From an uncultured Bacteroidales bacterium (lineage in GTDB: Bacteria; Bacteroidota; Bacteroidia; Bacteroidales; Muribaculaceae), in the NCBI GenBank assembly GCA_902776835.1, contig CACYRK010000027.1, positions 12,782-76,781 on the forward strand: DNA of 64,000 bases. Direction: 5' to 3'. The notes beneath the pieces were generated by a model. That model saw only the letters and a program-made list of their open reading frames with translations, did no database searches and was not told the origin of the DNA. Numbering within the stretch: the first letter of the stretch is position 1; every line of letters begins with the position of its first letter. This document shows, piece after piece, positions 1-64,000 of the stretch. The position numbers and the translations under genes are program-made.

Positions 1-3000
1 GGTTTCCATATAGGCGTTGTTGATGCTCAGCATCTGGCCTTCGTAGTCGCTGTAGAACGCGCTGAAGTAGTCGCCCTTGTAGTAGGCCGAAATTCTTACA
101 ATGGTGTTACCCTTGACCTCGTTGAACGATGCCGCCATGTTGATGGCAACAGGCTCTGCTGCCTCGCCGGCGATAAGTTCGGGAGTGCCAACCACGTCGA
201 TTGCGGGGTTGGTGTCGAGGTCACGGCCCGTACCGCGCACGGTATTAGCCTTAAGCACCTTGTCGTTCGACTCTACAATCTCGCTCAGGACGTCGTCGCT
301 GACCTTCAGACCAATCCAGTTGCCTTCTTCGTCGGCAACATAAACCATGTTGTCGTCGGCAAAGGCTTCGCAGATGTGCAGGTCTTCGTTGATAAGATCA
401 ACATCCTCGCCAGCCAGCAATTGCTCGAGCGTGCCAGGAGTGCTTTCGGGCATGAGAGCGAAGTTCTTGGTCATGTTATCGGTGACGTCGATTGTCTCGG
501 CCTCGCTTGCGATGAAGCCCTCGGCAGCGGCAACGATGTTGTAGCCCTCACCGGCTTGGATTACGGTAGCGGTGTAAGCGCCGTCGGCGTCGGTGGTGGC
601 GGTGTAGATCACGTTGCCCTTGGTGAGCGTCACGGTAGCGCCCTCGATGGGCTCATCGGTCAGTGCGTTGGTCACCACACCGGCAACCTCCACAGGCTCC
701 TGCTCAACATAGAGTTTGAGCGACGGCAACTGAGTCGACAGGCTGGCCGTGCTGCCGAACATAGTTGCGGCATCGCTCTGGCCGTCCCTCTTAAGGAATA
801 ACATCTGGTTCTCCACGCTGTTGTAGTAGAATTGGATGTACTTGCTCTGGTAAGCGCCATAACTGAACGTCAGGAACTCAAGGTTCTTGCCGTCGTAGAT
901 GATAGGCTCAGAGAGCGTCAACTCAAATTCGCCACCTGCGGCGGGAATCATATCGAGTACATTGTCCTTGGAGAAGACCTGAGTAAAGCCTTCGCCCTCG
1001 ATGTCGGTGCAGATAGAACCTGCAGCCAATGTTGCGTCCTCGGTGCTGCGTGCCCACAAATTAAAGTTCAAAGCGTTGGTGCGGTCGCTCTTCTTGACTA
1101 AGAAGGCCACCTTGGTAATCTTGTCGCCCTCTTTGACACCGGCTTCTTCGATTTGAGCCTTGGTGTAGATCAGACGAGTCGCTGTGGCATCATAGTTACT
1201 GTTGATGATAGCATAATTACCTGAGGCATCGAGGGTTGTCGTAGTGCCATTGTTGACAATCATGCCGATTACGGCACTCTCCTCGGCAACGTTGACGGTA
1301 ATCACCGCGCTGTTCACCTCGTAGTCACCAGCCTTGGCGATGGCTTGCACGGTGTGCGTGCCGGCCACGCGCGGAGTGTAGTCGAAACTCATCTCTTGCT
1401 CGGCCTTGCTAGCCAGGTCAGCGACCTCGACGGTAGCAAGCACGTTCTCGCCATCCTCGACAAAGTCGACGGTGTAACTGTCGGCATCGGCAAGCATGTT
1501 CTTCAGTTTGGCAGTGTAAGTGTTGGTCATGTTGACCATGCCCTGGTTGCTGCCGCTGAACTCGGTGAACATGGCGTCGTGCTCAAGCGTGGCGAGTTGG
1601 CCACCGTAGATGTTGTCGATGGCGGCGCCCCAAATGTCAAACTTCACGAAGTAGGTGCCGGCCTCGGGCAGAGTAACCTGGGTGTTGGTAAACGCCATGC
1701 GAGTCATGGCAACCTCACCCTCGAACTCGGTCCAGTTAGCGCGGTCGGTCGAATAATAAGCCTTGAATGTAGGAGCGACCGAATAACCGGCAGTTGTGAA
1801 GTGCAGGTCGAGACCTGTCTCGGTGTTGAATTCGATGGCAGGAGTGATAAGTTCGGTGTTTACAGTAGTGGTGAAACCCGAGAAGAACGCAAGTTTTTGG
1901 TTGTAGGTCATGTCGGCACCCGAAACCACATAAGTGAGGTTCTGGATTTGCATACCGGTTGTGCCGGCGGTGTAAATCCATCCATCGGCCATCACATCGT
2001 CCTCAAAGTCCTCGAGGAAGGTGCCGTCGGCAATGCGTGCTGCAGCAGCCTCGACAGTAAAGTCGCCAACGTTGGTTGCAATTGTTGCCACTGCGCCGTC
2101 ATATGTTCCTACGCCGCTGAAGGTGAGCATAATAGGCTGTTTGCTGTCGGCATTCACGGTGCCGCTTGCCGGCTCAACGGTAACACCCTCGACAGGAGTC
2201 ACGGTGAACGTGAGCGGAGCGGTACCGTTGTTACCCATCTGCACGGTGAGCGTGCGGTCCTCGTTGAAGACGCTCAGGTCGGTCTTGGTGTAGGCGCTTG
2301 TGCCATTCTCGGCATAGAGTTTACCCACGGCCACCAGGGCGCGGATGTTGATGTTGTCGGTAGTAAGCGACTTCATGATGTCGCCCATAGTCACCACCAC
2401 CACAAACTTGGCATTCTGTGTGGGCTGGATGTTTTCGGGGGCATACTCGAAACTGAGTTCGAAGTCCTTGCTCTCACCCACGGTGAGTGCGGTACCAGTG
2501 ACGCTGGTCAGGGCCTCAACCTCGTCGTCCTCGCCAGCAGCGGCTAGGGCGGCGTAGTCGTAGACGGCAACGGTGTAAGCGCCGTCGGCGATGTCGACGA
2601 GTCCGCTGTTCTTAACCACTGCGGTCAGGTCGATAGTTGCGACACCGGCCTCGTTGGCAATAACTTCGGCGGGAACGTCCTTGAGTTCGGTCAGGGCAAT
2701 GTCGGCCGAAGCAATCATCTCGTCGGCTGCGAAGAAGTCGATTGCCGACCATACCATACCGATGGCCACGCGGCCACTCTCGGCCATGTTGAATGTGCCG
2801 TAACTCCAACCATTCATGTTCAGAGCGGGCTCCCAAGTCACGTTGATGGGGTTCTTGTTGTCGACAACGTCGACACCATCCTGGTTGACGATGGGATAAA
2901 CCTTCAGATAGGGACTGCTGGTCGAAGTGTGCTTGCCGGTAATGAACACGTTGCCCTTGACTTCGGGCGAGATCAGGTAGTAAGCACTGTAGACATAGTT

Positions 3001-4923
3001 GTTCTGGAACGATGTGCGATCGAAGGCGATAGCCTTGTTGTCGCCATCCTCGATGATGGTGAGATAGGTGTCGCCCTCTTCGAGGTCGGCCAGATTGTCG
3101 GGACCATAAGAGTTGGGAACCGTGATGCGGTTCACAGGAACGATCACCGACTTCCAGCCTTGCGGCATCTTGTCACCATCGGCGATGGCGTTAAAGTCCT
3201 CCTGATAGCCAGTGGGAACAGCGAGTCCCTTACCGGTAAGGGTGACTTCGAAATTGCCAGCATTTCCGCAATCCACGGTAATGGTGCCATTGTGCACACC
3301 ACCCTCGGTGGGAGCGTACTTCACGGTGAATGCCTGCTCGGCACCTGCGGCAACCTCAGCAGCCGTGGTGAGCACCTCGAAGGGTGCCTCGGCACCACTG
3401 ACAGTGGGCGTGAAGGCGTTGATGCCAAGGTTCTTCACGGTGAACGTCAGTTCGGCGCTTTGGCCAACCAACTGGGTGCCAAAGTCGAGAGCAGCGGGGC
3501 GTACCGATGCCATGTCGTCCTGAAGTTCATCGAAAGCAAAGGTGACCTTGGGCAGATAATTCACGCGAGAAACAGTGGAATTGTACTTGTAGATGCCGGG
3601 TGCGGTACTCGAGTCGTACTTTGCAAAGAAAGAGGTGCTCGACGCTGAAGTGCCTTTTGTTGTAACCTCGGTAGAAATTACCAAGTTACCGCCGGTGTAG
3701 GTAAACGGAGCATCTAACGTGATTATCACCTGTTTGTCGGCATTGATCGACAGTGTGCCGCTGTATACCTCGTCAAGGTTGGTATACAATGCGTCGGCGC
3801 TGTTGCTGGCAAACTCGGTATGATCTGCATCCACACCCATGGTTACGCTGTAGACTGCGTTGGCGCAACCAAGTGTTGTGCCGCTTGAGTAGAACGTAAT
3901 TTCGGTGATAGCCTTGCCCACGAGCGAAGTCAGGTCGCTGGCGGGGTAAATCATCTGGCAGGTAGTGCCCTGTGCGTCAGACCAATAGGTGTAGACAGGC
4001 AGATAACTGGTGGTGTTGGTCACGCCGTCATATAGCGTCAGCATATTTGCTGCCGCACCGGTGAGTGCCACATCAAAACTGCCGGCCTCGCCGCAGTTGA
4101 TGGTCATCGTGCCGTTAAAACTGCCTGCTGCTGTGGGATTGAATGCAACAGGGATGGTGGCCATCTCGCCCGAAGCAAGTTCAGCAGCCGTGTAAGTGGT
4201 GCTGAAAGGGGCCTCCAGGCCGCTCACCGCCGGAGTGATGGCATTTGCGCCCTTGTTGCGTACCGTCACGTTAAGCGTAGCGGTGCTACCAGTCGGGATA
4301 GTGCCAAATGCCAGGCTCTCACCCGACACTGCAGCCGCATAATCAGGCTTCTCACCAGCAGTATAGGTGAACGTTGCCTTCGGCAAGAACTTTTGAGGGG
4401 TTGCAGTGCCATAGATGCTATATAAGTAGCACGAAGCGTTATATTCTTGATCCTCTCCCAAGAAATAAACATGGGGGCAGTTGGAGCCTTTAGAAACAAG
4501 TTCGAACTGAATAGCCAGATTGCCGCCGTTGTACTCATAAGGTTGGTCAAGGGTAATGGTGTACAGGGTGGTACCTGAGGCGGGAGTTCCACTAAAGACT
4601 TGTTGAAGTCCGCTTGGATTCCCAGTAACAGTTGCACTTTCTACCTCGCCCATCGAGACCTTAATCGAGCCGTCAGTAAATGTGATATTGGCGTTAGCCT
4701 CGAAGGTTACCTGTGTAATCGTGCCGGCATCCATATCGCCAAGCATGCTTGCGGGATACACCATGGTGTTGGTGAACCGCGTGTCGTAGTAGTAGCCATA
4801 TACTGGCACATACTCATTTGTTGCTGTGCCGTTGGCCACGGTTAGGGTTTCGGCCCAGCCTACGCCCGCACACGTGAGCATGCACAAGAGCAACAACAAT
4901 TTCGTTTGAAAAATGTGTTTCAT
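1..4923 (-). CDS. Giant secreted cell-surface / adhesin-like multidomain protein; C-terminus lies beyond the left window edge (partial, >=1640 aa)
   Basis: Hand translation of the reverse strand from ATG 4923-4921 (MKHIFQTKLLLLLCMLTCAGVGWA/ETLTVANG...) stays open in every 60-nt line I checked, down to position 1 (...AFYSDYEGQMLSINNAYMET). It is absent from the ORF track because it has no stop in the window. It has a signal peptide and a duplicated module pair: N-x-Y-x-PVY-x-Y...YPAS beta-sandwich plus an Ig-like LxFGT..TxxVxNxG..VSGxEAPF..CGxAGxFxVxLTG. It also has ExFE..GW starts typical of cleaved-adhesin/MAM-like domains and a CarboxypepD_reg-like stretch (GVVTNALTDEPIEGATVTL). Confidence 0.85.
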   Translation of the reverse strand, partial: MKHIFQTKLLLLLCMLTCAGVGWAETLTVANGTATNEYVPVYGYYYDTRFTNTMVYPASMLGDMDAGTITQVTFEANANITFTDGSIKVSMGEVESATVTGNPSGLQQVFSGTPASGTTLYTITLDQPYEYNGGNLAIQFELVSKGSNCPHVYFLGEDQEYNASCYLYSIYGTATPQKFLPKATFTYTAGEKPDYAAAVSGESLAFGTIPTGSTATLNVTVRNKGANAITPAVSGLEAPFSTTYTAAELASGEMATIPVAFNPTAAGSFNGTMTINCGEAGSFDVALTGAAANMLTLYDGVTNTTSYLPVYTYWSDAQGTTCQMIYPASDLTSLVGKAITEITFYSSGTTLGCANAVYSVTMGVDADHTEFASNSADALYTNLDEVYSGTLSINADKQVIITLDAPFTYTGGNLVISTEVTTKGTSASSTSFFAKYDSSTAPGIYKYNSTVSRVNYLPKVTFAFDELQDDMASVRPAALDFGTQLVGQSAELTFTVKNLGINAFTPTVSGAEAPFEVLTTAAEVAAGAEQAFTVKYAPTEGGVHNGTITVDCGNAGNFEVTLTGKGLAVPTGYQEDFNAIADGDKMPQGWKSVIVPVNRITVPNSYGPDNLADLEEGDTYLTIIEDGDNKAIAFDRTSFQNNYVYSAYYLISPEVKGNVFITGKHTSTSSPYLKVYPIVNQDGVDVVDNKNPINVTWEPALNMNGWSYGTFNMAESGRVAIGMVWSAIDFFAADEMIASADIALTELKDVPAEVIANEAGVATIDLTAVVKNSGLVDIADGAYTVAVYDYAALAAAGEDDEVEALTSVTGTALTVGESKDFELSFEYAPENIQPTQNAKFVVVVTMGDIMKSLTTDNINIRALVAVGKLYAENGTSAYTKTDLSVFNEDRTLTVQMGNNGTAPLTFTVTPVEGVTVEPASGTVNADSKQPIMLTFSGVGTYDGAVATIATNVGDFTVEAAAARIADGTFLEDFEDDVMADGWIYTAGTTGMQIQNLTYVVSGADMTYNQKLAFFSGFTTTVNTELITPAIEFNTETGLDLHFTTAGYSVAPTFKAYYSTDRANWTEFEGEVAMTRMAFTNTQVTLPEAGTYFVKFDIWGAAIDNIYGGQLATLEHDAMFTEFSGSNQGMVNMTNTYTAKLKNMLADADSYTVDFVEDGENVLATVEVADLASKAEQEMSFDYTPRVAGTHTVQAIAKAGDYEVNSAVITVNVAEESAVIGMIVNNGTTTTLDASGNYAIINSNYDATATRLIYTKAQIEEAGVKEGDKITKVAFLVKKSDRTNALNFNLWARSTEDATLAAGSICTDIEGEGFTQVFSKDNVLDMIPAAGGEFELTLSEPIIYDGKNLEFLTFSYGAYQSKYIQFYYNSVENQMLFLKRDGQSDAATMFGSTASLSTQLPSLKLYVEQEPVEVAGVVTNALTDEPIEGATVTLTKGNVIYTATTDADGAYTATVIQAGEGYNIVAAAEGFIASEAETIDVTDNMTKNFALMPESTPGTLEQLLAGEDVDLINEDLHICEAFADDNMVYVADEEGNWIGLKVSDDVLSEIVESNDKVLKANTVRGTGRDLDTNPAIDVVGTPELIAGEAAEPVAINMAASFNEVKGNTIVRISAYYKGDYFSAFYSDYEGQMLSINNAYMET

Positions 4924-4988
4924 ACGCAAATTAGTTTTTAAAAATTACTGAATGATAATAGGTTAATTATCTCGTATATTTCAGGTGG

Positions 4989-4996
4989 CAAATTTA
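4989..4996 (-). promoter_or_regulatory. -7 promoter box (TAAATTTG) for the giant surface-protein gene
   Basis: Exact TAnnTTTG (Bacteroidota sigma-A -7 element) on the minus strand, 65 nt upstream of ATG 4923. Confidence 0.5.
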
Positions 4997-5199
4997 CGAA
5001 TAATATTTCAATGGGCAAAATTTTGATTGTGTTGATTTGTAATGCATTGAATTTTAGTTATTTAGTAGGTGTGAAATAATACCAACTAATGACTTGTTTA
5101 TGGTTAATGTTATGAGGCAAAAAAGGAAACCGGCGCAGCCTTGTTGCGGTTGAAATGTAGGTAATTTGTGTTCTGTGCTTTCGTGCGCCTGCGGGCGTA

Positions 5200-5268
5200 G
5201 CGCGCGTGTGTGCGCTGCGCGCGTGCATTATGGGCGCATTATGCACGCGCACAACGCTCGCGCGCGAG
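5200..5268. other. GC-rich alternating purine-pyrimidine tract with hairpin and 12-nt palindrome inside an AT-rich intergenic region
   Basis: gcgcgcgtgtgtgcgc (5200..5215) and gcgcgcgtgcat (5217..5228) strictly alternate R/Y. There is a 10-bp stem, 5219..5228 with 5241..5250. ctcgcgcgcgag (5257..5268) is self-complementary. Confidence 0.7.
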
Positions 5269-5287
5269 TAAACCCCTGTTTTTGACG

Positions 5288-5337
5288 TTTTTTTGCAAAA
5301 AAATGCTACCAATTTCCTCTTTTTTGCAGAAAAATGC
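5288..5337 (+). promoter_or_regulatory. Two direct repeats TTTTTTGCARAAAAATGC upstream of the wHTH gene promoter
   Basis: 5288..5306 and 5320..5337, 32 nt apart. The first contains the 16-nt palindrome tttttttgcaaaaaaa. Confidence 0.4.
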
Positions 5338-5369
5338 ATCGAAAATTTGGCCATTTCAAAAAGTCAACA

Positions 5370-5377
5370 TACCTTTG
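5370..5377 (+). promoter_or_regulatory. -7 promoter box (TACCTTTG) for the wHTH gene
   Basis: Exact TAnnTTTG, 68 nt upstream of ATG 5446. Confidence 0.5.
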
Positions 5378-5445
5378 CAGCGATTTTTGAGAAAAATATC
5401 AAGAGTTTATAACAAATTTTTAAGGTAAAAAAGAAAGAAAAGATT

Positions 5446-5649
5446 ATGAACGTTGAAACTATTGGCCTGTGGGCCGGTGCAACTTGGAATGCACTCAACG
5501 ATGCAAATGGTACGCTCACCGTTAAGGGTCTGAAGAAGGCTACCAAACTTAAAGAGAAGGAAGTTTACGCCGCTATCGGTTGGCTCGCTCGTGAGGGCAA
5601 GGTCAACGTGGCTGATGTTGAGGCCGAGGTAGAGGTTACTCTCCTTTAA
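5446..5649 (+). CDS. Small winged helix-turn-helix protein (DUF2582-like)
   Basis: 67 aa; IGLWAGATWNAL...KEVYAAIGWLAREGKV pattern of the DUF2582 wHTH family. Own TAnnTTTG box upstream and a hairpin terminator downstream. Confidence 0.7.
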   Translation: MNVETIGLWAGATWNALNDANGTLTVKGLKKATKLKEKEVYAAIGWLAREGKVNVADVEAEVEVTLL

Positions 5650-5705
5650 TGCGTTTGAAACATTTAGGCGAACATTAAGCAATCTATCATTTACGCCTAC
5701 CAAAA

Positions 5706-5749
5706 CAGCCCAGGCATGGCTCGAAGCCACCGCCTGGGCTGTATTTTTT
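5706..5749 (+). terminator. Rho-independent terminator after the wHTH gene
   Basis: 10-bp stem cagcccaggc / gcctgggctg, followed by tatttttt. Confidence 0.7.
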
Positions 5750-5769
5750 ATATCACACCTTAGTATAAA

Positions 5770-6102
5770 CCCAAATCGGTCATTAGAACGGAGTAATGTT
5801 ATTTTTTGTTCCTAATTAACGTGAGTTCGGCATAAGAAAATGCATACTTGGCGCATGTAAGTGGTTGAGACACAGATGAGGGTGTGTCATAATTCAAAAA
5901 GGTTGGGACAGAAGTTCCTCCCCTAAGTTAGGGGAGGTGGCCCAACGGGCCGGAGGAGTGTGTGATAACGCACTGGCTGGCAATTGTTTGTTGTTGACAC
6001 ACGCCCCCGCCCTTCGGGCACCCCCTCTAACTTCGATTTTAATAACAGCAATACTCTCAAAACAAATTCTGTTATGACATAATTTCTAATAACCGATTTG
6101 GG
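5770..6102. mobile_element. MITE-like non-coding element, long copy (333 bp), with ~19-bp terminal inverted repeats
   Basis: The left end cccaaatcggtcattagaa and right end ttctaataaccgatttggg are reverse complements (18/19). The first ~50 nt match the element at 58672..58751. The GC-rich core is full of hairpins (cctcccctaa-g-ttaggggagg at 5917..5937). Confidence 0.55.
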
Positions 6103-6174
6103 TTAAATGCACAACGGGGGTGGGGTGGGGCAAAAAAACTTGCGCTATTGCACTGCTTATCGAAAAACTTTGCG

Positions 6175-6182
6175 TACATTTG
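6175..6182 (+). promoter_or_regulatory. -7 promoter box (TACATTTG) for the S9 peptidase gene
   Basis: Exact TAnnTTTG, 41 nt upstream of ATG 6224. Confidence 0.5.
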
Positions 6183-6223
6183 CAAGCGGAATATTAATCT
6201 TCAAATACATACATCAATTTTTT

Positions 6224-8410
6224 ATGAAATCATTTAAAGCAACAATCATGGCAACAATGGCGGCACTACTCACTCTGGCAGGGTGCAACCAAGTGGGCGA
6301 CACGGCAATGTTAATTGGCAAGCCCGATGTGAAAGTTGAAAATGGAAAATTCACCCCTGAGGTGCTTAACTCGTTCGGACGTGTGAGCAACCCGCAGGTG
6401 TCGCCCGATGGCACGCGCGTGCTCTATGGCGTCACCTACATGAGCATTGAGCAAAACAAAGGCAACTGTGAACTCTGGGTGGCCGACATCAACGGCCAGA
6501 ACGCCATCCCACTCACCGTCACTCCCAACAGCGAGTCGAACGCCGTGTGGATTGATGGCGGTGCGCGCATCGCTTTTATCTACAAAGACGAGAGCGACGA
6601 GAACGCCACTCCGCAACTCTGGGTGATGAATGCCGACGGCAGCAAGCGCGCTTGCGTGAGCCAAATGGAGAACGGCATCGAGGGCTTCCTGATCTCGCCC
6701 GACCAGACCAAGGTAATTCTCATCAGCACGGTGAAGTATGGCAAGACGGCTCAGGATTATCATCCCGACCTCGACAAGACCAAGGCACGCGTTATCGACG
6801 ACTTGATGTATCGTCACTGGAATGAGTGGACCACCGAAATCCCTCACCCCTTCGTGGCAAACTTTGTTGGCGGCGTGGTTAGCGATCCCAAGGATCTGCT
6901 CGAAGGCACACAGTTCGAGTCGCCAATGCGACCCTGGGGAGGTATTGAGCAGTTGGCTTGGATGCCCGACTCGAAGGCGCTCATCTACGTGTGCCGCAAA
7001 CTTACCGGTGTGGAATATGCCACCTCGACCAATAGCGACCTCTTCCGATACACCCTCGAGAACGGCAAGACCGAAAACCTCACCGAGGGCATGATGGGCT
7101 ACGACAACAACCCCATCGTCTCGAAGAGCGGCAAAATCGCTTGGCTCTCGATGGAGCATGACGGCTACGAGGCCGACAAAAACCGCATCTTCTTGATGGA
7201 CACCAACGGCCAGAAGACCGACCTGACCGCCAACTGGGACTACAGCGTCGACGAGATCGCTTGGTCGCCCGACGAGAAATACATCTATTTCATCTGCCCG
7301 TTCCAGGGCACGATGCCGATGTTCCGCCTCGAGGTGGCAACGCAGAAAATCGACACCATCGCAGCAGGACAATATGACTACACGGGCCTGGCTTTTGCCG
7401 GCGAGAACGTGATCACGATGCGCCACTCCTACCTCGAGCCTAACGAGATCTACAGTGTGAAGCCGGGCGCTCAGCCCGCCGAGCCCACCGTGCTCACTCA
7501 TGTGAACGACGACCTCCTGGCCCAACTCGACTCGGTGACTTGCGAAAAGGTGATGGTGCCCACCACCGACGGCAAGCAGATGACCACCTGGGTGCTCCTG
7601 CCTCCGGGATTCGACAAGACGAAGAAGTATCCCGCAATCCTCTTCTGCGAGGGCGGACCGCAATCGCCCGTGAGCCAGTTCTGGAGTTACCGCTGGAATC
7701 TGCGCCTGATGGCAAGCCAAGGTTATGTGGTGATTGCCCCCAACCGCCGCGGTCTGCCGGGATTCGGCACCGAGTGGAACGCACAAATCTCGGGTGACTA
7801 TGGCGGCCAGAACATGAAAGACTATCTGAGCGCTGTCGACTTCATGAAGAAAGAGCCGTGGATCGACGCCGAGCACATCGGTTGCACCGGTGCCAGTTAC
7901 GGCGGATATTCGGTCTACTGGCTTGCCGGTAACCACCAGAAGCGCTTTGCTTGCTTCCTGTCGCATGCCGGAATTTTCAACATCATGGCTCAATACCTCG
8001 AGACCGAGGAAATGTGGTTTGTCAATTGGGACATCGGCGGCCCGTATTGGGACAAGAGCAACGCCTTGGCTCAGAAGAGTTATGCTGTGGCTAACCCCGC
8101 CAACTATCTGCAGAATTGGGACACCCCAATCATGTGCACCACTGGCGACAACGACTTCCGCATCTCTTACACGCAGACCATGCAGGCCTTCAACGCCGCT
8201 AAGTTGATGGGCTTGCCGGCACGCATGGTGCTCTTCCCCGACGAGGACCACTGGGTGCAGAAGCCGCAGAACAGCGTGCTCTGGCAGCGTGAGTTCTTCA
8301 ACTGGATGGACCGCTGGCTCAAGCCCGACAGCGAGGCTGCCAAGAAAGCCGCTGCCGACACTGTGCCTCCTGTCAAGCAAGTGGTGAAGAACCCCATGAT
8401 GGCAAAGTAA
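6224..8410 (+). CDS. S9 family serine peptidase (prolyl oligopeptidase/acylaminoacyl-peptidase type) lipoprotein
   Basis: Start moved to ATG 6224 (MKSFKATIMATMAALLTLAGC, lipobox). Beta-propeller N-half; GxSxGG nucleophile elbow (GASYGGY), then TGDNDFR (Asp) and DEDHW (His). Confidence 0.85.
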   Translation: MKSFKATIMATMAALLTLAGCNQVGDTAMLIGKPDVKVENGKFTPEVLNSFGRVSNPQVSPDGTRVLYGVTYMSIEQNKGNCELWVADINGQNAIPLTVTPNSESNAVWIDGGARIAFIYKDESDENATPQLWVMNADGSKRACVSQMENGIEGFLISPDQTKVILISTVKYGKTAQDYHPDLDKTKARVIDDLMYRHWNEWTTEIPHPFVANFVGGVVSDPKDLLEGTQFESPMRPWGGIEQLAWMPDSKALIYVCRKLTGVEYATSTNSDLFRYTLENGKTENLTEGMMGYDNNPIVSKSGKIAWLSMEHDGYEADKNRIFLMDTNGQKTDLTANWDYSVDEIAWSPDEKYIYFICPFQGTMPMFRLEVATQKIDTIAAGQYDYTGLAFAGENVITMRHSYLEPNEIYSVKPGAQPAEPTVLTHVNDDLLAQLDSVTCEKVMVPTTDGKQMTTWVLLPPGFDKTKKYPAILFCEGGPQSPVSQFWSYRWNLRLMASQGYVVIAPNRRGLPGFGTEWNAQISGDYGGQNMKDYLSAVDFMKKEPWIDAEHIGCTGASYGGYSVYWLAGNHQKRFACFLSHAGIFNIMAQYLETEEMWFVNWDIGGPYWDKSNALAQKSYAVANPANYLQNWDTPIMCTTGDNDFRISYTQTMQAFNAAKLMGLPARMVLFPDEDHWVQKPQNSVLWQREFFNWMDRWLKPDSEAAKKAAADTVPPVKQVVKNPMMAK

Positions 8411-8433
8411 TCTAAGCCACAACCCACCACACA

Positions 8434-8469
8434 AAACGCCCCGCGACTGCATCGGTCGTGGGGCGTTTC
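8434..8469. terminator. Bidirectional hairpin between the convergent S9 peptidase and CCA/MGMT genes
   Basis: aacgccccgcgac ... gtcgtggggcgtt (13 bp with one G-U), with A-run/T-run flanks. Confidence 0.6.
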
Positions 8470-8497
8470 CTTAATGTCGTTAAAGCCCTTGTTGTCC

Positions 8498-10438
8498 TTA
8501 AGACTTGTTTCTCGCCTCGAGGTCGAGGAGCGCTTGCTTGATGTGGCTGCCCGAGGCGTAGCCACCGATCTTGCCGTCGCTGTTAATCACGCGGTGGCAG
8601 GGCACCACGATGCACAGCGGATTGGCATTGTTGGCGCCTCCCACGGCGCGCTGGCTCTTGGGCTTGCCGATGCGCCGTGCCTCCTCGGCATAACTGATGG
8701 TGGTGCCGTAAGGGATGGTTTGCAGGGCCTCCCAGCATTGCTTCTGGAACGGCGTGCCGTCGGCATGCAGCGGCAGGCTGAACTGCTGGCGTGTGCCAGC
8801 AAAGTATTCGTTGATTTGCTCCACGGCATGCTCCAGCAGTGGCGAGAGGCGATTGACGGGCGTAAGATGCATCTTCTTGGCGATGTCGAAAATCTTATTC
8901 TCGATGGGCGAGAACGATATCGCCACCAGGCCGTGGTCGTCGGCGGCAATGTGGATGTCGCCCACAGGTGTGCTGATGCTCGTGTAGCACAGATATTGCG
9001 CGGTGATGCTCTTGAGTCCCTGTTGCGATGCCAGTGTGAGCATCATCTGATAGGCTTGCCCATAGTTGTTGGAGATGCTTCCGTCGAGTATGGCGTCTTT
9101 GATGGCATCCTTAATCAAGCCCACGGGCCGCGAGGGTGGCAGGTTGAACATCCTCATGATTTCCTCGCCGTCGATGGGCGGTTGGAAATTGCGCACACGA
9201 TCTTTCTCCTCGATGTCGACGAGTTTGCGCTTCACCAGGTCGAAGTTGTCTTTGAAGCGTCGCACCTTCTCCTGGTTCTTGCTGGTGATGTCGGCCTTGC
9301 ACAGCAGCATCAAGTCGTCGATGTCGTTGCCCGCGTCGAAGAGCAGGCGGCGCACCGCCGAGTCGGTCACCTCGTCCTCCACCAGGGCGATGGGTCGCAT
9401 GTGCAGCCCCACGAGTTTTTTCACATATTTCATGTGCTCGTTCAGCGGCAGTCGCATCTTGCCGAAGATCCTCGGCACCATCTTTTCGCCCACAAAGTTG
9501 TGGTTGTGGAAGGTCCAGCCCTGCGTGGCGTCCCAGCGCTTGGTGGTGGGCTTGCCGATGTCGTGCAGCAGGGCGGCCCAGCGCAGCCACTCGTTGTCGC
9601 TGGCGGCAGCCACGTTGTCGAGCACCTGCATGGTGTGCAGGAAATTGTCCTTGTGGCCGCGGCCATGGCTGGTGTCCACGCCCTTAAGCGCGTCGAGTTC
9701 GGGGAAGATGAGTTTTAGCAAGCCACACTGCTCCAGCAGCACGAAGCCGCGCGAGGGCTGCGGCGCGCGCATAATTTTCATCAACTCGTCGGCTATGCGC
9801 TCGCGCGTGATGATGGCGATGCGCCCAGCATTGCGCGCGATGGCCTTGAAAGTGTCGGGAAAGATGTCAAAGCCCAGTTGCGTGGCAAAGCGCACGGCGC
9901 GCATCATGCGCAGCGGGTCGTCGCTGAAGGTGATGTCGGGGTCGAGCGGGGTGCGTATTGTTTTGCGGCCGATGTCGCCCAGGCCGTCAAAGGGGTCAAG
10001 AAGCGCGCCGAAGTTGTCGGCATTGAGCGCGATGGCCATGGCGTTGATGGTAAAGTCGCGGCGATTCAGGTCTTCCTCGAGCGTGCCGTCCTCAACGATG
10101 GGGTTACGGCTCTCGCGGCGATAACTCTCGCGACGAGCACCCACAAACTCCAGTTCCAGGCCGTCGCGCGTCTTGACCTGCGCTGTGCCGTAGGTTTTGA
10201 ATATCGACAGATGCGCATTCTTGCGGCCATAGTGCTCGGCAACAGCCTTTGCCACCTCGATGCCGCTGCCCACCGTCACAAAGTCCATGTCCTTGCTCGG
10301 GCGCTCCAGGACGATGTCGCGCACATAGCCGCCAACCACGTAACACTCGCGGTGCATCGTGTCGGCAACGTCGCCTACCGTGCGGAACACCGGCTGGTCG
10401 ACATGAGCCATTATCTTGTCGTGTAGTTTTGCGTCCAT
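8498..10438 (-). CDS. Fusion protein: CCA-adding tRNA nucleotidyltransferase / poly(A) polymerase-family with HD domain (N, ~480 aa) + methylated-DNA-protein-cysteine methyltransferase Ogt/MGMT (C, ~167 aa)
   Basis: N-terminus ECYVVGGYVRD...DMDFVT...RRDFTINA (pol-beta NTase), HDIGKP (HD). The C-terminal 167 aa form a full MGMT with active-site IVVPCHRVI. Single uninterrupted 646-codon ORF. Confidence 0.8.
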   Translation of the reverse strand: MDAKLHDKIMAHVDQPVFRTVGDVADTMHRECYVVGGYVRDIVLERPSKDMDFVTVGSGIEVAKAVAEHYGRKNAHLSIFKTYGTAQVKTRDGLELEFVGARRESYRRESRNPIVEDGTLEEDLNRRDFTINAMAIALNADNFGALLDPFDGLGDIGRKTIRTPLDPDITFSDDPLRMMRAVRFATQLGFDIFPDTFKAIARNAGRIAIITRERIADELMKIMRAPQPSRGFVLLEQCGLLKLIFPELDALKGVDTSHGRGHKDNFLHTMQVLDNVAAASDNEWLRWAALLHDIGKPTTKRWDATQGWTFHNHNFVGEKMVPRIFGKMRLPLNEHMKYVKKLVGLHMRPIALVEDEVTDSAVRRLLFDAGNDIDDLMLLCKADITSKNQEKVRRFKDNFDLVKRKLVDIEEKDRVRNFQPPIDGEEIMRMFNLPPSRPVGLIKDAIKDAILDGSISNNYGQAYQMMLTLASQQGLKSITAQYLCYTSISTPVGDIHIAADDHGLVAISFSPIENKIFDIAKKMHLTPVNRLSPLLEHAVEQINEYFAGTRQQFSLPLHADGTPFQKQCWEALQTIPYGTTISYAEEARRIGKPKSQRAVGGANNANPLCIVVPCHRVINSDGKIGGYASGSHIKQALLDLEARNKS

Positions 10439-10450
10439 AATTGTTGTGCT

Positions 10451-10876
10451 TTAGTGTCGGTTCAGTTGGCAATGCTGGCACACGCCCTTTATTACGTACT
10501 CCGCCTCTTCGACGGCAAAGCCGTTAGGCACCGGCACTGTGGGGATTTCGACGTTCGGCAGGCAGTAAGTGCGGTGGCACACGCGGCAACTCAGGTGCAC
10601 GTGGCCGTGGTGATGGCCGCTGTCGTCGCAGTGACACACGCAGTATTTTTGCGAGCCCGAGCCGTCGTCGAGTTCGTGGATCAGTCGCGCTTCTTTCAGC
10701 ACCACCAACGTGCGGAACAGCGTTGAGCGGTCGACCGTCGGCAGTGCCGTCTCGAGGTCGCTAAGCGCAAACGGGTGCGTGAAACCCCGCACCTCGCGCC
10801 ACACCATGATGCGCACCGCCGTGGCGCGGATGCCCGCCTCGCGAAGCGTCTGTTCAGATGTCATTTCAACATTCAT
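10451..10876 (-). CDS. Fur-family metalloregulator (Fur/Zur/PerR type)
   Basis: Start moved to ATG 10876 (MNVEMTSEQ...) because the upstream extension runs through the promoter box. wHTH N-half, then CVCHCDDSGHHHGHVHLSCRVC...CQHC metal sites. The stop is 12 nt upstream of the CCA/MGMT start, so probably an operon. Confidence 0.8.
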   Translation of the reverse strand: MNVEMTSEQTLREAGIRATAVRIMVWREVRGFTHPFALSDLETALPTVDRSTLFRTLVVLKEARLIHELDDGSGSQKYCVCHCDDSGHHHGHVHLSCRVCHRTYCLPNVEIPTVPVPNGFAVEEAEYVIKGVCQHCQLNRH

Positions 10877-10893
10877 AATCTTAATTTCTATCG

Positions 10894-10901
10894 CAAAATT
10901 A
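10894..10901 (-). promoter_or_regulatory. -7 promoter box (TAATTTTG) for the fur-family / CCA-MGMT operon
   Basis: Exact TAnnTTTG on the minus strand, 17 nt upstream of ATG 10876. Part of a 27-nt block mirrored at 11021..11049. Confidence 0.5.
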
Positions 10902-10950
10902 GTGCAAGTTGAGCGAAATGCCAAATTTATTTGAGCATTTCCGAAACGCA

Positions 10951-10984
10951 GCCTAATTTCGTCATAAAAACGGCGAAATTAGGC
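10951..10984. promoter_or_regulatory. Perfect 11-bp-arm inverted repeat in the fur / eptA-like divergent region
   Basis: gcctaatttcg (10951..10961) and cgaaattaggc (10974..10984), with a 12-nt spacer. Confidence 0.5.
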
Positions 10985-10999
10985 GGCGCCTCGGAAACA

Positions 11000-11019
11000 A
11001 AAATGTGCGAGCACATTTT
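11000..11019. promoter_or_regulatory. 20-bp palindrome AAAATGTGC-GA-GCACATTTT, candidate operator over the -33 region of the eptA-like promoter
   Basis: Perfect 9-bp arms, 20 nt upstream of the TAATTTTG box at 11040. A Fur-family regulator is encoded divergently. Confidence 0.4.
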
Positions 11020-11039
11020 GTATTTCGCTCGGTTTGCAC

Positions 11040-11047
11040 TAATTTTG
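11040..11047 (+). promoter_or_regulatory. -7 promoter box (TAATTTTG) for the eptA-like gene
   Basis: Exact TAnnTTTG but only 8 nt before ATG 11056. Either the mRNA is leaderless or the true start is downstream. Confidence 0.35.
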
Positions 11048-11055
11048 CAAGCAAA

Positions 11056-12840
11056 ATGAGAGGAATTAATAAAGTGTGGAAATGGCTTGGCGAGCGTTTG
11101 CGTGAGTGCGGGCGCGAGTGGTGGTTTATCGTGGCGTTTATGGTGCTCGACAACTACATCTCGTATCATTCGCGTGAGTTCACCGGGTCGTGGCTGGTGT
11201 TGCGACAGTCGCTGAGCGTGAGTTGCGTGCTGGCCTGGCTGCTGGTGATGCTCTACACGTCGTGCCGCGCCATGCGTTGGCTCAAATGGGTCGTCTATGC
11301 TGCCATGGTGGTGATTTTCGCAACCGAGGGCTTCTTGTGGCGCACATTCCACACCTTCCTTACACCGGCTATATTTACGCTGCTTGGTGAAACCACCGGC
11401 AGCGAGAGCAGCGAGTTCCTCAAGACGTTTGCCCTGGCCATGCCCGGAGTGAAAACCGCTGTGACGGTTCTCGCCGCCGGGGCGATGATTGCTGTGGGCG
11501 AGTGGCTGTCGCCGCGCATCACACGCGCCGTTACGCGCCGCCGCTGGCTCATGGCTTTGGCATCGTTGGCGATGCTGGGTGTGGTGGTGCTGGGCGTGCG
11601 CAACATTGTGCGCAATGCGCAGCAGTGTGCCTCCGGAGCCTCGTTGCAAGACACGATGGTGGTGAATGAGGGGCGCGTGAACACCTACGACAGTAGCGAG
11701 CGCATTGCGCGTGCGATGTACATCCTGCGGCTTCAGCGCGACGAGGTGACGCACTTCATGGCACTCTCGGGGCAGGTGAACCGTAACGTGGCGTGTACTG
11801 CCGACGCCGACCTGTGCCTGGTGGTCGTGGTGGGGGAGAGTTACAACAAGCACCACGCCGCAATCTATGGCTATCTGTTGCCCACCACGCCGCATATGGC
11901 CGCGGCGCGCGACAGCGGGGCCCTCGTTGCGATGACCGACGTCGTGGCACCTTACAACACCACGAGTCTGACAATGAAAAACATGTTCAGTTGCAACTCA
12001 TTAGGCGCGGGCGAGCGGTGGAGCGACTATCCGTTCTTCACCACGCTGTTCAAGAGCGCCGGCTACCATGTGTACTATTGGGACAACCAACTCGTGGAGC
12101 ACAAGGCTGGGCAGTTGCACACGTGGGACCTGGCGTTGAGCGCCATTTTCCACAATCCGGCCATCGACAGCCTGAGTTACAGTGCGAGCAACGCTCACCC
12201 ATTTACCTACGATGCCGACCTGGTCGCCGACTTTGCCGCGCACCACGGCAACGACTTGGCTCAAGGCCGCAACCTGGTGGTGTTGCACCTCATGGGACAG
12301 CACGTGAGTTACAGCGACCGATATCCCGATTCGTGTGCCCACTTCACTGCCACCGACGTGCGCCGCAACGAGCCTTACATAACACCCCAGGCACGACAGA
12401 TCATCGCCAATTACGACAATGCCACGCTCTACAACGATGCCGTGTTGGGCGAGATTTTCGACCTTTTCGCCACACGCAACGCCGTGGTTGTGTATCTTGC
12501 CGACCATGGCGAGGAGGTGTATGACTACCGCGACTTCCTGTGGCGCGACCATGCGCTCACCCGCACGCCGTTGATGACAAAGCACGAAAATGAGGTGCCG
12601 CTGGTGCTGTGGTTCTCGCCGGTGTATCGCCAGCGCCATCCCGACGCCGTGGCGCAGGCCCAGGCATGCAGCGCGCGTCCGGTGAGCACCGATGCCTTGG
12701 CGCAACTTATGCTCGGCTTGGGGCATATCGGCACTACCTACTACCGCGCGCCCTACGACCCTCTCAGCGGCAGTTTCACGCCGCAGCGCCGCCTCATCTT
12801 CGACACCATCGATTACGATGCCTTGATGCGTAAGCAGTAG
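11056..12840 (+). CDS. Phosphoethanolamine transferase (EptA/LptA-like, sulfatase-fold) membrane protein
   Basis: Hydrophobic N-terminal ~190 aa; VVVVGESYNKHH and HLMGQHVSYSDRYP match the GES nucleophile region and HxxGxHxxYxxRYP motif of PEtN transferases. The start at ATG 11056 is uncertain (promoter box only 8 nt upstream). Confidence 0.7.
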   Translation: MRGINKVWKWLGERLRECGREWWFIVAFMVLDNYISYHSREFTGSWLVLRQSLSVSCVLAWLLVMLYTSCRAMRWLKWVVYAAMVVIFATEGFLWRTFHTFLTPAIFTLLGETTGSESSEFLKTFALAMPGVKTAVTVLAAGAMIAVGEWLSPRITRAVTRRRWLMALASLAMLGVVVLGVRNIVRNAQQCASGASLQDTMVVNEGRVNTYDSSERIARAMYILRLQRDEVTHFMALSGQVNRNVACTADADLCLVVVVGESYNKHHAAIYGYLLPTTPHMAAARDSGALVAMTDVVAPYNTTSLTMKNMFSCNSLGAGERWSDYPFFTTLFKSAGYHVYYWDNQLVEHKAGQLHTWDLALSAIFHNPAIDSLSYSASNAHPFTYDADLVADFAAHHGNDLAQGRNLVVLHLMGQHVSYSDRYPDSCAHFTATDVRRNEPYITPQARQIIANYDNATLYNDAVLGEIFDLFATRNAVVVYLADHGEEVYDYRDFLWRDHALTRTPLMTKHENEVPLVLWFSPVYRQRHPDAVAQAQACSARPVSTDALAQLMLGLGHIGTTYYRAPYDPLSGSFTPQRRLIFDTIDYDALMRKQ

Positions 12841-12946
12841 GCCGAAACGCTGTGTACACTGGTAAAAACCTCACCAAAAACCACACAAAGTTTCTCATAA
12901 ACAAGCGTGAGAAGCAAAAAATTTGTCTTATTTGAATTATTTATTA

Positions 12947-12954
12947 TATCTTTG
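12947..12954 (+). promoter_or_regulatory. -7 promoter box (TATCTTTG) for the lipoprotein/pldA genes
   Basis: Exact TAnnTTTG, 37 nt upstream of ATG 12992. Confidence 0.5.
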
Positions 12955-12991
12955 TGCCATTATTAACGGCATTGGCTTATTTTTTTATAAT

Positions 12992-14041
12992 ATGCGATCG
13001 TTTAGTATTAATTTGCTATTAGTTATTGGCGCTTTGTTTTTACTCACGTCGTGCGAGGACGAAGAGCCTACCGTGAAACGTCGTGGCGAGCGCCAAATAT
13101 TGGTGCTTACTTCCGAGGGTCACATTTATGACTATATTGGGGATAAAATCATGGAACTTCCCAACTGCGAGTATGCCAGTGAGATTATCAGTGACGGTGA
13201 CGACTATTTTGTGTCGGGTAAAAGCACCAAGGACAAGGTTGGGTACTGGAAAAACGGCAAGTGGAACACGCTACACGTCGATTTTATCGAAAACGTAAGC
13301 CACGAGACTCAAGGCATTGGCAAGTGGGACTCTTACATCTACCTTTACGACCCTCCTTATGTGTTGAAAAACAGCGGTATGTTCCCTCTTGATGATTGTG
13401 AGAATTTCAACGCTTCGAGTCAGTGCATTTCAGTCAGCAATGGCAAGTGTTATCTTGCTGGAATGGACTATCATGGAGAGGATCCCAGCGATGCCGTTCT
13501 CTACTATGAGTACAAGGGAAGGTATGCCAAAGCCATACTTCCCAAGCCCAATGAAAATGTGAGTGCACATGCCACGTCAATTTTTGCCTACAACACCGAC
13601 CACACCATCGTGGGTGGCCATGTTGGCACCGAGCCGTGTATCTGGGTTGACCAGCAGTTGCAAGTGCTGCCACGCACTTTTGACTTTCCGCTGCCAGCCC
13701 ACGGACTTGCGGTTGGGCACGTGAGTTCGACCGCTTATCTTAATGGACACATCTATGCCTGTGGCTATGAGGAAGATGAAGAGGGCAATATGCATGCTAT
13801 TTTGTGGGTTGACGGTGTGCCACAGCACCCACTGACACCCCGTCCGCAGAGGATACGTTGGTCATTTGCTGAGGAATTGATAGCCTACGGCGACGACTTG
13901 TATATGCTCACTTTTGAGTGTTACGATAATGAAAACGCCGATGATGGTAACGATTTCGAAATCGACATCTTGATATGGATGAACGACCGGGTAATCGCCC
14001 GGTTCCAACGTATCGACATTGTGAATTTCACGGTGGTTTGA
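12992..14041 (+). CDS. Hypothetical lipoprotein
   Basis: MRSFSINLLLVIGALFLLTSC lipobox at ATG 12992. No family recognised. Confidence 0.6.
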   Translation: MRSFSINLLLVIGALFLLTSCEDEEPTVKRRGERQILVLTSEGHIYDYIGDKIMELPNCEYASEIISDGDDYFVSGKSTKDKVGYWKNGKWNTLHVDFIENVSHETQGIGKWDSYIYLYDPPYVLKNSGMFPLDDCENFNASSQCISVSNGKCYLAGMDYHGEDPSDAVLYYEYKGRYAKAILPKPNENVSAHATSIFAYNTDHTIVGGHVGTEPCIWVDQQLQVLPRTFDFPLPAHGLAVGHVSSTAYLNGHIYACGYEEDEEGNMHAILWVDGVPQHPLTPRPQRIRWSFAEELIAYGDDLYMLTFECYDNENADDGNDFEIDILIWMNDRVIARFQRIDIVNFTVV

Positions 14042-14077
14042 TTTTGTTAAACTGATAACACAAAAACAATAATAGAG

Positions 14078-14923
14078 ATGAAACTTTTTAGAATTGTCAT
14101 TATCATGGTCCTTGTTGGTGTCGTGTGCCCATTGCAGGCGCAAATAACCACCATAGGCGGCGATGAAGAGAAATTCAATGTTGATAGTATCATTAAAGAC
14201 TTAGACAGCCGTCCGTTCTTTGGCATCTACAAAGACAATTATTTCGCGGGCGGTACGGCTTTGAACCACAAGCCGACCGAGTACAACAGCGACGTGAAGT
14301 TCCAAATCAGTTTCCGCCAGCGTTTAACCAAGTCGGTATTGCCTCTTCACAGTTACATTTTCTTGAGTTACTCTCAGAAAGCGATGTGGAATGTGTTTGA
14401 GGAGTCGCTGCCATTCCATGACCTGAACTTCAACCCCGGTATTGGTGTGCAGGCCCCAATTTTCAATAAAGGGCGCTTGATAGGTAATGGCTTGATTATG
14501 TTTGAGCATGAGTCTAACGGCCGCGACGGTGAGGCCTCACGCAGTTGGAATAAAATCTCGTTTGCCGCTTCGGCTTATATCGACCCACGTCTGATGGTGC
14601 ACGCCAAGACGTGGATCCCTATCATCGACGGTCAGCAGAACAAGGACATCCTAAAGTATAACGGTATCTTCCAAACTGGTGCTCAGTTCCTTTCAAAGAG
14701 CAGGCGATGGGTGGCCGATGTGACCCTTGTCAAGCGTCAGGGTTGGAATTTCAACTTCAACACCATTATTAACGTGGGCTTCCGCATCCGCGAGCAGGAC
14801 AACCAGTTCTTGATGCTCCACTTCTACGACGGATACGGCGAGAACCTGCTCGACTACAACAAGCATCATTGTCGCCTGAGGGTGGGTCTGCTCATTCGCC
14901 CATCGTTCTTCAGCGACTTCTAA
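14078..14923 (+). CDS. pldA: Outer-membrane phospholipase A (OMPLA)
   Basis: Signal peptide; catalytic FEHESNGRDG...SRSWN (His-Ser...Asn triad region of OMPLA). Confidence 0.8.
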   Translation: MKLFRIVIIMVLVGVVCPLQAQITTIGGDEEKFNVDSIIKDLDSRPFFGIYKDNYFAGGTALNHKPTEYNSDVKFQISFRQRLTKSVLPLHSYIFLSYSQKAMWNVFEESLPFHDLNFNPGIGVQAPIFNKGRLIGNGLIMFEHESNGRDGEASRSWNKISFAASAYIDPRLMVHAKTWIPIIDGQQNKDILKYNGIFQTGAQFLSKSRRWVADVTLVKRQGWNFNFNTIINVGFRIREQDNQFLMLHFYDGYGENLLDYNKHHCRLRVGLLIRPSFFSDF

Positions 14924-14977
14924 TGCCGCACTCATAACGCGCAAAGCATCGTTTTTGCTGCTGTGCGACTTTTTAAT

Positions 14978-15085
14978 GCGAATTTCGCGAATTACAAGAA
15001 TTATCCTGCTGAATAGCAGTTGGTTAATTCAAATAATTCGCGAAATTTGCGTTTCTCAGCCCAAATATAATTCGCGATATTTGCG
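14978..15085. promoter_or_regulatory. Three copies of a 16-17-nt motif AATTCGCGAWATTYGCG upstream of the rho promoter
   Basis: 14978..14993 (inverted: gcgaatttcgcgaatt), 15035..15051 (aattcgcgaaatttgcg), 15069..15085 (aattcgcgatatttgcg). Confidence 0.5.
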
Positions 15086-15145
15086 TTAAAATCAGCATTA
15101 AAACGCTTTTTTTGCTTTTTTTTTTGGTATTTGAGAGAATAGTTG

Positions 15146-15153
15146 TAATTTTG
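15146..15153 (+). promoter_or_regulatory. -7 promoter box (TAATTTTG) for rho, implying a ~245-nt leader
   Basis: Exact TAnnTTTG, 251 nt upstream of ATG 15405, preceded by a T10 run (15116..15125). Confidence 0.5.
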
Positions 15154-15404
15154 CACAAGATTTTTGGCACGAGGCCTAATAAATCGCGGCACTGAGGTCG
15201 CGAGCCAGGTGCCAAGCGGAAACCGATAATCATTATTCCTTATTCACTTTAATGCGCTCGCTGAGCATGGAATGCTCACAGGGCATGAATTTTCAAAATC
15301 ATTTTTCTTGGGTCCGTTTCAGGACTTGGCTGCACCAATGATGGCTCATTGCGCCACGATGCGGCAGACGTATTTTACAATGAATTTATATTTTAATAAT
15401 CAAT

Positions 15405-17474
15405 ATGTACAACATTGATGAATTAAATGCGATGGACGACGCGCAGTTGCGTGGCGTCGCTCGCGATATGGGATTGAAAAATGTCGACAGTGTCGACAAA
15501 AGCGACTTAGTGTATCAGGTTATTGACCAGCAGGCTGAGGACAGCGCAAAGAACGCTCCTGAGGAGGAGCCGCGTCCTCGCCGTGAGCGCACTCGCCGTG
15601 GCGCTAAGTCGGCAAGCAAAAAGACTGAAGAATCAAAGGCCGCCGCCGAGGCTCCTGCCGAAGCACCGGCCGATCAGCCCGCCAAGGACGAGGCACCGGC
15701 ACAACCTGTCAAGCGCAAGCGCGGCCGCCCCTCGGCAGCCGAGAAGAAGGCGCGTGCCGAGCAAGAGAAGCAGGCCCAGGAGGCAAAAGCGGCACCTGAA
15801 CAGCCTGCCGAGCAACCGGCCGAAGCGCCGGCAGCCGAGCAGGAAGCCAAGGTGCAGCCCGCGGCTGAGGCACCGGCAAAAAGGCGCCGTGGACGCCCAC
15901 GCAAGAATGCCGAGAAAGCCGAGGCACCAACGTTGTTCGATGCCGAGAAGACTGAACCGGCGCCCGCCGAGGCTCCCGCTGAGACACCACAGCCCGAGCC
16001 CGAGGCTGAGACGCAGCCCGCTACGGAAGCCGAGGCTCAGCCTGCCCCGCAGCCCGAGGCTCGCAACGAAGCGCCCATGCAGGCCGAAGAAGTGCAGACG
16101 CGCCAGTCGCTCTCGCTGAACTCATTCTTCAACACCGGAGCACAGACCTTCAAGCCGCGCACCCAGCAAGAGCGTGAGGCCGCCGCACGACGCGCCGCCG
16201 AGGAACGCCGACGCGCCGCCGAGGAGGCTGCCAAGGCTCCCATCATCATTCAGGAGCCCAAGGTGGAGAAGCAGAAGAAGAAAAAGAAGAAAAACAACCA
16301 GCCCGTCGAGGCCGCAGTGCCCGAAACACCTTATGCCGACATGCCTTACAACTTCGAGGGCATCCTCGACAGCATAGGTGTGCTCGAGGTGCTTTCCGAC
16401 GGTTACGGCTTCTTGCGCTCGAGCGATTACAACTACCTCAATTCGCCCGACGATGTCTACGTGTCGGCACAGCAAATCAAGAACTTTGGCCTCAAGACGG
16501 GCGATGTGGTCGAGGGCTACATCCGTCCGCCGCACGAGGGCGAGAAATACTTCCCGCTGTGCTCAATCAACTATATCAACGGCCGCTCGCCGGAATTTGT
16601 TCGCGACCGCGTGCCATTTGAGCACCTTGTGCCTCTGTTCCCCGACGAGAAGTTCGACCTGGTGAGCAAACTGCGTCCCACCATCTCGCAGCGTGTGGTC
16701 GACATGTTTGCACCCATCGGCAAGGGTCAGCGCGGCCTCATCGTGGCGCAGCCCAAGACGGGTAAGACCATCCTGCTCAAAGACATCGCCAACGCCATCA
16801 GCGAGAACCACCCCGAGACCTATATGATCATCCTGCTCATCGACGAGCGCCCCGAGGAGGTCACCGACATGGCACGCAGCGTAAATGCCGAGGTCATCGC
16901 CTCGACATTCGATGAGCCTGCCGACCGCCACGTGAAAATCGCCGACCTCGTGCTCTCGAAGGCCAAGCGCATGGTGGAGTGTGGCCACGACGTGGTGATT
17001 TTGCTTGACTCTATCACTCGCCTGGCACGCGCCTACAACACCATCGCCCCCGCCAGCGGCAAGATTCTCTCGGGTGGTGTCGACGCCAACGCCCTGCAGC
17101 GCCCCAAGCGCTTCTTCGGCGCGGCGCGCAACATCGAGAATGGCGGCTCGCTCACCATCATCGCAACTGCGCTGATCGACACGGGCAGCAAGATGGACGA
17201 GGTGATTTTCGAGGAATTCAAGGGCACTGGCAACATGGAGTTGCAACTCGACCGCAAGTTGAGCAACAAGCGCATCTTCCCCGCCGTCGACGTGATGGCT
17301 TCGAGCACGCGCCGCGACGACCTGCTGCTCAACCAAGACGTGCTCAACCGCATGTGGATTATTCGCCGCTTCCTGAGCGACCGCACCAGCGTCGAGGCGA
17401 TGGAGTTTATCAAAGAACGCATGGAGCGCACCCGCACCAACGAGGAGTTCCTGCAGAACATGCAAGAGCGATAA
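15405..17474 (+). CDS. rho: Transcription termination factor Rho with long N-terminal low-complexity insertion
   Basis: Rho_N ([24 protein letters not shown]), CSD-like RNA-binding domain ([14 protein letters not shown]), Walker A (AQPKTGKT), and conserved C-terminus. Confidence 0.97.
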
Positions 17475-17480
17475 TCACAC

Positions 17481-17906
17481 ATGGCGAGAATCTTGGGCAT
17501 AGACTACGGACGCAAGCGCACCGGCATTGCTGTGACCGACACGCAGCAAATCATTGCCGGAGCGCTCGACACCGTGCCCTCGCACACCGTCGTGAAATTT
17601 GTCACCGACTATGTGGCGCGTGAGCCCGTCGAGACCATCGTGGTGGGACAGCCCTCCCAACTCAACGGCCAGCCCAGCGAGAGCATGCGTTACATCGAGC
17701 CCTTCGTGGCTCAGTTGCGCAAGGCGTTGCCACAGATCAACATTGTGATGTACGACGAGCGCTTCACCAGCACGCTGGCACATCGTGCGATGATTGATGG
17801 CGGAATGAAGCAGAAAGACCGACGCGACAAGAGCCGCGTCGACAGCATCGCCGCCACTATCATCCTCAACGACTATCTTGAGAGCCAGCGTCTTACAATT
17901 GGCTAA
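17481..17906 (+). CDS. ruvX: Holliday junction resolvase-like / pre-16S rRNA nuclease RuvX (YqgF)
   Basis: MARILGIDYGRKRTGIAVTD... typical YqgF N-terminus; 141 aa. Confidence 0.9.
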   Translation: MARILGIDYGRKRTGIAVTDTQQIIAGALDTVPSHTVVKFVTDYVAREPVETIVVGQPSQLNGQPSESMRYIEPFVAQLRKALPQINIVMYDERFTSTLAHRAMIDGGMKQKDRRDKSRVDSIAATIILNDYLESQRLTIG

Positions 17907-17953
17907 TGCGATTAATAATCTAAAATCATTAATAAAACTCTTCATCAAAAAAG

Positions 17954-18523
17954 ATGGTTCTACCTATTTATTTATATGGTCATCCTGTGCTGCGGGCCGT
18001 GGCACAACCAGTGACTCCTGACTATCCTGGCCTGGCCGAACTCATACAGAACATGAAGGAAACCATGTACGGCAGCGACGGCATCGGCATCGCTGCACCG
18101 CAAGTGGGTGTGAGTCTGCGCCTGGTGTATATCGACGTCAATGTGCTTGGCGACGACATGCCTGAACTCAAGGGCGTGCACATGACACTCATCAACCCCG
18201 AGATTACCGTCGACGAGAGCGTCGCCACCACCAGCCGCGAGGAGGGCTGCCTGAGTCTCCCTGGCATTCATGAGAACGTGGCACGCCACGAGAAGATTCA
18301 CCTCAAGTGGCACGACGAGGAGTGGAACGTGCACGAGCAGGACATCGAGGGCTACCTGGCCCGCGTGGTGCAGCACGAGTGCGACCACCTCGACGGCACA
18401 GTGTTTACCGACCGCATCTCGCCCATACGCAAGCAGATGGTGCGCACTAAACTCGGCAACATCCTCAAGGGCAAGGTGCACTGCAACTACCGCACTAAGG
18501 GTGCCAAGCCCGGACGCAAATAA
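17954..18523 (+). CDS. def: Peptide deformylase
   Basis: GIGIAAPQVG, EGCLSLPG, QHECDHLDG motifs. Confidence 0.95.
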   Translation: MVLPIYLYGHPVLRAVAQPVTPDYPGLAELIQNMKETMYGSDGIGIAAPQVGVSLRLVYIDVNVLGDDMPELKGVHMTLINPEITVDESVATTSREEGCLSLPGIHENVARHEKIHLKWHDEEWNVHEQDIEGYLARVVQHECDHLDGTVFTDRISPIRKQMVRTKLGNILKGKVHCNYRTKGAKPGRK

Positions 18524-18569
18524 GAATCGCATTATTTAATAATGTGTATGTCACTAAAAACATAACACT

Positions 18570-19130
18570 ATGAAACGAATTATTGCTATTATTTGCATCG
18601 CAATGTGCCTGGCCACATCATTCTCATTCAACGCCGATGCGCAGAAGCGTCGCAAGGGAAAGGCTCGCACAACGCGAACGACCTCAAAGTCTACCGCCAC
18701 TCAACGCACCTCGGCAGGTCTTACATTCCGAACCTTTACCAAGAGGGCAAAAGAGCAGGGTAAGGTTTATCAATCGGCCAATGAAAGAGGGGTAACGGTT
18801 AGTAACTTGCTGTCGATGGGCTTTGTGCTGGTCAATAGGGTGACCGAGAGGCGCGCTGATTACACCGGCGAAGAGTATTATGACGCTATCATTGAAACCT
18901 ACAGCAAAACGGTAGACGATAAGACAACCACCATTTTGCTGGAGGAGGAATACACCGAGATTACTTTCCCCAATGCCGAAGATGCCAATATATTCTTCGC
19001 GTCGGCTAAGGCAACAGGCTTGAAAAAAGAGGGAAATACCCTCATTGATAACCCTGACATTTACTGGGCTGGCACTAATGTGGAAATTAATGGAAATGTT
19101 GTGAAATTATATTATCGCTGGGAGGCATAA
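18570..19130 (+). CDS. Hypothetical secreted protein
   Basis: Signal peptide (MKRIIAIICIAMCLATSFSFNADA), then a basic K/R/T-rich linker. No family recognised; somewhat AT-richer than its flanks. Confidence 0.55.
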   Translation: MKRIIAIICIAMCLATSFSFNADAQKRRKGKARTTRTTSKSTATQRTSAGLTFRTFTKRAKEQGKVYQSANERGVTVSNLLSMGFVLVNRVTERRADYTGEEYYDAIIETYSKTVDDKTTTILLEEEYTEITFPNAEDANIFFASAKATGLKKEGNTLIDNPDIYWAGTNVEINGNVVKLYYRWEA

Positions 19131-19150
19131 CATTTTAAAGACATAAAGAT

Positions 19151-19642
19151 ATGGAAAACAACGTAATAATTACCGATCGCGACCGTGAATTCATTCGCAT
19201 GGCTTGCGAAATTGCTAACGAGAACATCGACCGTGGTGGCGGCCCGTTTGGGGCAGTTATTGTACACAATGACGAAATAGTCTCCACTGGTGCTAACTCT
19301 GTCACACTCGACAACGACCCTACGGCTCATGCCGAGGTCAATGCCATTCGCCGCGCTTGCGAGTTGAAGGGCAACTTTAAACTTGATGATTGTGTGGTTT
19401 ACAGTTCGTGCGAGCCGTGCCCGATGTGCTTGAGCGCACTTTACTGGGCCGGTGTTAAGCGGGTGTACTATGCCAACACCAAGCATGAGGCTGCATGCGC
19501 CAATTTTGACGACAGTTTCATCTACGAAGAAATCGAAAAACCGCATCTCGAGCGCTCAATACCGTGCATACATGTGCACGATGAGCATGCTAACGACCAC
19601 TTCCGCAAGTGGATGGAGAAAACCGACAAAACACCTTATTGA
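19151..19642 (+). CDS. Nucleoside/guanine deaminase (CMP/dCMP-type zinc deaminase)
   Basis: GGPFGAVIV, HAEVNAIR, SCEPCPMC zinc-binding motifs. Confidence 0.85.
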   Translation: MENNVIITDRDREFIRMACEIANENIDRGGGPFGAVIVHNDEIVSTGANSVTLDNDPTAHAEVNAIRRACELKGNFKLDDCVVYSSCEPCPMCLSALYWAGVKRVYYANTKHEAACANFDDSFIYEEIEKPHLERSIPCIHVHDEHANDHFRKWMEKTDKTPY

Positions 19643-19655
19643 TTCTATAGTTTAA

Positions 19656-19913
19656 CGCTTCAATGTTTACAGCAAAGTCAAGGTTGAGAACATCGACGAT
19701 GCCATCGACCTTAAGGACAACACCAAGCCCGTTGACTTCGGCGTGGGTTTGGGCGGTACCTATTATCTTACCGACAGGGCTTTCTTGCAGGCTCGCTACA
19801 CGATGGGCCTAACGGGCATGTTCGACAAGGAGGAGAGAGTCAATGAGTTTTTCAACATCGATCATGCCAAAAATGGCAACATCCAGGTGGCATTTGGCTG
19901 GAAGTTTAAGTAA
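19656..19913 (+). pseudogene. 5'-truncated remnant of a porin-family outer-membrane beta-barrel gene (paralog of 20101..20670 and 20804..21406)
   Basis: The frame is open only from 19656 and has no start codon. It translates to FNVYSKVKVENIDDAIDLKDNTKPVDFGVGLGGTYYLTDRAFLQARYTMGLTGMF...NGNIQVAFGWKFK*, which aligns with the C-terminal ~85 aa of the two downstream paralogs. It begins 14 nt after the deaminase stop. Confidence 0.8.
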
Positions 19914-20100
19914 TGCTCACGCATATGGTTTAATGCGTAAATACCTGTTTTTTCGAGAAAAATGCAGAAAAATGTGGTCCTTTTAGGCTTGAGAGTGTTC
20001 AAAAGTTCGCATTCGTTTAAACCTATTGATTTTGCATTTGTCTTAGATGCGTAAAGTTTGAGAATTCATAATTTATTTTATTAATTAATATTTTAAAACA

Positions 20101-20670
20101 ATGAAGAAAGTTATTATCATGCTCGCTGCTGCAATGATCAGCATGGGCGCAATGGCACAAGTTCAATTTGGCGCAAAGGTCGGTGCAGACCTCACTAACT
20201 TCTGGGGTGAGAACGTCGATCACGGCATGAAGCCAGGTTATCAGTTTGGTGTGCTGATGGAGTACAAGTTCAACGATAAGTTTGCTATCGCTCCTGAGGC
20301 AGTCTTTGCTGCACAAGGTGGCAAGCACGACTATGACCACGGTGATGTTACTTACAACACCAACTACATCAACGTGCCTGTGATGCTGAAGTGCTATGTG
20401 GCTCCCAATTTCGCTATCGATCTGGGTCCCCAAGTAGGCTTTAACGTGTACAGCAAGGTTACTAGCGACCTCGGCGATGTTGACAACACTGTCGACCTGA
20501 AGGACGATACTAAGGCTGTTGACTTCGGTGTAGGCCTGGGTGCTACCTACAGCCTCACTGAGAACGCTTTCCTGCAGGCTCGTTACACTATGGGTTTGAC
20601 CGAAGTCTTTGATAACGACGCAAAGGCTAAGAACGGCAACATCCAGGTGGCTTTCGGCTGGAAGTTCTAA
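20101..20670 (+). CDS. Porin-family outer-membrane beta-barrel protein (OMP_b-brl type), paralog 1
   Basis: Signal peptide MKKVIIMLAAAMISMGAMAQ; alternating beta-strand pattern; C-terminal ...NGNIQVAFGWKF. Confidence 0.8.
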   Translation: MKKVIIMLAAAMISMGAMAQVQFGAKVGADLTNFWGENVDHGMKPGYQFGVLMEYKFNDKFAIAPEAVFAAQGGKHDYDHGDVTYNTNYINVPVMLKCYVAPNFAIDLGPQVGFNVYSKVTSDLGDVDNTVDLKDDTKAVDFGVGLGATYSLTENAFLQARYTMGLTEVFDNDAKAKNGNIQVAFGWKF

Positions 20671-20803
20671 TTGACACAATCAATTCAGTAAAATGCGACT
20701 CTCACCCAGGTGGGAGCCGCATTCTTTACTGATGATGTGAACAATTTCTTAATCCGTTTTAAATCAAATAAAAGAGTATTTTATTAAATTTTATTTAACA
20801 ACT

Positions 20804-21406
20804 ATGAAGAAAGTTATTATTATGCTCGCTGCTGCTCTGATCAGCGTGAGCGCAATGGCACAAGTGCGTTTTGGTGTTAAGGTCGGTGCTGACCTTACCA
20901 ACTTCTGGGGTGAGGACATCGATCACGGCATGAAGCCCGCTTATCAAATTGGTGCTTTGATGGAGTACAAGTTTAACGACAAGTTCGCCATCGCTCCTGA
21001 GGCAGTCTTCGCTGCACAGGGTGGCAAATATTCTGATGAGGCTATGGGCGCTAAGTTCGACATGACTTACAACACCAACTACATCAACGTGCCCGTTATG
21101 CTCAAGTACTATGTGACCCCTGATTTCGCTATCGACCTGGGTCCCCAAGTAGGCTTCAATGTCTACAGCAAGACAACTGTCGAAGGCAAGGGCTCTTTTG
21201 GCGGCGTTAACATTGAGGACAAAGAGACCTTCGACCTGAAGGACGATACTAAGGCTGTTGACTTCGGTGTAGGTCTGGGTGCTACCTACAACCTCACCGA
21301 GAACGCTTTCCTGCAGGCTCGCTACACCCTTGGCCTGACCGAGGTGTATGAAAACGGCGAGGCTAAGAACGGCAACATCCAGGTGGCTTTCGGCTGGAAG
21401 TTCTAA
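20804..21406 (+). CDS. Porin-family outer-membrane beta-barrel protein, paralog 2
   Basis: Shares the same N-terminus, strands and C-terminus as 20101..20670. Differences cluster in three short segments. Confidence 0.8.
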   Translation: MKKVIIMLAAALISVSAMAQVRFGVKVGADLTNFWGEDIDHGMKPAYQIGALMEYKFNDKFAIAPEAVFAAQGGKYSDEAMGAKFDMTYNTNYINVPVMLKYYVTPDFAIDLGPQVGFNVYSKTTVEGKGSFGGVNIEDKETFDLKDDTKAVDFGVGLGATYNLTENAFLQARYTLGLTEVYENGEAKNGNIQVAFGWKF

Positions 21407-21445
21407 TTCAGAAACAGTTTCACAACACAACAAGGCGGCTCACAC

Positions 21446-22087
21446 TCAGGTGTGGGCCGTCTTTGCGTAATGCCGGCAGTATTGGCTGATGGCGCAGTTT
21501 GGGCAGTCGGGCTTCTGGGCCTTGCACACATAGCGGCCGTGGAGCAGAATCCAATGATGGGCGTTGAAGCGCAACGCGGCGGGGATGTGGCGCGTGAGCG
21601 ACTGCTCGACCTCGAGAGGTGTCTTGCCACGCGACAGGCCTATGCGCCGCGACACGCGAAACACGTGAGTGTCGACGGCTATCGCCGCCTGGCCAAACAC
21701 GGCCCCAAGCATTACGTTGGCTGTCTTGCGGCCCACACCGGGTAGGCTGGTGAGTTCGGCCATAGTGCCGGGCACCTCACCGCCGAAGTCCTGAATGAGT
21801 TTTACGGCCAAGTCGTGCAGGTGGCGCGATTTGCTGTTGGGGTACGACACACTTTTGATGTGCTCGAGGATATCGTCGGCACTGGCGGCAGCCATGGCTT
21901 GCGGAGTGGGGTAGGCGGCAAAGAGGCCCGGGGTGACCATGTTGACGCGAGCGTCGGTGCATTGTGCCGAGAGAACAACAGCCACCAGCAACTCAAAGGG
22001 TGAGCCGTAAGTGAGTTCGGTGCCGGGGTTGGGCTGCTCCTTTGCAAAGTAGGCAAGGATGCCGTCGTAGCGTTCTTGAAGTGTCAT
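21446..22087 (-). CDS. nth: Endonuclease III
   Basis: HhH-GPD (LPGVGRKTANV) and the 4Fe-4S cluster loop CKAQKPDCPNCAISQYC. Confidence 0.93.
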   Translation of the reverse strand: MTLQERYDGILAYFAKEQPNPGTELTYGSPFELLVAVVLSAQCTDARVNMVTPGLFAAYPTPQAMAAASADDILEHIKSVSYPNSKSRHLHDLAVKLIQDFGGEVPGTMAELTSLPGVGRKTANVMLGAVFGQAAIAVDTHVFRVSRRIGLSRGKTPLEVEQSLTRHIPAALRFNAHHWILLHGRYVCKAQKPDCPNCAISQYCRHYAKTAHT

Positions 22088-22123
22088 AGTGGTGGAATGA
22101 TATATCTTAGAAACTCCGATGAT

Positions 22124-22160
22124 AAAAAAGCGTCCCGCACACGAGTTGGTGGCGGGACGT
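22124..22160 (-). terminator. Rho-independent terminator after pheS
   Basis: The minus strand reads acgtcccgc-n13-gcgggacgc followed by tttttta. Confidence 0.7.
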
Positions 22161-22177
22161 TGTGTGATTGTCGTTAA

Positions 22178-23215
22178 TTAATGTGCGCTGCGGAACTCGT
22201 TCAGGAAGCGCACATCGTTCTCGCTGAACATGCGCAAGTCTTTCACCATATATTTCAGGTTGGTGATGCGCTCGATGCCCAAACCGAAGGCGTAGCCGCT
22301 GTACACTGTGCTGTCGATGCCGCTGGCCTCGAGCACATTGGGGTCGACCATGCCGCAGCCTAAAATCTCCACCCAGCCGGTGTGCTTGCAGAAGCCGCAG
22401 CCCTCGCCGCCGCACAGCATGCACGACACGTCCATCTCGGCACTGGGCTCGGTGAACGGGAAGTAACTGGGGCGCAGACGAATCTTCGTGTCGGGACCAA
22501 ACAACTCCTTGGCAAAGTACAGCAGCACCTGCTTGAGGTCGGCAAAACTCACGTTCTTGTCGATATACAGTCCCTCAATCTGGTGGAAGAAGCAGTGGGC
22601 GCGCGCCGTGATGGCCTCGTTGCGATACACGCGGCCCGGGCAGATGATGCGGATGGGCGGCTGCTTGCGCTCCATGGTGCGCACCTGCACCGAACTGGTG
22701 TGCGAGCGAAGCACGATATTGCGGGTCACGTCGTCCTTGTTTTGCTCGATGAAGAAGGTGTCCTGCATGTCGCGGGCAGGATGGTCGGCGGCAAAGTTCA
22801 GCGCGCTGAACACGTGCCAGTCGTCCTCAACCTCCGGGCCGTCGGCCAGCGTGAAGCCCACGCGCGAGAAGATGTCGATAATCTGCTTGCGAACCACGCT
22901 AATGGGGTGGCGTGTGCCCAACTCGGCAGGAAACGACGGACGGGTGATGTCGATCTTGTTCTGCTCCTTGGCCTGAGTCTGCACGCTTTCCTTTATTTGT
23001 GCGATTTTCTCGGTGGCCAGGTTTTTCAGTTCGTTGAGTTTTTGGCCCAACTCGCGCTTTTGTTCAGGAGCCACGGTCTTGAATTCGTTGAAGAGCGCGG
23101 TGATTTCTCCTTTCTTGCTCAGATATTTGATTCTGAGGGCTTCCAACGCTTCTTCGTTCGAGGCGTGGAGGTCTTTGATTTGCCCTTTGAGGGCCTCAAT
23201 CTTTTCGAGTATCAT
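22178..23215 (-). CDS. pheS: Phenylalanine--tRNA ligase alpha subunit
   Basis: Class II aaRS motifs (FPFTEPSAEMDV, GLGIERI). Start set to ATG 23215 (MILEKIEALKGQI), downstream of a TAACTTTG box. Confidence 0.93.
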   Translation of the reverse strand: MILEKIEALKGQIKDLHASNEEALEALRIKYLSKKGEITALFNEFKTVAPEQKRELGQKLNELKNLATEKIAQIKESVQTQAKEQNKIDITRPSFPAELGTRHPISVVRKQIIDIFSRVGFTLADGPEVEDDWHVFSALNFAADHPARDMQDTFFIEQNKDDVTRNIVLRSHTSSVQVRTMERKQPPIRIICPGRVYRNEAITARAHCFFHQIEGLYIDKNVSFADLKQVLLYFAKELFGPDTKIRLRPSYFPFTEPSAEMDVSCMLCGGEGCGFCKHTGWVEILGCGMVDPNVLEASGIDSTVYSGYAFGLGIERITNLKYMVKDLRMFSENDVRFLNEFRSAH

Positions 23216-23239
23216 AATTGTTGCTAAATTTTCAAGTTG

Positions 23240-23247
23240 CAAAGTTA
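23240..23247 (-). promoter_or_regulatory. -7 promoter box (TAACTTTG) for pheS
   Basis: Exact TAnnTTTG on the minus strand, 24 nt upstream of ATG 23215. Confidence 0.5.
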
Positions 23248-23268
23248 GTGAAATTCATCGAAAATCTC

Positions 23269-23276
23269 TATATTTG
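23269..23276 (+). promoter_or_regulatory. Possible -7 box (TATATTTG) for tilS
   Basis: Exact TAnnTTTG but only 4 nt before ATG 23281, so its function is doubtful. Confidence 0.3.
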
Positions 23277-23280
23277 TGGC

Positions 23281-24609
23281 ATGGAAAAATCACAATTTGT
23301 TGCTCACGTGGCTAATTTTGCGTCGCAGCACGCGCTATGGACGCCCCACGCCCGGCTGCTGGTGGCACTCAGCGGCGGTGCCGATTCGGTGGCTTTGTTG
23401 CTCACTTTGCGGCAGTTAGGCCTCGGCTGCGTGGCGGCACATTGCAATTTTCACTTGCGGGGCGACGAGTCGGAACGCGACGAGCATTTTGTGCGCTCGT
23501 TGTGCGACCGCCTGGGCGTGCCAGTGCAGGTGGTGCACTTCGACGTGGAGGCGTACCGACGCCAGCATGGCGTGTCGGTCGAGATGGCGTGCCGCGAGTT
23601 GCGCTACGCCTGGTTTGAGCAGCAGCGTTGCGAGCAAGGCTGCGCCGACATCGCCGTGGCTCATCATGCCGACGATAATGTGGAGACGCTGATACTCAAC
23701 CTGTTACGCTCCACTGGGCTGGCTGGGCTCACAGGTATAAAGCCTCGTAATGGCCACATTGTCAGGCCATTGCTATGCGTCACGCGCCAGCAGGTCGAGG
23801 ATTTCCTTGCCCAGCAGGGCCAGCAGTATGTGGTCGACAGCACCAACCGTGAGTTGGACTACAAGCGCAATCGCGTGCGCAACGTGCTGCTGCCCGCGCT
23901 CGATGCTGTCGACCCGGCCGCACGCCAGGCCTTGCTCGCCATGATGGAGCATGTGGGGCAGGCGCGCGAACTCTACGACGACCTGCTCGACATGGCGCGC
24001 CGCCAGGTGGTCACCACCGCCGGCCCGGTGACGCAGTTCTCGCGACAGGCGCTTGCCGCCGTGCCTCACAGCGCCATGCTGCTCTATGAGTTGCTCAAGG
24101 CGAAGGGCTTCAATCGCCAGCAGTGCGAACAGGCGCTCACGGCCGCCGTGGGAAGTTCTTTTGCCGCCGGCCACTACGTGTTGGAGGTGGGGCGCGAAAT
24201 GCTCGCCCTCAGCGAGGCACCGGCCGTGGCCACCGGGCACCTGGTCGATTGGGACAACCTGTCATCGCTGCCGGCATCCATCGCGTTGCGGCGTGTGCGC
24301 GACAGCGAGTTCCAGCCTTCGCTGGTCGACGGTCGGCGCAGCATAGCGCTCGACAGTCGCGTGCTTGGCGCTAACGCGGTGTTGCGGCCATGGCGGCAGG
24401 GCGACCGCATGACGCCGTTCGGCATGCGGGGCAGCAAGTTGGTGAGCGACATCTTTGCCGACGCCAAACTAGATGCTTGGCAAAAGCGGCAGCAATGGAT
24501 TCTGGAGGTCGACGGCACCATTGTGTGGCTGCTGGGCCTGCGCGCCGCGGCAGATTTTGCCGTGTCGCCACAGTGTCGCGACTACATTGTGCTCACGTGT
24601 GAAGATTAG
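23281..24609 (+). CDS. tilS: tRNA(Ile)-lysidine synthetase
   Basis: PP-loop LVALSGGADS. Start at ATG 23281 (MEKSQFV...); the track's upstream extension overlaps pheS. Confidence 0.9.
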   Translation: MEKSQFVAHVANFASQHALWTPHARLLVALSGGADSVALLLTLRQLGLGCVAAHCNFHLRGDESERDEHFVRSLCDRLGVPVQVVHFDVEAYRRQHGVSVEMACRELRYAWFEQQRCEQGCADIAVAHHADDNVETLILNLLRSTGLAGLTGIKPRNGHIVRPLLCVTRQQVEDFLAQQGQQYVVDSTNRELDYKRNRVRNVLLPALDAVDPAARQALLAMMEHVGQARELYDDLLDMARRQVVTTAGPVTQFSRQALAAVPHSAMLLYELLKAKGFNRQQCEQALTAAVGSSFAAGHYVLEVGREMLALSEAPAVATGHLVDWDNLSSLPASIALRRVRDSEFQPSLVDGRRSIALDSRVLGANAVLRPWRQGDRMTPFGMRGSKLVSDIFADAKLDAWQKRQQWILEVDGTIVWLLGLRAAADFAVSPQCRDYIVLTCED

Positions 24610-24656
24610 TCCGAATCAGGTTAAAAAAATCACTTGTGCGTTCGGGCGTTTTTTTG

Positions 24657-24664
24657 TAATTTTG
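24657..24664 (+). promoter_or_regulatory. -7 promoter box (TAATTTTG) for the DUF4886-dockerin gene
   Basis: Exact TAnnTTTG in tttttttgtaattttg, 20 nt upstream of GTG 24685. Confidence 0.5.
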
Positions 24665-24684
24665 TGAGTTAAAAAAGATAATTT

Positions 24685-25806
24685 GTGAAACGACTGTTTA
24701 CATGGCTGATGATATTGGTTGCCGCTACTGCGATGACCATGGCACACGCGCGCCAAACGCTGCGTGTGCTCGCCATTGGCAACAGTTTCACCACCGATGC
24801 CTTGGGTTACATGCCGTGGATGATGAAGGCGATGGCTAACGATGTCGACCTCACCCTCGGACTTGTGTACAGCGGAGGATACACCTTGCGCCAGCATTGG
24901 TATAACGGAGCGCGCGACACGGTAGCCTATCGCCATTTCAGCAAGTGTGTGCGCGGCACGCGCTGGGTCGAGCCGTATACCCAATACACCTGCACGCTCG
25001 AGCAGGCTGTAACACATGATCATTGGGACATCATCTTGCTGCAGCAGGGCAGTAGCCAAAGCCGTAACTATGGCCAGTATCAGCCTTATCTCAATTATTT
25101 GATCAACTGGCTGAATAAGCACGTAACGAACGAGAATGTGATTTACGGCTGGCTATTGCCACAGGCGTGGGCCAACGGATATCAAGATCTCGGTGAAGAC
25201 ACCAGCCTCGACATGTTTGCCGACATGGCGGCGTGCGCGCAACGTGTGCTCAACGAGACAGCCGTCAGTTTCGTCATCCCTTGCGGCACCTCCATTGAGA
25301 ATGCCCGCATGACGCCGCTCGACACCATCGGGGTCTTCGGACACCTGTCGCTCGACGGCATGCACCTGCAGGAGGGCATACCTTGCCTGCTCGAGGCTTA
25401 TGTGGCGGCGCAAACCTTGCTGCAACAAATCGGGCGACAGGTCGAACTGCCCGCCACGCTGTTCAACGTCACCCAGACGTGGGTAATCAACATCATCAGG
25501 CCCGACAAGCGCGGTGACGTCTACGGCTTTAACCATGCGATTCAGCGCATCTATGCCCGCAAGTGCATCGAGTTGGCCATGCAGTCGCCGTTCCAGCCCA
25601 TCCAGCCCATGGTGCCGCCATTAGGCGATGTGAATGCCGACTACTTGATTGACGTGCACGATATCAAGGCTTTGCAGCAAATCATCACCGAGAGCGCCAG
25701 CCCCAACGATTTCGGGGGGCTCTCCGACATCAACGGCGACGGCGTCGTCGACGTGGTCGACATCAACGAGATTATCACCATCATCACCGCCAATTCGCTG
25801 CAGTGA
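24685..25806 (+). CDS. Secreted DUF4886-type (SGNH-like) hydrolase with C-terminal dockerin-like repeats
   Basis: GTG start gives a proper signal peptide (MKRLFTWLMILVAATAMTMAHA). LRVLAIGNSFTTDA resembles DUF4886. The C-terminus GDVNADYLIDVHDIKALQQII...SDINGDGVVDVVDINEIITII forms two dockerin-type Ca-binding segments. Confidence 0.7.
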   Translation: MKRLFTWLMILVAATAMTMAHARQTLRVLAIGNSFTTDALGYMPWMMKAMANDVDLTLGLVYSGGYTLRQHWYNGARDTVAYRHFSKCVRGTRWVEPYTQYTCTLEQAVTHDHWDIILLQQGSSQSRNYGQYQPYLNYLINWLNKHVTNENVIYGWLLPQAWANGYQDLGEDTSLDMFADMAACAQRVLNETAVSFVIPCGTSIENARMTPLDTIGVFGHLSLDGMHLQEGIPCLLEAYVAAQTLLQQIGRQVELPATLFNVTQTWVINIIRPDKRGDVYGFNHAIQRIYARKCIELAMQSPFQPIQPMVPPLGDVNADYLIDVHDIKALQQIITESASPNDFGGLSDINGDGVVDVVDINEIITIITANSLQ

Positions 25807-25821
25807 CAACGTGAAAATACA

Positions 25822-25860
25822 GCGCGGCGGCCCTTGACACTCAGGGGCCGCCGCGGCGTT
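25822..25860. terminator. GC-rich hairpin between the convergent DUF4886 and TlpA-like genes
   Basis: gcgcggcggccc ... gggccgccgcgg stem; only a weak T-run. Confidence 0.45.
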
Positions 25861-25877
25861 ATGACGTGGGCATGGGG

Positions 25878-26699
25878 TCAGTGCACGTTGAAGAGCAACT
25901 TGACCAGCGTAGCGTTGTCTTTGTCGGGGTTGAGTTTCAACATGTTCAGCGCGTTCTCGATGCGGCTCAGGCTGGGCTCGTTCTTGATGAGCACGGTGCC
26001 ATCGGCAGCAAGCAGGTAGAACAGCGGCATGGTGGGCAGCGCGTAGGCGTCGTTTTCCTCGATGGCCTGAGCCTTGTCATAGCCGTTGACAATCCACGGC
26101 TCAAAGGTGTTGCGCTTCCACTGCTTCTGTTCCTTGCCGGGGTACACGGCCACGACGTTCAGTTCGCCGCCTTCGGCCATGTCTTTAACTAATTTGCTGG
26201 CCTCGAGGTTGGCCTTCACCTGGTGGCATGCCTCGCACGACGGGTCGTTGAAGTACACCAGGGTGGGCTTGCCGTTGCCGGCCAGCAACTGGGTCGTCTT
26301 GCCGTCGGCCAGCGTGAGTTGCACATCGGTGGCTGCGCCGCCAATGGCATTCTTCTTCGCCACGGCGAGCATGGCTTGCGGACGGGCTTTCTCCGAGCCG
26401 CTAAGCACGTAACTCGACACCACGTGGCTCAGGCCGACGGCGTAGAGCACCTCGTTGTGAAGGCTGTCGGCGGGGTCGCCCATGCGCTCAATCATCTCCA
26501 CCGCTTTGCGGTAACTCTTAGGCTGCTCGGCGAGGCTGTTGAGAGTGCTTTGAAGAATCATCACGGCGTTGTCCTGTGGGAAGTTCGACAACTGCATCAC
26601 CAGCCCGGTGAGTTTGTCGGTGTCAACGCCGTAAAACTGTGCGCTGGCCATCAGGTTGACAAGCGCAAAGAGTGCGATAAAACCAATTTTTTTCATCAT
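25878..26699 (-). CDS. Secreted thioredoxin-fold (TlpA-like) protein with DUF5106-like N-domain
   Basis: Signal peptide; YFNDPSCEACHQ (CxxC) in a thioredoxin-like C-half. Confidence 0.65.
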   Translation of the reverse strand: MMKKIGFIALFALVNLMASAQFYGVDTDKLTGLVMQLSNFPQDNAVMILQSTLNSLAEQPKSYRKAVEMIERMGDPADSLHNEVLYAVGLSHVVSSYVLSGSEKARPQAMLAVAKKNAIGGAATDVQLTLADGKTTQLLAGNGKPTLVYFNDPSCEACHQVKANLEASKLVKDMAEGGELNVVAVYPGKEQKQWKRNTFEPWIVNGYDKAQAIEENDAYALPTMPLFYLLAADGTVLIKNEPSLSRIENALNMLKLNPDKDNATLVKLLFNVH

Positions 26700-26761
26700 T
26701 CTATAGTTAATTTTTTCATTTCACAATTATCCAGGAAGCCACAGCGCATCCCTTCAGCCCG

Positions 26762-26769
26762 CAAAATTA
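26762..26769 (-). promoter_or_regulatory. -7 promoter box (TAATTTTG) for the TlpA-like gene
   Basis: Exact TAnnTTTG on the minus strand, 62 nt upstream of ATG 26699. Lies at the outer end of the long left inverted repeat of RAYT copy 1. Confidence 0.5.
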
Positions 26770-26823
26770 CAAAAAATTTCAATATCTCCTCCCAACACCC
26801 CTTAAAATCCACGCAACCGCAAT

Positions 26824-26874
26824 CCCGCCACACCTCCCCGCGGCACAACCGCGGCCACCAAACCCCGCTTGTGA
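26824..26874. repeat. REP-like hairpin repeat, left flank of RAYT copy 1
   Basis: Reverse complement of 27798..27848 (37/38 identical over tcacaRgcggggtttggtggccgcggttgtgccgcgg). Internal GCCGCGG-n5-CCGCGGC hairpin. Confidence 0.75.
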
Positions 26875-26914
26875 TTTTTTTTAAAAGAAAATTGCATTTT
26901 TCCTGCTGACGCGG

Positions 26915-26922
26915 TAAATTTG
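26915..26922 (+). promoter_or_regulatory. Possible -7 box (TAAATTTG) for RAYT copy 1
   Basis: Exact TAnnTTTG but only 4 nt before ATG 26927. Confidence 0.3.
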
Positions 26923-26926
26923 CAAT

Positions 26927-27790
26927 ATGGAATGGAAAGAAAACATAAACAAGCAGCACAAGGACGGAATACATGAGCCTTCGATGAAGCGCCGCTGCAC
27001 AGCGCACGATTACAAAAACCGCTGCTTTTACATGATAACGCTAGTGGTAAACAAGCGCCATCCGCTGCTGGGCACCATCGAAGGTGACGGGCTGACGAAC
27101 CAGGCCCAAATAAAACTTGGCGTGCTTGGCCAAGCAGTGACCAAAGAACTTGTCGCTATCCCAAATTTTTACCCGCAACTCGAAATTGGAAGGCTACAAA
27201 TCATGCCCGACCACCTTCACGTCATAATCTTTGTGAAAGAACCCATTCCAGTGCATTTGGGGAGAATAATAAATGGTTTTAAAGTCGCTTGCAACAAAGC
27301 GTTCAGAGCGCTCAAAGAGCAAGGAAAAGTCAAAAGTGACTCAACAGCACTTTGGGAGCAAGGATATCACGACCGCATCCTGCGCCATGAAGGCCAACTT
27401 CAAAGAATGCGCAACTACATCGCCGACAATCCACGCCGCTGGGCCATCAAAAAGAATAACCCTGAGTTGTTCCGCGTGCGGCACAATGTGGAGGCTGGAG
27501 GCCAACTCTTTGCAGCACAAGGCAATGTGTTTCTTCTCGACGCTCCTTGGCTCGTGGCGGTGAAGTGCAGCCGGAGTCTCAGCCAGGATGAGATTGCAAG
27601 AGAATGCGAGCGTTATCTCTCGCAAGCCCGAGAGGGGGCCGTGCTGGTGTCGCCGAGCATCAGCGCAGGCGAGAAAGCGGTTATGCGCGCGGCTTTTGAC
27701 CAAGGTTTTCCCCTCATCTTCTTGCAAGACGAGATGGCCGAGGCAATCTGCAGTGAAAATCGTGGCACAGCCACAATGCAAAAGCCGTGA
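26927..27790 (+). CDS. RAYT-like HUH (Y1, IS200/IS605-superfamily) transposase with ~100-aa C-terminal extension, copy 1
   Basis: RRCTAHDYKNRCFYMITLV, PDHLHVIIF (HUH), WEQGYHDRIL (catalytic Tyr), NYIADNPRRW. Then an extra domain: LFAAQGNVFLLDAPWLVAVKCSR...GAVLVSPSISAGEKAVMRAAF. Confidence 0.75.
   Translation: MEWKENINKQHKDGIHEPSMKRRCTAHDYKNRCFYMITLVVNKRHPLLGTIEGDGLTNQAQIKLGVLGQAVTKELVAIPNFYPQLEIGRLQIMPDHLHVIIFVKEPIPVHLGRIINGFKVACNKAFRALKEQGKVKSDSTALWEQGYHDRILRHEGQLQRMRNYIADNPRRWAIKKNNPELFRVRHNVEAGGQLFAAQGNVFLLDAPWLVAVKCSRSLSQDEIARECERYLSQAREGAVLVSPSISAGEKAVMRAAFDQGFPLIFLQDEMAEAICSENRGTATMQKP
27419..27729 (+). repeat. 311-nt direct repeat (3' part of RAYT copy 1)
   Basis: Hand alignment to 33311..33621 gives 12 mismatches and no indels (about 96% identity). 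Confidence 0.85.
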
Positions 27791-27797
27791 ATAAGAT

Positions 27798-27848
27798 TCA
27801 CAGGCGGGGTTTGGTGGCCGCGGTTGTGCCGCGGCGGGGTGGGAGAGG
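27798..27848. repeat. REP-like hairpin repeat, right flank of RAYT copy 1
   Basis: See 26824..26874. Starts 7 nt after the RAYT stop. Confidence 0.75.
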
Positions 27849-27889
27849 GTAATTTTCGGGGAGGGAATGGGTGTTATGGATATTTTTTG

Positions 27890-27897
27890 TAATTTTG
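27890..27897 (+). promoter_or_regulatory. -7 promoter box (TAATTTTG) for ybaK-aroC
   Basis: Exact TAnnTTTG in ttttttgtaattttg, 17 nt upstream of ATG 27915. Lies at the outer end of the right inverted repeat of RAYT copy 1. Confidence 0.5.
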
Positions 27898-27914
27898 CGG
27901 AAAAATAGTGGCTT

Positions 27915-28394
27915 ATGAAGAAAATCAATAAGACTAATGCTGCGCGACTGCTCGACAGGGCCAAGATGCCCTACGAACTGGTGCCCTATGAGGTCGACGA
28001 GAACAACCTTGCCGCCGACCATGTGGCGCAGGCGCTGGGCGAGGACATCAACTGCGTGTTTAAGACACTGGTGCTGCATGGCGACCGTGTGGGCCACCTC
28101 GTGTGTGTGGTGCCCGGCAATGCCGAGGTCGACCTGAAGAAGGCCGCGCGCGCCGCCGGCGACAAAAAGGTGGAGATGATTCACATGAAGGACCTGCTGC
28201 CCACCACGGGTTACATTCGCGGCGGTTGCTCGCCAATAGGCATGAAAAAGCCCTTCCCTACGTTTATCCACCAGTCCTGCCTGCAGTACCCCGTCATCTA
28301 CGTCAGCGCCGGAATGCGCGGCCTGCAGTTGAAAATCGCTCCGCAAGCCCTCGTTGACTTTGTTGGCGCCACAGTAACTGATTTAATCGAGTAA
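27915..28394 (+). CDS. ybaK: Cys-tRNA(Pro)/Cys-tRNA(Cys) deacylase YbaK
   Basis: MKKINKTNAARLLDRAKMPYELVPYEVD... and the KTLVL...HM YbaK/EbsC pattern; 159 aa. Confidence 0.85.
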   Translation: MKKINKTNAARLLDRAKMPYELVPYEVDENNLAADHVAQALGEDINCVFKTLVLHGDRVGHLVCVVPGNAEVDLKKAARAAGDKKVEMIHMKDLLPTTGYIRGGCSPIGMKKPFPTFIHQSCLQYPVIYVSAGMRGLQLKIAPQALVDFVGATVTDLIE

Positions 28395-28395
28395 G

Positions 28396-29418
28396 ATGAA
28401 AAATAGGATAGGCAACATCTTCAGCCTCACCAGTTTCGGTGAGAGCCACGGCCCTGCTATGGGTGGCGTTATTGACGGCATGCCTGCTGGCGTGCCCATC
28501 AATCTCGATGATATTCAGTTCTTTGTGAACCGTCGTCGCCCAGGCCAGTCGTCAGTAACCAGCGCGCGCGCCGAGGCCGACCGCGTTCACGTGCTCTCAG
28601 GTGTCTTCGAGGGTGTGACCCTTGGCACGCCCATCGGTTTTGTGGTGTATAACGAAGACCAGCACAGCAGCGACTACGACGCGCTGAAGGACTGCTATCG
28701 TCCCTCGCATGCCGATTTCACCTATGAGGCTAAGTTTGGCCGTCGCGACCATCGTGGCGGCGGACGCGCGTCGGCGCGCGAGACGGTGAGCCGCGTCGTG
28801 GCCGGGGCGTTTGCCATGCAGGCCCTGAACCAGATGGGAATTACCATCCGTTCCAAAGTAATAGAGGCTGCCGGATTGCCCGAGCCAAGTCCATGGTATA
28901 TGGAAGAACTTATCGAAACTATTGAGGACGCTCGTCGCAAAGGCGACACGATTGGTGGCTGCATCAGGTGTATAATACATGGAGTGCCTGCCGGGTTGGG
29001 GGAGCCGGTGTTCGACAAACTCTCGGCACAGTTGGCTTACGCCATGATGAGCATCCCCGCCGCCAAAGCATTTGAGATGGGCATTGGGCGCGACTTTGCC
29101 CGCAAGATGGGCTCGCAGGTGATCGACCAATTTGCCACCGCCGACGATGGCTCAATCACCACTCTTACCAACCACTCGGCGGGTATCCAGGGTGGCATCA
29201 GCAACGGGCAGGAAATTTGTTTTGATGTCACTTTCAAGCCGGTGGCAACGCTCATGCGACCCCTGCCCACCGTCGACCGTCAAGGCAACCCGGTGACACT
29301 GCAACCCGGCGGCCGGCACGATGTGTACGTGGTGCCGCGTGCGCTGCCCATCGTCGAGGCGATGGCGGCCATCGTCATGCTCGACAATGTGCTGATGAAT
29401 CGTGCCAGCCAAATCTGA
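28396..29418 (+). CDS. aroC: Chorismate synthase
   Basis: FGESHGPAMGGVIDGMPAG, RRPGQS, GGGRASARET motifs. Confidence 0.93.
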   Translation: MKNRIGNIFSLTSFGESHGPAMGGVIDGMPAGVPINLDDIQFFVNRRRPGQSSVTSARAEADRVHVLSGVFEGVTLGTPIGFVVYNEDQHSSDYDALKDCYRPSHADFTYEAKFGRRDHRGGGRASARETVSRVVAGAFAMQALNQMGITIRSKVIEAAGLPEPSPWYMEELIETIEDARRKGDTIGGCIRCIIHGVPAGLGEPVFDKLSAQLAYAMMSIPAAKAFEMGIGRDFARKMGSQVIDQFATADDGSITTLTNHSAGIQGGISNGQEICFDVTFKPVATLMRPLPTVDRQGNPVTLQPGGRHDVYVVPRALPIVEAMAAIVMLDNVLMNRASQI

Positions 29419-29438
29419 TGAAAAATACGTAATCAACA

Positions 29439-30170
29439 ATGACAAAGGAATTTAGCAAAACATTCTACCTCGCTGCCGGTGAGTGCAACCCGCAGGGCGA
29501 GATGCCCATGCCGCTGCTCGTGCACCGCGTTATCGAGGTCGCCACATTGCACGCCAATTCATGGGGAATCGGCTACCGATACCTCATCGAGCATAATCAC
29601 GCCTGGGTGCTGTCGAGAATCACTCTAGAGTTGCACCGCACGCCGCGCGTCGACGAGCATTACACCGTCACCACCTGGATCGAGGACTACAACCGGCACT
29701 TCTCGCTGCGTTGCATGGAGGTAACCGACGAGCAGGGCGAGCCCATCGGCTACATTCGCACCGTGTGGATGGTGATCGACCTGGCGGCGCGCTCGAGCGT
29801 CGATATCACTCGCATCGATAAGATTCGCGACAACGTGTCGGCGCGCCGTTGCCCCATTGATCCACAGAGCCGCCTGCGTCCCATTGCCGGCGAGCCGGCC
29901 AGCAACTACCGCTTCACCTATGTCGACTGCGATTTCAACCGCCACGTGAACACTGTGCGATACCTCGAGTTGCTCATGAACCAGTTCGATATGGAGCATT
30001 ACGACCGCAACCGCCTGTCGCGCGTCGAGATGGCCTTTGTCAAGGAGACGCACTACGGCAGCGAGGCTACGATTGCTGTGGCTCGTGATGGGATGAATTG
30101 GGCCATGAACATCATGGTCGATGGCGAGGACCACGTCAGGGCAAAGTTATGCTTCACTGAGCGGCAGTGA
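29439..30170 (+). CDS. Acyl-[acyl-carrier-protein] thioesterase
   Basis: Double hot-dog layout: ECNPQGEMP..., HAWVLSR..., NRHVNTVRYLE. Confidence 0.75.
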   Translation: MTKEFSKTFYLAAGECNPQGEMPMPLLVHRVIEVATLHANSWGIGYRYLIEHNHAWVLSRITLELHRTPRVDEHYTVTTWIEDYNRHFSLRCMEVTDEQGEPIGYIRTVWMVIDLAARSSVDITRIDKIRDNVSARRCPIDPQSRLRPIAGEPASNYRFTYVDCDFNRHVNTVRYLELLMNQFDMEHYDRNRLSRVEMAFVKETHYGSEATIAVARDGMNWAMNIMVDGEDHVRAKLCFTERQ

Positions 30171-30750
30171 CACCGTCGATGTCGCTTAGCCGCGACTGAA
30201 GCGCCGGCATGGCGTCGGCATCGCACTCCACCGTCATGCGGCACACATTGTCGAACTGCTGCTCCACGATGCGTGTGTCGGTTTTCTTCAGCAGCGACAT
30301 CACGGCGTTCATAGCCAGGTAGGGAAACTGGAACGTGAACTGCGCCTGCTCATGGCACTCCAGGATTTCGCCGGCCTCGATGGCAAGCCGTGCCGCCTCG
30401 CGGTAGGCACCAATCAGTCCGCTGGTACCCAATTTGATGCCGCCAAAGTAACGTATCACAACTATCACCACGTTGGTCAGCCCGAAGGAGTTGATTTGCC
30501 CCAATATGGGCTTGCCGGCAGTGCCGCTGGGCTCACCGTTGTCGCTCGACAGATACTCGTTGCGCGCCGTGCCTATCATATAGGCCCAGCACACGTGGCG
30601 AGCGTCGTGATACTTGTTCTGATAAGTTTTCACAACGCCCTTGGCATCCTCGGCGCTGCTCACCGGCTCGGCAAAGGCGATGAATTTGCTCATCTTCTCC
30701 TTGTAGATGCCCTGGCTAACGCCCTTCAATGTCTTATAGAAATCGCTCAC
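30154..30750 (-). CDS. yigZ: YigZ/IMPACT-family protein
   Basis: KMSKFIAFAEPVSS..., HVCWAY, DNGEPSGTAGKPIL motifs. The 3' end overlaps the thioesterase 3' end by 17 nt (convergent). Confidence 0.85.
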   Translation of the reverse strand: MSDFYKTLKGVSQGIYKEKMSKFIAFAEPVSSAEDAKGVVKTYQNKYHDARHVCWAYMIGTARNEYLSSDNGEPSGTAGKPILGQINSFGLTNVVIVVIRYFGGIKLGTSGLIGAYREAARLAIEAGEILECHEQAQFTFQFPYLAMNAVMSLLKKTDTRIVEQQFDNVCRMTVECDADAMPALQSRLSDIDGVTAAQ

Positions 30751-30814
30751 GGTACTGTCTTGCTTTTATTGTGCGAAATTAGTACAAAATGAGCAATAAT
30801 CCAAAAAATAAGGC

Positions 30815-30822
30815 TATATTTG
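30815..30822 (+). promoter_or_regulatory. -7 promoter box (TATATTTG) for the 30879 lipoprotein gene
   Basis: Exact TAnnTTTG, 56 nt upstream of the ATG. Confidence 0.5.
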
Positions 30823-30878
30823 TAGTCTCTAATTGAGCACGATGCGTTGCACGTTGTGCGTTTAGCACTGAATCAACT

Positions 30879-32000
30879 ATGACACACATCTTTAACTTCA
30901 AGTTTGGTCGATGGGCACTGCTGCTGTTGCTGGGCACGCTGTCGGCAGGGTGTTTCCACACCCATTCGGCATCGCCCAGCGAGGGTGAGGCGCAAACTGT
31001 GGTCGACATGCAGGCGCAAGCCGCGATGAGCAATGGGCCCTCGCGCACCGACCGGAAAAAGTCGCAAGCCACAATTGCCGACAATAAGGAGTGGCGCGAA
31101 CTTGTGCTGCAAGCCATCGGCCTCTTCCCCGACAAGGGCGGATACTACACGGGCGGCAAGCCTAACAAGCAGTTCGCCACCACCACCTGGCAGGGCCTCA
31201 ACAATGCTTACCAGATGGGCACGCGCGACCGCAGGCCGCGTTTCGACCCCGTGAAAGCCCAACCCTCGTTCTGCTCCAGCGCCACTTATGCCGTGCTCAT
31301 CAAGGCGTTGCTGATGTGGGACGACAAGCACGGCCAGCGCATCTCGCGACAGGCATGGGTCAACATGAAGCCGTATGTGGGCATTGCCGACGAACTGAAC
31401 CCCAGCGGACTCTCGCAGGGCGACGGCGTGGGATTTTGGGGCTGCTGCAACGCCAACGGGCCCGGCATCGGGGTCCTCGTGGCTGAACTGAACGCCGGAG
31501 AGAGTTTCACCGCCTTCCGTGGCGCAAAAACCGCCGAGTTCAAGGAGACGCCCGACGAGCCTTACTTCACCGACGAGCAATGGGCCGCACATCCCATTTG
31601 GCAACTCGCCAAGCCGGGCGACATGATGAAAATCTTTTGGAACCGCAACGAGTCGCGTGGCCACGATGGCGGAGCGATTATCGGCGATGACGGCGTAGAG
31701 GGGCATCGGCAAGAGGCCGGACACAGCGTGGTGTTTCTGGGCATCGACAAGGATGGCGAGGTGCACTACTGGAGCAGCAACGGCCCCGGTGAGCATCCCG
31801 AAACCATGGGCTACGGACGCGCACATTGCCCCACAGCCGACATCCAGCGCGTGGTGTTCACCCGCATCACCCATCCCGAGCGGTTCGACAACGCGCGAAA
31901 CATGGGGCCAATGAGTGTTAACCGCTACCTGCGCGACCTGAACGGTCACCTCCACAGTACCACACAGCAAATGCTGAAAGCATTGAAAATCAATAAATAA
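30879..32000 (+). CDS. Hypothetical lipoprotein, possible papain-fold (Cys...His) hydrolase
   Basis: Lipobox LGTLSAGC. The QPSFCSSATY ... PGDMMKIFW ... EAGHSVVFLG ... YWSSNG order resembles NlpC/P60- or CHAP-like catalytic Cys then His. No family is firmly recognised. Confidence 0.55.
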   Translation: MTHIFNFKFGRWALLLLLGTLSAGCFHTHSASPSEGEAQTVVDMQAQAAMSNGPSRTDRKKSQATIADNKEWRELVLQAIGLFPDKGGYYTGGKPNKQFATTTWQGLNNAYQMGTRDRRPRFDPVKAQPSFCSSATYAVLIKALLMWDDKHGQRISRQAWVNMKPYVGIADELNPSGLSQGDGVGFWGCCNANGPGIGVLVAELNAGESFTAFRGAKTAEFKETPDEPYFTDEQWAAHPIWQLAKPGDMMKIFWNRNESRGHDGGAIIGDDGVEGHRQEAGHSVVFLGIDKDGEVHYWSSNGPGEHPETMGYGRAHCPTADIQRVVFTRITHPERFDNARNMGPMSVNRYLRDLNGHLHSTTQQMLKALKINK

Positions 32001-32009
32001 TCTTATACT

Positions 32010-32780
32010 ATGAATACTAGCAAAATTGTACTCATCACTGGTGCCACGAGCGGCATCGGACGGGCTTGTGCAATGAAGTTTGCAAGCCAACCAGGTTATG
32101 ACGTAATTATCACTGGCCGCAAGCCGGAATTGCTTGCCGACCTTGAGGCCGAGTTGAAAAAGTGTGGCAAGGGCCGCGTGACCACCTTGTGTTTCGACGT
32201 GCGCGAACGTGGTGTCGCCTTTGAAGCCATCGCCTCGCTGCCCGCCGACTGGGCCGAAATCGACGTGCTCATCAACAATGCCGGCCTCGCACTGGGCCTT
32301 GAGCCGGAATACGACGGCAGTTACCTCGATTGGGACACGATGATCGACACCAACATCAAGGGCTTGCTGACCATGACGCGCCTGGTGGTGCCGGGTATGG
32401 TGGAACGCAACCGCGGCCATGTGATTAACATCGGCTCGGTGGCTGGCGACGCCGCTTACGCCGGCGGTAACGTGTATTGCGCCACTAAGGCTGCTGTGAA
32501 GACGCTCACCGACGGCTTGCGCATCGACGTGGCACACACCGCAGTGCGCGTGACAAACATCAAGCCCGGATTGGTGGAGACCAACTTCAGCAACACCCGT
32601 TTCCACGGCGACAACGCCCGCGCCGACAAGGTGTACCAAGGCATCGAGCCGCTCACCGGCGACGATATTGCCGACGTAGCCCTCTACGCAGCACAGGCTC
32701 CCGCCCACGTGCAGATTGCCGAGGTCCTCGTCTTGGCCACCCACCAAGCCAGCGGCTCAGTAATCCACCGCAACTCCTAA
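32010..32780 (+). CDS. SDR-family NAD(P)-dependent oxidoreductase (YdfG-like)
   Basis: TGATSGIGRA, NNAG, YCATKAAV (YxxxK). Confidence 0.88.
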   Translation: MNTSKIVLITGATSGIGRACAMKFASQPGYDVIITGRKPELLADLEAELKKCGKGRVTTLCFDVRERGVAFEAIASLPADWAEIDVLINNAGLALGLEPEYDGSYLDWDTMIDTNIKGLLTMTRLVVPGMVERNRGHVINIGSVAGDAAYAGGNVYCATKAAVKTLTDGLRIDVAHTAVRVTNIKPGLVETNFSNTRFHGDNARADKVYQGIEPLTGDDIADVALYAAQAPAHVQIAEVLVLATHQASGSVIHRNS

Positions 32781-32781
32781 T

Positions 32782-32810
32782 CCCAGCCACAGCACTGCTG
32801 TGGCACAGGG
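32782..32810. repeat. REP-like hairpin repeat, left flank of RAYT copy 2
   Basis: The reverse complement of cccagccacagcactgctgtggcacaggg matches 33637..33665 at 27/29. Internal CCACAGC-n3-GCTGTGG hairpin. Ends 8 nt before the ATG. Confidence 0.75.
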
Positions 32811-32818
32811 AACTTCTT

Positions 32819-33625
32819 ATGGATTGGGAAGAGTATAAAAACAAAAAACAGTGGGCTGGAAAGGCCAAGCCTTCGATGACCCGTCGCCGCATCGGCCACG
32901 ATTACCATGGCCGATGCATTTACATGGTCACGCTGGTGGTTAACGGCCGACAGCCGCTGCTGGGCACTATCAAGGGCGATGGCGAGAAGACACCTGCGAA
33001 AATGCTGCTCAGCGACCTCGGCGATGCTGTGTCACAAGCACTTAGCAGTCTTCCACGCTTTTATCCTGCACTGCAAATATGGAATCATCAAGTCATGCCC
33101 GACCATTTGCATGCCATCTTTTTTGTGCAAGAGCCCATCCCAATGCATTTCGGAAAAATAGTAAATGGCTTTAAAACCGCTTGTAACAAGGCATTAAGGA
33201 GACTTAAAGAGCAAGGAAAAGTGAAGACGGGCCTGATGTCACTTTGGGAACCAGGCTATAACGATCGCATCCTTGACCATGAAGGGCAACTCCAGCGCAT
33301 GAAAAACTACATCGCCGACAACCCTCGCCGCTGGGCCATCAAAAGGAATAACCCTGAGTTGTTTCGTGTGCGGCACAATGTGGAGGCTGGAGGCCAACTC
33401 TTTGCAGCACAAGGCAATGTTTTCCTTCTCGACGCTCCTTGGCTCGTGGCGGTGAAATGCAGCCGGAGTCTCAGCGAGGATGAGATTGCAAGAGAATGCG
33501 ATCGATATCTCTCGCAAGCCCAAGAGGGGGCCGTGCTGGTGTCGCCGAGCATCAGCGCAGGCGAGAAAGCGGTTATGCGCGCGGCTTTTGACCAAGGTTT
33601 TCCCCTCATCTTCTTGCAAGATTGA
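32819..33625 (+). CDS. RAYT-like HUH (Y1) transposase with C-terminal extension, copy 2
   Basis: RRRIGHDYHGRCIYMVTLV, PDHLHAIFF, WEPGYNDRIL, NYIADNPRRW. The C-terminal extension is nearly identical to copy 1. Confidence 0.75.
   Translation: MDWEEYKNKKQWAGKAKPSMTRRRIGHDYHGRCIYMVTLVVNGRQPLLGTIKGDGEKTPAKMLLSDLGDAVSQALSSLPRFYPALQIWNHQVMPDHLHAIFFVQEPIPMHFGKIVNGFKTACNKALRRLKEQGKVKTGLMSLWEPGYNDRILDHEGQLQRMKNYIADNPRRWAIKRNNPELFRVRHNVEAGGQLFAAQGNVFLLDAPWLVAVKCSRSLSEDEIARECDRYLSQAQEGAVLVSPSISAGEKAVMRAAFDQGFPLIFLQD
33311..33621 (+). repeat. 311-nt direct repeat (3' part of RAYT copy 2)
   Basis: Partner of 27419..27729. Confidence 0.85.
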
Positions 33626-33636
33626 TTATTGTGGTT

Positions 33637-33665
33637 CTCTGTGCCACAGCATTGCTGTGGCTGGG
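33637..33665. repeat. REP-like hairpin repeat, right flank of RAYT copy 2
   Basis: ctctgtgccacagcattgctgtggctggg; starts 11 nt after the stop. Confidence 0.75.
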
Positions 33666-33674
33666 TTGAGATAG

Positions 33675-33708
33675 CACAGGCGGCGCCCGAGATTGGGTGC
33701 CGCCTGTG
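33675..33708. terminator. Hairpin between RAYT copy 2 and the C10 gene 3' ends
   Basis: cacaggcggc ... gccgcctgtg (10 bp); weak T-run. Confidence 0.4.
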
Positions 33709-33751
33709 TTATATTGCGGGTGCAAGCCTTGTGAAGGCTTGGCCTGGATGC

Positions 33752-36700
33752 TTATTTGTTCAGCAGCAGGTTAATCATGGCATTGATGTCGCTGCCGTTC
33801 ACCACATTGTCGCTGTTGTCCACGTTGGCGCGGCCGTCGTAGTTGTCGGCGCTGTCGTGGCCAAGAACGATGTTGATGAGGATGTTCAGGTCGATACCGT
33901 CGACTGCGCCGTCGTTATTAACGTCGCCTGTAATAACCGGGTTCACTACGCCCTCGCCCAGAATGGGGATGAACGTGAGTTGGTGAGCACCGGCCAGTGC
34001 GGTGAAGTAGGCGCGGAACGGGTCGACAGCCGTTGCGGCAGTGACAGGCTCAAAGCCTGTGCCGGCAGCGTTGAGAGCGAAGATGCTCTCGAGCGAGCCG
34101 CCCATGAACGTGCCGGTGAGCACATAGTTCTGACCGCTGGTCATGGCAATTGGCTCGGCCTTGAGAGTCGTGGTGCCGGCACTCCAGGTGACCTCTTTGC
34201 CGTTGAGTCCACTCTTCACAGCCACTGCGTAGGGCACGTTGGCCGTGATTTGGTTAGTGATGGCAAAGGTGGGCACCGAATCTTCCTCGGTAGCGAAGCG
34301 CGCAATCCACAAGTCGGCAGCCTCGTCGGCGTTGGTGGCGGCGGTGAGTGCATTGCCATTGGCATCCTTGACCAACTCGGGAGTGAACGGCAAAACGATG
34401 GTGTTCCAGCCGTTGGACGCGGGGGCGGTGCGGGTACTGTTGAAAGCACGGGTGTAACTAATCGATTGGGTGGTGAAACTCACTGGCGTGAAGTAGTCGT
34501 AGCCGTCACGCAGAGCGATGCTCTGTGCCTGATTGCCTACAATCACGTTCTTCTCTTCAAGTCCGTTGGGAATACTCTCCTCGACACCGACGATGTACAT
34601 TGTGTTCGGGTTGGCGTTAGGAGTCACGCTGTTGATGTTCAGGCCATCGAGGCGCACTGCAATGGCATTATCGGGAACGACGATGTCGCCCTCGGCAGCC
34701 ATACCCATGCCCTTAATGTCGTCGCGGGTCCACACCACCATGCCGTGCTTGATGTCGTAGTACACTGAACTGCCTTTCTCCACGATGTTGACAAGTTGGT
34801 CTTGCTCGTTGCGTGCATAGATGTTGAGCGAGTAGGTCTGGTCGAAGCCCAGGTCGGTAAACTCGAAGTAGAGCGTCTTGGTCTCGCCAGGAGCAACGCT
34901 GAGTTCGCTCTGTCCGTAGGTGACCATCTCGCCGCCCGTCACATTGCCGGCAGCATCTTTGTGAACGAGGAACAGCGGAGCCAGCACATATTTGTTATAC
35001 TCGCTCTCGCCATTGTTGGTGATGTCCACCTTAAAGCGTGCGTAGTTGTCGTAGATGGTGTTGCCGGTAGCATTCTCGGCCTGGATGGTGACAGCCAGGT
35101 TGGTAGGCAACTCGGTGTAATCCTCGATAATCACCTGGCCATTGCCGGCGATGCGCTTCTCGCCATAGGAGTCAAGCGTGACATACACTGCCTTGGTGCC
35201 CGACGACTCGGGGGTGACGTTGAAGGTCACAACGTTGCTCTCGCCAGGCATCACCTCGCTCTGGAGCATGGTGGTGTAGGCGCCAAACTCGTCGATTTGC
35301 TGGCCGCCGAACCACAGATACAGGTCGCCATAGAAGCGGTCGGCGCTCTGGTTCTCGAGCGTGACGTGCACTTGCTCGGGCTTGCCAACCTTCTCACCGC
35401 CAGTGAATTCAAACTTGGTAGCAACGAGATTGATGATGGGGTGAGCGGTGAACGACGCCTCGTAGTTGGTCATCTCGCACTCCATGTAATAGCGGTCGGT
35501 CTCCAGCATGGGCTTCCATTCGTCGGTGCCCTCAAGTTGGTAAACGGGAACGATGAGGTAAGAGCCAGTCAGGCCAGCGCCAAACTTCACGCCGTCGCGC
35601 ACCTCAAGGCTGGCGCCGAAGTTCTCGAAACTGCCCAGTGCCGAGGTGAGGGCGGTGGAGTAGTTGCCGCGGTTAATCATCAGTTCCACAAAGTTGTGGT
35701 TGGTGTCGTAGAGTGCCAGACCAACGTCGTAGCGCTTGCCCGAACTCATGTGGTCGGCATAATTCAACTTGAAAGTTTTGCGCTTGTAGATGTTGAAGCC
35801 TTGGCTCTTGCTGTCGCGCTCCATAGTGCCCGAGAAGCCCAATGCGAAGCCCGTTGCTGTGAGGGCATATTCGGTCTGCGGGTCGGGGTCTACGCCCTGC
35901 TCGGGGTCGCCCGGCGTGATGCCGATGATGGCGCTCTGCTTCATGTTGTAACCCTCGGCGCTCGACGAGCCACCGATGCCGCTCTCACGGGGATTGAGCA
36001 CGGCCAGTTGGAAATAGCCATTACCCATGCCACCCCAACCCCAGTTGATGTGGAAATAGTCGCCAGCCTCATAGCCGTCGCACACAAACGAGTGGCCACC
36101 ACCGCTGCCGGCACTGCCGTTGTAAACCATCGGGCGGCCCTCGACCAGTTCATTATAAATAAGGTCGTCCCAGTTGCCCTGGGTGTAATCGTTACGGAAC
36201 ACGAGTTGAATCGAGTTCTTGTCGTAAGCAAAGTATTTGGTGAAAGCCGGCAGGATTTCGTCGGTATACGTTGCCGAAGCACTCAGGCCGTAGGACATCT
36301 TCACCGCATAGCCCACATAGAGCATGAGGTTGGCCACCGCGTCGGTGTAGACCTCGCTTTCGCTGCCGGTGTAACTGTCGAGCATGTGTGCCCAGTCAAA
36401 GTCGATGATGGGCAACTCTTCGGTGGTCGATGTGCCGTAACTATATTCGCCGGTCGAGAAGGTGAATGTGTAGGACGGAATCACTTGCGTGGGGCGCTCG
36501 GGCCAGTTGTAGTACTTCATGATCTGGCTCATGCTGGTTGCCACGCAACCTGTGTAAGCGAGTTCGCCAATGGTGTCGCCGTTCTCGTCGATATCCATAA
36601 ACTCTGGGCACTTGTTCCAGTAGGGTGCTGCCTGGTTCCACTTGGTGGTAATCAGCGGCGCTATCGAGTTGCGCGTGGGCACGCTGGCATTGCGTGGTGC

Positions 36701-37096
36701 GGCCAGCATCAGTGCGCTTTCATTGTCGCTCATCTTGTCCAAGGCCTTGATTTGCTCGGCATAACTTGCCATCCATGCTTTCATGTTGGCCGGAATCTTG
36801 TTCTCGTCGAAGGCTCCGGTGTCGCTGTAGCCTAAGATTGGCACTGTGCGGTCGTCGCCCGAAACGATGACGAAGCCACCGCCGTCGACGTTAAACACAT
36901 AGTAATAACTTTGGTCTCCTGTGCTGAGCAGGCGTGGTGCCTTGCTGGCAACCTTTAGTGCGCTGTTGCCGCCGCGTTGCTGCATCAGGAATGATTTGGC
37001 CTCTTGCATGGCAGTCGACATGTCGACTGGTCTTGCGCTAAGTCCCAGTGCTAAAGGCAAAAGCATTAACAACAATAATGCGTGTTTTTTGTTCAT
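33752..37096 (-). CDS. C10-family (streptopain/SpeB-like) cysteine peptidase with long C-terminal beta-rich region and terminal dockerin-like repeats
   Basis: Signal peptide; Spi-inhibitor-like prodomain (YYYVFNVDGGGFVIVSGDDR); catalytic GCVATSMSQIM (Cys), GGGHSFVCDGY (His), HINWGWGG. The C-terminus is GDVNNDGAVDGIDLNILINIVLG...NVDNSDNVVNGSDINAMINLLL. Confidence 0.88.
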   Translation of the reverse strand: MNKKHALLLLMLLPLALGLSARPVDMSTAMQEAKSFLMQQRGGNSALKVASKAPRLLSTGDQSYYYVFNVDGGGFVIVSGDDRTVPILGYSDTGAFDENKIPANMKAWMASYAEQIKALDKMSDNESALMLAAPRNASVPTRNSIAPLITTKWNQAAPYWNKCPEFMDIDENGDTIGELAYTGCVATSMSQIMKYYNWPERPTQVIPSYTFTFSTGEYSYGTSTTEELPIIDFDWAHMLDSYTGSESEVYTDAVANLMLYVGYAVKMSYGLSASATYTDEILPAFTKYFAYDKNSIQLVFRNDYTQGNWDDLIYNELVEGRPMVYNGSAGSGGGHSFVCDGYEAGDYFHINWGWGGMGNGYFQLAVLNPRESGIGGSSSAEGYNMKQSAIIGITPGDPEQGVDPDPQTEYALTATGFALGFSGTMERDSKSQGFNIYKRKTFKLNYADHMSSGKRYDVGLALYDTNHNFVELMINRGNYSTALTSALGSFENFGASLEVRDGVKFGAGLTGSYLIVPVYQLEGTDEWKPMLETDRYYMECEMTNYEASFTAHPIINLVATKFEFTGGEKVGKPEQVHVTLENQSADRFYGDLYLWFGGQQIDEFGAYTTMLQSEVMPGESNVVTFNVTPESSGTKAVYVTLDSYGEKRIAGNGQVIIEDYTELPTNLAVTIQAENATGNTIYDNYARFKVDITNNGESEYNKYVLAPLFLVHKDAAGNVTGGEMVTYGQSELSVAPGETKTLYFEFTDLGFDQTYSLNIYARNEQDQLVNIVEKGSSVYYDIKHGMVVWTRDDIKGMGMAAEGDIVVPDNAIAVRLDGLNINSVTPNANPNTMYIVGVEESIPNGLEEKNVIVGNQAQSIALRDGYDYFTPVSFTTQSISYTRAFNSTRTAPASNGWNTIVLPFTPELVKDANGNALTAATNADEAADLWIARFATEEDSVPTFAITNQITANVPYAVAVKSGLNGKEVTWSAGTTTLKAEPIAMTSGQNYVLTGTFMGGSLESIFALNAAGTGFEPVTAATAVDPFRAYFTALAGAHQLTFIPILGEGVVNPVITGDVNNDGAVDGIDLNILINIVLGHDSADNYDGRANVDNSDNVVNGSDINAMINLLLNK

Positions 37097-37156
37097 TGAA
37101 GTAAGGTTTTACGTTTATTTTAAATGATTAAAAGGTTCTCCACGATAGAGAAGATG

Positions 37157-37164
37157 CAAATTTA
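37157..37164 (-). promoter_or_regulatory. -7 promoter box (TAAATTTG) for the C10 peptidase gene
   Basis: Exact TAnnTTTG on the minus strand, 60 nt upstream of ATG 37096. Confidence 0.5.
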
Positions 37165-37348
37165 CAAAAGAAATTTTCAAAACTTGATTTTTATCCAATT
37201 ATTTAAATGAACTTAACTAAAAATCATGTGAATAGAACAAAAACCCTCTGAAAATCCGTGTAACACCAATACACCTCAAAACCATCACACCTTCTTAGGG
37301 TGTGTTACATCTCGTTTAAAGATTAAAAATTCTTAAATCTCAGAAAAT

Positions 37349-37369
37349 ATTTATCGTTTTTCGATAAAT
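37349..37369. promoter_or_regulatory. Inverted repeat ATTTATCG-n5-CGATAAAT next to the DUF2975/XRE promoter
   Basis: 8-bp perfect arms, ending 4 nt before the TATCTTTG box at 37374. Confidence 0.4.
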
Positions 37370-37373
37370 TGAT

Positions 37374-37381
37374 ATATCTTT
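37374..37381 (+). promoter_or_regulatory. -7 promoter box (TATCTTTG) for the DUF2975/XRE pair
   Basis: Exact TAnnTTTG, 32 nt upstream of ATG 37414. Confidence 0.5.
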
Positions 37382-37413
37382 GCAGCGGAATTCAAAATCA
37401 AAAATTTTTAGAT

Positions 37414-37896
37414 ATGAAAAAGACTTCGATAAAAACGCTGAAAATTGTGTGCTATGTTTTGTTGATTTGCACCCCTCTGTGGGTCGCTTTCTATGGCGTA
37501 CAGTCTTATTTTGTTCTCACCAAAGGTTCAGGCTTGGGGGTAATCAACTGGGGTACACCCCGCATTGAACTGAAAGTGGCATGGTTTGTAGCACACCGAA
37601 TAGCTCTCCTGACTTTGGCTGGGCTGTTTGCGACTTTTGTGTACAACATCTTGAAGCACCTCAAGGGTGGATCAATCTTCACGCGTGCAAATGTGACTCT
37701 GTTGTGGGTGATTGTGGCTGTACTGCCCATCTACTCTTTTTTGAGCGACAACATGAGCATTGCCTGCTCTCCAACGGAGCACTTCAACTTGGTAATCACC
37801 GACAACGTATTTCTTTATCCTGTAGTGGCGCTAATCGTGGCATTGCTTTATAAGGTGGCCTACGATGCCGCCGAAGAACAAAAGTTGACCATTTAA
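37414..37896 (+). CDS. DUF2975-like membrane protein
   Basis: Four predicted TM segments. Precedes a small XRE-type HTH gene, as in the conserved DUF2975/YozG pairing. AT-rich. Confidence 0.6.
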   Translation: MKKTSIKTLKIVCYVLLICTPLWVAFYGVQSYFVLTKGSGLGVINWGTPRIELKVAWFVAHRIALLTLAGLFATFVYNILKHLKGGSIFTRANVTLLWVIVAVLPIYSFLSDNMSIACSPTEHFNLVITDNVFLYPVVALIVALLYKVAYDAAEEQKLTI

Positions 37897-37908
37897 ACTC
37901 TTTGCGCT

Positions 37909-38118
37909 ATGATAATAGTTAATCTTGATGTGATGATGGCGAAGCGCAAGATGTCGCTCAATGAGCTCAGCGAGCGCGTGGGCATCACTGTCGCCAATCT
38001 ATCCATTCTTAAAACCGGCAAAGCCAAGGCGGTGCGTTTCTCGACCCTTGACACCATTTGCCGTGTGCTTGAATGCACACCGGGCGACATCCTCGAGTAT
38101 CGCCCCGACAATGATTAA
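37909..38118 (+). CDS. XRE-family helix-turn-helix transcriptional regulator (YozG-like)
   Basis: MSLNELSERVGITVANLSILKTGKAKAVRFSTLDTICRVLECTPGDIL, a classic Cro/C1 HTH. Confidence 0.85.
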   Translation: MIIVNLDVMMAKRKMSLNELSERVGITVANLSILKTGKAKAVRFSTLDTICRVLECTPGDILEYRPDND

Positions 38119-38145
38119 TTCACCAATAATTATAATTCAAGAACT

Positions 38146-38916
38146 ATGATTAAAATTATTTCTGTTATGGTTGCGGCTATGCTTGCCGTGCCAAGTGTGT
38201 GCCTCGCGGCAACTGCCGAGGCAAGTGATAACACTGTGATTGACAACACTGAAGCGTCGTGCGACAGCACGGGCGACAAATCGCGGTTCTACATCTTCCT
38301 GAGCGATGTGTATGTGGGGTGGGGTGGTAACCATGTGGAAGCGCCCGCCAGCGACGCCATTAAAAGCACCGTGTGGGAAGCCGGCGTGCTCAATTTTGCA
38401 AGCCTGGGCTACAACTTCAATCAGGACCGCTCGCGCTTGTCGCTGGGCGTGGGATTCAATTGGACGCATTATGGCTTGCGCAAGGATTTCTCATGGTATC
38501 GCGGCGATGGCGGCGTGCTGGGCTGGATGCCGAATGCCGAACTATACGACGAGCAATACGACAAGAGCCGTTCGTCGCTCACGTTGTACTCGATGCAGTT
38601 CCCGCTCATGTTCAATCAGTCGCTGGGCAAAAAATGGGATGTGGCCGTGGCCGGTATCCTCAATTGGAACTACTATGCCCACTTCAACAACCACTACAGC
38701 CTGGACCACAGCGACTATCACGTGACTACCCACGGCTTGAAGCAGCGCAAGGTGTCGTTCGACCTGTTGGGCCAGGTGAGTTGGCATGGCATTGGCGCAT
38801 ATCTCCGCTATTCGCCCCAGTCGGTATTCAAAACTGGCTACGGCCCCGAAATGAAAAACCGCTGGACCCTGGGCATCGTGCTACGCGGTGCCTTAACCCC
38901 AAGAGATAAAAAATGA
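38146..38916 (+). CDS. Hypothetical outer-membrane beta-barrel-like protein
   Basis: Signal peptide (MIKIISVMVAAMLAVPSVCLA). Aromatic-rich alternating pattern with a C-terminal aromatic residue region. Family not recognised. Confidence 0.5.
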   Translation: MIKIISVMVAAMLAVPSVCLAATAEASDNTVIDNTEASCDSTGDKSRFYIFLSDVYVGWGGNHVEAPASDAIKSTVWEAGVLNFASLGYNFNQDRSRLSLGVGFNWTHYGLRKDFSWYRGDGGVLGWMPNAELYDEQYDKSRSSLTLYSMQFPLMFNQSLGKKWDVAVAGILNWNYYAHFNNHYSLDHSDYHVTTHGLKQRKVSFDLLGQVSWHGIGAYLRYSPQSVFKTGYGPEMKNRWTLGIVLRGALTPRDKK

Positions 38917-38945
38917 TTGTGTGATATTAAGCCGTAATAATGCGG

Positions 38946-38982
38946 GCCGAGGCTGTTAACGCTGCTTCGGCTCGCTTTTTTG
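38946..38982 (+). terminator. Rho-independent terminator after the 38146 gene
   Basis: gccgaggc-n10-gcttcggc, then tcgctttttt. Confidence 0.6.
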
Positions 38983-39016
38983 TGGCTGAGGAGTTGGGAG
39001 GACAATGGTTTTTTTG

Positions 39017-39024
39017 TAATTTTG
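39017..39024 (+). promoter_or_regulatory. -7 promoter box (TAATTTTG) for the nitronate monooxygenase-like gene
   Basis: Exact TAnnTTTG in tttttttgtaattttg, 33 nt upstream of ATG 39058. Confidence 0.5.
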
Positions 39025-39057
39025 CCGAAGAAATATCAACAATCAAATCGCAGAAAG

Positions 39058-40005
39058 ATGATGAACAACAGAGTTTGTGAACTTTTCAACATTCAGTATC
39101 CCATCATTGCCGGAGGCATGGTGTGGTGCAGTGGCTGGCGCTTGGCGGCGGCAGTGAGCAATGCTGGCGGCTTGGGCCTGCTTGGGGCCGGCTCGATGAC
39201 GGCCGACGTGCTACGCGAGCACATCGTGAAGTGCCGTCAGGCCACCGACAAGCCGTTTGGCGTGAACATGCCGCTGATGAAGCCCGACGCTGCGGAACTC
39301 ATGGAGGTTATCGCGCAAGAGCATGTGCCAGTGGTGTTTACCAGCGCTGGCAGCCCCAAGAAGTGGACTGGCTGGTTGCATGAGCGAGGCATCAAAGTGG
39401 CCCATGTGGTGGCTTCGAGCACGTTCGCAGGCAAGTGCGAGCAGGCTGGCGTCGATGCCGTTGTGGCCGAGGGCTTTGAGGCCGGTGGGCACAATGGTCG
39501 CGAGGAGACCACCACGCTGTGCCTGATTCCCGCTGTGCGCCGTGCCACATCGCTGCCGCTGATTGCCGCCGGTGGCATCGCTACCGGCCAAGCCATGCTG
39601 GCCGTGCAGGCCTTGGGGGCCGAGGGTGTTCAGGTGGGCACGCGCTTTGCGCTCACTCAGGAGAGCAGCGCCAGCGACGCCTTCAAGGCACGATGCCTCA
39701 ACCTCGACGAGGGTGACACCAAGTTGTTGCTGCGCAAACTCTCACCCACACGTCTGGTTAAAGGCGGCTTCTACACGGCTATCGAGGACGCCGAGAACCG
39801 CGGCGCCTCGAGCGAGGAACTGCTCGAAATCATCGGCACCGGAAAGTCGCGCTTGGGCATCTTCGAGGGCGACCTCGACAATGGCGAGTTGGAAATCGGC
39901 CAGGTGGCTTCGCTGCTCAAGGGCCGCCCGGTGGAAACCGTGAAGCAGGTCATCGACGAAATGATGAGCCAGTACAATCAAGCCAAACAGCAACTTGCGC
40001 AATAA
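39058..40005 (+). CDS. Nitronate monooxygenase / FabK-like FMN enzyme (NPD family)
   Basis: IQYPIIAGGMVW..., AAGGIATGQAMLAVQALGAEGVQVGTRF. Start moved to ATG 39058, downstream of the promoter box. Confidence 0.8.
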   Translation: MMNNRVCELFNIQYPIIAGGMVWCSGWRLAAAVSNAGGLGLLGAGSMTADVLREHIVKCRQATDKPFGVNMPLMKPDAAELMEVIAQEHVPVVFTSAGSPKKWTGWLHERGIKVAHVVASSTFAGKCEQAGVDAVVAEGFEAGGHNGREETTTLCLIPAVRRATSLPLIAAGGIATGQAMLAVQALGAEGVQVGTRFALTQESSASDAFKARCLNLDEGDTKLLLRKLSPTRLVKGGFYTAIEDAENRGASSEELLEIIGTGKSRLGIFEGDLDNGELEIGQVASLLKGRPVETVKQVIDEMMSQYNQAKQQLAQ

Positions 40006-40145
40006 GTTGCCGGTTACAGTTAAGACCCCAGCCCCGTCATCCAAGCCTGAAGAAGGGCTGTGGTGACGGGGTTGGTGCGTAGTTGTAGAGGGGGTGGTGA
40101 GTGTTTTTATTTCTGAAATTGCATCGGTCTGTGAAAAAAAATATC

Positions 40146-40153
40146 TACCTTTG
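40146..40153 (+). promoter_or_regulatory. -7 promoter box (TACCTTTG) for DUF4494-yggS, implying a ~135-nt leader
   Basis: Exact TAnnTTTG, 142 nt upstream of ATG 40296. Confidence 0.45.
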
Positions 40154-40295
40154 TGCTGTGTTGCGGCGGTCAGGATCGACGTGAGTTCGCAAATTTGCTG
40201 AGAGCCAGTAATTTTGTCACATCACTCAATCATAGTTCCGCCACACGAGAGTGTTTATACAAAGAATAACAATAAAGACAAGAGAAAGATTAATT

Positions 40296-40757
40296 ATGTC
40301 ACAATGGTTTGAATGTAAAGTGAGATACGATAAGATGATGGAAAACGGTATGCAGAAAGTTGTTACCGAGCCGTATCTTGTCGACGCCCTGTCGTTTACC
40401 GAGGCCGAGGCCCGCATCACCGAGGAGATGCAACCTTACATCTCGGGCGAATTCAGCGTAGCCGCCGTGAAGCGTGTCAAGTTGACCGACATCTTTTACA
40501 ACCCCGCGGGCGACCGTTGGTACAAAGTCAAGACCATGTTTATCACCATCGACGAGAAGAGCGGTGCCGAGAAGAAGACGGCAACCTTCCAGATGGTTCA
40601 GGCGAGCGACATCAAGGAGGCGCTGAGCGTCTACGATGCAGGCATGAAGGACCTTATGGCCAACATCGAGGTGGCAGCGATAACCGAGACGCCGCTGCTC
40701 GACGTGTTCAAGGAGGATTTGGAGCGCACCCTGGCCGACAAGGCCGCTCAACAATAA
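40296..40757 (+). CDS. DUF4494-domain protein
   Basis: MSQWFECKVRYDKMMENGMQKVVTEPYLVDALSFTEAEARITEEM matches my recollection of the DUF4494 family. Confidence 0.7.
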   Translation: MSQWFECKVRYDKMMENGMQKVVTEPYLVDALSFTEAEARITEEMQPYISGEFSVAAVKRVKLTDIFYNPAGDRWYKVKTMFITIDEKSGAEKKTATFQMVQASDIKEALSVYDAGMKDLMANIEVAAITETPLLDVFKEDLERTLADKAAQQ

Positions 40758-40766
40758 CACAGCGCT

Positions 40767-41444
40767 ATGGCCCAATCGTTGATTAGTGACAACTTGCGTC
40801 ACATTAAGGCGATGATGCCCGCCGGGGTCGACCTGGTGGCTGTGTCGAAATTCCATCCCGTGGAGGCGCTGCAGCAGGCCTACGACGCTGGGCAGCGCAT
40901 CTTCGGCGAAAACCGTGTGCAAGAGTTGGCTGCGAAGGTCGACCTCATGCCCGCCGACGTGCAGTGGCACATGATAGGACACCTGCAGACCAACAAGGTG
41001 CGCGTGGCCGTGCGCTGTGCCAACATGATTGAGAGTGTCGACAGCGTGCGACTGCTGCAACTCATCAACAAAGAGGCGCAACGCATCGACAAGGTCATCG
41101 ACGTGCTACTGCAACTGCATGTGGCCCAAGAAGAAGCAAAGTCAGGCTTCGGCGTGGGCGAACTCCTGCAAGCCCTCACGGTGGGCGAACTCGACGGGAT
41201 GGACCACGTGCGAGTGTGCGGACTCATGGCAATGGCTTCGCTCACCGACGATGAGGAGCAAATCGACCGCGAGTTTGCTATCGTGAACGACACATTCAAC
41301 GTTGTCAAAGAGGAGTTTTATGCCGACCGACCCGAGTTCAAGCACATCAGCATGGGCATGAGCCACGACTGGCCCATCGCCGTGCGACACGGCGCCACGC
41401 TGGTGCGTATAGGCTCGGCAATCTTCGGCCCGAGGCAATATTAA
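40767..41444 (+). CDS. yggS: YggS-family pyridoxal-phosphate homeostasis protein
   Basis: VAVSKFHP (PLP lysine), HMIGHLQTNK, and the SMGMSHD...GSAIFG pattern. Confidence 0.9.
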   Translation: MAQSLISDNLRHIKAMMPAGVDLVAVSKFHPVEALQQAYDAGQRIFGENRVQELAAKVDLMPADVQWHMIGHLQTNKVRVAVRCANMIESVDSVRLLQLINKEAQRIDKVIDVLLQLHVAQEEAKSGFGVGELLQALTVGELDGMDHVRVCGLMAMASLTDDEEQIDREFAIVNDTFNVVKEEFYADRPEFKHISMGMSHDWPIAVRHGATLVRIGSAIFGPRQY

Positions 41445-41497
41445 GCGCTGTGACACAAATTATTGCAAAAAATGAGCACGCGTTGTAGATTTTTTTG

Positions 41498-41505
41498 TAA
41501 CTTTG
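41498..41505 (+). promoter_or_regulatory. -7 promoter box (TAACTTTG) for the MFS transporter gene
   Basis: Exact TAnnTTTG in tttttttgtaactttg, 35 nt upstream of ATG 41541. Confidence 0.5.
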
Positions 41506-41540
41506 GCGAAATTTTGAAAATTATCTAATCAAGACAAACA

Positions 41541-42824
41541 ATGGCAAATAAATCAAAACAGTGGGCTGCGATTATCATGATGATCGCGCTCTTCGCAATG
41601 ATTGCCTTCGTGACCAACTTGTGTTCACCCATGGCAACCATCGTCAAGAATCAGTTCGGTGCCTCGGAGGCTGCCGGACAAATCGGTAACTATGCCAACT
41701 TCATCGCTTACTTGCTGATGGGTATTCCCAGCGGAATGCTGATTACCAAGATGGGCTACAAAAAGACTGCTCTCGCCGCTCTCGTGGTGGGTATCATCGG
41801 TCTGGTAATCGAGTACCTGAGCGGCCAGATTGGTGGCGACGGCGCTTACTGGATTTACCTGCTCGGCGCATTCATCAGCGGTATGTGCATGTGTATGCTC
41901 AACACCGTGGTTAACCCGCTGCTCAACGTGCTGGGCGGTGGCGGCAAGACCGGCAACCAACTTATCCAGATTGGCGGTGCCTTCAACTCGGCCGCCGCTG
42001 TGGCTGTCTACATCCTGATGGGCGCGCTCATCGGCGAGGTGACCAAAGACACCATGATTTCCGACGCTACGCCCGCCATGTTCATTGCTCTGGGCATCTT
42101 CATTGTGGCATTCATCGTGCTTCTGTTCACCAAGATTGAGGAGCCTGAGCAGGCCCCCATGGAGATGAGCCTCATCCCTGGTGCGCTCAAGTTCCGTCAC
42201 TTCGCCCTCGGCGCTCTGGCTATCTTCCTGTATATGAGCGTTGAGGTGGGTACTCCCACTTACATGATTTCTTACCTGCAGACACCCGAAATCGGCGTTA
42301 CCGCAGGTGTGGCTGCCCTTATCGCCTCGGTCTATTGGTTGATGATGTTCATCGGCCGCTCGATTGGCGGTGCCATCGGTGGCAAGGTGAGCAGCCGTGC
42401 CATGGTGAGCGTCGTGGCTGCTGTTGCCGTGCTGCTTTTGCTCTTCGGTATGTTCGCACCCACCGACATTAAGGTGAGCGTGCCGGGCATCGACTGGGCT
42501 AACCTGAGCGTGATGTGGACACCGGTTCCCGTGGGCGTGTTCGCTTTCATCCTGGTGGGACTCTGTACCTCGGTGATGTGGGGCGGTATCTTCAACATGG
42601 CTGTTGAGGGCCTGGGTAAGTTCACCGCAGCCGCCAGTGGCATTTTCATGACAATGGTATTCGGTTGCGCAGTGATGGTGGCTCTGCAGGCTATCGTTGC
42701 CGACAAGGTGAGCATCCTTTCAAGTTATTGGATCCCGGTGGCTTGCGCTGCTTACATCTTGTTCTACGCACTCATCGGCAGCCGTCCTACGCAAAAAGCC
42801 GAGGACGCTGAAAACGCCGAATAA
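41541..42824 (+). CDS. Sugar MFS transporter (FucP / glucose-galactose transporter family)
   Basis: 12-TM layout, 427 aa, FucP-like N-terminus. Confidence 0.75.
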   Translation: MANKSKQWAAIIMMIALFAMIAFVTNLCSPMATIVKNQFGASEAAGQIGNYANFIAYLLMGIPSGMLITKMGYKKTALAALVVGIIGLVIEYLSGQIGGDGAYWIYLLGAFISGMCMCMLNTVVNPLLNVLGGGGKTGNQLIQIGGAFNSAAAVAVYILMGALIGEVTKDTMISDATPAMFIALGIFIVAFIVLLFTKIEEPEQAPMEMSLIPGALKFRHFALGALAIFLYMSVEVGTPTYMISYLQTPEIGVTAGVAALIASVYWLMMFIGRSIGGAIGGKVSSRAMVSVVAAVAVLLLLFGMFAPTDIKVSVPGIDWANLSVMWTPVPVGVFAFILVGLCTSVMWGGIFNMAVEGLGKFTAAASGIFMTMVFGCAVMVALQAIVADKVSILSSYWIPVACAAYILFYALIGSRPTQKAEDAENAE

Positions 42825-42847
42825 TAAAGGTCTTTTGAAAAATATTG

Positions 42848-42896
42848 GCAAGTTGCCACGCAATTATCTTAATTGTTGTGGCAACTTGCTTTTTTA
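42848..42896 (+). terminator. Rho-independent terminator after the MFS transporter gene
   Basis: Perfect 12-bp stem gcaagttgccac / gtggcaacttgc followed by tttttt. Confidence 0.8.
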
Positions 42897-42974
42897 TGGC
42901 CAAAAAATTTGGTGGATTGGCCAAAATGTAGTAATTTCGTGCAATAAATATCACTCATTAAAAAAATCGTGTAT

Positions 42975-45005
42975 ATGGTTAATGAACAACTGATGACTCG
43001 CGCGGCCAACAATATCCGCATCCTGGCCGCCACAATGGTCGAGAAGGCCAAGTCGGGACACCCGGGCGGTGCCATGGGCGGTGCTGACTTTGTCAATGTG
43101 TTGTACTCCAACTTCTTGGTTACCGACCCCGACGACCCGCGCTGGTTCGGCCGCGACCGCTTCTTCCTTGACCCGGGCCACATGTCGCCCATGCTCTATG
43201 CCGTGCTGCGACTCACCGGAAAGTACACTACCGACGACCTGATGCAGTTCCGTCAGTGGGGCAGTATCACTCCCGGACACCCCGAGGTGGACGTGGACCA
43301 TGGCGTGGAAAACACCAGTGGGCCACTCGGCCAAGGCCATGTGATGGCTGTGGGTGCCGCGATTGCCGAGCGTTTCATTGCCGCACGCTTTGGCGAGGTG
43401 TATGCGCATAAGACCTATGCCTTCATCAGCGACGGTGGCGTGCAGGAGGGTATCTCGCAAGAGGCCGCACGCATCGCCGGTTATTTGGGACTGAGCAACC
43501 TCATCATGTTCTACGACAGCAACACGGTGCAACTTTCGACCGATTGCGACGCGGTGAGCAACGAGGACACCGCAATGAAATATCGCGCCTGGAACTGGAA
43601 CGTCATCGAAGTCGACGGCACCAACCCTGTGGCGCTGGCACAGGCATTGCAGCAGGCCATTGCCGAGACCGAGCGACCCACCATCATCGTGGGACACACC
43701 ATCATGGGTCGCGGTTGCGTGACCGAAACGGGCGAGAACTTCGAGGGCAAGTGCAGCACGCACGGACAGCCCATCAGCAAGAGTGGCGCCAGCTATGAAA
43801 AGACCGTCGAAAACTTGGGTGGTGATCCTGCCAATGGCTGGGCAATCTTCCCCGAGGTGGAGCAACTCTACGCAGCGCGTGCCGATGAACTCCGCCGCAT
43901 TGTGGCTGAGCGCAAACAGGCTGCAGCGAAGTGGGAGAAAGAGAACCCCGAGTTGGCCCAGCAACTTCACGACTATATCGCCGGCAAGGTGGCCGACGTC
44001 GACTATGCCGCCATCGAGCACAAGCCCGGCATCGCTACGCGTGCCGCCAGCGCCAATGTGCTCAAGTGCCTCGCTGGCAACGTGGGCAACATGATTGTAT
44101 CGAGCGCCGACTTGGCAAACAGCGATAAGACCGACGCCTTCCTCAAGGTGGCCGGAGCGTTCGCTCGCCATGATTTCAAGGGTGCATTCTTGCATGCCGG
44201 TGTGAGTGAACTCGCCATGACAGCGATTATCAACGGTATGGCACTGCATGGTGGCGTGATAGCCGCTTGTGGCACATTCTTCGTGTTCAGCGACTACATG
44301 AAGCCCGCCGTGCGACTCTCGGCACTGATGGAATTGCCCGTGAAGTTCATCTGGACACACGACGCATTCCGCGTGGGAGAGGATGGTCCTACCCACGAGC
44401 CCGTCGAGCAAGAGGCTCAAATCCGCCTGATGGAGGAGTTGCGCAACCACAGTGGGCGTCCCAGCATGCTCGTTATCAGGCCCGCCGATGCGGCCGAGAC
44501 CAGCGTTGCATGGAAAATGGCGATGGAAAACACCCTGACTCCCACGGCACTCATCCTTTCGCGCCAGGATATTCCCGACCTGCCCAGCGCCAGCGGCAAC
44601 CGCTACAACGATGCCTTGCAAGCCGAGCGAGGAGGATATATTATAAATAAGGTGGAAAAACCGGCCGTCACACTCGTGGGCAACGGCTCGGAAGTGGCTA
44701 CCCTGGTGGCCGTGGCTCAACTGCTCGAGCCTAAGGGCATAAGCGCACAGGTGGTGTCGGTTCCGTCGATAGGTCGCTTCCTCGAGCAACCCCTCGAGTA
44801 TCGTCGCGAGGTCATCCCCGCCGACGTGCCCACCTTCGGTCTCACGGCCGGTTTGCCCTCGACTTTGCGCAGCGTTGTGCCCGACGGAATGATTGTCGGC
44901 CTCGACCACTTTGGCGCTTCGGCTCCTTACAAGGTTTTGGACGAAAAATTTGGCTTTACAGCCGAGAAAGTGGCCGAAAAAGTCCAAAAATGGGTCGAAA
45001 AGTGA
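42975..45005 (+). CDS. tkt: Transketolase
   Basis: SGHPGGAMG, TPGHPE, GEDGPTHEPVEQ. Start is ATG 42975 or GTG 42969. Confidence 0.95.
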   Translation: MVNEQLMTRAANNIRILAATMVEKAKSGHPGGAMGGADFVNVLYSNFLVTDPDDPRWFGRDRFFLDPGHMSPMLYAVLRLTGKYTTDDLMQFRQWGSITPGHPEVDVDHGVENTSGPLGQGHVMAVGAAIAERFIAARFGEVYAHKTYAFISDGGVQEGISQEAARIAGYLGLSNLIMFYDSNTVQLSTDCDAVSNEDTAMKYRAWNWNVIEVDGTNPVALAQALQQAIAETERPTIIVGHTIMGRGCVTETGENFEGKCSTHGQPISKSGASYEKTVENLGGDPANGWAIFPEVEQLYAARADELRRIVAERKQAAAKWEKENPELAQQLHDYIAGKVADVDYAAIEHKPGIATRAASANVLKCLAGNVGNMIVSSADLANSDKTDAFLKVAGAFARHDFKGAFLHAGVSELAMTAIINGMALHGGVIAACGTFFVFSDYMKPAVRLSALMELPVKFIWTHDAFRVGEDGPTHEPVEQEAQIRLMEELRNHSGRPSMLVIRPADAAETSVAWKMAMENTLTPTALILSRQDIPDLPSASGNRYNDALQAERGGYIINKVEKPAVTLVGNGSEVATLVAVAQLLEPKGISAQVVSVPSIGRFLEQPLEYRREVIPADVPTFGLTAGLPSTLRSVVPDGMIVGLDHFGASAPYKVLDEKFGFTAEKVAEKVQKWVEK

Positions 45006-45067
45006 CTTTTTTTGAAAAAAAATTGATTTTTTTCGTGCAAGAGCGTTTCTATTTCAGAAAAAAGCTT

Positions 45068-45075
45068 TATATTTG
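45068..45075 (+). promoter_or_regulatory. -7 promoter box (TATATTTG) for ompA
   Basis: Exact TAnnTTTG, 65 nt upstream of ATG 45141. Confidence 0.5.
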
Positions 45076-45140
45076 CACAATAATTTGAATACGAATGTAT
45101 TTTTTTAATGTTTAACAAAATATCAACAAAACGTAAGTCT

Positions 45141-46403
45141 ATGAAAAAGATTACTTTGATGGCACTTGCATGTGCTATGTTCATGGTGCCTGCTGTTGCA
45201 AATGCACAGGAGGTCACTTATGTTGAGGATCCCGCTCAAGGCTACACCTTCAATCGTTTCCAGGATAACTGGTTCGTGCAGGGCCTTGGTGGTGCTGGCA
45301 TCATGATGTCGCGTTCCGACAATGAGGCTGACTTTGCAGACCGCATTGGCTGGAAGGGCGCTCTCATGATCGGTAAGTGGTTCTCGCCTGTCGCTGGAGT
45401 TCGCTTCGGTGGTGAGTTCAACCAGATGAAGGGCTTAACTGCTCCTGACAATTATCCCGCAAAGCTTGGTGTTCGTGCTGACCGCGCTCTGTACGACGGC
45501 AAGTTCCTGGAGCAGCAGTTCAATGATGTCGGCGGTGCTGCTGACTTCATGCTGAACATGACCAACTGGATCCTGGGTTACAAACCCGGCCGCTTCTACA
45601 ACGCTACCCTGTACGCTGGTGCCAGCGCACACTGGGTATGGGAGCGTGAGAACCAGGGTCGTGGCGACTGGAAGTACGCTGGCGACCAGAAGGGTGACAA
45701 CAAGCACAGCCGCCACTTTGGCATGCGTGCTGGTTTGATGAACAGTTTCCGTCTGACCAACCACATCGACGCTCTGCTCGACCTCCGCTTTGAGGAGATC
45801 CAGGAGCACATCGATGGTTGGGGCCACCGCACTTGGAACGAGTACGTGTCGGCTCAACTCGGTATCGCTTACAAGTTCAACAACACCGAGTGGACCGCTC
45901 CCGTGGTTCCCGTTTGCCCCGAGTACAAGTACACCAATGCTGAGGGTGATGCTCTCGTCGCTCGTCTGAGCCAGGCTGATCGCAAGATCGCTGACCTCGA
46001 GAACCAACTGCGTAACTGCGCTAAGCCGCAGCCCGCTCCCCAGCCCGGTCCCGCACCCGTTGCCGACAGCGATGCTCCTCTGGCTACCATCTACTATCCC
46101 ATCAACGTTTCTAAAATCGTGGGTGTGCAGAACGACGTAGTCGATGCAGTTGCTGAGGTGATGAAGAGCGAGAACAAGACCTACACCCTCACCGGTTGGG
46201 CCGATAACTACACTGGTAACGACAAGATCAACACTCGCCTCCGCAAGGACCGTGTTGCTGGCGTTAAGGCTGCCCTCACCAAGAAGGGTATCGATGAGAA
46301 CCGTCTGTCGACTCAGATCATCGATAGCAACCGTCCCGAGGTTGACTTTGGTCCGAAGAGCGCTCCTCTGAGCCGCGCCGTCACCATCGTTCGCAACAAG
46401 TAA
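45141..46403 (+). CDS. ompA: OmpA-family major outer-membrane protein
   Basis: Signal peptide MKKITLMALACAMFMVPAVANA; beta-barrel N-half; P/A-rich hinge; C-terminal OmpA-like peptidoglycan-binding domain (LTGWADNYTGNDKINTRLRKDRVAGV). Confidence 0.88.
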   Translation: MKKITLMALACAMFMVPAVANAQEVTYVEDPAQGYTFNRFQDNWFVQGLGGAGIMMSRSDNEADFADRIGWKGALMIGKWFSPVAGVRFGGEFNQMKGLTAPDNYPAKLGVRADRALYDGKFLEQQFNDVGGAADFMLNMTNWILGYKPGRFYNATLYAGASAHWVWERENQGRGDWKYAGDQKGDNKHSRHFGMRAGLMNSFRLTNHIDALLDLRFEEIQEHIDGWGHRTWNEYVSAQLGIAYKFNNTEWTAPVVPVCPEYKYTNAEGDALVARLSQADRKIADLENQLRNCAKPQPAPQPGPAPVADSDAPLATIYYPINVSKIVGVQNDVVDAVAEVMKSENKTYTLTGWADNYTGNDKINTRLRKDRVAGVKAALTKKGIDENRLSTQIIDSNRPEVDFGPKSAPLSRAVTIVRNK

Positions 46404-46423
46404 TTTCTAATTACAAGTTCAAT

Positions 46424-46459
46424 AAAAATCCTGCCCTTTCGGGTAGGATTTTTTATTTT
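46424..46459 (+). terminator. Rho-independent terminator after ompA
   Basis: aatcctgccc-tttc-gggtaggatt followed by ttttatttt. Confidence 0.8.
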
Positions 46460-46516
46460 CTGGCTGCCTGATTTCAGTAAAATATGCACAGGGTTGCGTG
46501 ATGTGAGAAAAAGTTG

Positions 46517-46524
46517 TATTTTTG
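46517..46524 (+). promoter_or_regulatory. -7 promoter box (TATTTTTG) for the 46574 gene
   Basis: Exact TAnnTTTG, 49 nt upstream of the ATG. Confidence 0.45.
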
Positions 46525-46573
46525 TCGCGGATTCTGGGGCTTAGCCCCTATATATAAATAAGGTGTTATTAAC

Positions 46574-47236
46574 ATGAAAAATCTTAGACATCTCGCCTTA
46601 GCAGCCATGGCTGCGACAGCATTGCTGGCCACAGCCGCCGGCAAACAGGAAGTGGTGCTCACGCGCCAAGTGGCCGTCGACGACAAGACCTTCGTCTTGC
46701 CCGATAAAACCATTGAACTCGACATCAAGCGCCTCGAACCCGTGACAAAGGGTGGCACCCAACCCCTTGTCGCAGCCTTGCAGCAATTGCTCGAGAGCAT
46801 CGAAGCCGACGAGGCTTACTACCGCACCGTGCTGGTTACATTCACCAATCACGGCAATGATTTTGAGATTAATATCGATGGCTTTGACCCACTGTCACAA
46901 CCATTGCCGGCCAAGGCCGACGAGGCGTATTTCGGTGACTGGCAGGTGGGGCGCCTGCACGCTCTATTCCCCGTCACTGCCGAGTATAAGCGAATGCTTG
47001 AACTGATGTTCAAGCGCCGTGGTGGAAAGGTGACTCTAGTGCGTGAATTTGCTCGCGTGCCTTACGTAATACCTGCTCCAACTACCCACGTCAACGCCAT
47101 GTTTTCGCTCTATGAACTCACCGTGAATGAGCGAATCATCGACCAGGACGCCGCCATCGACCCTGCCTCTGGACTGGACAGCAACATCGATCCTGCCGCT
47201 GGTCAAGTGTCACCCTCGGAATTAATCGAAGAGTAA
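46574..47236 (+). CDS. Hypothetical secreted protein
   Basis: Signal peptide; no family recognised. Confidence 0.5.
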   Translation: MKNLRHLALAAMAATALLATAAGKQEVVLTRQVAVDDKTFVLPDKTIELDIKRLEPVTKGGTQPLVAALQQLLESIEADEAYYRTVLVTFTNHGNDFEINIDGFDPLSQPLPAKADEAYFGDWQVGRLHALFPVTAEYKRMLELMFKRRGGKVTLVREFARVPYVIPAPTTHVNAMFSLYELTVNERIIDQDAAIDPASGLDSNIDPAAGQVSPSELIEE

Positions 47237-47332
47237 CCACTCATAGCAGTTCATCCCAAAGTCGTGCGGTGAGTAAAAAACACTCCGTGCCATTCGGCGC
47301 ATGCAGCGGAGGTGTGTTCGGGTAGATACGAC

Positions 47333-47379
47333 AAAAACGGCTGCATCGCCACGCATGCGCGGGATGCAGCCGTTTTTGT
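47333..47379. terminator. Bidirectional terminator between the 46574 gene and rpmE
   Basis: aaaaacggctgcatc ... gatgcagccgttttt, a perfect stem with A5 and T5 flanks. Confidence 0.8.
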
Positions 47380-47398
47380 ATCGTCGTTAAAAGAGAAA

Positions 47399-47656
47399 TT
47401 ATTTCTTCTTCTTGCGGTCGCCATAGCGGCTCAGGAACTTGTCGACACGACCTGCGGTGTCCACCAGTTTCTGCTTGCCGGTGAAGAAGGGGTGCGACGA
47501 ACTGGTGATCTCAAGTTTCACCAGGGGATAGGTCTTGCCATCAATCTCGATGGTCTCCTTGCTGTTGACGGTCGAGCGGGTGATAAACACCTCTTCATTC
47601 GACATGTCCTTGAAAGCAACCTCACGGTAGTTGCTCGGATGCAAATCTTTCTTCAT
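47399..47656 (-). CDS. rpmE: 50S ribosomal protein L31, type B
   Basis: [13 protein letters not shown]...[12 protein letters not shown]; lacks the CxxC zinc motif (type B). Confidence 0.93.
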
Positions 47657-47735
47657 TTCAGTGTATGTGTTTGTGTTTTAATAAACAAATTAACTCTCGG
47701 GCGTTGGTAAGCGCCCAATTATTCGTAATGGCCTG

Positions 47736-47743
47736 CAAAGGTA
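47736..47743 (-). promoter_or_regulatory. -7 promoter box (TACCTTTG) for rpmE
   Basis: Exact TAnnTTTG on the minus strand, 79 nt upstream of ATG 47656. Confidence 0.5.
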
Positions 47744-47806
47744 CACATACTTTTTGAAACGTGCAAAATATTTCTGAATTTTCTTCGTTATAAAGTAAAG
47801 TCTTAG

Positions 47807-47814
47807 TAATTTTG
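47807..47814 (+). promoter_or_regulatory. -7 promoter box (TAATTTTG) for the PHP phosphatase gene
   Basis: Exact TAnnTTTG, 25 nt upstream of ATG 47840. Confidence 0.5.
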
Positions 47815-47839
47815 CACCGTAAAAACAGCACAGAGCACT

Positions 47840-48580
47840 ATGTTCAACATATTTAACCGCAAAAAAGAGAATAACAAACTGTTTTATCACACCGATGTGC
47901 ACTGCCACATCCTCCCGGGCGTAGACCATGGCTCAAAGAGTGTGGAGCAGTCGCTGGCCATGTTGCAGGCGCAACTCAATATGGGTATTGACCGCGTGAT
48001 TTGCACTTCGCACGTCACCGCTGGCACCTTTGAAAACACGCCGCAGTCGCTTGGCGATGCCTACCAGGTGCTCAAGCAGGCGGTGGCCGATGCCAATCTG
48101 CCCGTGGAACTGCATTACTCGGCAGAATACCGTCTTGACGAGTACTTCCAGCAAGAGCGTGCCGCCGAGCATCTGATTCCCATGCCCGGCAATTATCTGC
48201 TGCTCGAAAACTCGTTCCAGCAAGAGTTGCTGGGGCTTGACGAGTTGTTCTTCGAACTGCGTATCAAGCGCTACCACATAATGATGGCTCACCCCGAGCG
48301 TTATTCCTACTATTCGCGACGCCGGCAGCGCTACGAGGAGTTGCACCGACGCGGAGTGAAGTTCCAGGTCAACATCCTCTCGCTGGCGGGATACTTCGGC
48401 GAGGGTGCGCGCAGCAATGCATTGTGGCTGCTCAAAAACGACCTGGTGGACATGCTCGGCAGCGATATGCACGACCTCGATCACGCCCAGGTCATTCAAG
48501 ACTATATCAACTCCAAGGAGTGGCGCAAAAAAATTGCGCCAGCACTCGAGAACCGCCTTCTCAACGACACACTGAAATAA
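47840..48580 (+). CDS. PHP-domain protein-tyrosine phosphatase (CpsB/YwqE-like)
   Basis: HTDVHCHILPGVDHGSKS N-terminal metal-binding motif, MAHPERY. Confidence 0.8.
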   Translation: MFNIFNRKKENNKLFYHTDVHCHILPGVDHGSKSVEQSLAMLQAQLNMGIDRVICTSHVTAGTFENTPQSLGDAYQVLKQAVADANLPVELHYSAEYRLDEYFQQERAAEHLIPMPGNYLLLENSFQQELLGLDELFFELRIKRYHIMMAHPERYSYYSRRRQRYEELHRRGVKFQVNILSLAGYFGEGARSNALWLLKNDLVDMLGSDMHDLDHAQVIQDYINSKEWRKKIAPALENRLLNDTLK

Positions 48581-48600
48581 AGCAAGGTATATATATGATA

Positions 48601-48640
48601 AAGGAGTGACAGGGGAAACCTCATCACTCCTTGTTTATTG
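48601..48640. terminator. Hairpin between the convergent PHP phosphatase and cytidylate-kinase-like genes
   Basis: aaggagtga ... tcactcctt (9 bp), then gtttatt. Confidence 0.55.
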
Positions 48641-48653
48641 TGGTAATATCTTG

Positions 48654-49298
48654 CTACTCTTGTGGTTGTGCGAGCAACTTGCTGGCATAGTCGGCAATGA
48701 GGCGTGCGGTGCCTTCGATGCCCAGACGCGACGTGTTCACCGTCAGGTCGTAGGTTGAAGCCATGCCCCACTGGCCGTCGGTGTAGAAGTTGTAGTACTC
48801 GGCACGTAGGCGGTTTTTCTTCTCGGCAAGCGCATGGGCCTGGTCGGCGGTTTCGCAGTCGCCGCGAGCCACGATGCGTGCCACGCGATCGTTGATGTCG
48901 GCATGGACAAAGACGCTAATCACGCGGCAATGCTTACGCAGCAGATAGTCGGCTGTGCGGCCCACAATCACGCATGGCCCGCGGTCGGCAAGCATGGTCA
49001 TCACCTCGCCTTGCGCTTGGTACACACGGTCGTTGCGCAGCGGTGTGTCGCCAATCATGTAGGCACCGCTATTGTATCCAATGTTGAACGACCACAGGTT
49101 GGAAAAGAAGCGCGGGCTGCGTTCGTCGGCAGCCTCAAACACCTCGGCAGCCATGCCACTCGACTGTGCTGCTTCGTGAAGCAGTTCCTTGTCGTAGTAG
49201 GCGATGTCCAGCAGGTTGGCCACCAGGCGCCCAATTTCGCGGCCACCGCTGCCAAACTGGCGTCCGATGGCAATTACCCAAGTTTTGTCGTTATTCAT
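48654..49298 (-). CDS. Cytidylate kinase-like family protein
   Basis: VIAIGRQFGSGGREIG P-loop-like motif of the cytidylate-kinase-like family. Confidence 0.75.
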   Translation of the reverse strand: MNNDKTWVIAIGRQFGSGGREIGRLVANLLDIAYYDKELLHEAAQSSGMAAEVFEAADERSPRFFSNLWSFNIGYNSGAYMIGDTPLRNDRVYQAQGEVMTMLADRGPCVIVGRTADYLLRKHCRVISVFVHADINDRVARIVARGDCETADQAHALAEKKNRLRAEYYNFYTDGQWGMASTYDLTVNTSRLGIEGTARLIADYASKLLAQPQE

Positions 49299-49920
49299 CG
49301 TTGTCGCTCGTTGAGGGTGATACTTCTGTGGCCGGTTTCTCGCTGCTGGCCGCTACTTTGGCTGCCGCCGCTTTTACGGCCGCTTTGCGCACACGACGCT
49401 CAGCGAGATACTCCTGAAGGCTCGTGATGTTGAACAGCAGCAGGCACACGCCAGTGATGAGCACCATGGTCGAGGTGGCGTCGCGAATGGCGGGCACAAA
49501 GAGCACCAGCACGCCGCAAATGCCCACCACCAGTGGCAGCAGGTAATAGTGGCCTTTAACCGACAGGGCCTTGTGCGAGAGCGCAAGATAGAACAGGTGA
49601 AACAGGCCCAGCACCAGCAGCAACACACCCAGTAGGATGCTCAGCACGCCAGAGAAGAGTTCGGCCTTGATAAGCATTATCACACCGAAGCACACACCGC
49701 CAACAACCGGCAGGATGCCCATGTAGTCGGTGTTTGAGCGCGAGCCGGAGGGTCGTGTGGCAACCATGATGAGGTAGGCCAGCGACGGCAGCAAGAACAT
49801 TACGCCCATGATGCGTGCCACCCACGTCAGCACGTTGGCTTGATTGAAGAAAATGAGAAGTAAGATGCCCGCCAGCAGGAGGACAACATTGGTGAGAAGG
49901 TTGATACTGATGCGTTTCAT
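49291..49920 (-). CDS. DUF308/HdeD-like membrane protein
   Basis: Six hydrophobic segments with repeated GxLLL patterns. Overlaps the downstream gene by 8 nt (operon). Confidence 0.6.
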   Translation of the reverse strand: MKRISINLLTNVVLLLAGILLLIFFNQANVLTWVARIMGVMFLLPSLAYLIMVATRPSGSRSNTDYMGILPVVGGVCFGVIMLIKAELFSGVLSILLGVLLLVLGLFHLFYLALSHKALSVKGHYYLLPLVVGICGVLVLFVPAIRDATSTMVLITGVCLLLFNITSLQEYLAERRVRKAAVKAAAAKVAASSEKPATEVSPSTSDNDE

Positions 49921-49948
49921 AATCGTCGCTATTGTTATTTTTAGATTT

Positions 49949-49956
49949 CAAAATTA
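49949..49956 (-). promoter_or_regulatory. -7 promoter box (TAATTTTG) for the DUF308 / cytidylate-kinase-like operon
   Basis: Exact TAnnTTTG on the minus strand, 28 nt upstream of ATG 49920. Confidence 0.5.
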
Positions 49957-49998
49957 AGATTATTTGCCGAACGGTGCAACTTTCTCACCATTTTTTCT

Positions 49999-50006
49999 TA
50001 ATTTTG
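49999..50006 (+). promoter_or_regulatory. -7 promoter box (TAATTTTG) for the lipid kinase gene
   Basis: Exact TAnnTTTG, 30 nt upstream of ATG 50037. Confidence 0.5.
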
Positions 50007-50036
50007 CGCCGAAAAAAGCACCTTTAGGCTCAAAAG

Positions 50037-50942
50037 ATGGCATTACCGAGCGAAAAAATACTCGTCCTGATCAACCCCATATCGGGTGGCAACAGCGACA
50101 AGGGCAACTTGGCTGAGTTGGCACGCGCCACACTCGATGCCGAGCGCTACGACGTCGACATCGTTATTACCGAGCATCGCGGACACGCTACCGAGTTGGC
50201 TACCCAGGCGGTGGCCGATGGTGCGCGCTGTGTGGTGGCCGTCGGTGGCGACGGCACGGTCAATGAGATCGGCGCCGTGTTGCGTGGTACCGACACCGCC
50301 CTGGCAGTTGTGCCCACCGGGTCGGGCAACGGCCTGGCGCGCCACATCCACATTCCCATGAATGCTGCTGCTGCCCTGCAGGTGGTCAACGACATGCAAA
50401 TCGAGGAGGTGGACTTCTGCACAGTCAACGACCGACCCTTCTTCTGCACCTGTGGGGTGGGCTTCGACGCCCAGGTGAGCCACAAGTTTGCCAACGAAGA
50501 CACGCGTGGCCTGATTACCTACGTAAAAACCACCATCAACGAGTTTTTCCACTACAAGTCGCAGGACTACCGCATCACTATCGGCGACCAGTCGTGGCAG
50601 GAGCGGGCCTTCGTCATCGCATGCTGCAATGCCGCGCAGTATGGCAATAATGCCATCGTCGCCCCGCGAGCATCGATGCGCGACGGCAAAATCGACATGA
50701 CCATCATCCACAGTTTCAAACTGCCTGAGGCAGCACTTCTCAGTGCACGCCTGTTTACCAGTACCATCGACCGCGACCGCAACGTGAGTATCTACCGCGC
50801 GTCGCGCATCGCCATCGACCGCGATGCCCCCGGCATTATGCACCTCGATGGCGAGCCCGTCGAGATGCCCGAGCACCTCGACATCTGCTGCCACAGTCTG
50901 GGTCTGCGCGTCGTCGTCCCCAACCCAGGCCGCGACATTTAA
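50037..50942 (+). CDS. Diacylglycerol/lipid kinase (YegS/BmrU family)
   Basis: LINPISGG, VAVGGDGTVNE, PTGSGNGLAR. Confidence 0.85.
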   Translation: MALPSEKILVLINPISGGNSDKGNLAELARATLDAERYDVDIVITEHRGHATELATQAVADGARCVVAVGGDGTVNEIGAVLRGTDTALAVVPTGSGNGLARHIHIPMNAAAALQVVNDMQIEEVDFCTVNDRPFFCTCGVGFDAQVSHKFANEDTRGLITYVKTTINEFFHYKSQDYRITIGDQSWQERAFVIACCNAAQYGNNAIVAPRASMRDGKIDMTIIHSFKLPEAALLSARLFTSTIDRDRNVSIYRASRIAIDRDAPGIMHLDGEPVEMPEHLDICCHSLGLRVVVPNPGRDI

Positions 50943-51095
50943 CCGCCACTTTCCCACGTTTTCCCCGCCTTTCAGTAGGAGAGCCGGTCCACGGAAAGCC
51001 GTAGCCATTCCAAACTTCCACTTCCCAGCCCCTGCCTCTCAGCGGGAGCGCCGTATTTGTTTTCCGAGGCTTGGCTTCGGAAAATCGTCATTTTT

Positions 51096-51130
51096 GGAGG
51101 CTTTTTACCGAAAAAACCTCCTATTTTTTG
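51096..51130 (+). terminator. Terminator-like hairpin downstream of the lipid kinase gene
   Basis: ggaggcttttt-accg-aaaaaacctcc followed by tatttttt. Confidence 0.6.
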
Positions 51131-51262
51131 ATTTTTTGTGATTATGATAGCAAAAATTTTGCCATATGGGATTTTTTTTGTAAATTCGGCACGTGAAAGC
51201 GTGTTATGCTTGCATGCTGTCACGCACCGATTGTATAACCTTCATTAATTCAATAAAAGATA

Positions 51263-53218
51263 ATGAGTTATCTAAATTTCGATAAAACCCTGATGATTAA
51301 CTTGGAGCAATCGCTCAATAAGGAGATGCTCCGCACCAATCAGTCGGGTGCCTATCATTGCACTACTATTGTGGGCTGTAACACGCGCAAGCAACATGGC
51401 TTGCTGGTAATTCCCATCCCCGAACTCGACGACAACAGCCATGTGCTACTTTCATCGCTCGACGAGACAGTGATTCAACACGGTGCGCCGTTCAACCTGG
51501 GCCTGCACCGCTACACCGGAAACACCTTCAGCCCTAACGGACACAAGTACATCCGCGAGTACGACTGCGAGCGTGTGCCCACCACCACATTTCGTGTGGG
51601 TGGCGTGATTTTGAAAAAGGAGAAAATCTTTATCACCGGTGAGAACCGCATTCTCATTCGCTACACGCTGGTTGACGCGCACTCGCGTACTACGCTGCAA
51701 TTCAGGCCGTTCCTCGCCTTCCGCGACGCTAACGACCTGTGCGTCGAGAACAATGTGGCTCGCCGCGACTATGAGGAGATTCACAATGGTATCGCCACTT
51801 GCATGTACGACGGCTATCCCACGCTCTACATGCAGTTGAGCCACAAGCCGGAGTTTGTCTTTGATCCTCACTGGTACAAAAACATCGAGTATCCCAAGGA
51901 TCAGGAGCGCGGCATCCCGTATACCGAGGACCTGTACGTGCCTGGTTACTTCCAACTCGACATCAAGAAGGGTGAGAGCATCATCTTCTCGGCAGGTATC
52001 GAGCCGGTGAATACGCGTTCACTCGCCAAGATGTACGAGGACGAAATCAAGCCCCGTACACCGCGCACCAGTTTCTATAACTGCATGAAGAACAGTGCAA
52101 AGCAGTTCTATATCACCAATGCCGACGGTCACTATCTGCTTGCCGGTTACCCATGGTTCAAGATTCGCGCACGCGACGAACTCATCGCGCTGCCTGGCTG
52201 CACGCTCTCGGTGCATCACCTACCTGACTTCGAGGCGATTATGGATACCGCCAGCCGTGCTCTCATGGATTGGATGGACCATGGCAAAATCGACAAGCAT
52301 CTGCGTGGCATCGACCAGCCCGACATCCTGCTGTGGGCCGCCTGGAACATCCAGCGCTACGCTCACGACCAGAATAACGACAAGGCGCGGGAACGCTATG
52401 GCAATCTGCTTGTGCGTGCCCTCGACTTCATCATGAGCGGCGAGCATCCCAACCTGAAGGTTGACCTCAACGGCTTGGTGACCAGCGACGGCACACGCAC
52501 GCCAATCTCTTGGATGAACTCCACCAACCCCGACGGCACGCCGCTGATTCCGCGCACTGGCTATCTGGTGGAGTTTAACGCGCTGTGGTACAACGCACTT
52601 ATGCAGGCTCAAGAACTCTTTGCCGACAGCGAAGAGCATGCCGACGAACTGGCGCAGTGGAAGTCGATAACCGACAAGATGAACACCTCGTTTGTCGAGA
52701 CATTCCTCAACGAGCACGGATACCTCTACGACTACGTCACCGGCTCTTACACCGACCTGAGTGTGCGTCCCAACATGATTATCGCCGCCGGCATGGACTA
52801 CTCGCCACTCAACCGCCATCAGCGCAAGAGCGTGCTTGATGTGGTTACACGCGAGTTGCTTACTCCCAAGGGCTTGCGCACCCTCAGCCCCAACAGTTAC
52901 GGCTACAACCCGTGGTATTTGGGCAATCCGCAAGAGCGTCAGCGCGCTTACTACACCGGTTCGGCTCGCCCGTGGCTGATGGAGTTCTACAGCAAGGCCT
53001 ACATCCGCGTGTTCGGCATCAACAGCATCTCGTTTATCGAGCGCATGATGATTGGCTTCGAGGACGAGATGAAGGAGGGATGCATAGGGTCGCTCAGCGA
53101 ACTCTACGACGGCAACCCGCCATTTATCGGACGTGGTGCCGTGAGTTTCGCCGCCAACGTGGGTTGCATCCTGCGCGTGCTGCGACTCTTCAAAAACCTC
53201 CACATCATCGACAAGTAA
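51263..53218 (+). CDS. Glycogen debranching enzyme family protein (GDE N-domain + amylo-alpha-1,6-glucosidase)
   Basis: 651 aa. First gene of the conserved Bacteroidales debrancher/GT4/GH57 trio. Confidence 0.8.
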   Translation: MSYLNFDKTLMINLEQSLNKEMLRTNQSGAYHCTTIVGCNTRKQHGLLVIPIPELDDNSHVLLSSLDETVIQHGAPFNLGLHRYTGNTFSPNGHKYIREYDCERVPTTTFRVGGVILKKEKIFITGENRILIRYTLVDAHSRTTLQFRPFLAFRDANDLCVENNVARRDYEEIHNGIATCMYDGYPTLYMQLSHKPEFVFDPHWYKNIEYPKDQERGIPYTEDLYVPGYFQLDIKKGESIIFSAGIEPVNTRSLAKMYEDEIKPRTPRTSFYNCMKNSAKQFYITNADGHYLLAGYPWFKIRARDELIALPGCTLSVHHLPDFEAIMDTASRALMDWMDHGKIDKHLRGIDQPDILLWAAWNIQRYAHDQNNDKARERYGNLLVRALDFIMSGEHPNLKVDLNGLVTSDGTRTPISWMNSTNPDGTPLIPRTGYLVEFNALWYNALMQAQELFADSEEHADELAQWKSITDKMNTSFVETFLNEHGYLYDYVTGSYTDLSVRPNMIIAAGMDYSPLNRHQRKSVLDVVTRELLTPKGLRTLSPNSYGYNPWYLGNPQERQRAYYTGSARPWLMEFYSKAYIRVFGINSISFIERMMIGFEDEMKEGCIGSLSELYDGNPPFIGRGAVSFAANVGCILRVLRLFKNLHIIDK

Positions 53219-53257
53219 CTAATTTACACACACTATAGCACTCACTAATACTGCGAT

Positions 53258-54517
53258 ATGAAAGCATTAATGTTTGGGTGGGAGTTCCCCCCTCACATCC
53301 TGGGCGGACTGGGTACCGCGAGTTTCGGCCTGACGAAAGGAATGGCCGAGTGTGGCGACATTGACATCACCTTTGTCATTCCTAAGCCCTGGGGCGACGA
53401 GCCTAAGGACTTCGCCAAGATTATCGGCGCAAACAACACGCCTGTGGCCTGGCGCGATGTCAATTGGGACTATGTGGACGCACGCATTGGCAAGGTGATG
53501 GACCCAAAACTCTATTTTGAGTTGCGTGACCACATCTATGCCGACTTTAACCACATGAATACCAACGACCTGGGATGCATCGAGTTCTCAGGGCGATATC
53601 CCGAAAATCTGCTCGAGGAAATCAATAACTACTCGATTGTGGCTGGCGTGATAGCGCGCACCGTTCCATGCGATGTCATCCACTCGCACGACTGGCTCAC
53701 CTATCCGGCAGGCATTCACGCCAAGCAGGTCACCGGCAAGCCGCTGGTGATTCACGTGCATGCCACCGACTTCGACCGCAGCCGCGGTAACGTTAACCCG
53801 ACGGTGTTCAGCATCGAGAAGGACGGTATGAACAATGCCGACCACATCATCACCGTGAGCAACCTCACGCGCCGCACCGTAATTGAGAAATACGGTATCA
53901 ACCCCGACAAGGTCACCACGGTGCACAACGCCGTGGAGCCGCTCAGCGACGAGTTGCTCAACGTCGAGGTACCGCCAAAGCACGACAAGGTGGTAACCTT
54001 CCTGGGCCGAATCACCATGCAGAAGGGTCCCGAGTACTTTGTTGAGGCCGCAGCGCAGGTGCTCAAGAAGGTGCACGACGTGCAATTTGTCATGGCTGGC
54101 GGCGGCGACATGATGGAGAAGATGATTCGCCTGGCGGCACGACGCAACATCAGCGACCGCTTCCACTTTGCCGGCTTCCTGCGCGGCAAGGAGGTGTACG
54201 AGATGCTCAAGGCCAGCGACGTGTACATCATGCCGTCGGTGAGCGAGCCTTTCGGCATCTCGCCTCTTGAGGCCATGCAGATGGGCGTCCCGTCGATTAT
54301 CAGCAAGCAGAGTGGTTGCGCTGAGATTCTCGACAACGTCATCAAGGTCGACTACTGGGACACCAACGCCATTGCCGACGCCATCTATTCCATCATCACT
54401 TATCCGGCGATGTACAACCAGTTGCGCAACAACGGCCTCGACGAGGTCGACCAGATTCGCTGGAACAAGGCCGGAGCAAAAGTGATCGACATTTACCGCA
54501 ATCTCATCAATCGATAA
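53258..54517 (+). CDS. GT4-family glycosyltransferase (glycogen synthase-like)
   Basis: GGLGTA N-terminal motif; C-terminal EPFGISPLEAM (E-x7-E region). Confidence 0.82.
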   Translation: MKALMFGWEFPPHILGGLGTASFGLTKGMAECGDIDITFVIPKPWGDEPKDFAKIIGANNTPVAWRDVNWDYVDARIGKVMDPKLYFELRDHIYADFNHMNTNDLGCIEFSGRYPENLLEEINNYSIVAGVIARTVPCDVIHSHDWLTYPAGIHAKQVTGKPLVIHVHATDFDRSRGNVNPTVFSIEKDGMNNADHIITVSNLTRRTVIEKYGINPDKVTTVHNAVEPLSDELLNVEVPPKHDKVVTFLGRITMQKGPEYFVEAAAQVLKKVHDVQFVMAGGGDMMEKMIRLAARRNISDRFHFAGFLRGKEVYEMLKASDVYIMPSVSEPFGISPLEAMQMGVPSIISKQSGCAEILDNVIKVDYWDTNAIADAIYSIITYPAMYNQLRNNGLDEVDQIRWNKAGAKVIDIYRNLINR

Positions 54518-54541
54518 CACTTAAACACACACAATACACCT

Positions 54542-55978
54542 ATGAAAGCAATTTGTTTCTATTTCCAGATACATCAGCCCTTCAGGCTGAAGAATTACCG
54601 CTTCTTCGACATCGGTAACACTCACTATTACTACGACGACTTTGCCAACGACGAGATTATCACACGCATCGCACAGCGCAGTTATCTGCCTGCCAACCAA
54701 ATGCTGCTGGATATCATTCGCGAATACGGCAAGAAATTCAAGGTGGCGTTCTCGATTAGTGGCACGGCTATCGAGCAAATCGAGCAATATGTGCCCGAGT
54801 TTATCGATTCGATGAAGGAACTGGCGGCAACGGGCTGCGTGGAGTTCCTCAGCGAGACCTATGCTCACTCGCTGGCATCACTCGAAGATCCCGAGGAGTT
54901 TGCAGCGCAGGTCAAGGCACACGACGACAAGATTTACCAACTCTTCGGACAGCGCCCCAAGGTGTTCCGAAACACCGAGTTGATCTACGACGACGACATT
55001 GCATCGATGGTGCAAGCCTTGGGCTTTAAGGGCATTATCACTGCCGACGCAAAGCATGTGCTGGGCTGGAAATCACCGAATTATCTCTATAAGGCCGCTT
55101 CGGCTCCCAAACTGAGGATGCTGCTCAAGAACTCCAAACTCAGCGACGACATCTCGTTCCGCTTCAGCAACCCCGACTGGGCGTCTTATCCGCTTACGGC
55201 CGACAAGTACATCGACTGGATTGCGTCGACGCCGCAAGAGGAACAACTCATTAACCTCTTTATGAACTATGAGACCTTTGGCGAACTGCAACCGCGCGAG
55301 AGTGGCATCTTCGAGTTTATGAAGGCACTCCCACGCTTCGCCGCCGAGCGCGATGTGCAGTTTATGACCCCCAGCGAGGTCATCTCGAAACTCAAGCCGG
55401 TCGACGCCCTCGCTGTGCCGTATCCCATGTCGTGGAGCGACGAGGCACGCGACACCAGCGCTTGGCTGGGCAACACGCTGCAGCAAGAGGCTGTGAAGAA
55501 ACTTTACAGCATCGCTGAGCGCGTGCGCCTGTGCAGCGACAGCCGCATCAAGCAAGACTGGAACTACCTGCAGGCCAGCGACCACTTCTTCTACATGAGC
55601 ACCAAGCACAGTAGCGACGGCAGCGTGCATTCGCACTACAGCCCCTACGACTCGCCCTACACCGCGTTCACCAACTATATGAACGTGTTCAGCGATTTCT
55701 CTACGCGTGTCGAGGCACAGTTCCCGGCCGACATCGACAATGAGGAACTTAACGCGCTGCTGCTCACCATCAAGAATCAGGAGATGGAAATCGAGCAACT
55801 CAATCGCGAGGTGGAGATGATGCGCAACAACATTGCCAAGGACCTCACCGGCGACTTCGCCCCCGACGAAGAGCCACAAGAGGCCTCCAAACCCGTAAAG
55901 CCCAAGAAGGAGGCCAAGCCAAAAAAATCGGCAGCAAAAGCCACCAAAAAGCCGGCAAAAAAAACCGCTAAAAAGTAG
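54542..55978 (+). CDS. Glycoside hydrolase family 57 (alpha-amylase-like) with lysine-rich tail
   Basis: FYFQIHQPFR start typical of GH57; the tail is KPVKPKKEAKPKKSAAKATKKPAKKTAKK. Confidence 0.82.
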   Translation: MKAICFYFQIHQPFRLKNYRFFDIGNTHYYYDDFANDEIITRIAQRSYLPANQMLLDIIREYGKKFKVAFSISGTAIEQIEQYVPEFIDSMKELAATGCVEFLSETYAHSLASLEDPEEFAAQVKAHDDKIYQLFGQRPKVFRNTELIYDDDIASMVQALGFKGIITADAKHVLGWKSPNYLYKAASAPKLRMLLKNSKLSDDISFRFSNPDWASYPLTADKYIDWIASTPQEEQLINLFMNYETFGELQPRESGIFEFMKALPRFAAERDVQFMTPSEVISKLKPVDALAVPYPMSWSDEARDTSAWLGNTLQQEAVKKLYSIAERVRLCSDSRIKQDWNYLQASDHFFYMSTKHSSDGSVHSHYSPYDSPYTAFTNYMNVFSDFSTRVEAQFPADIDNEELNALLLTIKNQEMEIEQLNREVEMMRNNIAKDLTGDFAPDEEPQEASKPVKPKKEAKPKKSAAKATKKPAKKTAKK

Positions 55979-56020
55979 TGATAAACAGTTTCCCTAAGGC
56001 GAAACATAAGATATTGTGCT

Positions 56021-56983
56021 ATGAAGAAGTTCTTTTTAAATCTCGCAATCGCACTTTTGCCATTGGCGAGTGTAGCGCAGACACAGGGCGTGTACGGCGA
56101 TGTGAACGGCGATGGCGTGGTCGACGGCAACGACCTTAACGATGTTATTAACATCGTTCTTGGCAAGTTGGTGCCCGCATCGACGCCGACGCATCTCGTG
56201 AACGGCGATGTGAACGGCGACGGTGTGGTCGACGGCATCGACATTAACGAATTAATCAACATCATCCTGGACAAGACGGAGCCTTCATCGACGCAGACGT
56301 TTACCGTGAACGGCGTGTCGTTCACCATGGTGGATGTAGAGGGCGGCTCGTTCACTATGGGTGCCACGCCCGAGCAGGGCAGCGACGCAGAAATCAATGA
56401 GAGCCCGGCACACCAGGTGACGCTGAGCAGTTTCAGCATCGGTCAGACCGAAGTCACGCAGGAACTGTGGCTGACGGTGATGGGCAGCAACCCAAGTTGG
56501 TTCAAGGACGACATTCAGCGGCCGGTGGAGTTTGTGAACTGGGACGAATGCCAAGAGTTTATCACCAAGTTGAATGAGATTACAGGCAAGTCCTTCCGCC
56601 TGCCCACCGAGGCCGAGTGGGAGTACGCGGCTCGCGGTGGCAACAAGAGCCAGGGCTTCAAGTACTCTGGCAGCAATAATATCGACGAGGTGGCATGGTA
56701 CAGCGAAAACAGCGGGTCAAAGACTCATGCCGTGGGCATCAAGGCACCTAACGAACTTGGCCTGTACGACATGAGCGGCAATGTGTATGAGTGGTGCCAG
56801 GATTGGTACGGCGACTATAGTGCTGATGCACAGACCAATCCCACTGGTGCTGCCTCGGGCAATTACCGCGTGGGTCGTAGCGGCAGTTGGGGTAGCGGCA
56901 CCGGGTATTGCCGTGTGTCGGCACGGTCTGACCTCGCACCTACGGGCGCGAGCGCTCGCGTCGGTTTACGCCTCGCCCTTTAA
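56021..56983 (+). CDS. Secreted formylglycine-generating-enzyme (FGE/SUMF1) domain protein with two N-terminal dockerin-like repeats
   Basis: Signal peptide; GDVNGDGVVDGNDLNDVINIVLG and GDVNGDGVVDGIDINELINIIL; then the FGE-sulfatase fold (RLPTEAEWEYAARGG, GNVYEWCQDWY, GLRLAL). Confidence 0.82.
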   Translation: MKKFFLNLAIALLPLASVAQTQGVYGDVNGDGVVDGNDLNDVINIVLGKLVPASTPTHLVNGDVNGDGVVDGIDINELINIILDKTEPSSTQTFTVNGVSFTMVDVEGGSFTMGATPEQGSDAEINESPAHQVTLSSFSIGQTEVTQELWLTVMGSNPSWFKDDIQRPVEFVNWDECQEFITKLNEITGKSFRLPTEAEWEYAARGGNKSQGFKYSGSNNIDEVAWYSENSGSKTHAVGIKAPNELGLYDMSGNVYEWCQDWYGDYSADAQTNPTGAASGNYRVGRSGSWGSGTGYCRVSARSDLAPTGASARVGLRLAL

Positions 56984-57050
56984 GACCTCCCCCGGCCCCT
57001 CCTGAAGGAGGGGGGCGCATCTTCCCTCAAGGGCAGCATGCATCAAAATC

Positions 57051-57085
57051 ACAGGGACGCGCCACAGCGCGTCCCTGTATCTTTA
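57051..57085. terminator. Bidirectional hairpin between the convergent FGE-1 and pepC genes
   Basis: acagggacgcg ... cgcgtccctgt (11 bp), with T-rich sequence on both exits. Confidence 0.65.
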
Positions 57086-57130
57086 GAAGACAAAGCCTCT
57101 TCAGTTTCTAAAGCGGTGGTCCGGAATCGT

Positions 57131-58540
57131 TCAGTCGTCGGTGCCGAAGAGGGGGTCTTCGGGCATGATCATCACTGGCTTGGTTGCGGCTGCCTTGAGA
57201 ATATTCTGAGGCACGTATTTCTTGTCAACTACCAGACGGAAGGAGTACTCGTTGAACCACTCGTTGGTCATGATGATGTATCCCTTGTGCCCGCTGTCGT
57301 CGCCCCACGAGTTTTCCACTTTCCACTTGATGGGCTTGCCGTTGTCGTCGAGATCAACGGCGCAGATTGTCATCGCGTGCGTCGAGCCGCTGTCGAAGGT
57401 GGCGATGCGCTGAGCCTTGTCCATGGGGAAGGTGGTGCCAAAGAGTGTCGCGTAGTCGTAGTTGTCGAGAGCAAGGTATCCGCTGGCGCGGTTCAGTTGT
57501 TTGCCCACGTCGAAACTTGCATAGAGTTTGGTGGAGTCTTTCAGCGAGGCGATGGCCATGGCTGCGATGTCCTCCATGGGCAGGTTCACGTAACTCCAGT
57601 TATGACCGTCATAGGTGTGGCGGTCATATTCCACCTCGTAGGTTTTGTAGTACTCGCGGCGTGGGTCGTTCATCGCCATGATGAACGTGCCGTTGATGGG
57701 TCCTCCCACAGTCTCGCGATAGAACTCCAGTGGGGTATAGGTACGCGCCGGGCCGATGGCCTTGCCGTTCTTATCGCGGAAGGTGTAAGAGAACGATTTA
57801 ATGGGCTCTCCCAGAGTGAGCGCCAACATCGAGTAAATCGTGCCGAGCATCTCGGTCTTGCGCTGGTTAATGGCTTTATTGCTCTTCTTGTCGGCGACCA
57901 TCTGTCGCAGTTCCAACCCATACTCGCGCAGTTTCGATGCCAGCAGTTGGCTCATGCGCGAGGTGCGTTCAGCCGAGAATGTCTCGGGTTGAGCCTCCAC
58001 GGGCACCAGGCCATATTTCTCGGCGAGGTCGGCCACGCCGCAGAAGGTGCCGCCGTCGTTGATGGGGTGGTGGAAGAAGAACTGCACGCGCGTGTCGTCG
58101 ATGGGCTTGTCGGCGCAGTCGATCACACCTTGCAGCATGAGGTTCGCCTTCTCCAACTGGTCGTAGAAGAAGAGATAGTCGTGAGAGAATTCCACAGTTA
58201 TTGAGTCGCCGTGACGGTGCGCAAAGTTGGCGCGAAGCACGTTGAAACTCGAGTACATCCAGCATCGTCCGCTCTGGCGTTGGTTGTGGATCGACTGTTT
58301 GGGTGTCTCGATGCTGAAGTGCGTGTCGGGCACTTTGGCGTTGCGGTAATTCTTGGCGAGGTCGTCGATGGCGTTGGCTGCCATGGCGTTGCTCACAGCC
58401 TTGTTTTGATTGCTTGCCGAGGCGGCGATGATTTGGCTCATCATGCCGGAGGTAATACCTCCCTGAGCGCGATCTTGTGCCGAGGCGGAGAATGCTGAAA
58501 CGAGGCCTATTGCCAAGGCAAGTGAGATGATTTTCTTCAT
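57131..58540 (-). CDS. pepC: C1-family cysteine aminopeptidase (PepC/bleomycin hydrolase type) with signal peptide
   Basis: QRQSGRCWMYS (Cys), THAMTICAV (His), ENSWG. Start at ATG 58540 (MKKIISLALAIGLVSAFSASA). Confidence 0.88.
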   Translation of the reverse strand: MKKIISLALAIGLVSAFSASAQDRAQGGITSGMMSQIIAASASNQNKAVSNAMAANAIDDLAKNYRNAKVPDTHFSIETPKQSIHNQRQSGRCWMYSSFNVLRANFAHRHGDSITVEFSHDYLFFYDQLEKANLMLQGVIDCADKPIDDTRVQFFFHHPINDGGTFCGVADLAEKYGLVPVEAQPETFSAERTSRMSQLLASKLREYGLELRQMVADKKSNKAINQRKTEMLGTIYSMLALTLGEPIKSFSYTFRDKNGKAIGPARTYTPLEFYRETVGGPINGTFIMAMNDPRREYYKTYEVEYDRHTYDGHNWSYVNLPMEDIAAMAIASLKDSTKLYASFDVGKQLNRASGYLALDNYDYATLFGTTFPMDKAQRIATFDSGSTHAMTICAVDLDDNGKPIKWKVENSWGDDSGHKGYIIMTNEWFNEYSFRLVVDKKYVPQNILKAAATKPVMIMPEDPLFGTDD

Positions 58541-58610
58541 AAAAAAGTGAAATGGTTTGGCGCGCGGCACGAAGTCCTCGCGCAAGTTTATTTAATGGTT
58601 TCTTTGACCG

Positions 58611-58618
58611 CAAATTTA
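58611..58618 (-). promoter_or_regulatory. -7 promoter box (TAAATTTG) for pepC
   Basis: Exact TAnnTTTG on the minus strand (context tttttttgtaaatttg), 70 nt upstream of ATG 58540. Confidence 0.5.
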
Positions 58619-58671
58619 CAAAAAAATCCTGAAACACCAAGTGCCACGATAGAGATGGCGCAATAATTTAC

Positions 58672-58751
58672 CCCAAATCGGTCATTAGAACGGAGTTATG
58701 GTATTTTTAATCCTAATTATACCATAACTCCGTTCTAATGACCGATTTGGG
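58672..58751. mobile_element. MITE-like element, short copy: perfect 33-bp-arm palindrome with 14-nt loop
   Basis: 58672..58704 (cccaaatcggtcattagaacggagttatggtat) is the exact reverse complement of 58719..58751. It is flanked by TTTAC on both sides (58667..58671, 58752..58756). Confidence 0.6.
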
Positions 58752-58752
58752 T

Positions 58753-60168
58753 TTACTGGAACAGGTCGTCCAGGGTTATCTCATTGTTCACTACGCTTGA
58801 GTGGGCGTTATGGTTGAGGCCGTATGTGGTGATGAATGTTAGTTGTACAGATTTGTTTTTGCTTGCACGCTCGATAAATGTCGCTAATTTATTGCGCAGG
58901 TTCATCTCATAATCTTTGTCGATAGAGTAGGGGTTGATGCTGAACTTAACCTCACAAATGTTTACTGTGTTGTCGGCACGGTCGATGACCAGGTCGATTT
59001 GCGCACCACCTCGCTCATCAGCCCAGCGCCAAGTATATTCTTGGGTGCTTACTCCCCCAATTTTCAGAACATCCTTAATCTGCTTGCTGTGCAGCATCAC
59101 AAGCAACTCAAATGTGAGTCCGGCCCACGAGTAAAACTCGGCTTTGCCTTGCAGGTCGCTCCACTTGGCGGTCTTATGTTTTGTCAGAAAGTTAAAATAA
59201 AATAAGGTGAAGAAATCAACCAATTGATATACTGTACTTTCGTTTCGAGATGGCTTGAATTGGCGATATTGGCGTATAAAGCCGCAACTTTCCAAATTGC
59301 GCAATGCTGTCGTCAATCCATTCCCTGATTCCAATTTTGTGCTCTCGATTATTTCGGCGCGTGTCATGCCTGCACGACGTGCACTCAATGCAGAAACCAA
59401 CTTGACATAAAGTTCTGAGTTCTTAAATAATGCACGATATAGATTGGGAAACTCGTTGGTAAGCAAGCCGTTTGGCCTAAATAGCAATTCATCAATGTTC
59501 TGCGACAGACTCAATTTGCTGTCAAGCATCTCAAGATAAAATGGTATACCTCCCATAATCATGTAGTACTCGGCAATCTCGTAGCGCGATAGCCGGTGAC
59601 CTCTCGACTTCAAAAACTCCTCGCATTCCCGCAGGGTGAACGGTTCGAGAAATATGGTGTAAGTGAGACGATTATACAAGCCACCATAATTGTTGATAAG
59701 TTTATCCATCATCCATGATGTTGCTGATCCACACACCATAAGCACTATGTCGTGGCGTGCCGACGCCCAGGAGTTCCAGAAGTGTTCTAATGCTGAAATA
59801 AAGTGAGAGCGTGGCGTGTCCATCCATGGCAACTCATCGAGTAAAATCACTTTGCGCTCTTGGCTGTTTTGCTTTATAAGTGTGCGCAGTAGCATGAAAG
59901 TTTCAAGCCAGTCTTTGGGCACTTGTTCTTGAGGTGGCAGGCCTTGCTCAATCATGTCGGCATAAAACGACTTGATTTGGTTGGCCATGTTTCCATTTGC
60001 CAAACCTGATGTTTGGAAGACTATCTTACCTTCAAAGTATTCCCTCACAAGAAACGTTTTCCCTACGCGTCGTCGCCCACATACTGCCACAAATTCGCTC
60101 TTGTCCGAGTCATATATGCGTCGCAGAGTGAGTTTCTCTTCTTTTCGTCCGATGATGTTTTCTTTCAT
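58753..60168 (-). CDS. ATP-binding protein, Arch_ATPase (AAA-like) + DUF234 type
   Basis: GRKEEKLTLRRIY...VAVCGRRRVGKTFL (Walker A), VILLDELPW (Walker B). The C-terminal half resembles DUF234. Strongly AT-rich relative to its neighbours. Confidence 0.8.
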   Translation of the reverse strand: MKENIIGRKEEKLTLRRIYDSDKSEFVAVCGRRRVGKTFLVREYFEGKIVFQTSGLANGNMANQIKSFYADMIEQGLPPQEQVPKDWLETFMLLRTLIKQNSQERKVILLDELPWMDTPRSHFISALEHFWNSWASARHDIVLMVCGSATSWMMDKLINNYGGLYNRLTYTIFLEPFTLRECEEFLKSRGHRLSRYEIAEYYMIMGGIPFYLEMLDSKLSLSQNIDELLFRPNGLLTNEFPNLYRALFKNSELYVKLVSALSARRAGMTRAEIIESTKLESGNGLTTALRNLESCGFIRQYRQFKPSRNESTVYQLVDFFTLFYFNFLTKHKTAKWSDLQGKAEFYSWAGLTFELLVMLHSKQIKDVLKIGGVSTQEYTWRWADERGGAQIDLVIDRADNTVNICEVKFSINPYSIDKDYEMNLRNKLATFIERASKNKSVQLTFITTYGLNHNAHSSVVNNEITLDDLFQ

Positions 60169-60180
60169 GATGCGCGATAT

Positions 60181-60339
60181 TTATAATTTGCCACAAAGGT
60201 ATAAAATTATTTTTATTTGGCAAAATATACGCTATAATTTGCCACGAAGGCTGATTTTTTGTTTATTTGGCAAAATATACGCTATAATTTGCCACGAGGG
60301 CCGATTTTTTGTTTGTTTGGCAAAATATACGCTGTGATT
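60181..60339. repeat. Tandem repeat, 50-bp unit, ~3.2 copies
   Basis: The unit atttggcaaaatatacgctataatttgccacgaRgRcYgattttttgttt occurs at 60215..60264 and 60265..60314, with partial units at 60181..60214 and 60315..60339. Each unit contains TTTGGCAAA-n14-TTTGCCA. Confidence 0.85.
60194..60201 (-). promoter_or_regulatory. -7 promoter box (TACCTTTG) for the ATPase gene
   Basis: Exact TAnnTTTG on the minus strand, 25 nt upstream of ATG 60168. Lies in the first (partial) unit of the tandem repeat; the equivalent positions in the other units are degenerate. Confidence 0.45.
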
Positions 60340-60404
60340 GTTGTGATTGGCGTGGGCTTGCGCGGGCTTGGCGGGGTTTTTTGTGGCTGTGTTGTATTTT
60401 TTTT

Positions 60405-60412
60405 GTAATTTT
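60405..60412 (+). promoter_or_regulatory. -7 promoter box (TAATTTTG) for the LPS-kinase/MATE operon
   Basis: Exact TAnnTTTG in ttttttttgtaattttg, 22 nt upstream of ATG 60435. Confidence 0.5.
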
Positions 60413-60434
60413 GTGGCCGAATTTAATTGCGATT

Positions 60435-61130
60435 ATGAAGGTAGTGAAAAAAATCAGCGAGGGGGTGCCTCAGGCGGTGGTCGATTATGTGGATAGGCTC
60501 ATCGCCGGAGCGCCATACGAGGGCACGGTGCTGAAGAAACTCCGCAACACGCTCACGCTCGTCAATGTGGATGGTACAAAACTTGTGGTAAAAAGTTTTG
60601 ACCACTTCTCGTTGCCCAACCGCTTTATCTACGCCTACTTTCGCAAGTCGAAGGCCGAGCGCAGTTTCCTGTATGCCCAGCGCCTGATTGACTTGGGGTT
60701 CGGCTCGCCACGCCCGCTGGCTTTCTTCGATGTGATCCAGCACGGCATGGTGCGCCGCAGTTGCTACCTTTCGGTCTACGACGGCCTCTCGAAGCCCGTT
60801 GTCAATTGGCACCGTCGCGATAATGCCCATGAGTATGCCAAGCACTTGGCGCAACTCACGCTCTCGCTGCACGAGGCCGGGGTGTTTCACCACGACTACA
60901 ATACCGACAACGTGCTCTGCGACGACAATTGGAACTTCAGTATGGTGGATTTGAACCGCATCCACTTTTGGAAAGGCGATGAGGATGAGCGTATTAGGGG
61001 CATAATACGCATTGCCGACAGCAACGATGGTGTCGCCGCTGTGGCGCGCGAGTATGCCACGTTGCGCGGCATGGACGATGTCGACGGTTTTGTTAACAAA
61101 GTAATGTCTCGTTGCCATAAATCGGAGTGA
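60435..61130 (+). CDS. Lipopolysaccharide (Kdo/WaaP/InaA-type) kinase family protein
   Basis: LVVKSF (Lys), FHHDYNTDNVL catalytic-loop-like motif, MVDLNR. Start at ATG 60435, after the promoter box. Confidence 0.65.
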   Translation: MKVVKKISEGVPQAVVDYVDRLIAGAPYEGTVLKKLRNTLTLVNVDGTKLVVKSFDHFSLPNRFIYAYFRKSKAERSFLYAQRLIDLGFGSPRPLAFFDVIQHGMVRRSCYLSVYDGLSKPVVNWHRRDNAHEYAKHLAQLTLSLHEAGVFHHDYNTDNVLCDDNWNFSMVDLNRIHFWKGDEDERIRGIIRIADSNDGVAAVAREYATLRGMDDVDGFVNKVMSRCHKSE

Positions 61131-62521
61131 TGGCATCATCGTCACACAAAAGCGACCAGTTGTTGGCGTTGATCAGGGAGAACAAACCCATGACCAAAGG
61201 CCAGATGCTCAACTTGATTTTCCAGTTGAGCATTCCTTCTATATTGGCGCAACTCACCAGCGTGTTGATGTTTTTCATCGACCAGGCCATGGTGGGCCGC
61301 ATCAGTGTGGAGGCTGCTGCCGCGTGTGGCTTGGTAGAGTCGTCGACGTGGTTCTTCGGCAACCTCACGGCTGCTGCGTCGATGGGTTTCTCGGTGCAGG
61401 TGGCACATCACATCGGTGCAGGCGACTTTGCAAAGGCCCGCCAGGTGTTCCGGCACGCGCTCCTTGTCACCACGCTGCTCAGCGGCGCCGTGGGGCTGAT
61501 GGGCTTGATTATTGCTCCGCACTTGCCGTTGTGGCTCGGCGGAGGGGCCGACATTGCCACCGATGCTTCGATCTACTTTGGCGTGTTCATGCTGGTGCTG
61601 CCATTCTTCCAACTCTCGAGCCTCTCGGCTTCAATGCTGAAGTGTGCCGGCAACATGCGCGTACCCAGCGCGATGAGCATAATCATGTGCGTGATGGACG
61701 TGGTGTTCAATTTCATTTTCATCTTCGTCTTTCATCTGGGTGTGCTCGGTGTTGCCATGGGCACTGGCCTGTCGATAGTCATCGGCAGTTTGATTCAGGG
61801 CTACATCGCCGTGTACCGCAGCCCAATCCTGAGTTTGCGCCGTGAGGGCGAGCGCTTTAAGTACAACAACATTTTTGTGCGCAAGGCTGGAAAGATTGGC
61901 GCACCCATGGCGTTGCAGTCGTTGCTGATGAGCGGCGCCTACATTGTGTGCACGGTCATCGTGGCACCATTGGGCAATATCGCCATTGCTGCCAACACCT
62001 TTGCCATCACCGCCGAGAGTGTGTGTTACATGCCGGGCTTCGGAATTGGCGAGGCGGCAACCACGCTCATCGGTCAAAGCATCGGCGCACGCCGTCGCGA
62101 ACTGTGCCGAGCCTTTGCCCAGCGCGCCGTGGCTCTGGGCATGGTGGTTATGGCTGTGATGGGCGCTGTGATGTATATCTTTGCCCCCGAAATGATGTCG
62201 TTGATGACTCCTAGTGCGCAAATTGTCGACCTCGGAGCCAGCATATTGCGCATCGAGGCTTGGGCCGAGCCCATGTATGCGGCAGCCATTGTGAGTTACA
62301 GCGTCTTTGTCGGCGCTGGCGACACCCTGCGTCCGGCCGGCATGAACCTGTTCAGCATGTGGGTGGTGCGCCTAACCCTCGCAGCATTGCTCGCTCCGCA
62401 CTACGGCTTGCGCGGCGTGTGGATTGCCATGGCCATCGAACTCTCATTCCGTGGAACCATCTTCCTGGCCCGCCTGCTGCGTGGACGCTGGATGCGCTTT
62501 CAGCCAGAGGCCTCTAATTAA
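61130..62521 (+). CDS. MATE-family efflux transporter
   Basis: 12-TM; N-terminal LIFQLSIPSILAQLTSVLMFFIDQAMVG pattern. The start overlaps the kinase stop (TGATG). Confidence 0.85.
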   Translation: MASSSHKSDQLLALIRENKPMTKGQMLNLIFQLSIPSILAQLTSVLMFFIDQAMVGRISVEAAAACGLVESSTWFFGNLTAAASMGFSVQVAHHIGAGDFAKARQVFRHALLVTTLLSGAVGLMGLIIAPHLPLWLGGGADIATDASIYFGVFMLVLPFFQLSSLSASMLKCAGNMRVPSAMSIIMCVMDVVFNFIFIFVFHLGVLGVAMGTGLSIVIGSLIQGYIAVYRSPILSLRREGERFKYNNIFVRKAGKIGAPMALQSLLMSGAYIVCTVIVAPLGNIAIAANTFAITAESVCYMPGFGIGEAATTLIGQSIGARRRELCRAFAQRAVALGMVVMAVMGAVMYIFAPEMMSLMTPSAQIVDLGASILRIEAWAEPMYAAAIVSYSVFVGAGDTLRPAGMNLFSMWVVRLTLAALLAPHYGLRGVWIAMAIELSFRGTIFLARLLRGRWMRFQPEASN

Positions 62522-62601
62522 TTAGTTTGTTTTTATTTTTCAAATTGCCTGATAATCTAATGAAGCCCTCCGAAAGGATTGAAATTGTCGATTTTTATTT
62601 G

Positions 62602-62609
62602 TAATTTTG
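62602..62609 (+). promoter_or_regulatory. Orphan -7 promoter box (TAATTTTG), 355 nt upstream of the next CDS
   Basis: Exact TAnnTTTG in the usual T-rich context (tttttatttgtaattttg). No ORF of 60 aa or more follows before 62965. Confidence 0.4.
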
Positions 62610-62964
62610 CCATGTCGTTCAGAGTTTTTGTCTGTTTTTTTTCGCAGCACTAAATTAGGTAGAATCTCTGGCAAGGCTCATTCCTGGATTTTTTGTTTCT
62701 TGGGGTGTTATAAGTTTTGTTAAATCATAGTGCCGCGGAGTTAATAGTAATAAGAGCGTTTTGCCATATCTCTTTAAACTGAAAAAAATTAGCAAATAGA
62801 GAGGAGACCGTCAAGACGGTCTGTGCTGTTTCTTGGACTGTTTTCCGATATCTGCTTTCTTTTGGCATAAATTTTTTCGGTGACGAGTATGGTGAGTTCA
62901 GCCCACGCTTTCCATTTTAACCGTCTCGACAGGGCTGGGTGGGGCAACAATATAATTCAATATT

Positions 62965-63933
62965 ATGAAAAGATTTTCACTTTTTCTTCTGGCCATGATG
63001 GCACTGTCGCTCGGTACGTCGGCACAACGACTCTCCAGTTCCTATCTGCGTGGTGACGTCAATAATGACGGCATTGTGAACGGCTCCGACGTCAATGTGC
63101 TTATCAACATCTTGCTCGGCAAATATGTTGAGCCGACCTACCAACCTGTAGAAATTATGACCATTAACGGCGTGGAATTCACGATGGTGCTCGTCGAGCA
63201 TGGAACCTTTACCATGGGCGCGGCTGATGATGATAGCGATGCTGGCGACCGTGAGAAACCCGCCCATCAAGTCACCTTGACGCAAGACTTCTATATCGGC
63301 CAGACCGAGGTCACACAGGAACTGTGGCAAGCAGTGATGGGCAACAACCCAAGTTATTTCAATGAGAATGGCAGTTCGAGTGCAGGTTCAGCGCATACTG
63401 GCCATTATTTCGAGACCAATCTGCAGCGTCCTGTGGAGTACGTGTCGTGGAGCGATTGTCAGGAGTTTATCGCAAAATTGAACCAGATAACAGGCGGCTT
63501 ATTCCGCCTGCCTACCGAGGCTGAGTGGGAGTTCGCCGCTCGTGGCGGCAATCTTAGCCAGGGCTTCAAGTACGCCGGTAGCGACGACATTTCCGCCGTG
63601 GCTTGGTATTACGATAACACTTACGCACTCGGAACCAGCAATCCAGACTATGGCACCCACACTGTCGCCACACTGTCGCCCAACGAGTTAGGACTGTACG
63701 ACATGAGCGGCAATGTGTGGGAGTGGTGCCAAGATTGGTACAATTCAAACTACTACAGTGTCAGTCCAGAAAACGACCCAACAGGCCCCATGTATGGCAC
63801 AGATCCTGTGGCTCGCGGCGGTTGTTGGACACTCAAAGCCAGTGGTTCTCGCTTGTCGTATCGGGTCGCCCGAGGCCAAACGCGCCGTGACCGTGACCTG
63901 GGTTTCCGCCTCGCCCTTTCGCTCCCCCGTTAA
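62965..63933 (+). CDS. Secreted FGE/SUMF1-domain protein with one N-terminal dockerin-like repeat
   Basis: Signal peptide; GDVNNDGIVNGSDVNVLINILLG; FGE fold (RLPTEAEWEFAARGG, GNVWEWCQDWY, GFRLAL). Paralog of 56021..56983. Confidence 0.82.
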   Translation: MKRFSLFLLAMMALSLGTSAQRLSSSYLRGDVNNDGIVNGSDVNVLINILLGKYVEPTYQPVEIMTINGVEFTMVLVEHGTFTMGAADDDSDAGDREKPAHQVTLTQDFYIGQTEVTQELWQAVMGNNPSYFNENGSSSAGSAHTGHYFETNLQRPVEYVSWSDCQEFIAKLNQITGGLFRLPTEAEWEFAARGGNLSQGFKYAGSDDISAVAWYYDNTYALGTSNPDYGTHTVATLSPNELGLYDMSGNVWEWCQDWYNSNYYSVSPENDPTGPMYGTDPVARGGCWTLKASGSRLSYRVARGQTRRDRDLGFRLALSLPR

Positions 63934-64000
63934 AAAGCGAGATATTGCGGATGACCCCAGTGGGTTGCTCCATTTTGGCCGAAAGAAATGCCCATCTGCT

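Follow-up and report, generated by a model that had tools for sequence, protein, structure and literature searches.

The locus lies in a rumen Muribaculaceae genome, within a window (the whole stretch of DNA that was analysed) of 64,000 nucleotides. A gene for a Y1 HUH enzyme, here called copy 1, sits between a thioredoxin-like gene and ybaK and is bracketed by inverted arms that contain hairpins. A paralog, copy 2, lies 6 kb away between arms that differ from those of copy 1. The features are listed below in window coordinates.

26759..26777, minus strand: apparent host promoter box of the thioredoxin-like gene, with TAATTTTG at 26763-26770, in the outermost 19 nt of the mirror likeness
26778..26830: C-rich spacer, a weak mirror of 27842-27881, with a 12-13 nt indel in other strains
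26831..26882: left inverted arm, with an exact 31-nt core at 26838-26868 and the stem-loop CCGCGG-CACAA-CCGCGG at 26838-26854
26915..26922, plus strand: the gene's own putative Bacteroidota -7 box, TAAATTTG, 4 nt before the ATG
26927..27790, plus strand: copy 1 coding sequence, 287 aa as assembled and 333 aa in relatives, with a Y1 HUH domain and a predicted DprA-like domain
27212..27220, plus strand: HUH motif H96-L97-H98 in PDHLHVIIF, from conservation in 61 homologues and alignment to known TnpA
27413..27729, plus strand: tract that shares 96.2% of its nucleotides with copy 2 (33305-33621); the part upstream shares 68.7%
27416..27418, plus strand: Y164, predicted catalytic tyrosine in the Y motif YIADNP, from conservation and motif alignment
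27479..27787, plus strand: Rossmann-like domain at the C-terminus, predicted (AF2 and Foldseek) to fold like DprA, 46 residues of it missing in the assembly
27729..27730: point at which 138 bp of all relatives are missing in frame, by alignment to them; a junction absent from the sequencing runs
27790..27841: right inverted arm, with the hairpin GCCGCGG-TTGTG-CCGCGGC at 27817-27835 and GTGG at its 5' foot
27842..27881: G-rich spacer, mirror of 26778-26830 by alignment
27882..27900, plus strand: apparent host promoter box of ybaK, with TAATTTTG at 27890-27897, 17 nt ahead of the start codon (ATG) at 27915
32777..32813: copy 2 left arm, with the hairpin CCACAGCA-C-TGCTGTGG and the tail CACAGGGAAC
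32819..33625, plus strand: copy 2 coding sequence, 268 aa as assembled and 326 aa in relatives, 74.6% identical to copy 1 in amino acids
33634..33670: copy 2 right arm, 89% complementary to the left arm

A class-2 Y1 enzyme with a predicted DprA-like domain

The copy 1 protein belongs to the Y1 HUH family. The original prediction had read the motifs HDY, PDHLHVIIF, GYHDRIL and NYIADNPRRW in that order from the coding sequence, and the order was reproduced (residues 27, 94, 146 and 163). It had also proposed a search with Pfam Y1_Tnp (PF01797), and the protein passes the gathering score of that profile over residues 84-167, scoring 29.2 bits where 23 are required; full-length relatives reach 26-28 bits. 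The top NCBIfam model is REP_Tyr_transpos (NF047646) at 55 bits, under its curated cut-off of 80, and transpos_IS200 gives 20 bits and does not reach its cut-off of 55. Across the aligned homologues H96 is invariant and H98 nearly so (at least 90%), and the HUH motif aligns with those of ISDra2 and S. tokodaii TnpA. The tyrosine had been placed in GYHDRIL, and here the prediction is revised: alignment and the class-2 motif point instead to Y164 of NYIADNP as the catalytic residue. Y164, D167, N168 and P169 are invariant, and Y164 aligns with the tyrosine of the IS200-type YI motif and fits the class-2 motif YIxxNP. The full set DHLH / WE / YIADNP matches the signatures of class 2 (TnpA-REP), which include YIxxNP (Quentin et al. 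2018, Table 1, PMC6006769). The structure was modelled with AF2 (pLDDT 81), and its N-terminal half was matched by Foldseek to ISDra2 TnpA, IS608 TnpA and the E. coli RAYT 4er8. At 43 of 79 homologous loci a TAnnTTTG box is found no more than 45 nt upstream of the start.

The C-terminal half of the protein, and of its relatives, is predicted to have a DprA-like fold, and the likeness is structural only. Foldseek matched residues ~185-323 to ShosA (8zva, E 1.6e-5) and to H. pylori DprA (4ljk, E 4e-4), and further DprA structures were matched as well (S. pneumoniae 3uqz, also 5mll); the DprA matches range from E 4e-4 to 2e-3, with TM 0.43-0.45 normalised to the target. What is shared with DprA and ShosA is the predicted fold of those residues. 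The domain differs in that a Pfam DNA_processg_A search of it gave no match at E <= 1, a PADLOC search for defence systems gave no match, and where it is found it is almost always fused to a Y1 domain. The few outliers with other architectures look like fused gene calls. Membership in a defence system was dropped as a candidate, with PADLOC empty and only a weak transposase match in PHROGs. In the literature searched, no report of a DprA-like domain on Y1 enzymes was found.

The Y1 fold would also fit an ordinary autonomous IS200/IS605-type element that moves by peel-and-paste and stays at low copy number. TnpA proteins of that group (IS608, ISDra2) are the best structural matches of the N-terminal half, at E ~1e-5, and hairpins stand at the ends in both. 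The genomic context of the family differs between species, strains differ in whether they have copy 2, and there are several copies per genome, all as such an element would have it. Its ends, however, should be same-strand LE/RE hairpins, and here they are inverted copies; the Y motif is the class-2 YIADNP, without the Q of Y[IV]ENQ, and the IS200 model stays at 20 bits where 55 are needed. The protein has an extra domain and double the size of TnpA, there is no tnpB, and copy 2, the sole paralog in the window, is 75% identical to copy 1 and so not the near-identical copy expected. Taken with these differences, an IS200/IS605-type element is an unlikely description of the locus.

Hairpins at the gene flanks and host promoters outside them

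The inverted blocks originally predicted at 26824-26874 and 27798-27848 are real (44/51 complementary; core tcacaRgcgggg...ccgcgg, 36/37), and a repeat search delimited the arms at 52 nt and 88%. The 31-nt core GCGGGGTTTGGTGGCCGCGGTTGTGCCGCGG is exact in both arms, where 100 shuffles gave an expectation of 0. Of the GCCGCGG-n5-CCGCGGC hairpin predicted in each arm, the right one is perfect, and the left one has a mismatch that leaves a 6-bp stem. Folded as single-stranded DNA, the arms have a dG of -9 to -13 kcal/mol (z -2.3 to -4). The weaker mirror likeness that continues outward to 26759 and 27900 also stood up to local alignment (score 88, z 34.6; 54/81 columns). In other strains the spacer indels are located at 26822 and 26837. 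C/A-rich linkers like the spacer at 26778-26830 also separate hairpin units in relatives. The copy 1 hairpin carries GTGG at its 5' foot (GTGG-CCGCGG-TTGTG-CCGCGG); copy 2 and most relatives have the 3' tail ACAGGGAAC instead. The arms were unflagged as intrinsic terminators, their stems having no following T-run, and no known RNA family was found in or around them at E <= 1.

The outermost 19 nt of the mirror likeness correspond to the generic promoter consensus of this genome, and the extended box recurs at four other places in the window (24649, 39009, 58608 and 60398). Where related Muribaculaceae lack the insert, 74-97 bp separate the thioredoxin-like gene from ybaK, and TAnnTTTG boxes stand there back to back. 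The suggestion that the arms supply promoters to the neighbours therefore falls away, and because these insert-free genomes carry the boxes back to back, the outer TAATTTTG boxes are read, from sequence comparison, as the host's own divergent promoters. A metagenome scan with YbaK found insert-free sites of copy 1 in other species only, and none in the same species. Public RNA runs gave three low-depth contigs over the locus, which carry no direction and may come from DNA carry-over.

These observations bear on a reading in which the arms are not sites that the enzyme recognises. The inverted repeats would for the most part derive from palindromes of the host, which the incoming gene split or duplicated: at copy 1 a divergent promoter pair and at copy 2 a terminator-like palindrome. 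The outer 19 nt are indeed promoter consensus, the back-to-back boxes of insert-free sites are palindromic, and the gene-less copy 2 site of one sample (X4) is a single perfect palindrome. Against it, the 31 exact nucleotides and their inner extension are not promoter-like and raise no terminator flag, related loci share the hairpin-plus-ACAGGGAAC motif in tandem arrays beside the gene, and the hairpin sequence changes together with the HUH half. A host origin of the repeats is thus improbable as the main explanation.

Within the 64-kb window the 31-nt core is confined to the two positions that flank the gene. In the metagenome run that matches best (X1) it forms a 31-mer unitig of depth 125, against ~65 for its flanks, and is therefore present in exactly two copies per genome; the copy 2 arms have a depth of 1x. 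Dispersed copies were sought in metagenome contigs at >=80% likeness and in the +/-10 kb flanks of relatives, and among ~35 loci with 20 kb of context essentially no distant arm copies were found beyond the immediate flanks of the gene. A dispersed REP family, for which the original prediction had proposed to search, is rejected on these results, since the core is present exactly twice per genome. A core at these two positions only had been named as a refutation of that prediction, and this is what was found; the arms are moreover not terminator-like.

The "REPtron" label of the original prediction implies more, namely a domesticated single-purpose RAYT whose hairpins belong to a dispersed REP/REPIN family mobilised in trans. 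The part that stands is a gene with class-2 motifs between inverted cognate hairpins; the dispersed hairpins are missing. E. coli TnpA-REP (RAYT, PDB 4ER8), with its flanking REP/BIME, has in common with the cassette the motifs DHLH, WE and YIxxNP and inverted cognate hairpins on both sides; GTGG at the copy 1 hairpin may correspond to the canonical REP foot GT[AG]G; 4ER8 is matched by Foldseek at E 9.8e-5, a RAYT model is the best in NCBIfam, and one source calls a relative RayT. Beyond the dispersal results, the cassette differs in a protein twice as long with an extra domain, in a score below the NCBIfam RAYT cut-off, and in having two paralogs 6 kb apart, with at least two per genome common among relatives. 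The classical REPtron reading is largely refuted and is the least probable of those weighed here. Because the hairpins occur only next to the gene, the locus is described instead as a self-contained cassette and not as part of a genome-wide REP system.

Paralogs, probable assembly artefacts and strain rearrangements

The HUH halves of the two copies are ~69% identical in nucleotides and their C-terminal halves 96%, and the tract at 27413..27729 is read as a gene conversion of the C-terminal half, on the pattern of identity between the copies. The window copies are short of 138 bp (copy 1) and 174 bp (copy 2) relative to relatives, and the coding sequence of copy 1 is 46 codons shorter than in all of them because of the gap after 27729. 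The 27729/27730 junction has 0 bridging contigs in 8 DNA runs, and the loose ends there carry full-length sequence; the corresponding junction of copy 2, at 33621/33622, is likewise missing from those runs. The 287-aa and 268-aa forms were seen on one contig only, and 333-aa forms on many. Since neither the sequencing runs nor any other contig show the gaps, they are probably an assembly artefact, and a genuine C-terminal deletion is unlikely.

Both copies vary between samples at their hairpins. In X3 and X11 copy 1 has the orientation of the window; in X4, X8, X13 and X25 the segment between its arms is turned round, with the inversion joints in the left arm. Copy 2 is gone in X4, where its two arms have collapsed into one perfect palindrome with a 13-bp stem. 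Inversion between inverted repeats of 40-50 bp can arise by host recombination or replication slippage, for which the enzyme is not needed, and so can deletion across a palindrome.

The two orientations, with a segment bounded by inverted repeats, could also point to a phase-variable switch, in which programmed inversion of the segment would set the expression of the gene or of its neighbours. The promoter of the gene, however, lies inside the segment and those of the neighbours outside it, no serine or tyrosine invertase is adjacent, and contigs, which drop minor variants, show no mix of orientations within a sample. A switch of this kind is very doubtful.

A Bacteroidales family and how its enzymes may act

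The same architecture, a class-2 Y1 HUH domain followed by a predicted DprA-like C-terminal domain, was found at 460 loci in GTDB representative genomes, all full length, with proteins of ~321-333 aa that form 440 clusters at 50% identity. No synteny of the family was found across species, beyond the window's own. Among cultured bacteria, Hallella mizrahii and H. absiana carry it. Flanking inverted repeats are significant at 31 of 79 loci (~40%), with a sequence specific to each locus. The density of GC-rich hairpins is 2.5/kb up to 400 bp from the gene and 0.77/kb elsewhere, and in relatives arm copies occur only beside the gene, sometimes as tandem units of 60-70 bp. A CRISPR-like reading of these periodic arrays was rejected because the "spacers" are themselves repeated, which marks them as tandem duplications.

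The layouts closest to the cassette are those of TIRtrons and REPtrons. In a TIRtron a RAYT-like Y1 gene (TIRYT) is bounded by long inverted repeats, in some cases with self-complementary tracts, that are often not dispersed in the genome, and that can differ between several such genes of one genome (Di Nocera et al. 2013, PMC3733652). The cassette shares such a gene and inverted repeats that need not be dispersed. Most described TIRYTs belong to subclass 2.1, with C-terminal HTH or DnaA-like domains and GGGGWSAS in their TIRs (PMC6006769); here the C-terminal domain is predicted to be DprA-like, the host is a member of the Bacteroidales, and GGGGWSAS was not found in the arms when the sequence was read by eye. 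Two other subclasses of TnpA-Y1 come near in single respects (PMC6006769). Subclass 2.6 (179 aa) comes from the same phylum, Bacteroidetes, and has atypical flanking structures, but these also lie elsewhere in the genome and its motifs are NH[LIV]H / YIH[QN]NP and not DHLH / YIADNP. Subclass 2.3 (325 aa, no REP) is similar in length and has a large conserved C-terminal domain, but it is gammaproteobacterial, lacks flanking structures and has the motifs NHYH / YVDLNP.

Altogether these data are best explained, with a probability of roughly 60%, by a self-contained paralogous cassette of a Bacteroidales-specific family, in which a class-2 Y1 HUH-DprA enzyme, a RAYT/TIRYT-like nuclease/transferase for single-stranded DNA, acts on its own cognate hairpins. 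We infer that these hairpins are bound and cut by the enzyme, which would also be the cause of the rearrangements seen among strains. When the region becomes single-stranded, for example as lagging-strand template, the HUH half would recognise the cognate hairpin, cut at its foot and form a 5'-phosphotyrosine link, and the DprA-like half would hold the single-stranded DNA. The substrates would be the cassette's own ends and not a genome-wide REP population, and the proposed consequence is therefore rearrangement at the hairpins and not the spread of REPs: excision or insertion of the cassette, local duplication of hairpin units and possibly inversion.

A broader and more tentative idea is that HUH-DprA fusions in gut and rumen Bacteroidales may be a previously undescribed kind of hairpin-directed single-strand recombinase that inverts, excises or locally amplifies its own cassette, or that they have been recruited for host single-stranded DNA processing. 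The HUH half would then set the specificity, and the DprA-like half would stay constant, homogenised between paralogs.

The locus illustrates how contigs of MAGs break at inverted repeats and converted paralogs, and how spurious in-frame deletions come about there. For DNA-protein tagging, HUH domains whose hairpin specificity is defined are useful tools. To our knowledge, the biology of RAYTs and TIRYTs has been worked out almost wholly in Proteobacteria, and a large family is now seen in the dominant Bacteroidales of gut and rumen. In this family hairpins still bracket the gene, a REP population is absent and the enzyme has a predicted DprA-like domain; natural variants (inversion, loss with a solo palindrome, tandem hairpin units) offer a handle on what such enzymes do without dispersed substrates.

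Copy 1, its inverted hairpins and the assembled gaps

The window has a G+C content of 54%, and its relatives are Muribaculaceae MAGs from rumen and gut. Two paralogous RAYT-like genes lie in it, each between inverted arms of its own.

Features of the copy 1 and copy 2 loci
25878..26699, minus strand: thioredoxin-like gene, divergent, on one side of copy 1
26831-26882 and 27790-27841: inverted arms of copy 1, 52 nt, 88% complementary
26927..27790, plus strand: copy 1 ORF, 287 aa as assembled
27915..28394, plus strand: ybaK (TIGR00011, 191 bits), on the other side of copy 1
32777-32813 and 33634-33670: inverted arms of copy 2, 37 nt, 89% complementary, with hairpin CCACAGCA-n-TGCTGTGG
32819..33625: copy 2, found by tblastn, 74.6% amino acid identity to copy 1

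Copy 1 encodes a Y1 HUH enzyme of RAYT-like type, and its cognate inverted hairpins stand on both sides of it. The original prediction had called it a Y1 enzyme, and Pfam Y1_Tnp agrees (29.2 against a gathering score of 23). Among the NCBIfam models REP_Tyr_transpos scores best, at 55 bits under its cut-off of 80, and the IS200 model falls far under its own cut-off. By the TnpA-Y1 scheme of Quentin et al. 2018 (PMC6006769), which takes the Y of YIxxNP as the catalytic tyrosine, the DHLH, WE and YIADNP motifs make copy 1 a class-2 (TnpA-REP-like) enzyme between subclasses 2.2 and 2.5. HMM alignment with the S. tokodaii IS200 transposase puts the catalytic tyrosine at the same Y, Y164 in copy 1, and Y164, D167, N168 and P169 are invariant in the aligned family. 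The scheme and the alignment thus predict Y164 as the nucleophile. The tyrosine of GYHDRIL, wrongly taken for it at first, is a conserved aromatic residue belonging to the 'W' region, so that motif assignment needs correcting. Another family protein, P0083 (a cluster of 81 sequences from 17 contigs), has DHLY, with tyrosine in place of the second HUH histidine; it is otherwise a conserved and widespread member.

The inverted repeat around copy 1 is real: the 51-nt blocks first proposed are complementary at 44/51, and their core at 36/37. A 31-nt core is identical at both arms (100 shuffles gave 0 matches), and both arms contain a short GC hairpin with a single-stranded DNA folding energy of -9 to -13 kcal/mol (z -2.3 to -4). 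At 26822-26837 in the left arm, other strains (locus L001 and sequencing runs X2, X3 and X11) carry 12-13 nt extra, TCCCGCCACACC / CCGCTACACCTCA, a tandem duplication within the C-rich spacer.

Both genes are probably falsely short in the window through assembly error. In copy 1, 138 bp are missing after 27729 relative to a 97%-identical orthologue in GCA_017540215.1; in copy 2, 174 bp are missing after 33621 relative to an ENA contig. Both gaps are in frame and directly follow TTCTTGCAAGA (27729/27730 and 33621/33622); the 10-bp palindrome TCTTGCAAGA directly precedes the gap in both paralogs, cut at the same base. No Logan contig in eight DNA runs bridges the junctions, and these runs include X1, the best-matching metagenome, which contains 95% of the words of the region and, the junctions aside, agrees fully with the window. 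Full-length sequence stands on loose contig ends on either side of both junctions. The gaps may also be a private variant of the source organism; the 287-aa form and the 268-aa form each have one 106,790-bp contig as their only record, and 333-aa forms are on dozens. Assembly error is the probable reading, and on the contig evidence both genes are treated as probably full length in the organism.

Hairpin dispersal and neighbouring promoters

The locus is not a REP system, and its hairpins are local only. The original prediction had proposed a REPtron layout and had named, as an outcome that would refute it, a core limited to its two positions. The analysis gave this outcome: within the 64 kb, the arm cores of copy 1 and copy 2 are each confined to the two arms of their own copy. 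X1 has just five contigs that overlap the left arm of copy 1; four are flanks and the fifth is the 31-nt core unitig, whose depth of 125 against ~65 in the flanks indicates two copies per genome. X1 holds no further left-arm match at >=80% likeness, and the copy 2 arms are at 1x depth. The alternative given with the prediction, a pair of terminators, was unsupported too. The layout matches the TIRtrons/TIRYTs of Di Nocera et al. 2013 (PMC3733652), and also their 'REPtrons in species lacking REP families'.

Among related loci, a significant flanking inverted repeat was found at 31/79, with locus-specific sequences; the arm copies lie directly beside the gene, with essentially none elsewhere in +/-10 kb, and GC-rich hairpins are 3x enriched within 400 bp of the gene. 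At four loci, tandem 60-70 bp units lie beside the gene.

Tandem arrays of hairpin and C/A-rich linker
L007: 10970-11275
L025: 5456-5700
L026: 6623-6722 and 7763-7863
L029: 9818-9912 and 11078-11322

The arrays lie in both orientations beside the genes. A CRISPR reading of them was rejected because the 'spacers' repeat too. Partial arm matches (19-24 nt, 89-95%) lie inside the CDS at L032 (~10348), L033 (~10344) and L077 (~10402), ~350-450 nt from its start, and could be hairpin copies of the kind reported in TnpA-Y1 subclass 2.4. Just beyond the copy 2 right arm, at 33671-33712, is a strong hairpin with 18-nt arms and a 6-nt loop (ATAGCACAGGCGGCGCCC / GGGTGCCGCCTGTGTTAT), whose start, CACAGGCGG, resembles the inner end of the copy 1 arm.

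The arms had been thought to donate promoters to the neighbouring genes, but the boxes are the host's and are present at insert-free sites. Other species of Muribaculaceae have the thioredoxin-like gene next to ybaK and divergent from it, 74-97 bp away, and two back-to-back -7 boxes between them form a small palindrome (e.g. CCGCAAAAGTAGTAACTTTGCAGC). The cassette therefore sits centrally in a pre-existing divergent promoter pair, and by sequence comparison its outer boxes read as positional homologues of the host promoters. The outermost 19 nt of the mirror, ATTTTTTGTAATTTTGCGG, has four further window sites at <=3 mismatches. The extended consensus TTTTTTTGTAATTTTG(C/T)GG stands upstream of unrelated genes at 24649, 39009, 58608 and 60398, and is usable as a promoter signature for the source genome; TAnnTTTGC is enriched generally (26 matches; 7.5 expected). 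For the cassette gene itself a separate box, TAAATTTG, stands 4 nt 5' of the ATG, as in many relatives. RNA contigs give weak signs of copy 1 transcription, and one extends from the right arm over the ybaK box; these contigs do not place TSSs.

Inversion and loss at the hairpins

In contigs of X4, X8, X13 and X25, the segment between the copy 1 arms (26838-26876 / 27798-27841) is flipped with respect to the flanks. Both joints, 26838/27832 and 26876/27798, were found in X4; X8 also has both, and X13 and X25 have one each. X3 and X11 keep the window orientation, making orientation polymorphic among samples at the level of assembled contigs. To pass through the arms, such contigs need positions at which the two arms differ, so the inverted paths should be real. 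X4 also lacks copy 2: a contig joins 32795 to 33653, and the site is a single perfect palindrome, CCCAGCCACAGCA-T-TGCTGTGGCTGGG, with a 13-bp stem, between an SDR gene and a 1114-aa gene. The enzyme or host recombination may be the agent. These natural variants are part of the added value of the locus.

A Bacteroidales family with a predicted DprA-like domain

A protein search returned 898 relatives from Bacteroidales of the gut and rumen, most of them 321-333 aa long. GTDB representative genomes hold 460 loci, in Muribaculaceae, Sodaliphilus, Alloprevotella, Hallella and Prevotella, with at least two copies in several genomes. Proteins of nearly all 80 retrieved loci cover the 333-aa reference over its full length, and genomic contexts are unrelated between species. 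Two members per genome were seen in ONJX01000002.1 (L003 and L033), RUG379, RUG497, RGIG2290, RGIG7579 and RUG11775, sometimes ~17 kb or less apart on the same contig in opposite orientation; the window likewise has two on one contig.

AlphaFold2 was used on P0001, the full-length 333-aa orthologue of copy 1 (61-sequence alignment, pLDDT 81.4, pTM 0.75). The model divides into two halves: the N-terminal one matches TnpA of ISDra2 and IS608 as well as the E. coli RAYT 4er8, and residues ~185-323 form a Rossmann-like domain matching DprA (4ljk, 5mll, 3uqz) and the DprA-like ShosA (8zva); sequence profiles gave no match for this C-terminal domain. It occurs in 440 clusters (50% identity), mostly at ~residues 190-320 of proteins ~300-450 aa long, leaving enough length for a Y1 domain at the N-terminus. 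A few outliers with other architectures look like fused gene calls. No paper linking a DprA-like domain to Y1 or RAYT enzymes was found in the literature searched, and this large Bacteroidales family with its modelled DprA-like fusion is another part of the added value.

The inverted repeats of copy 1 and copy 2 differ, and so do the two halves of the genes. Nucleotide identity is 68.7% in the HUH half and 96.2% from 27413 (the NYIADNP codons) to the gap, switching sharply at the catalytic-tyrosine codons (high tract 27413-27729 against 33305-33621). Full-length orthologues of both copies show the same 69% to 96% pattern. The simplest reading is that gene conversion would maintain the C-terminal, DprA-like half, and that divergence of the HUH half goes along with that of the hairpins, as expected if the HUH half reads the hairpin. 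The specificity half and the constant half of the protein would thus evolve differently.
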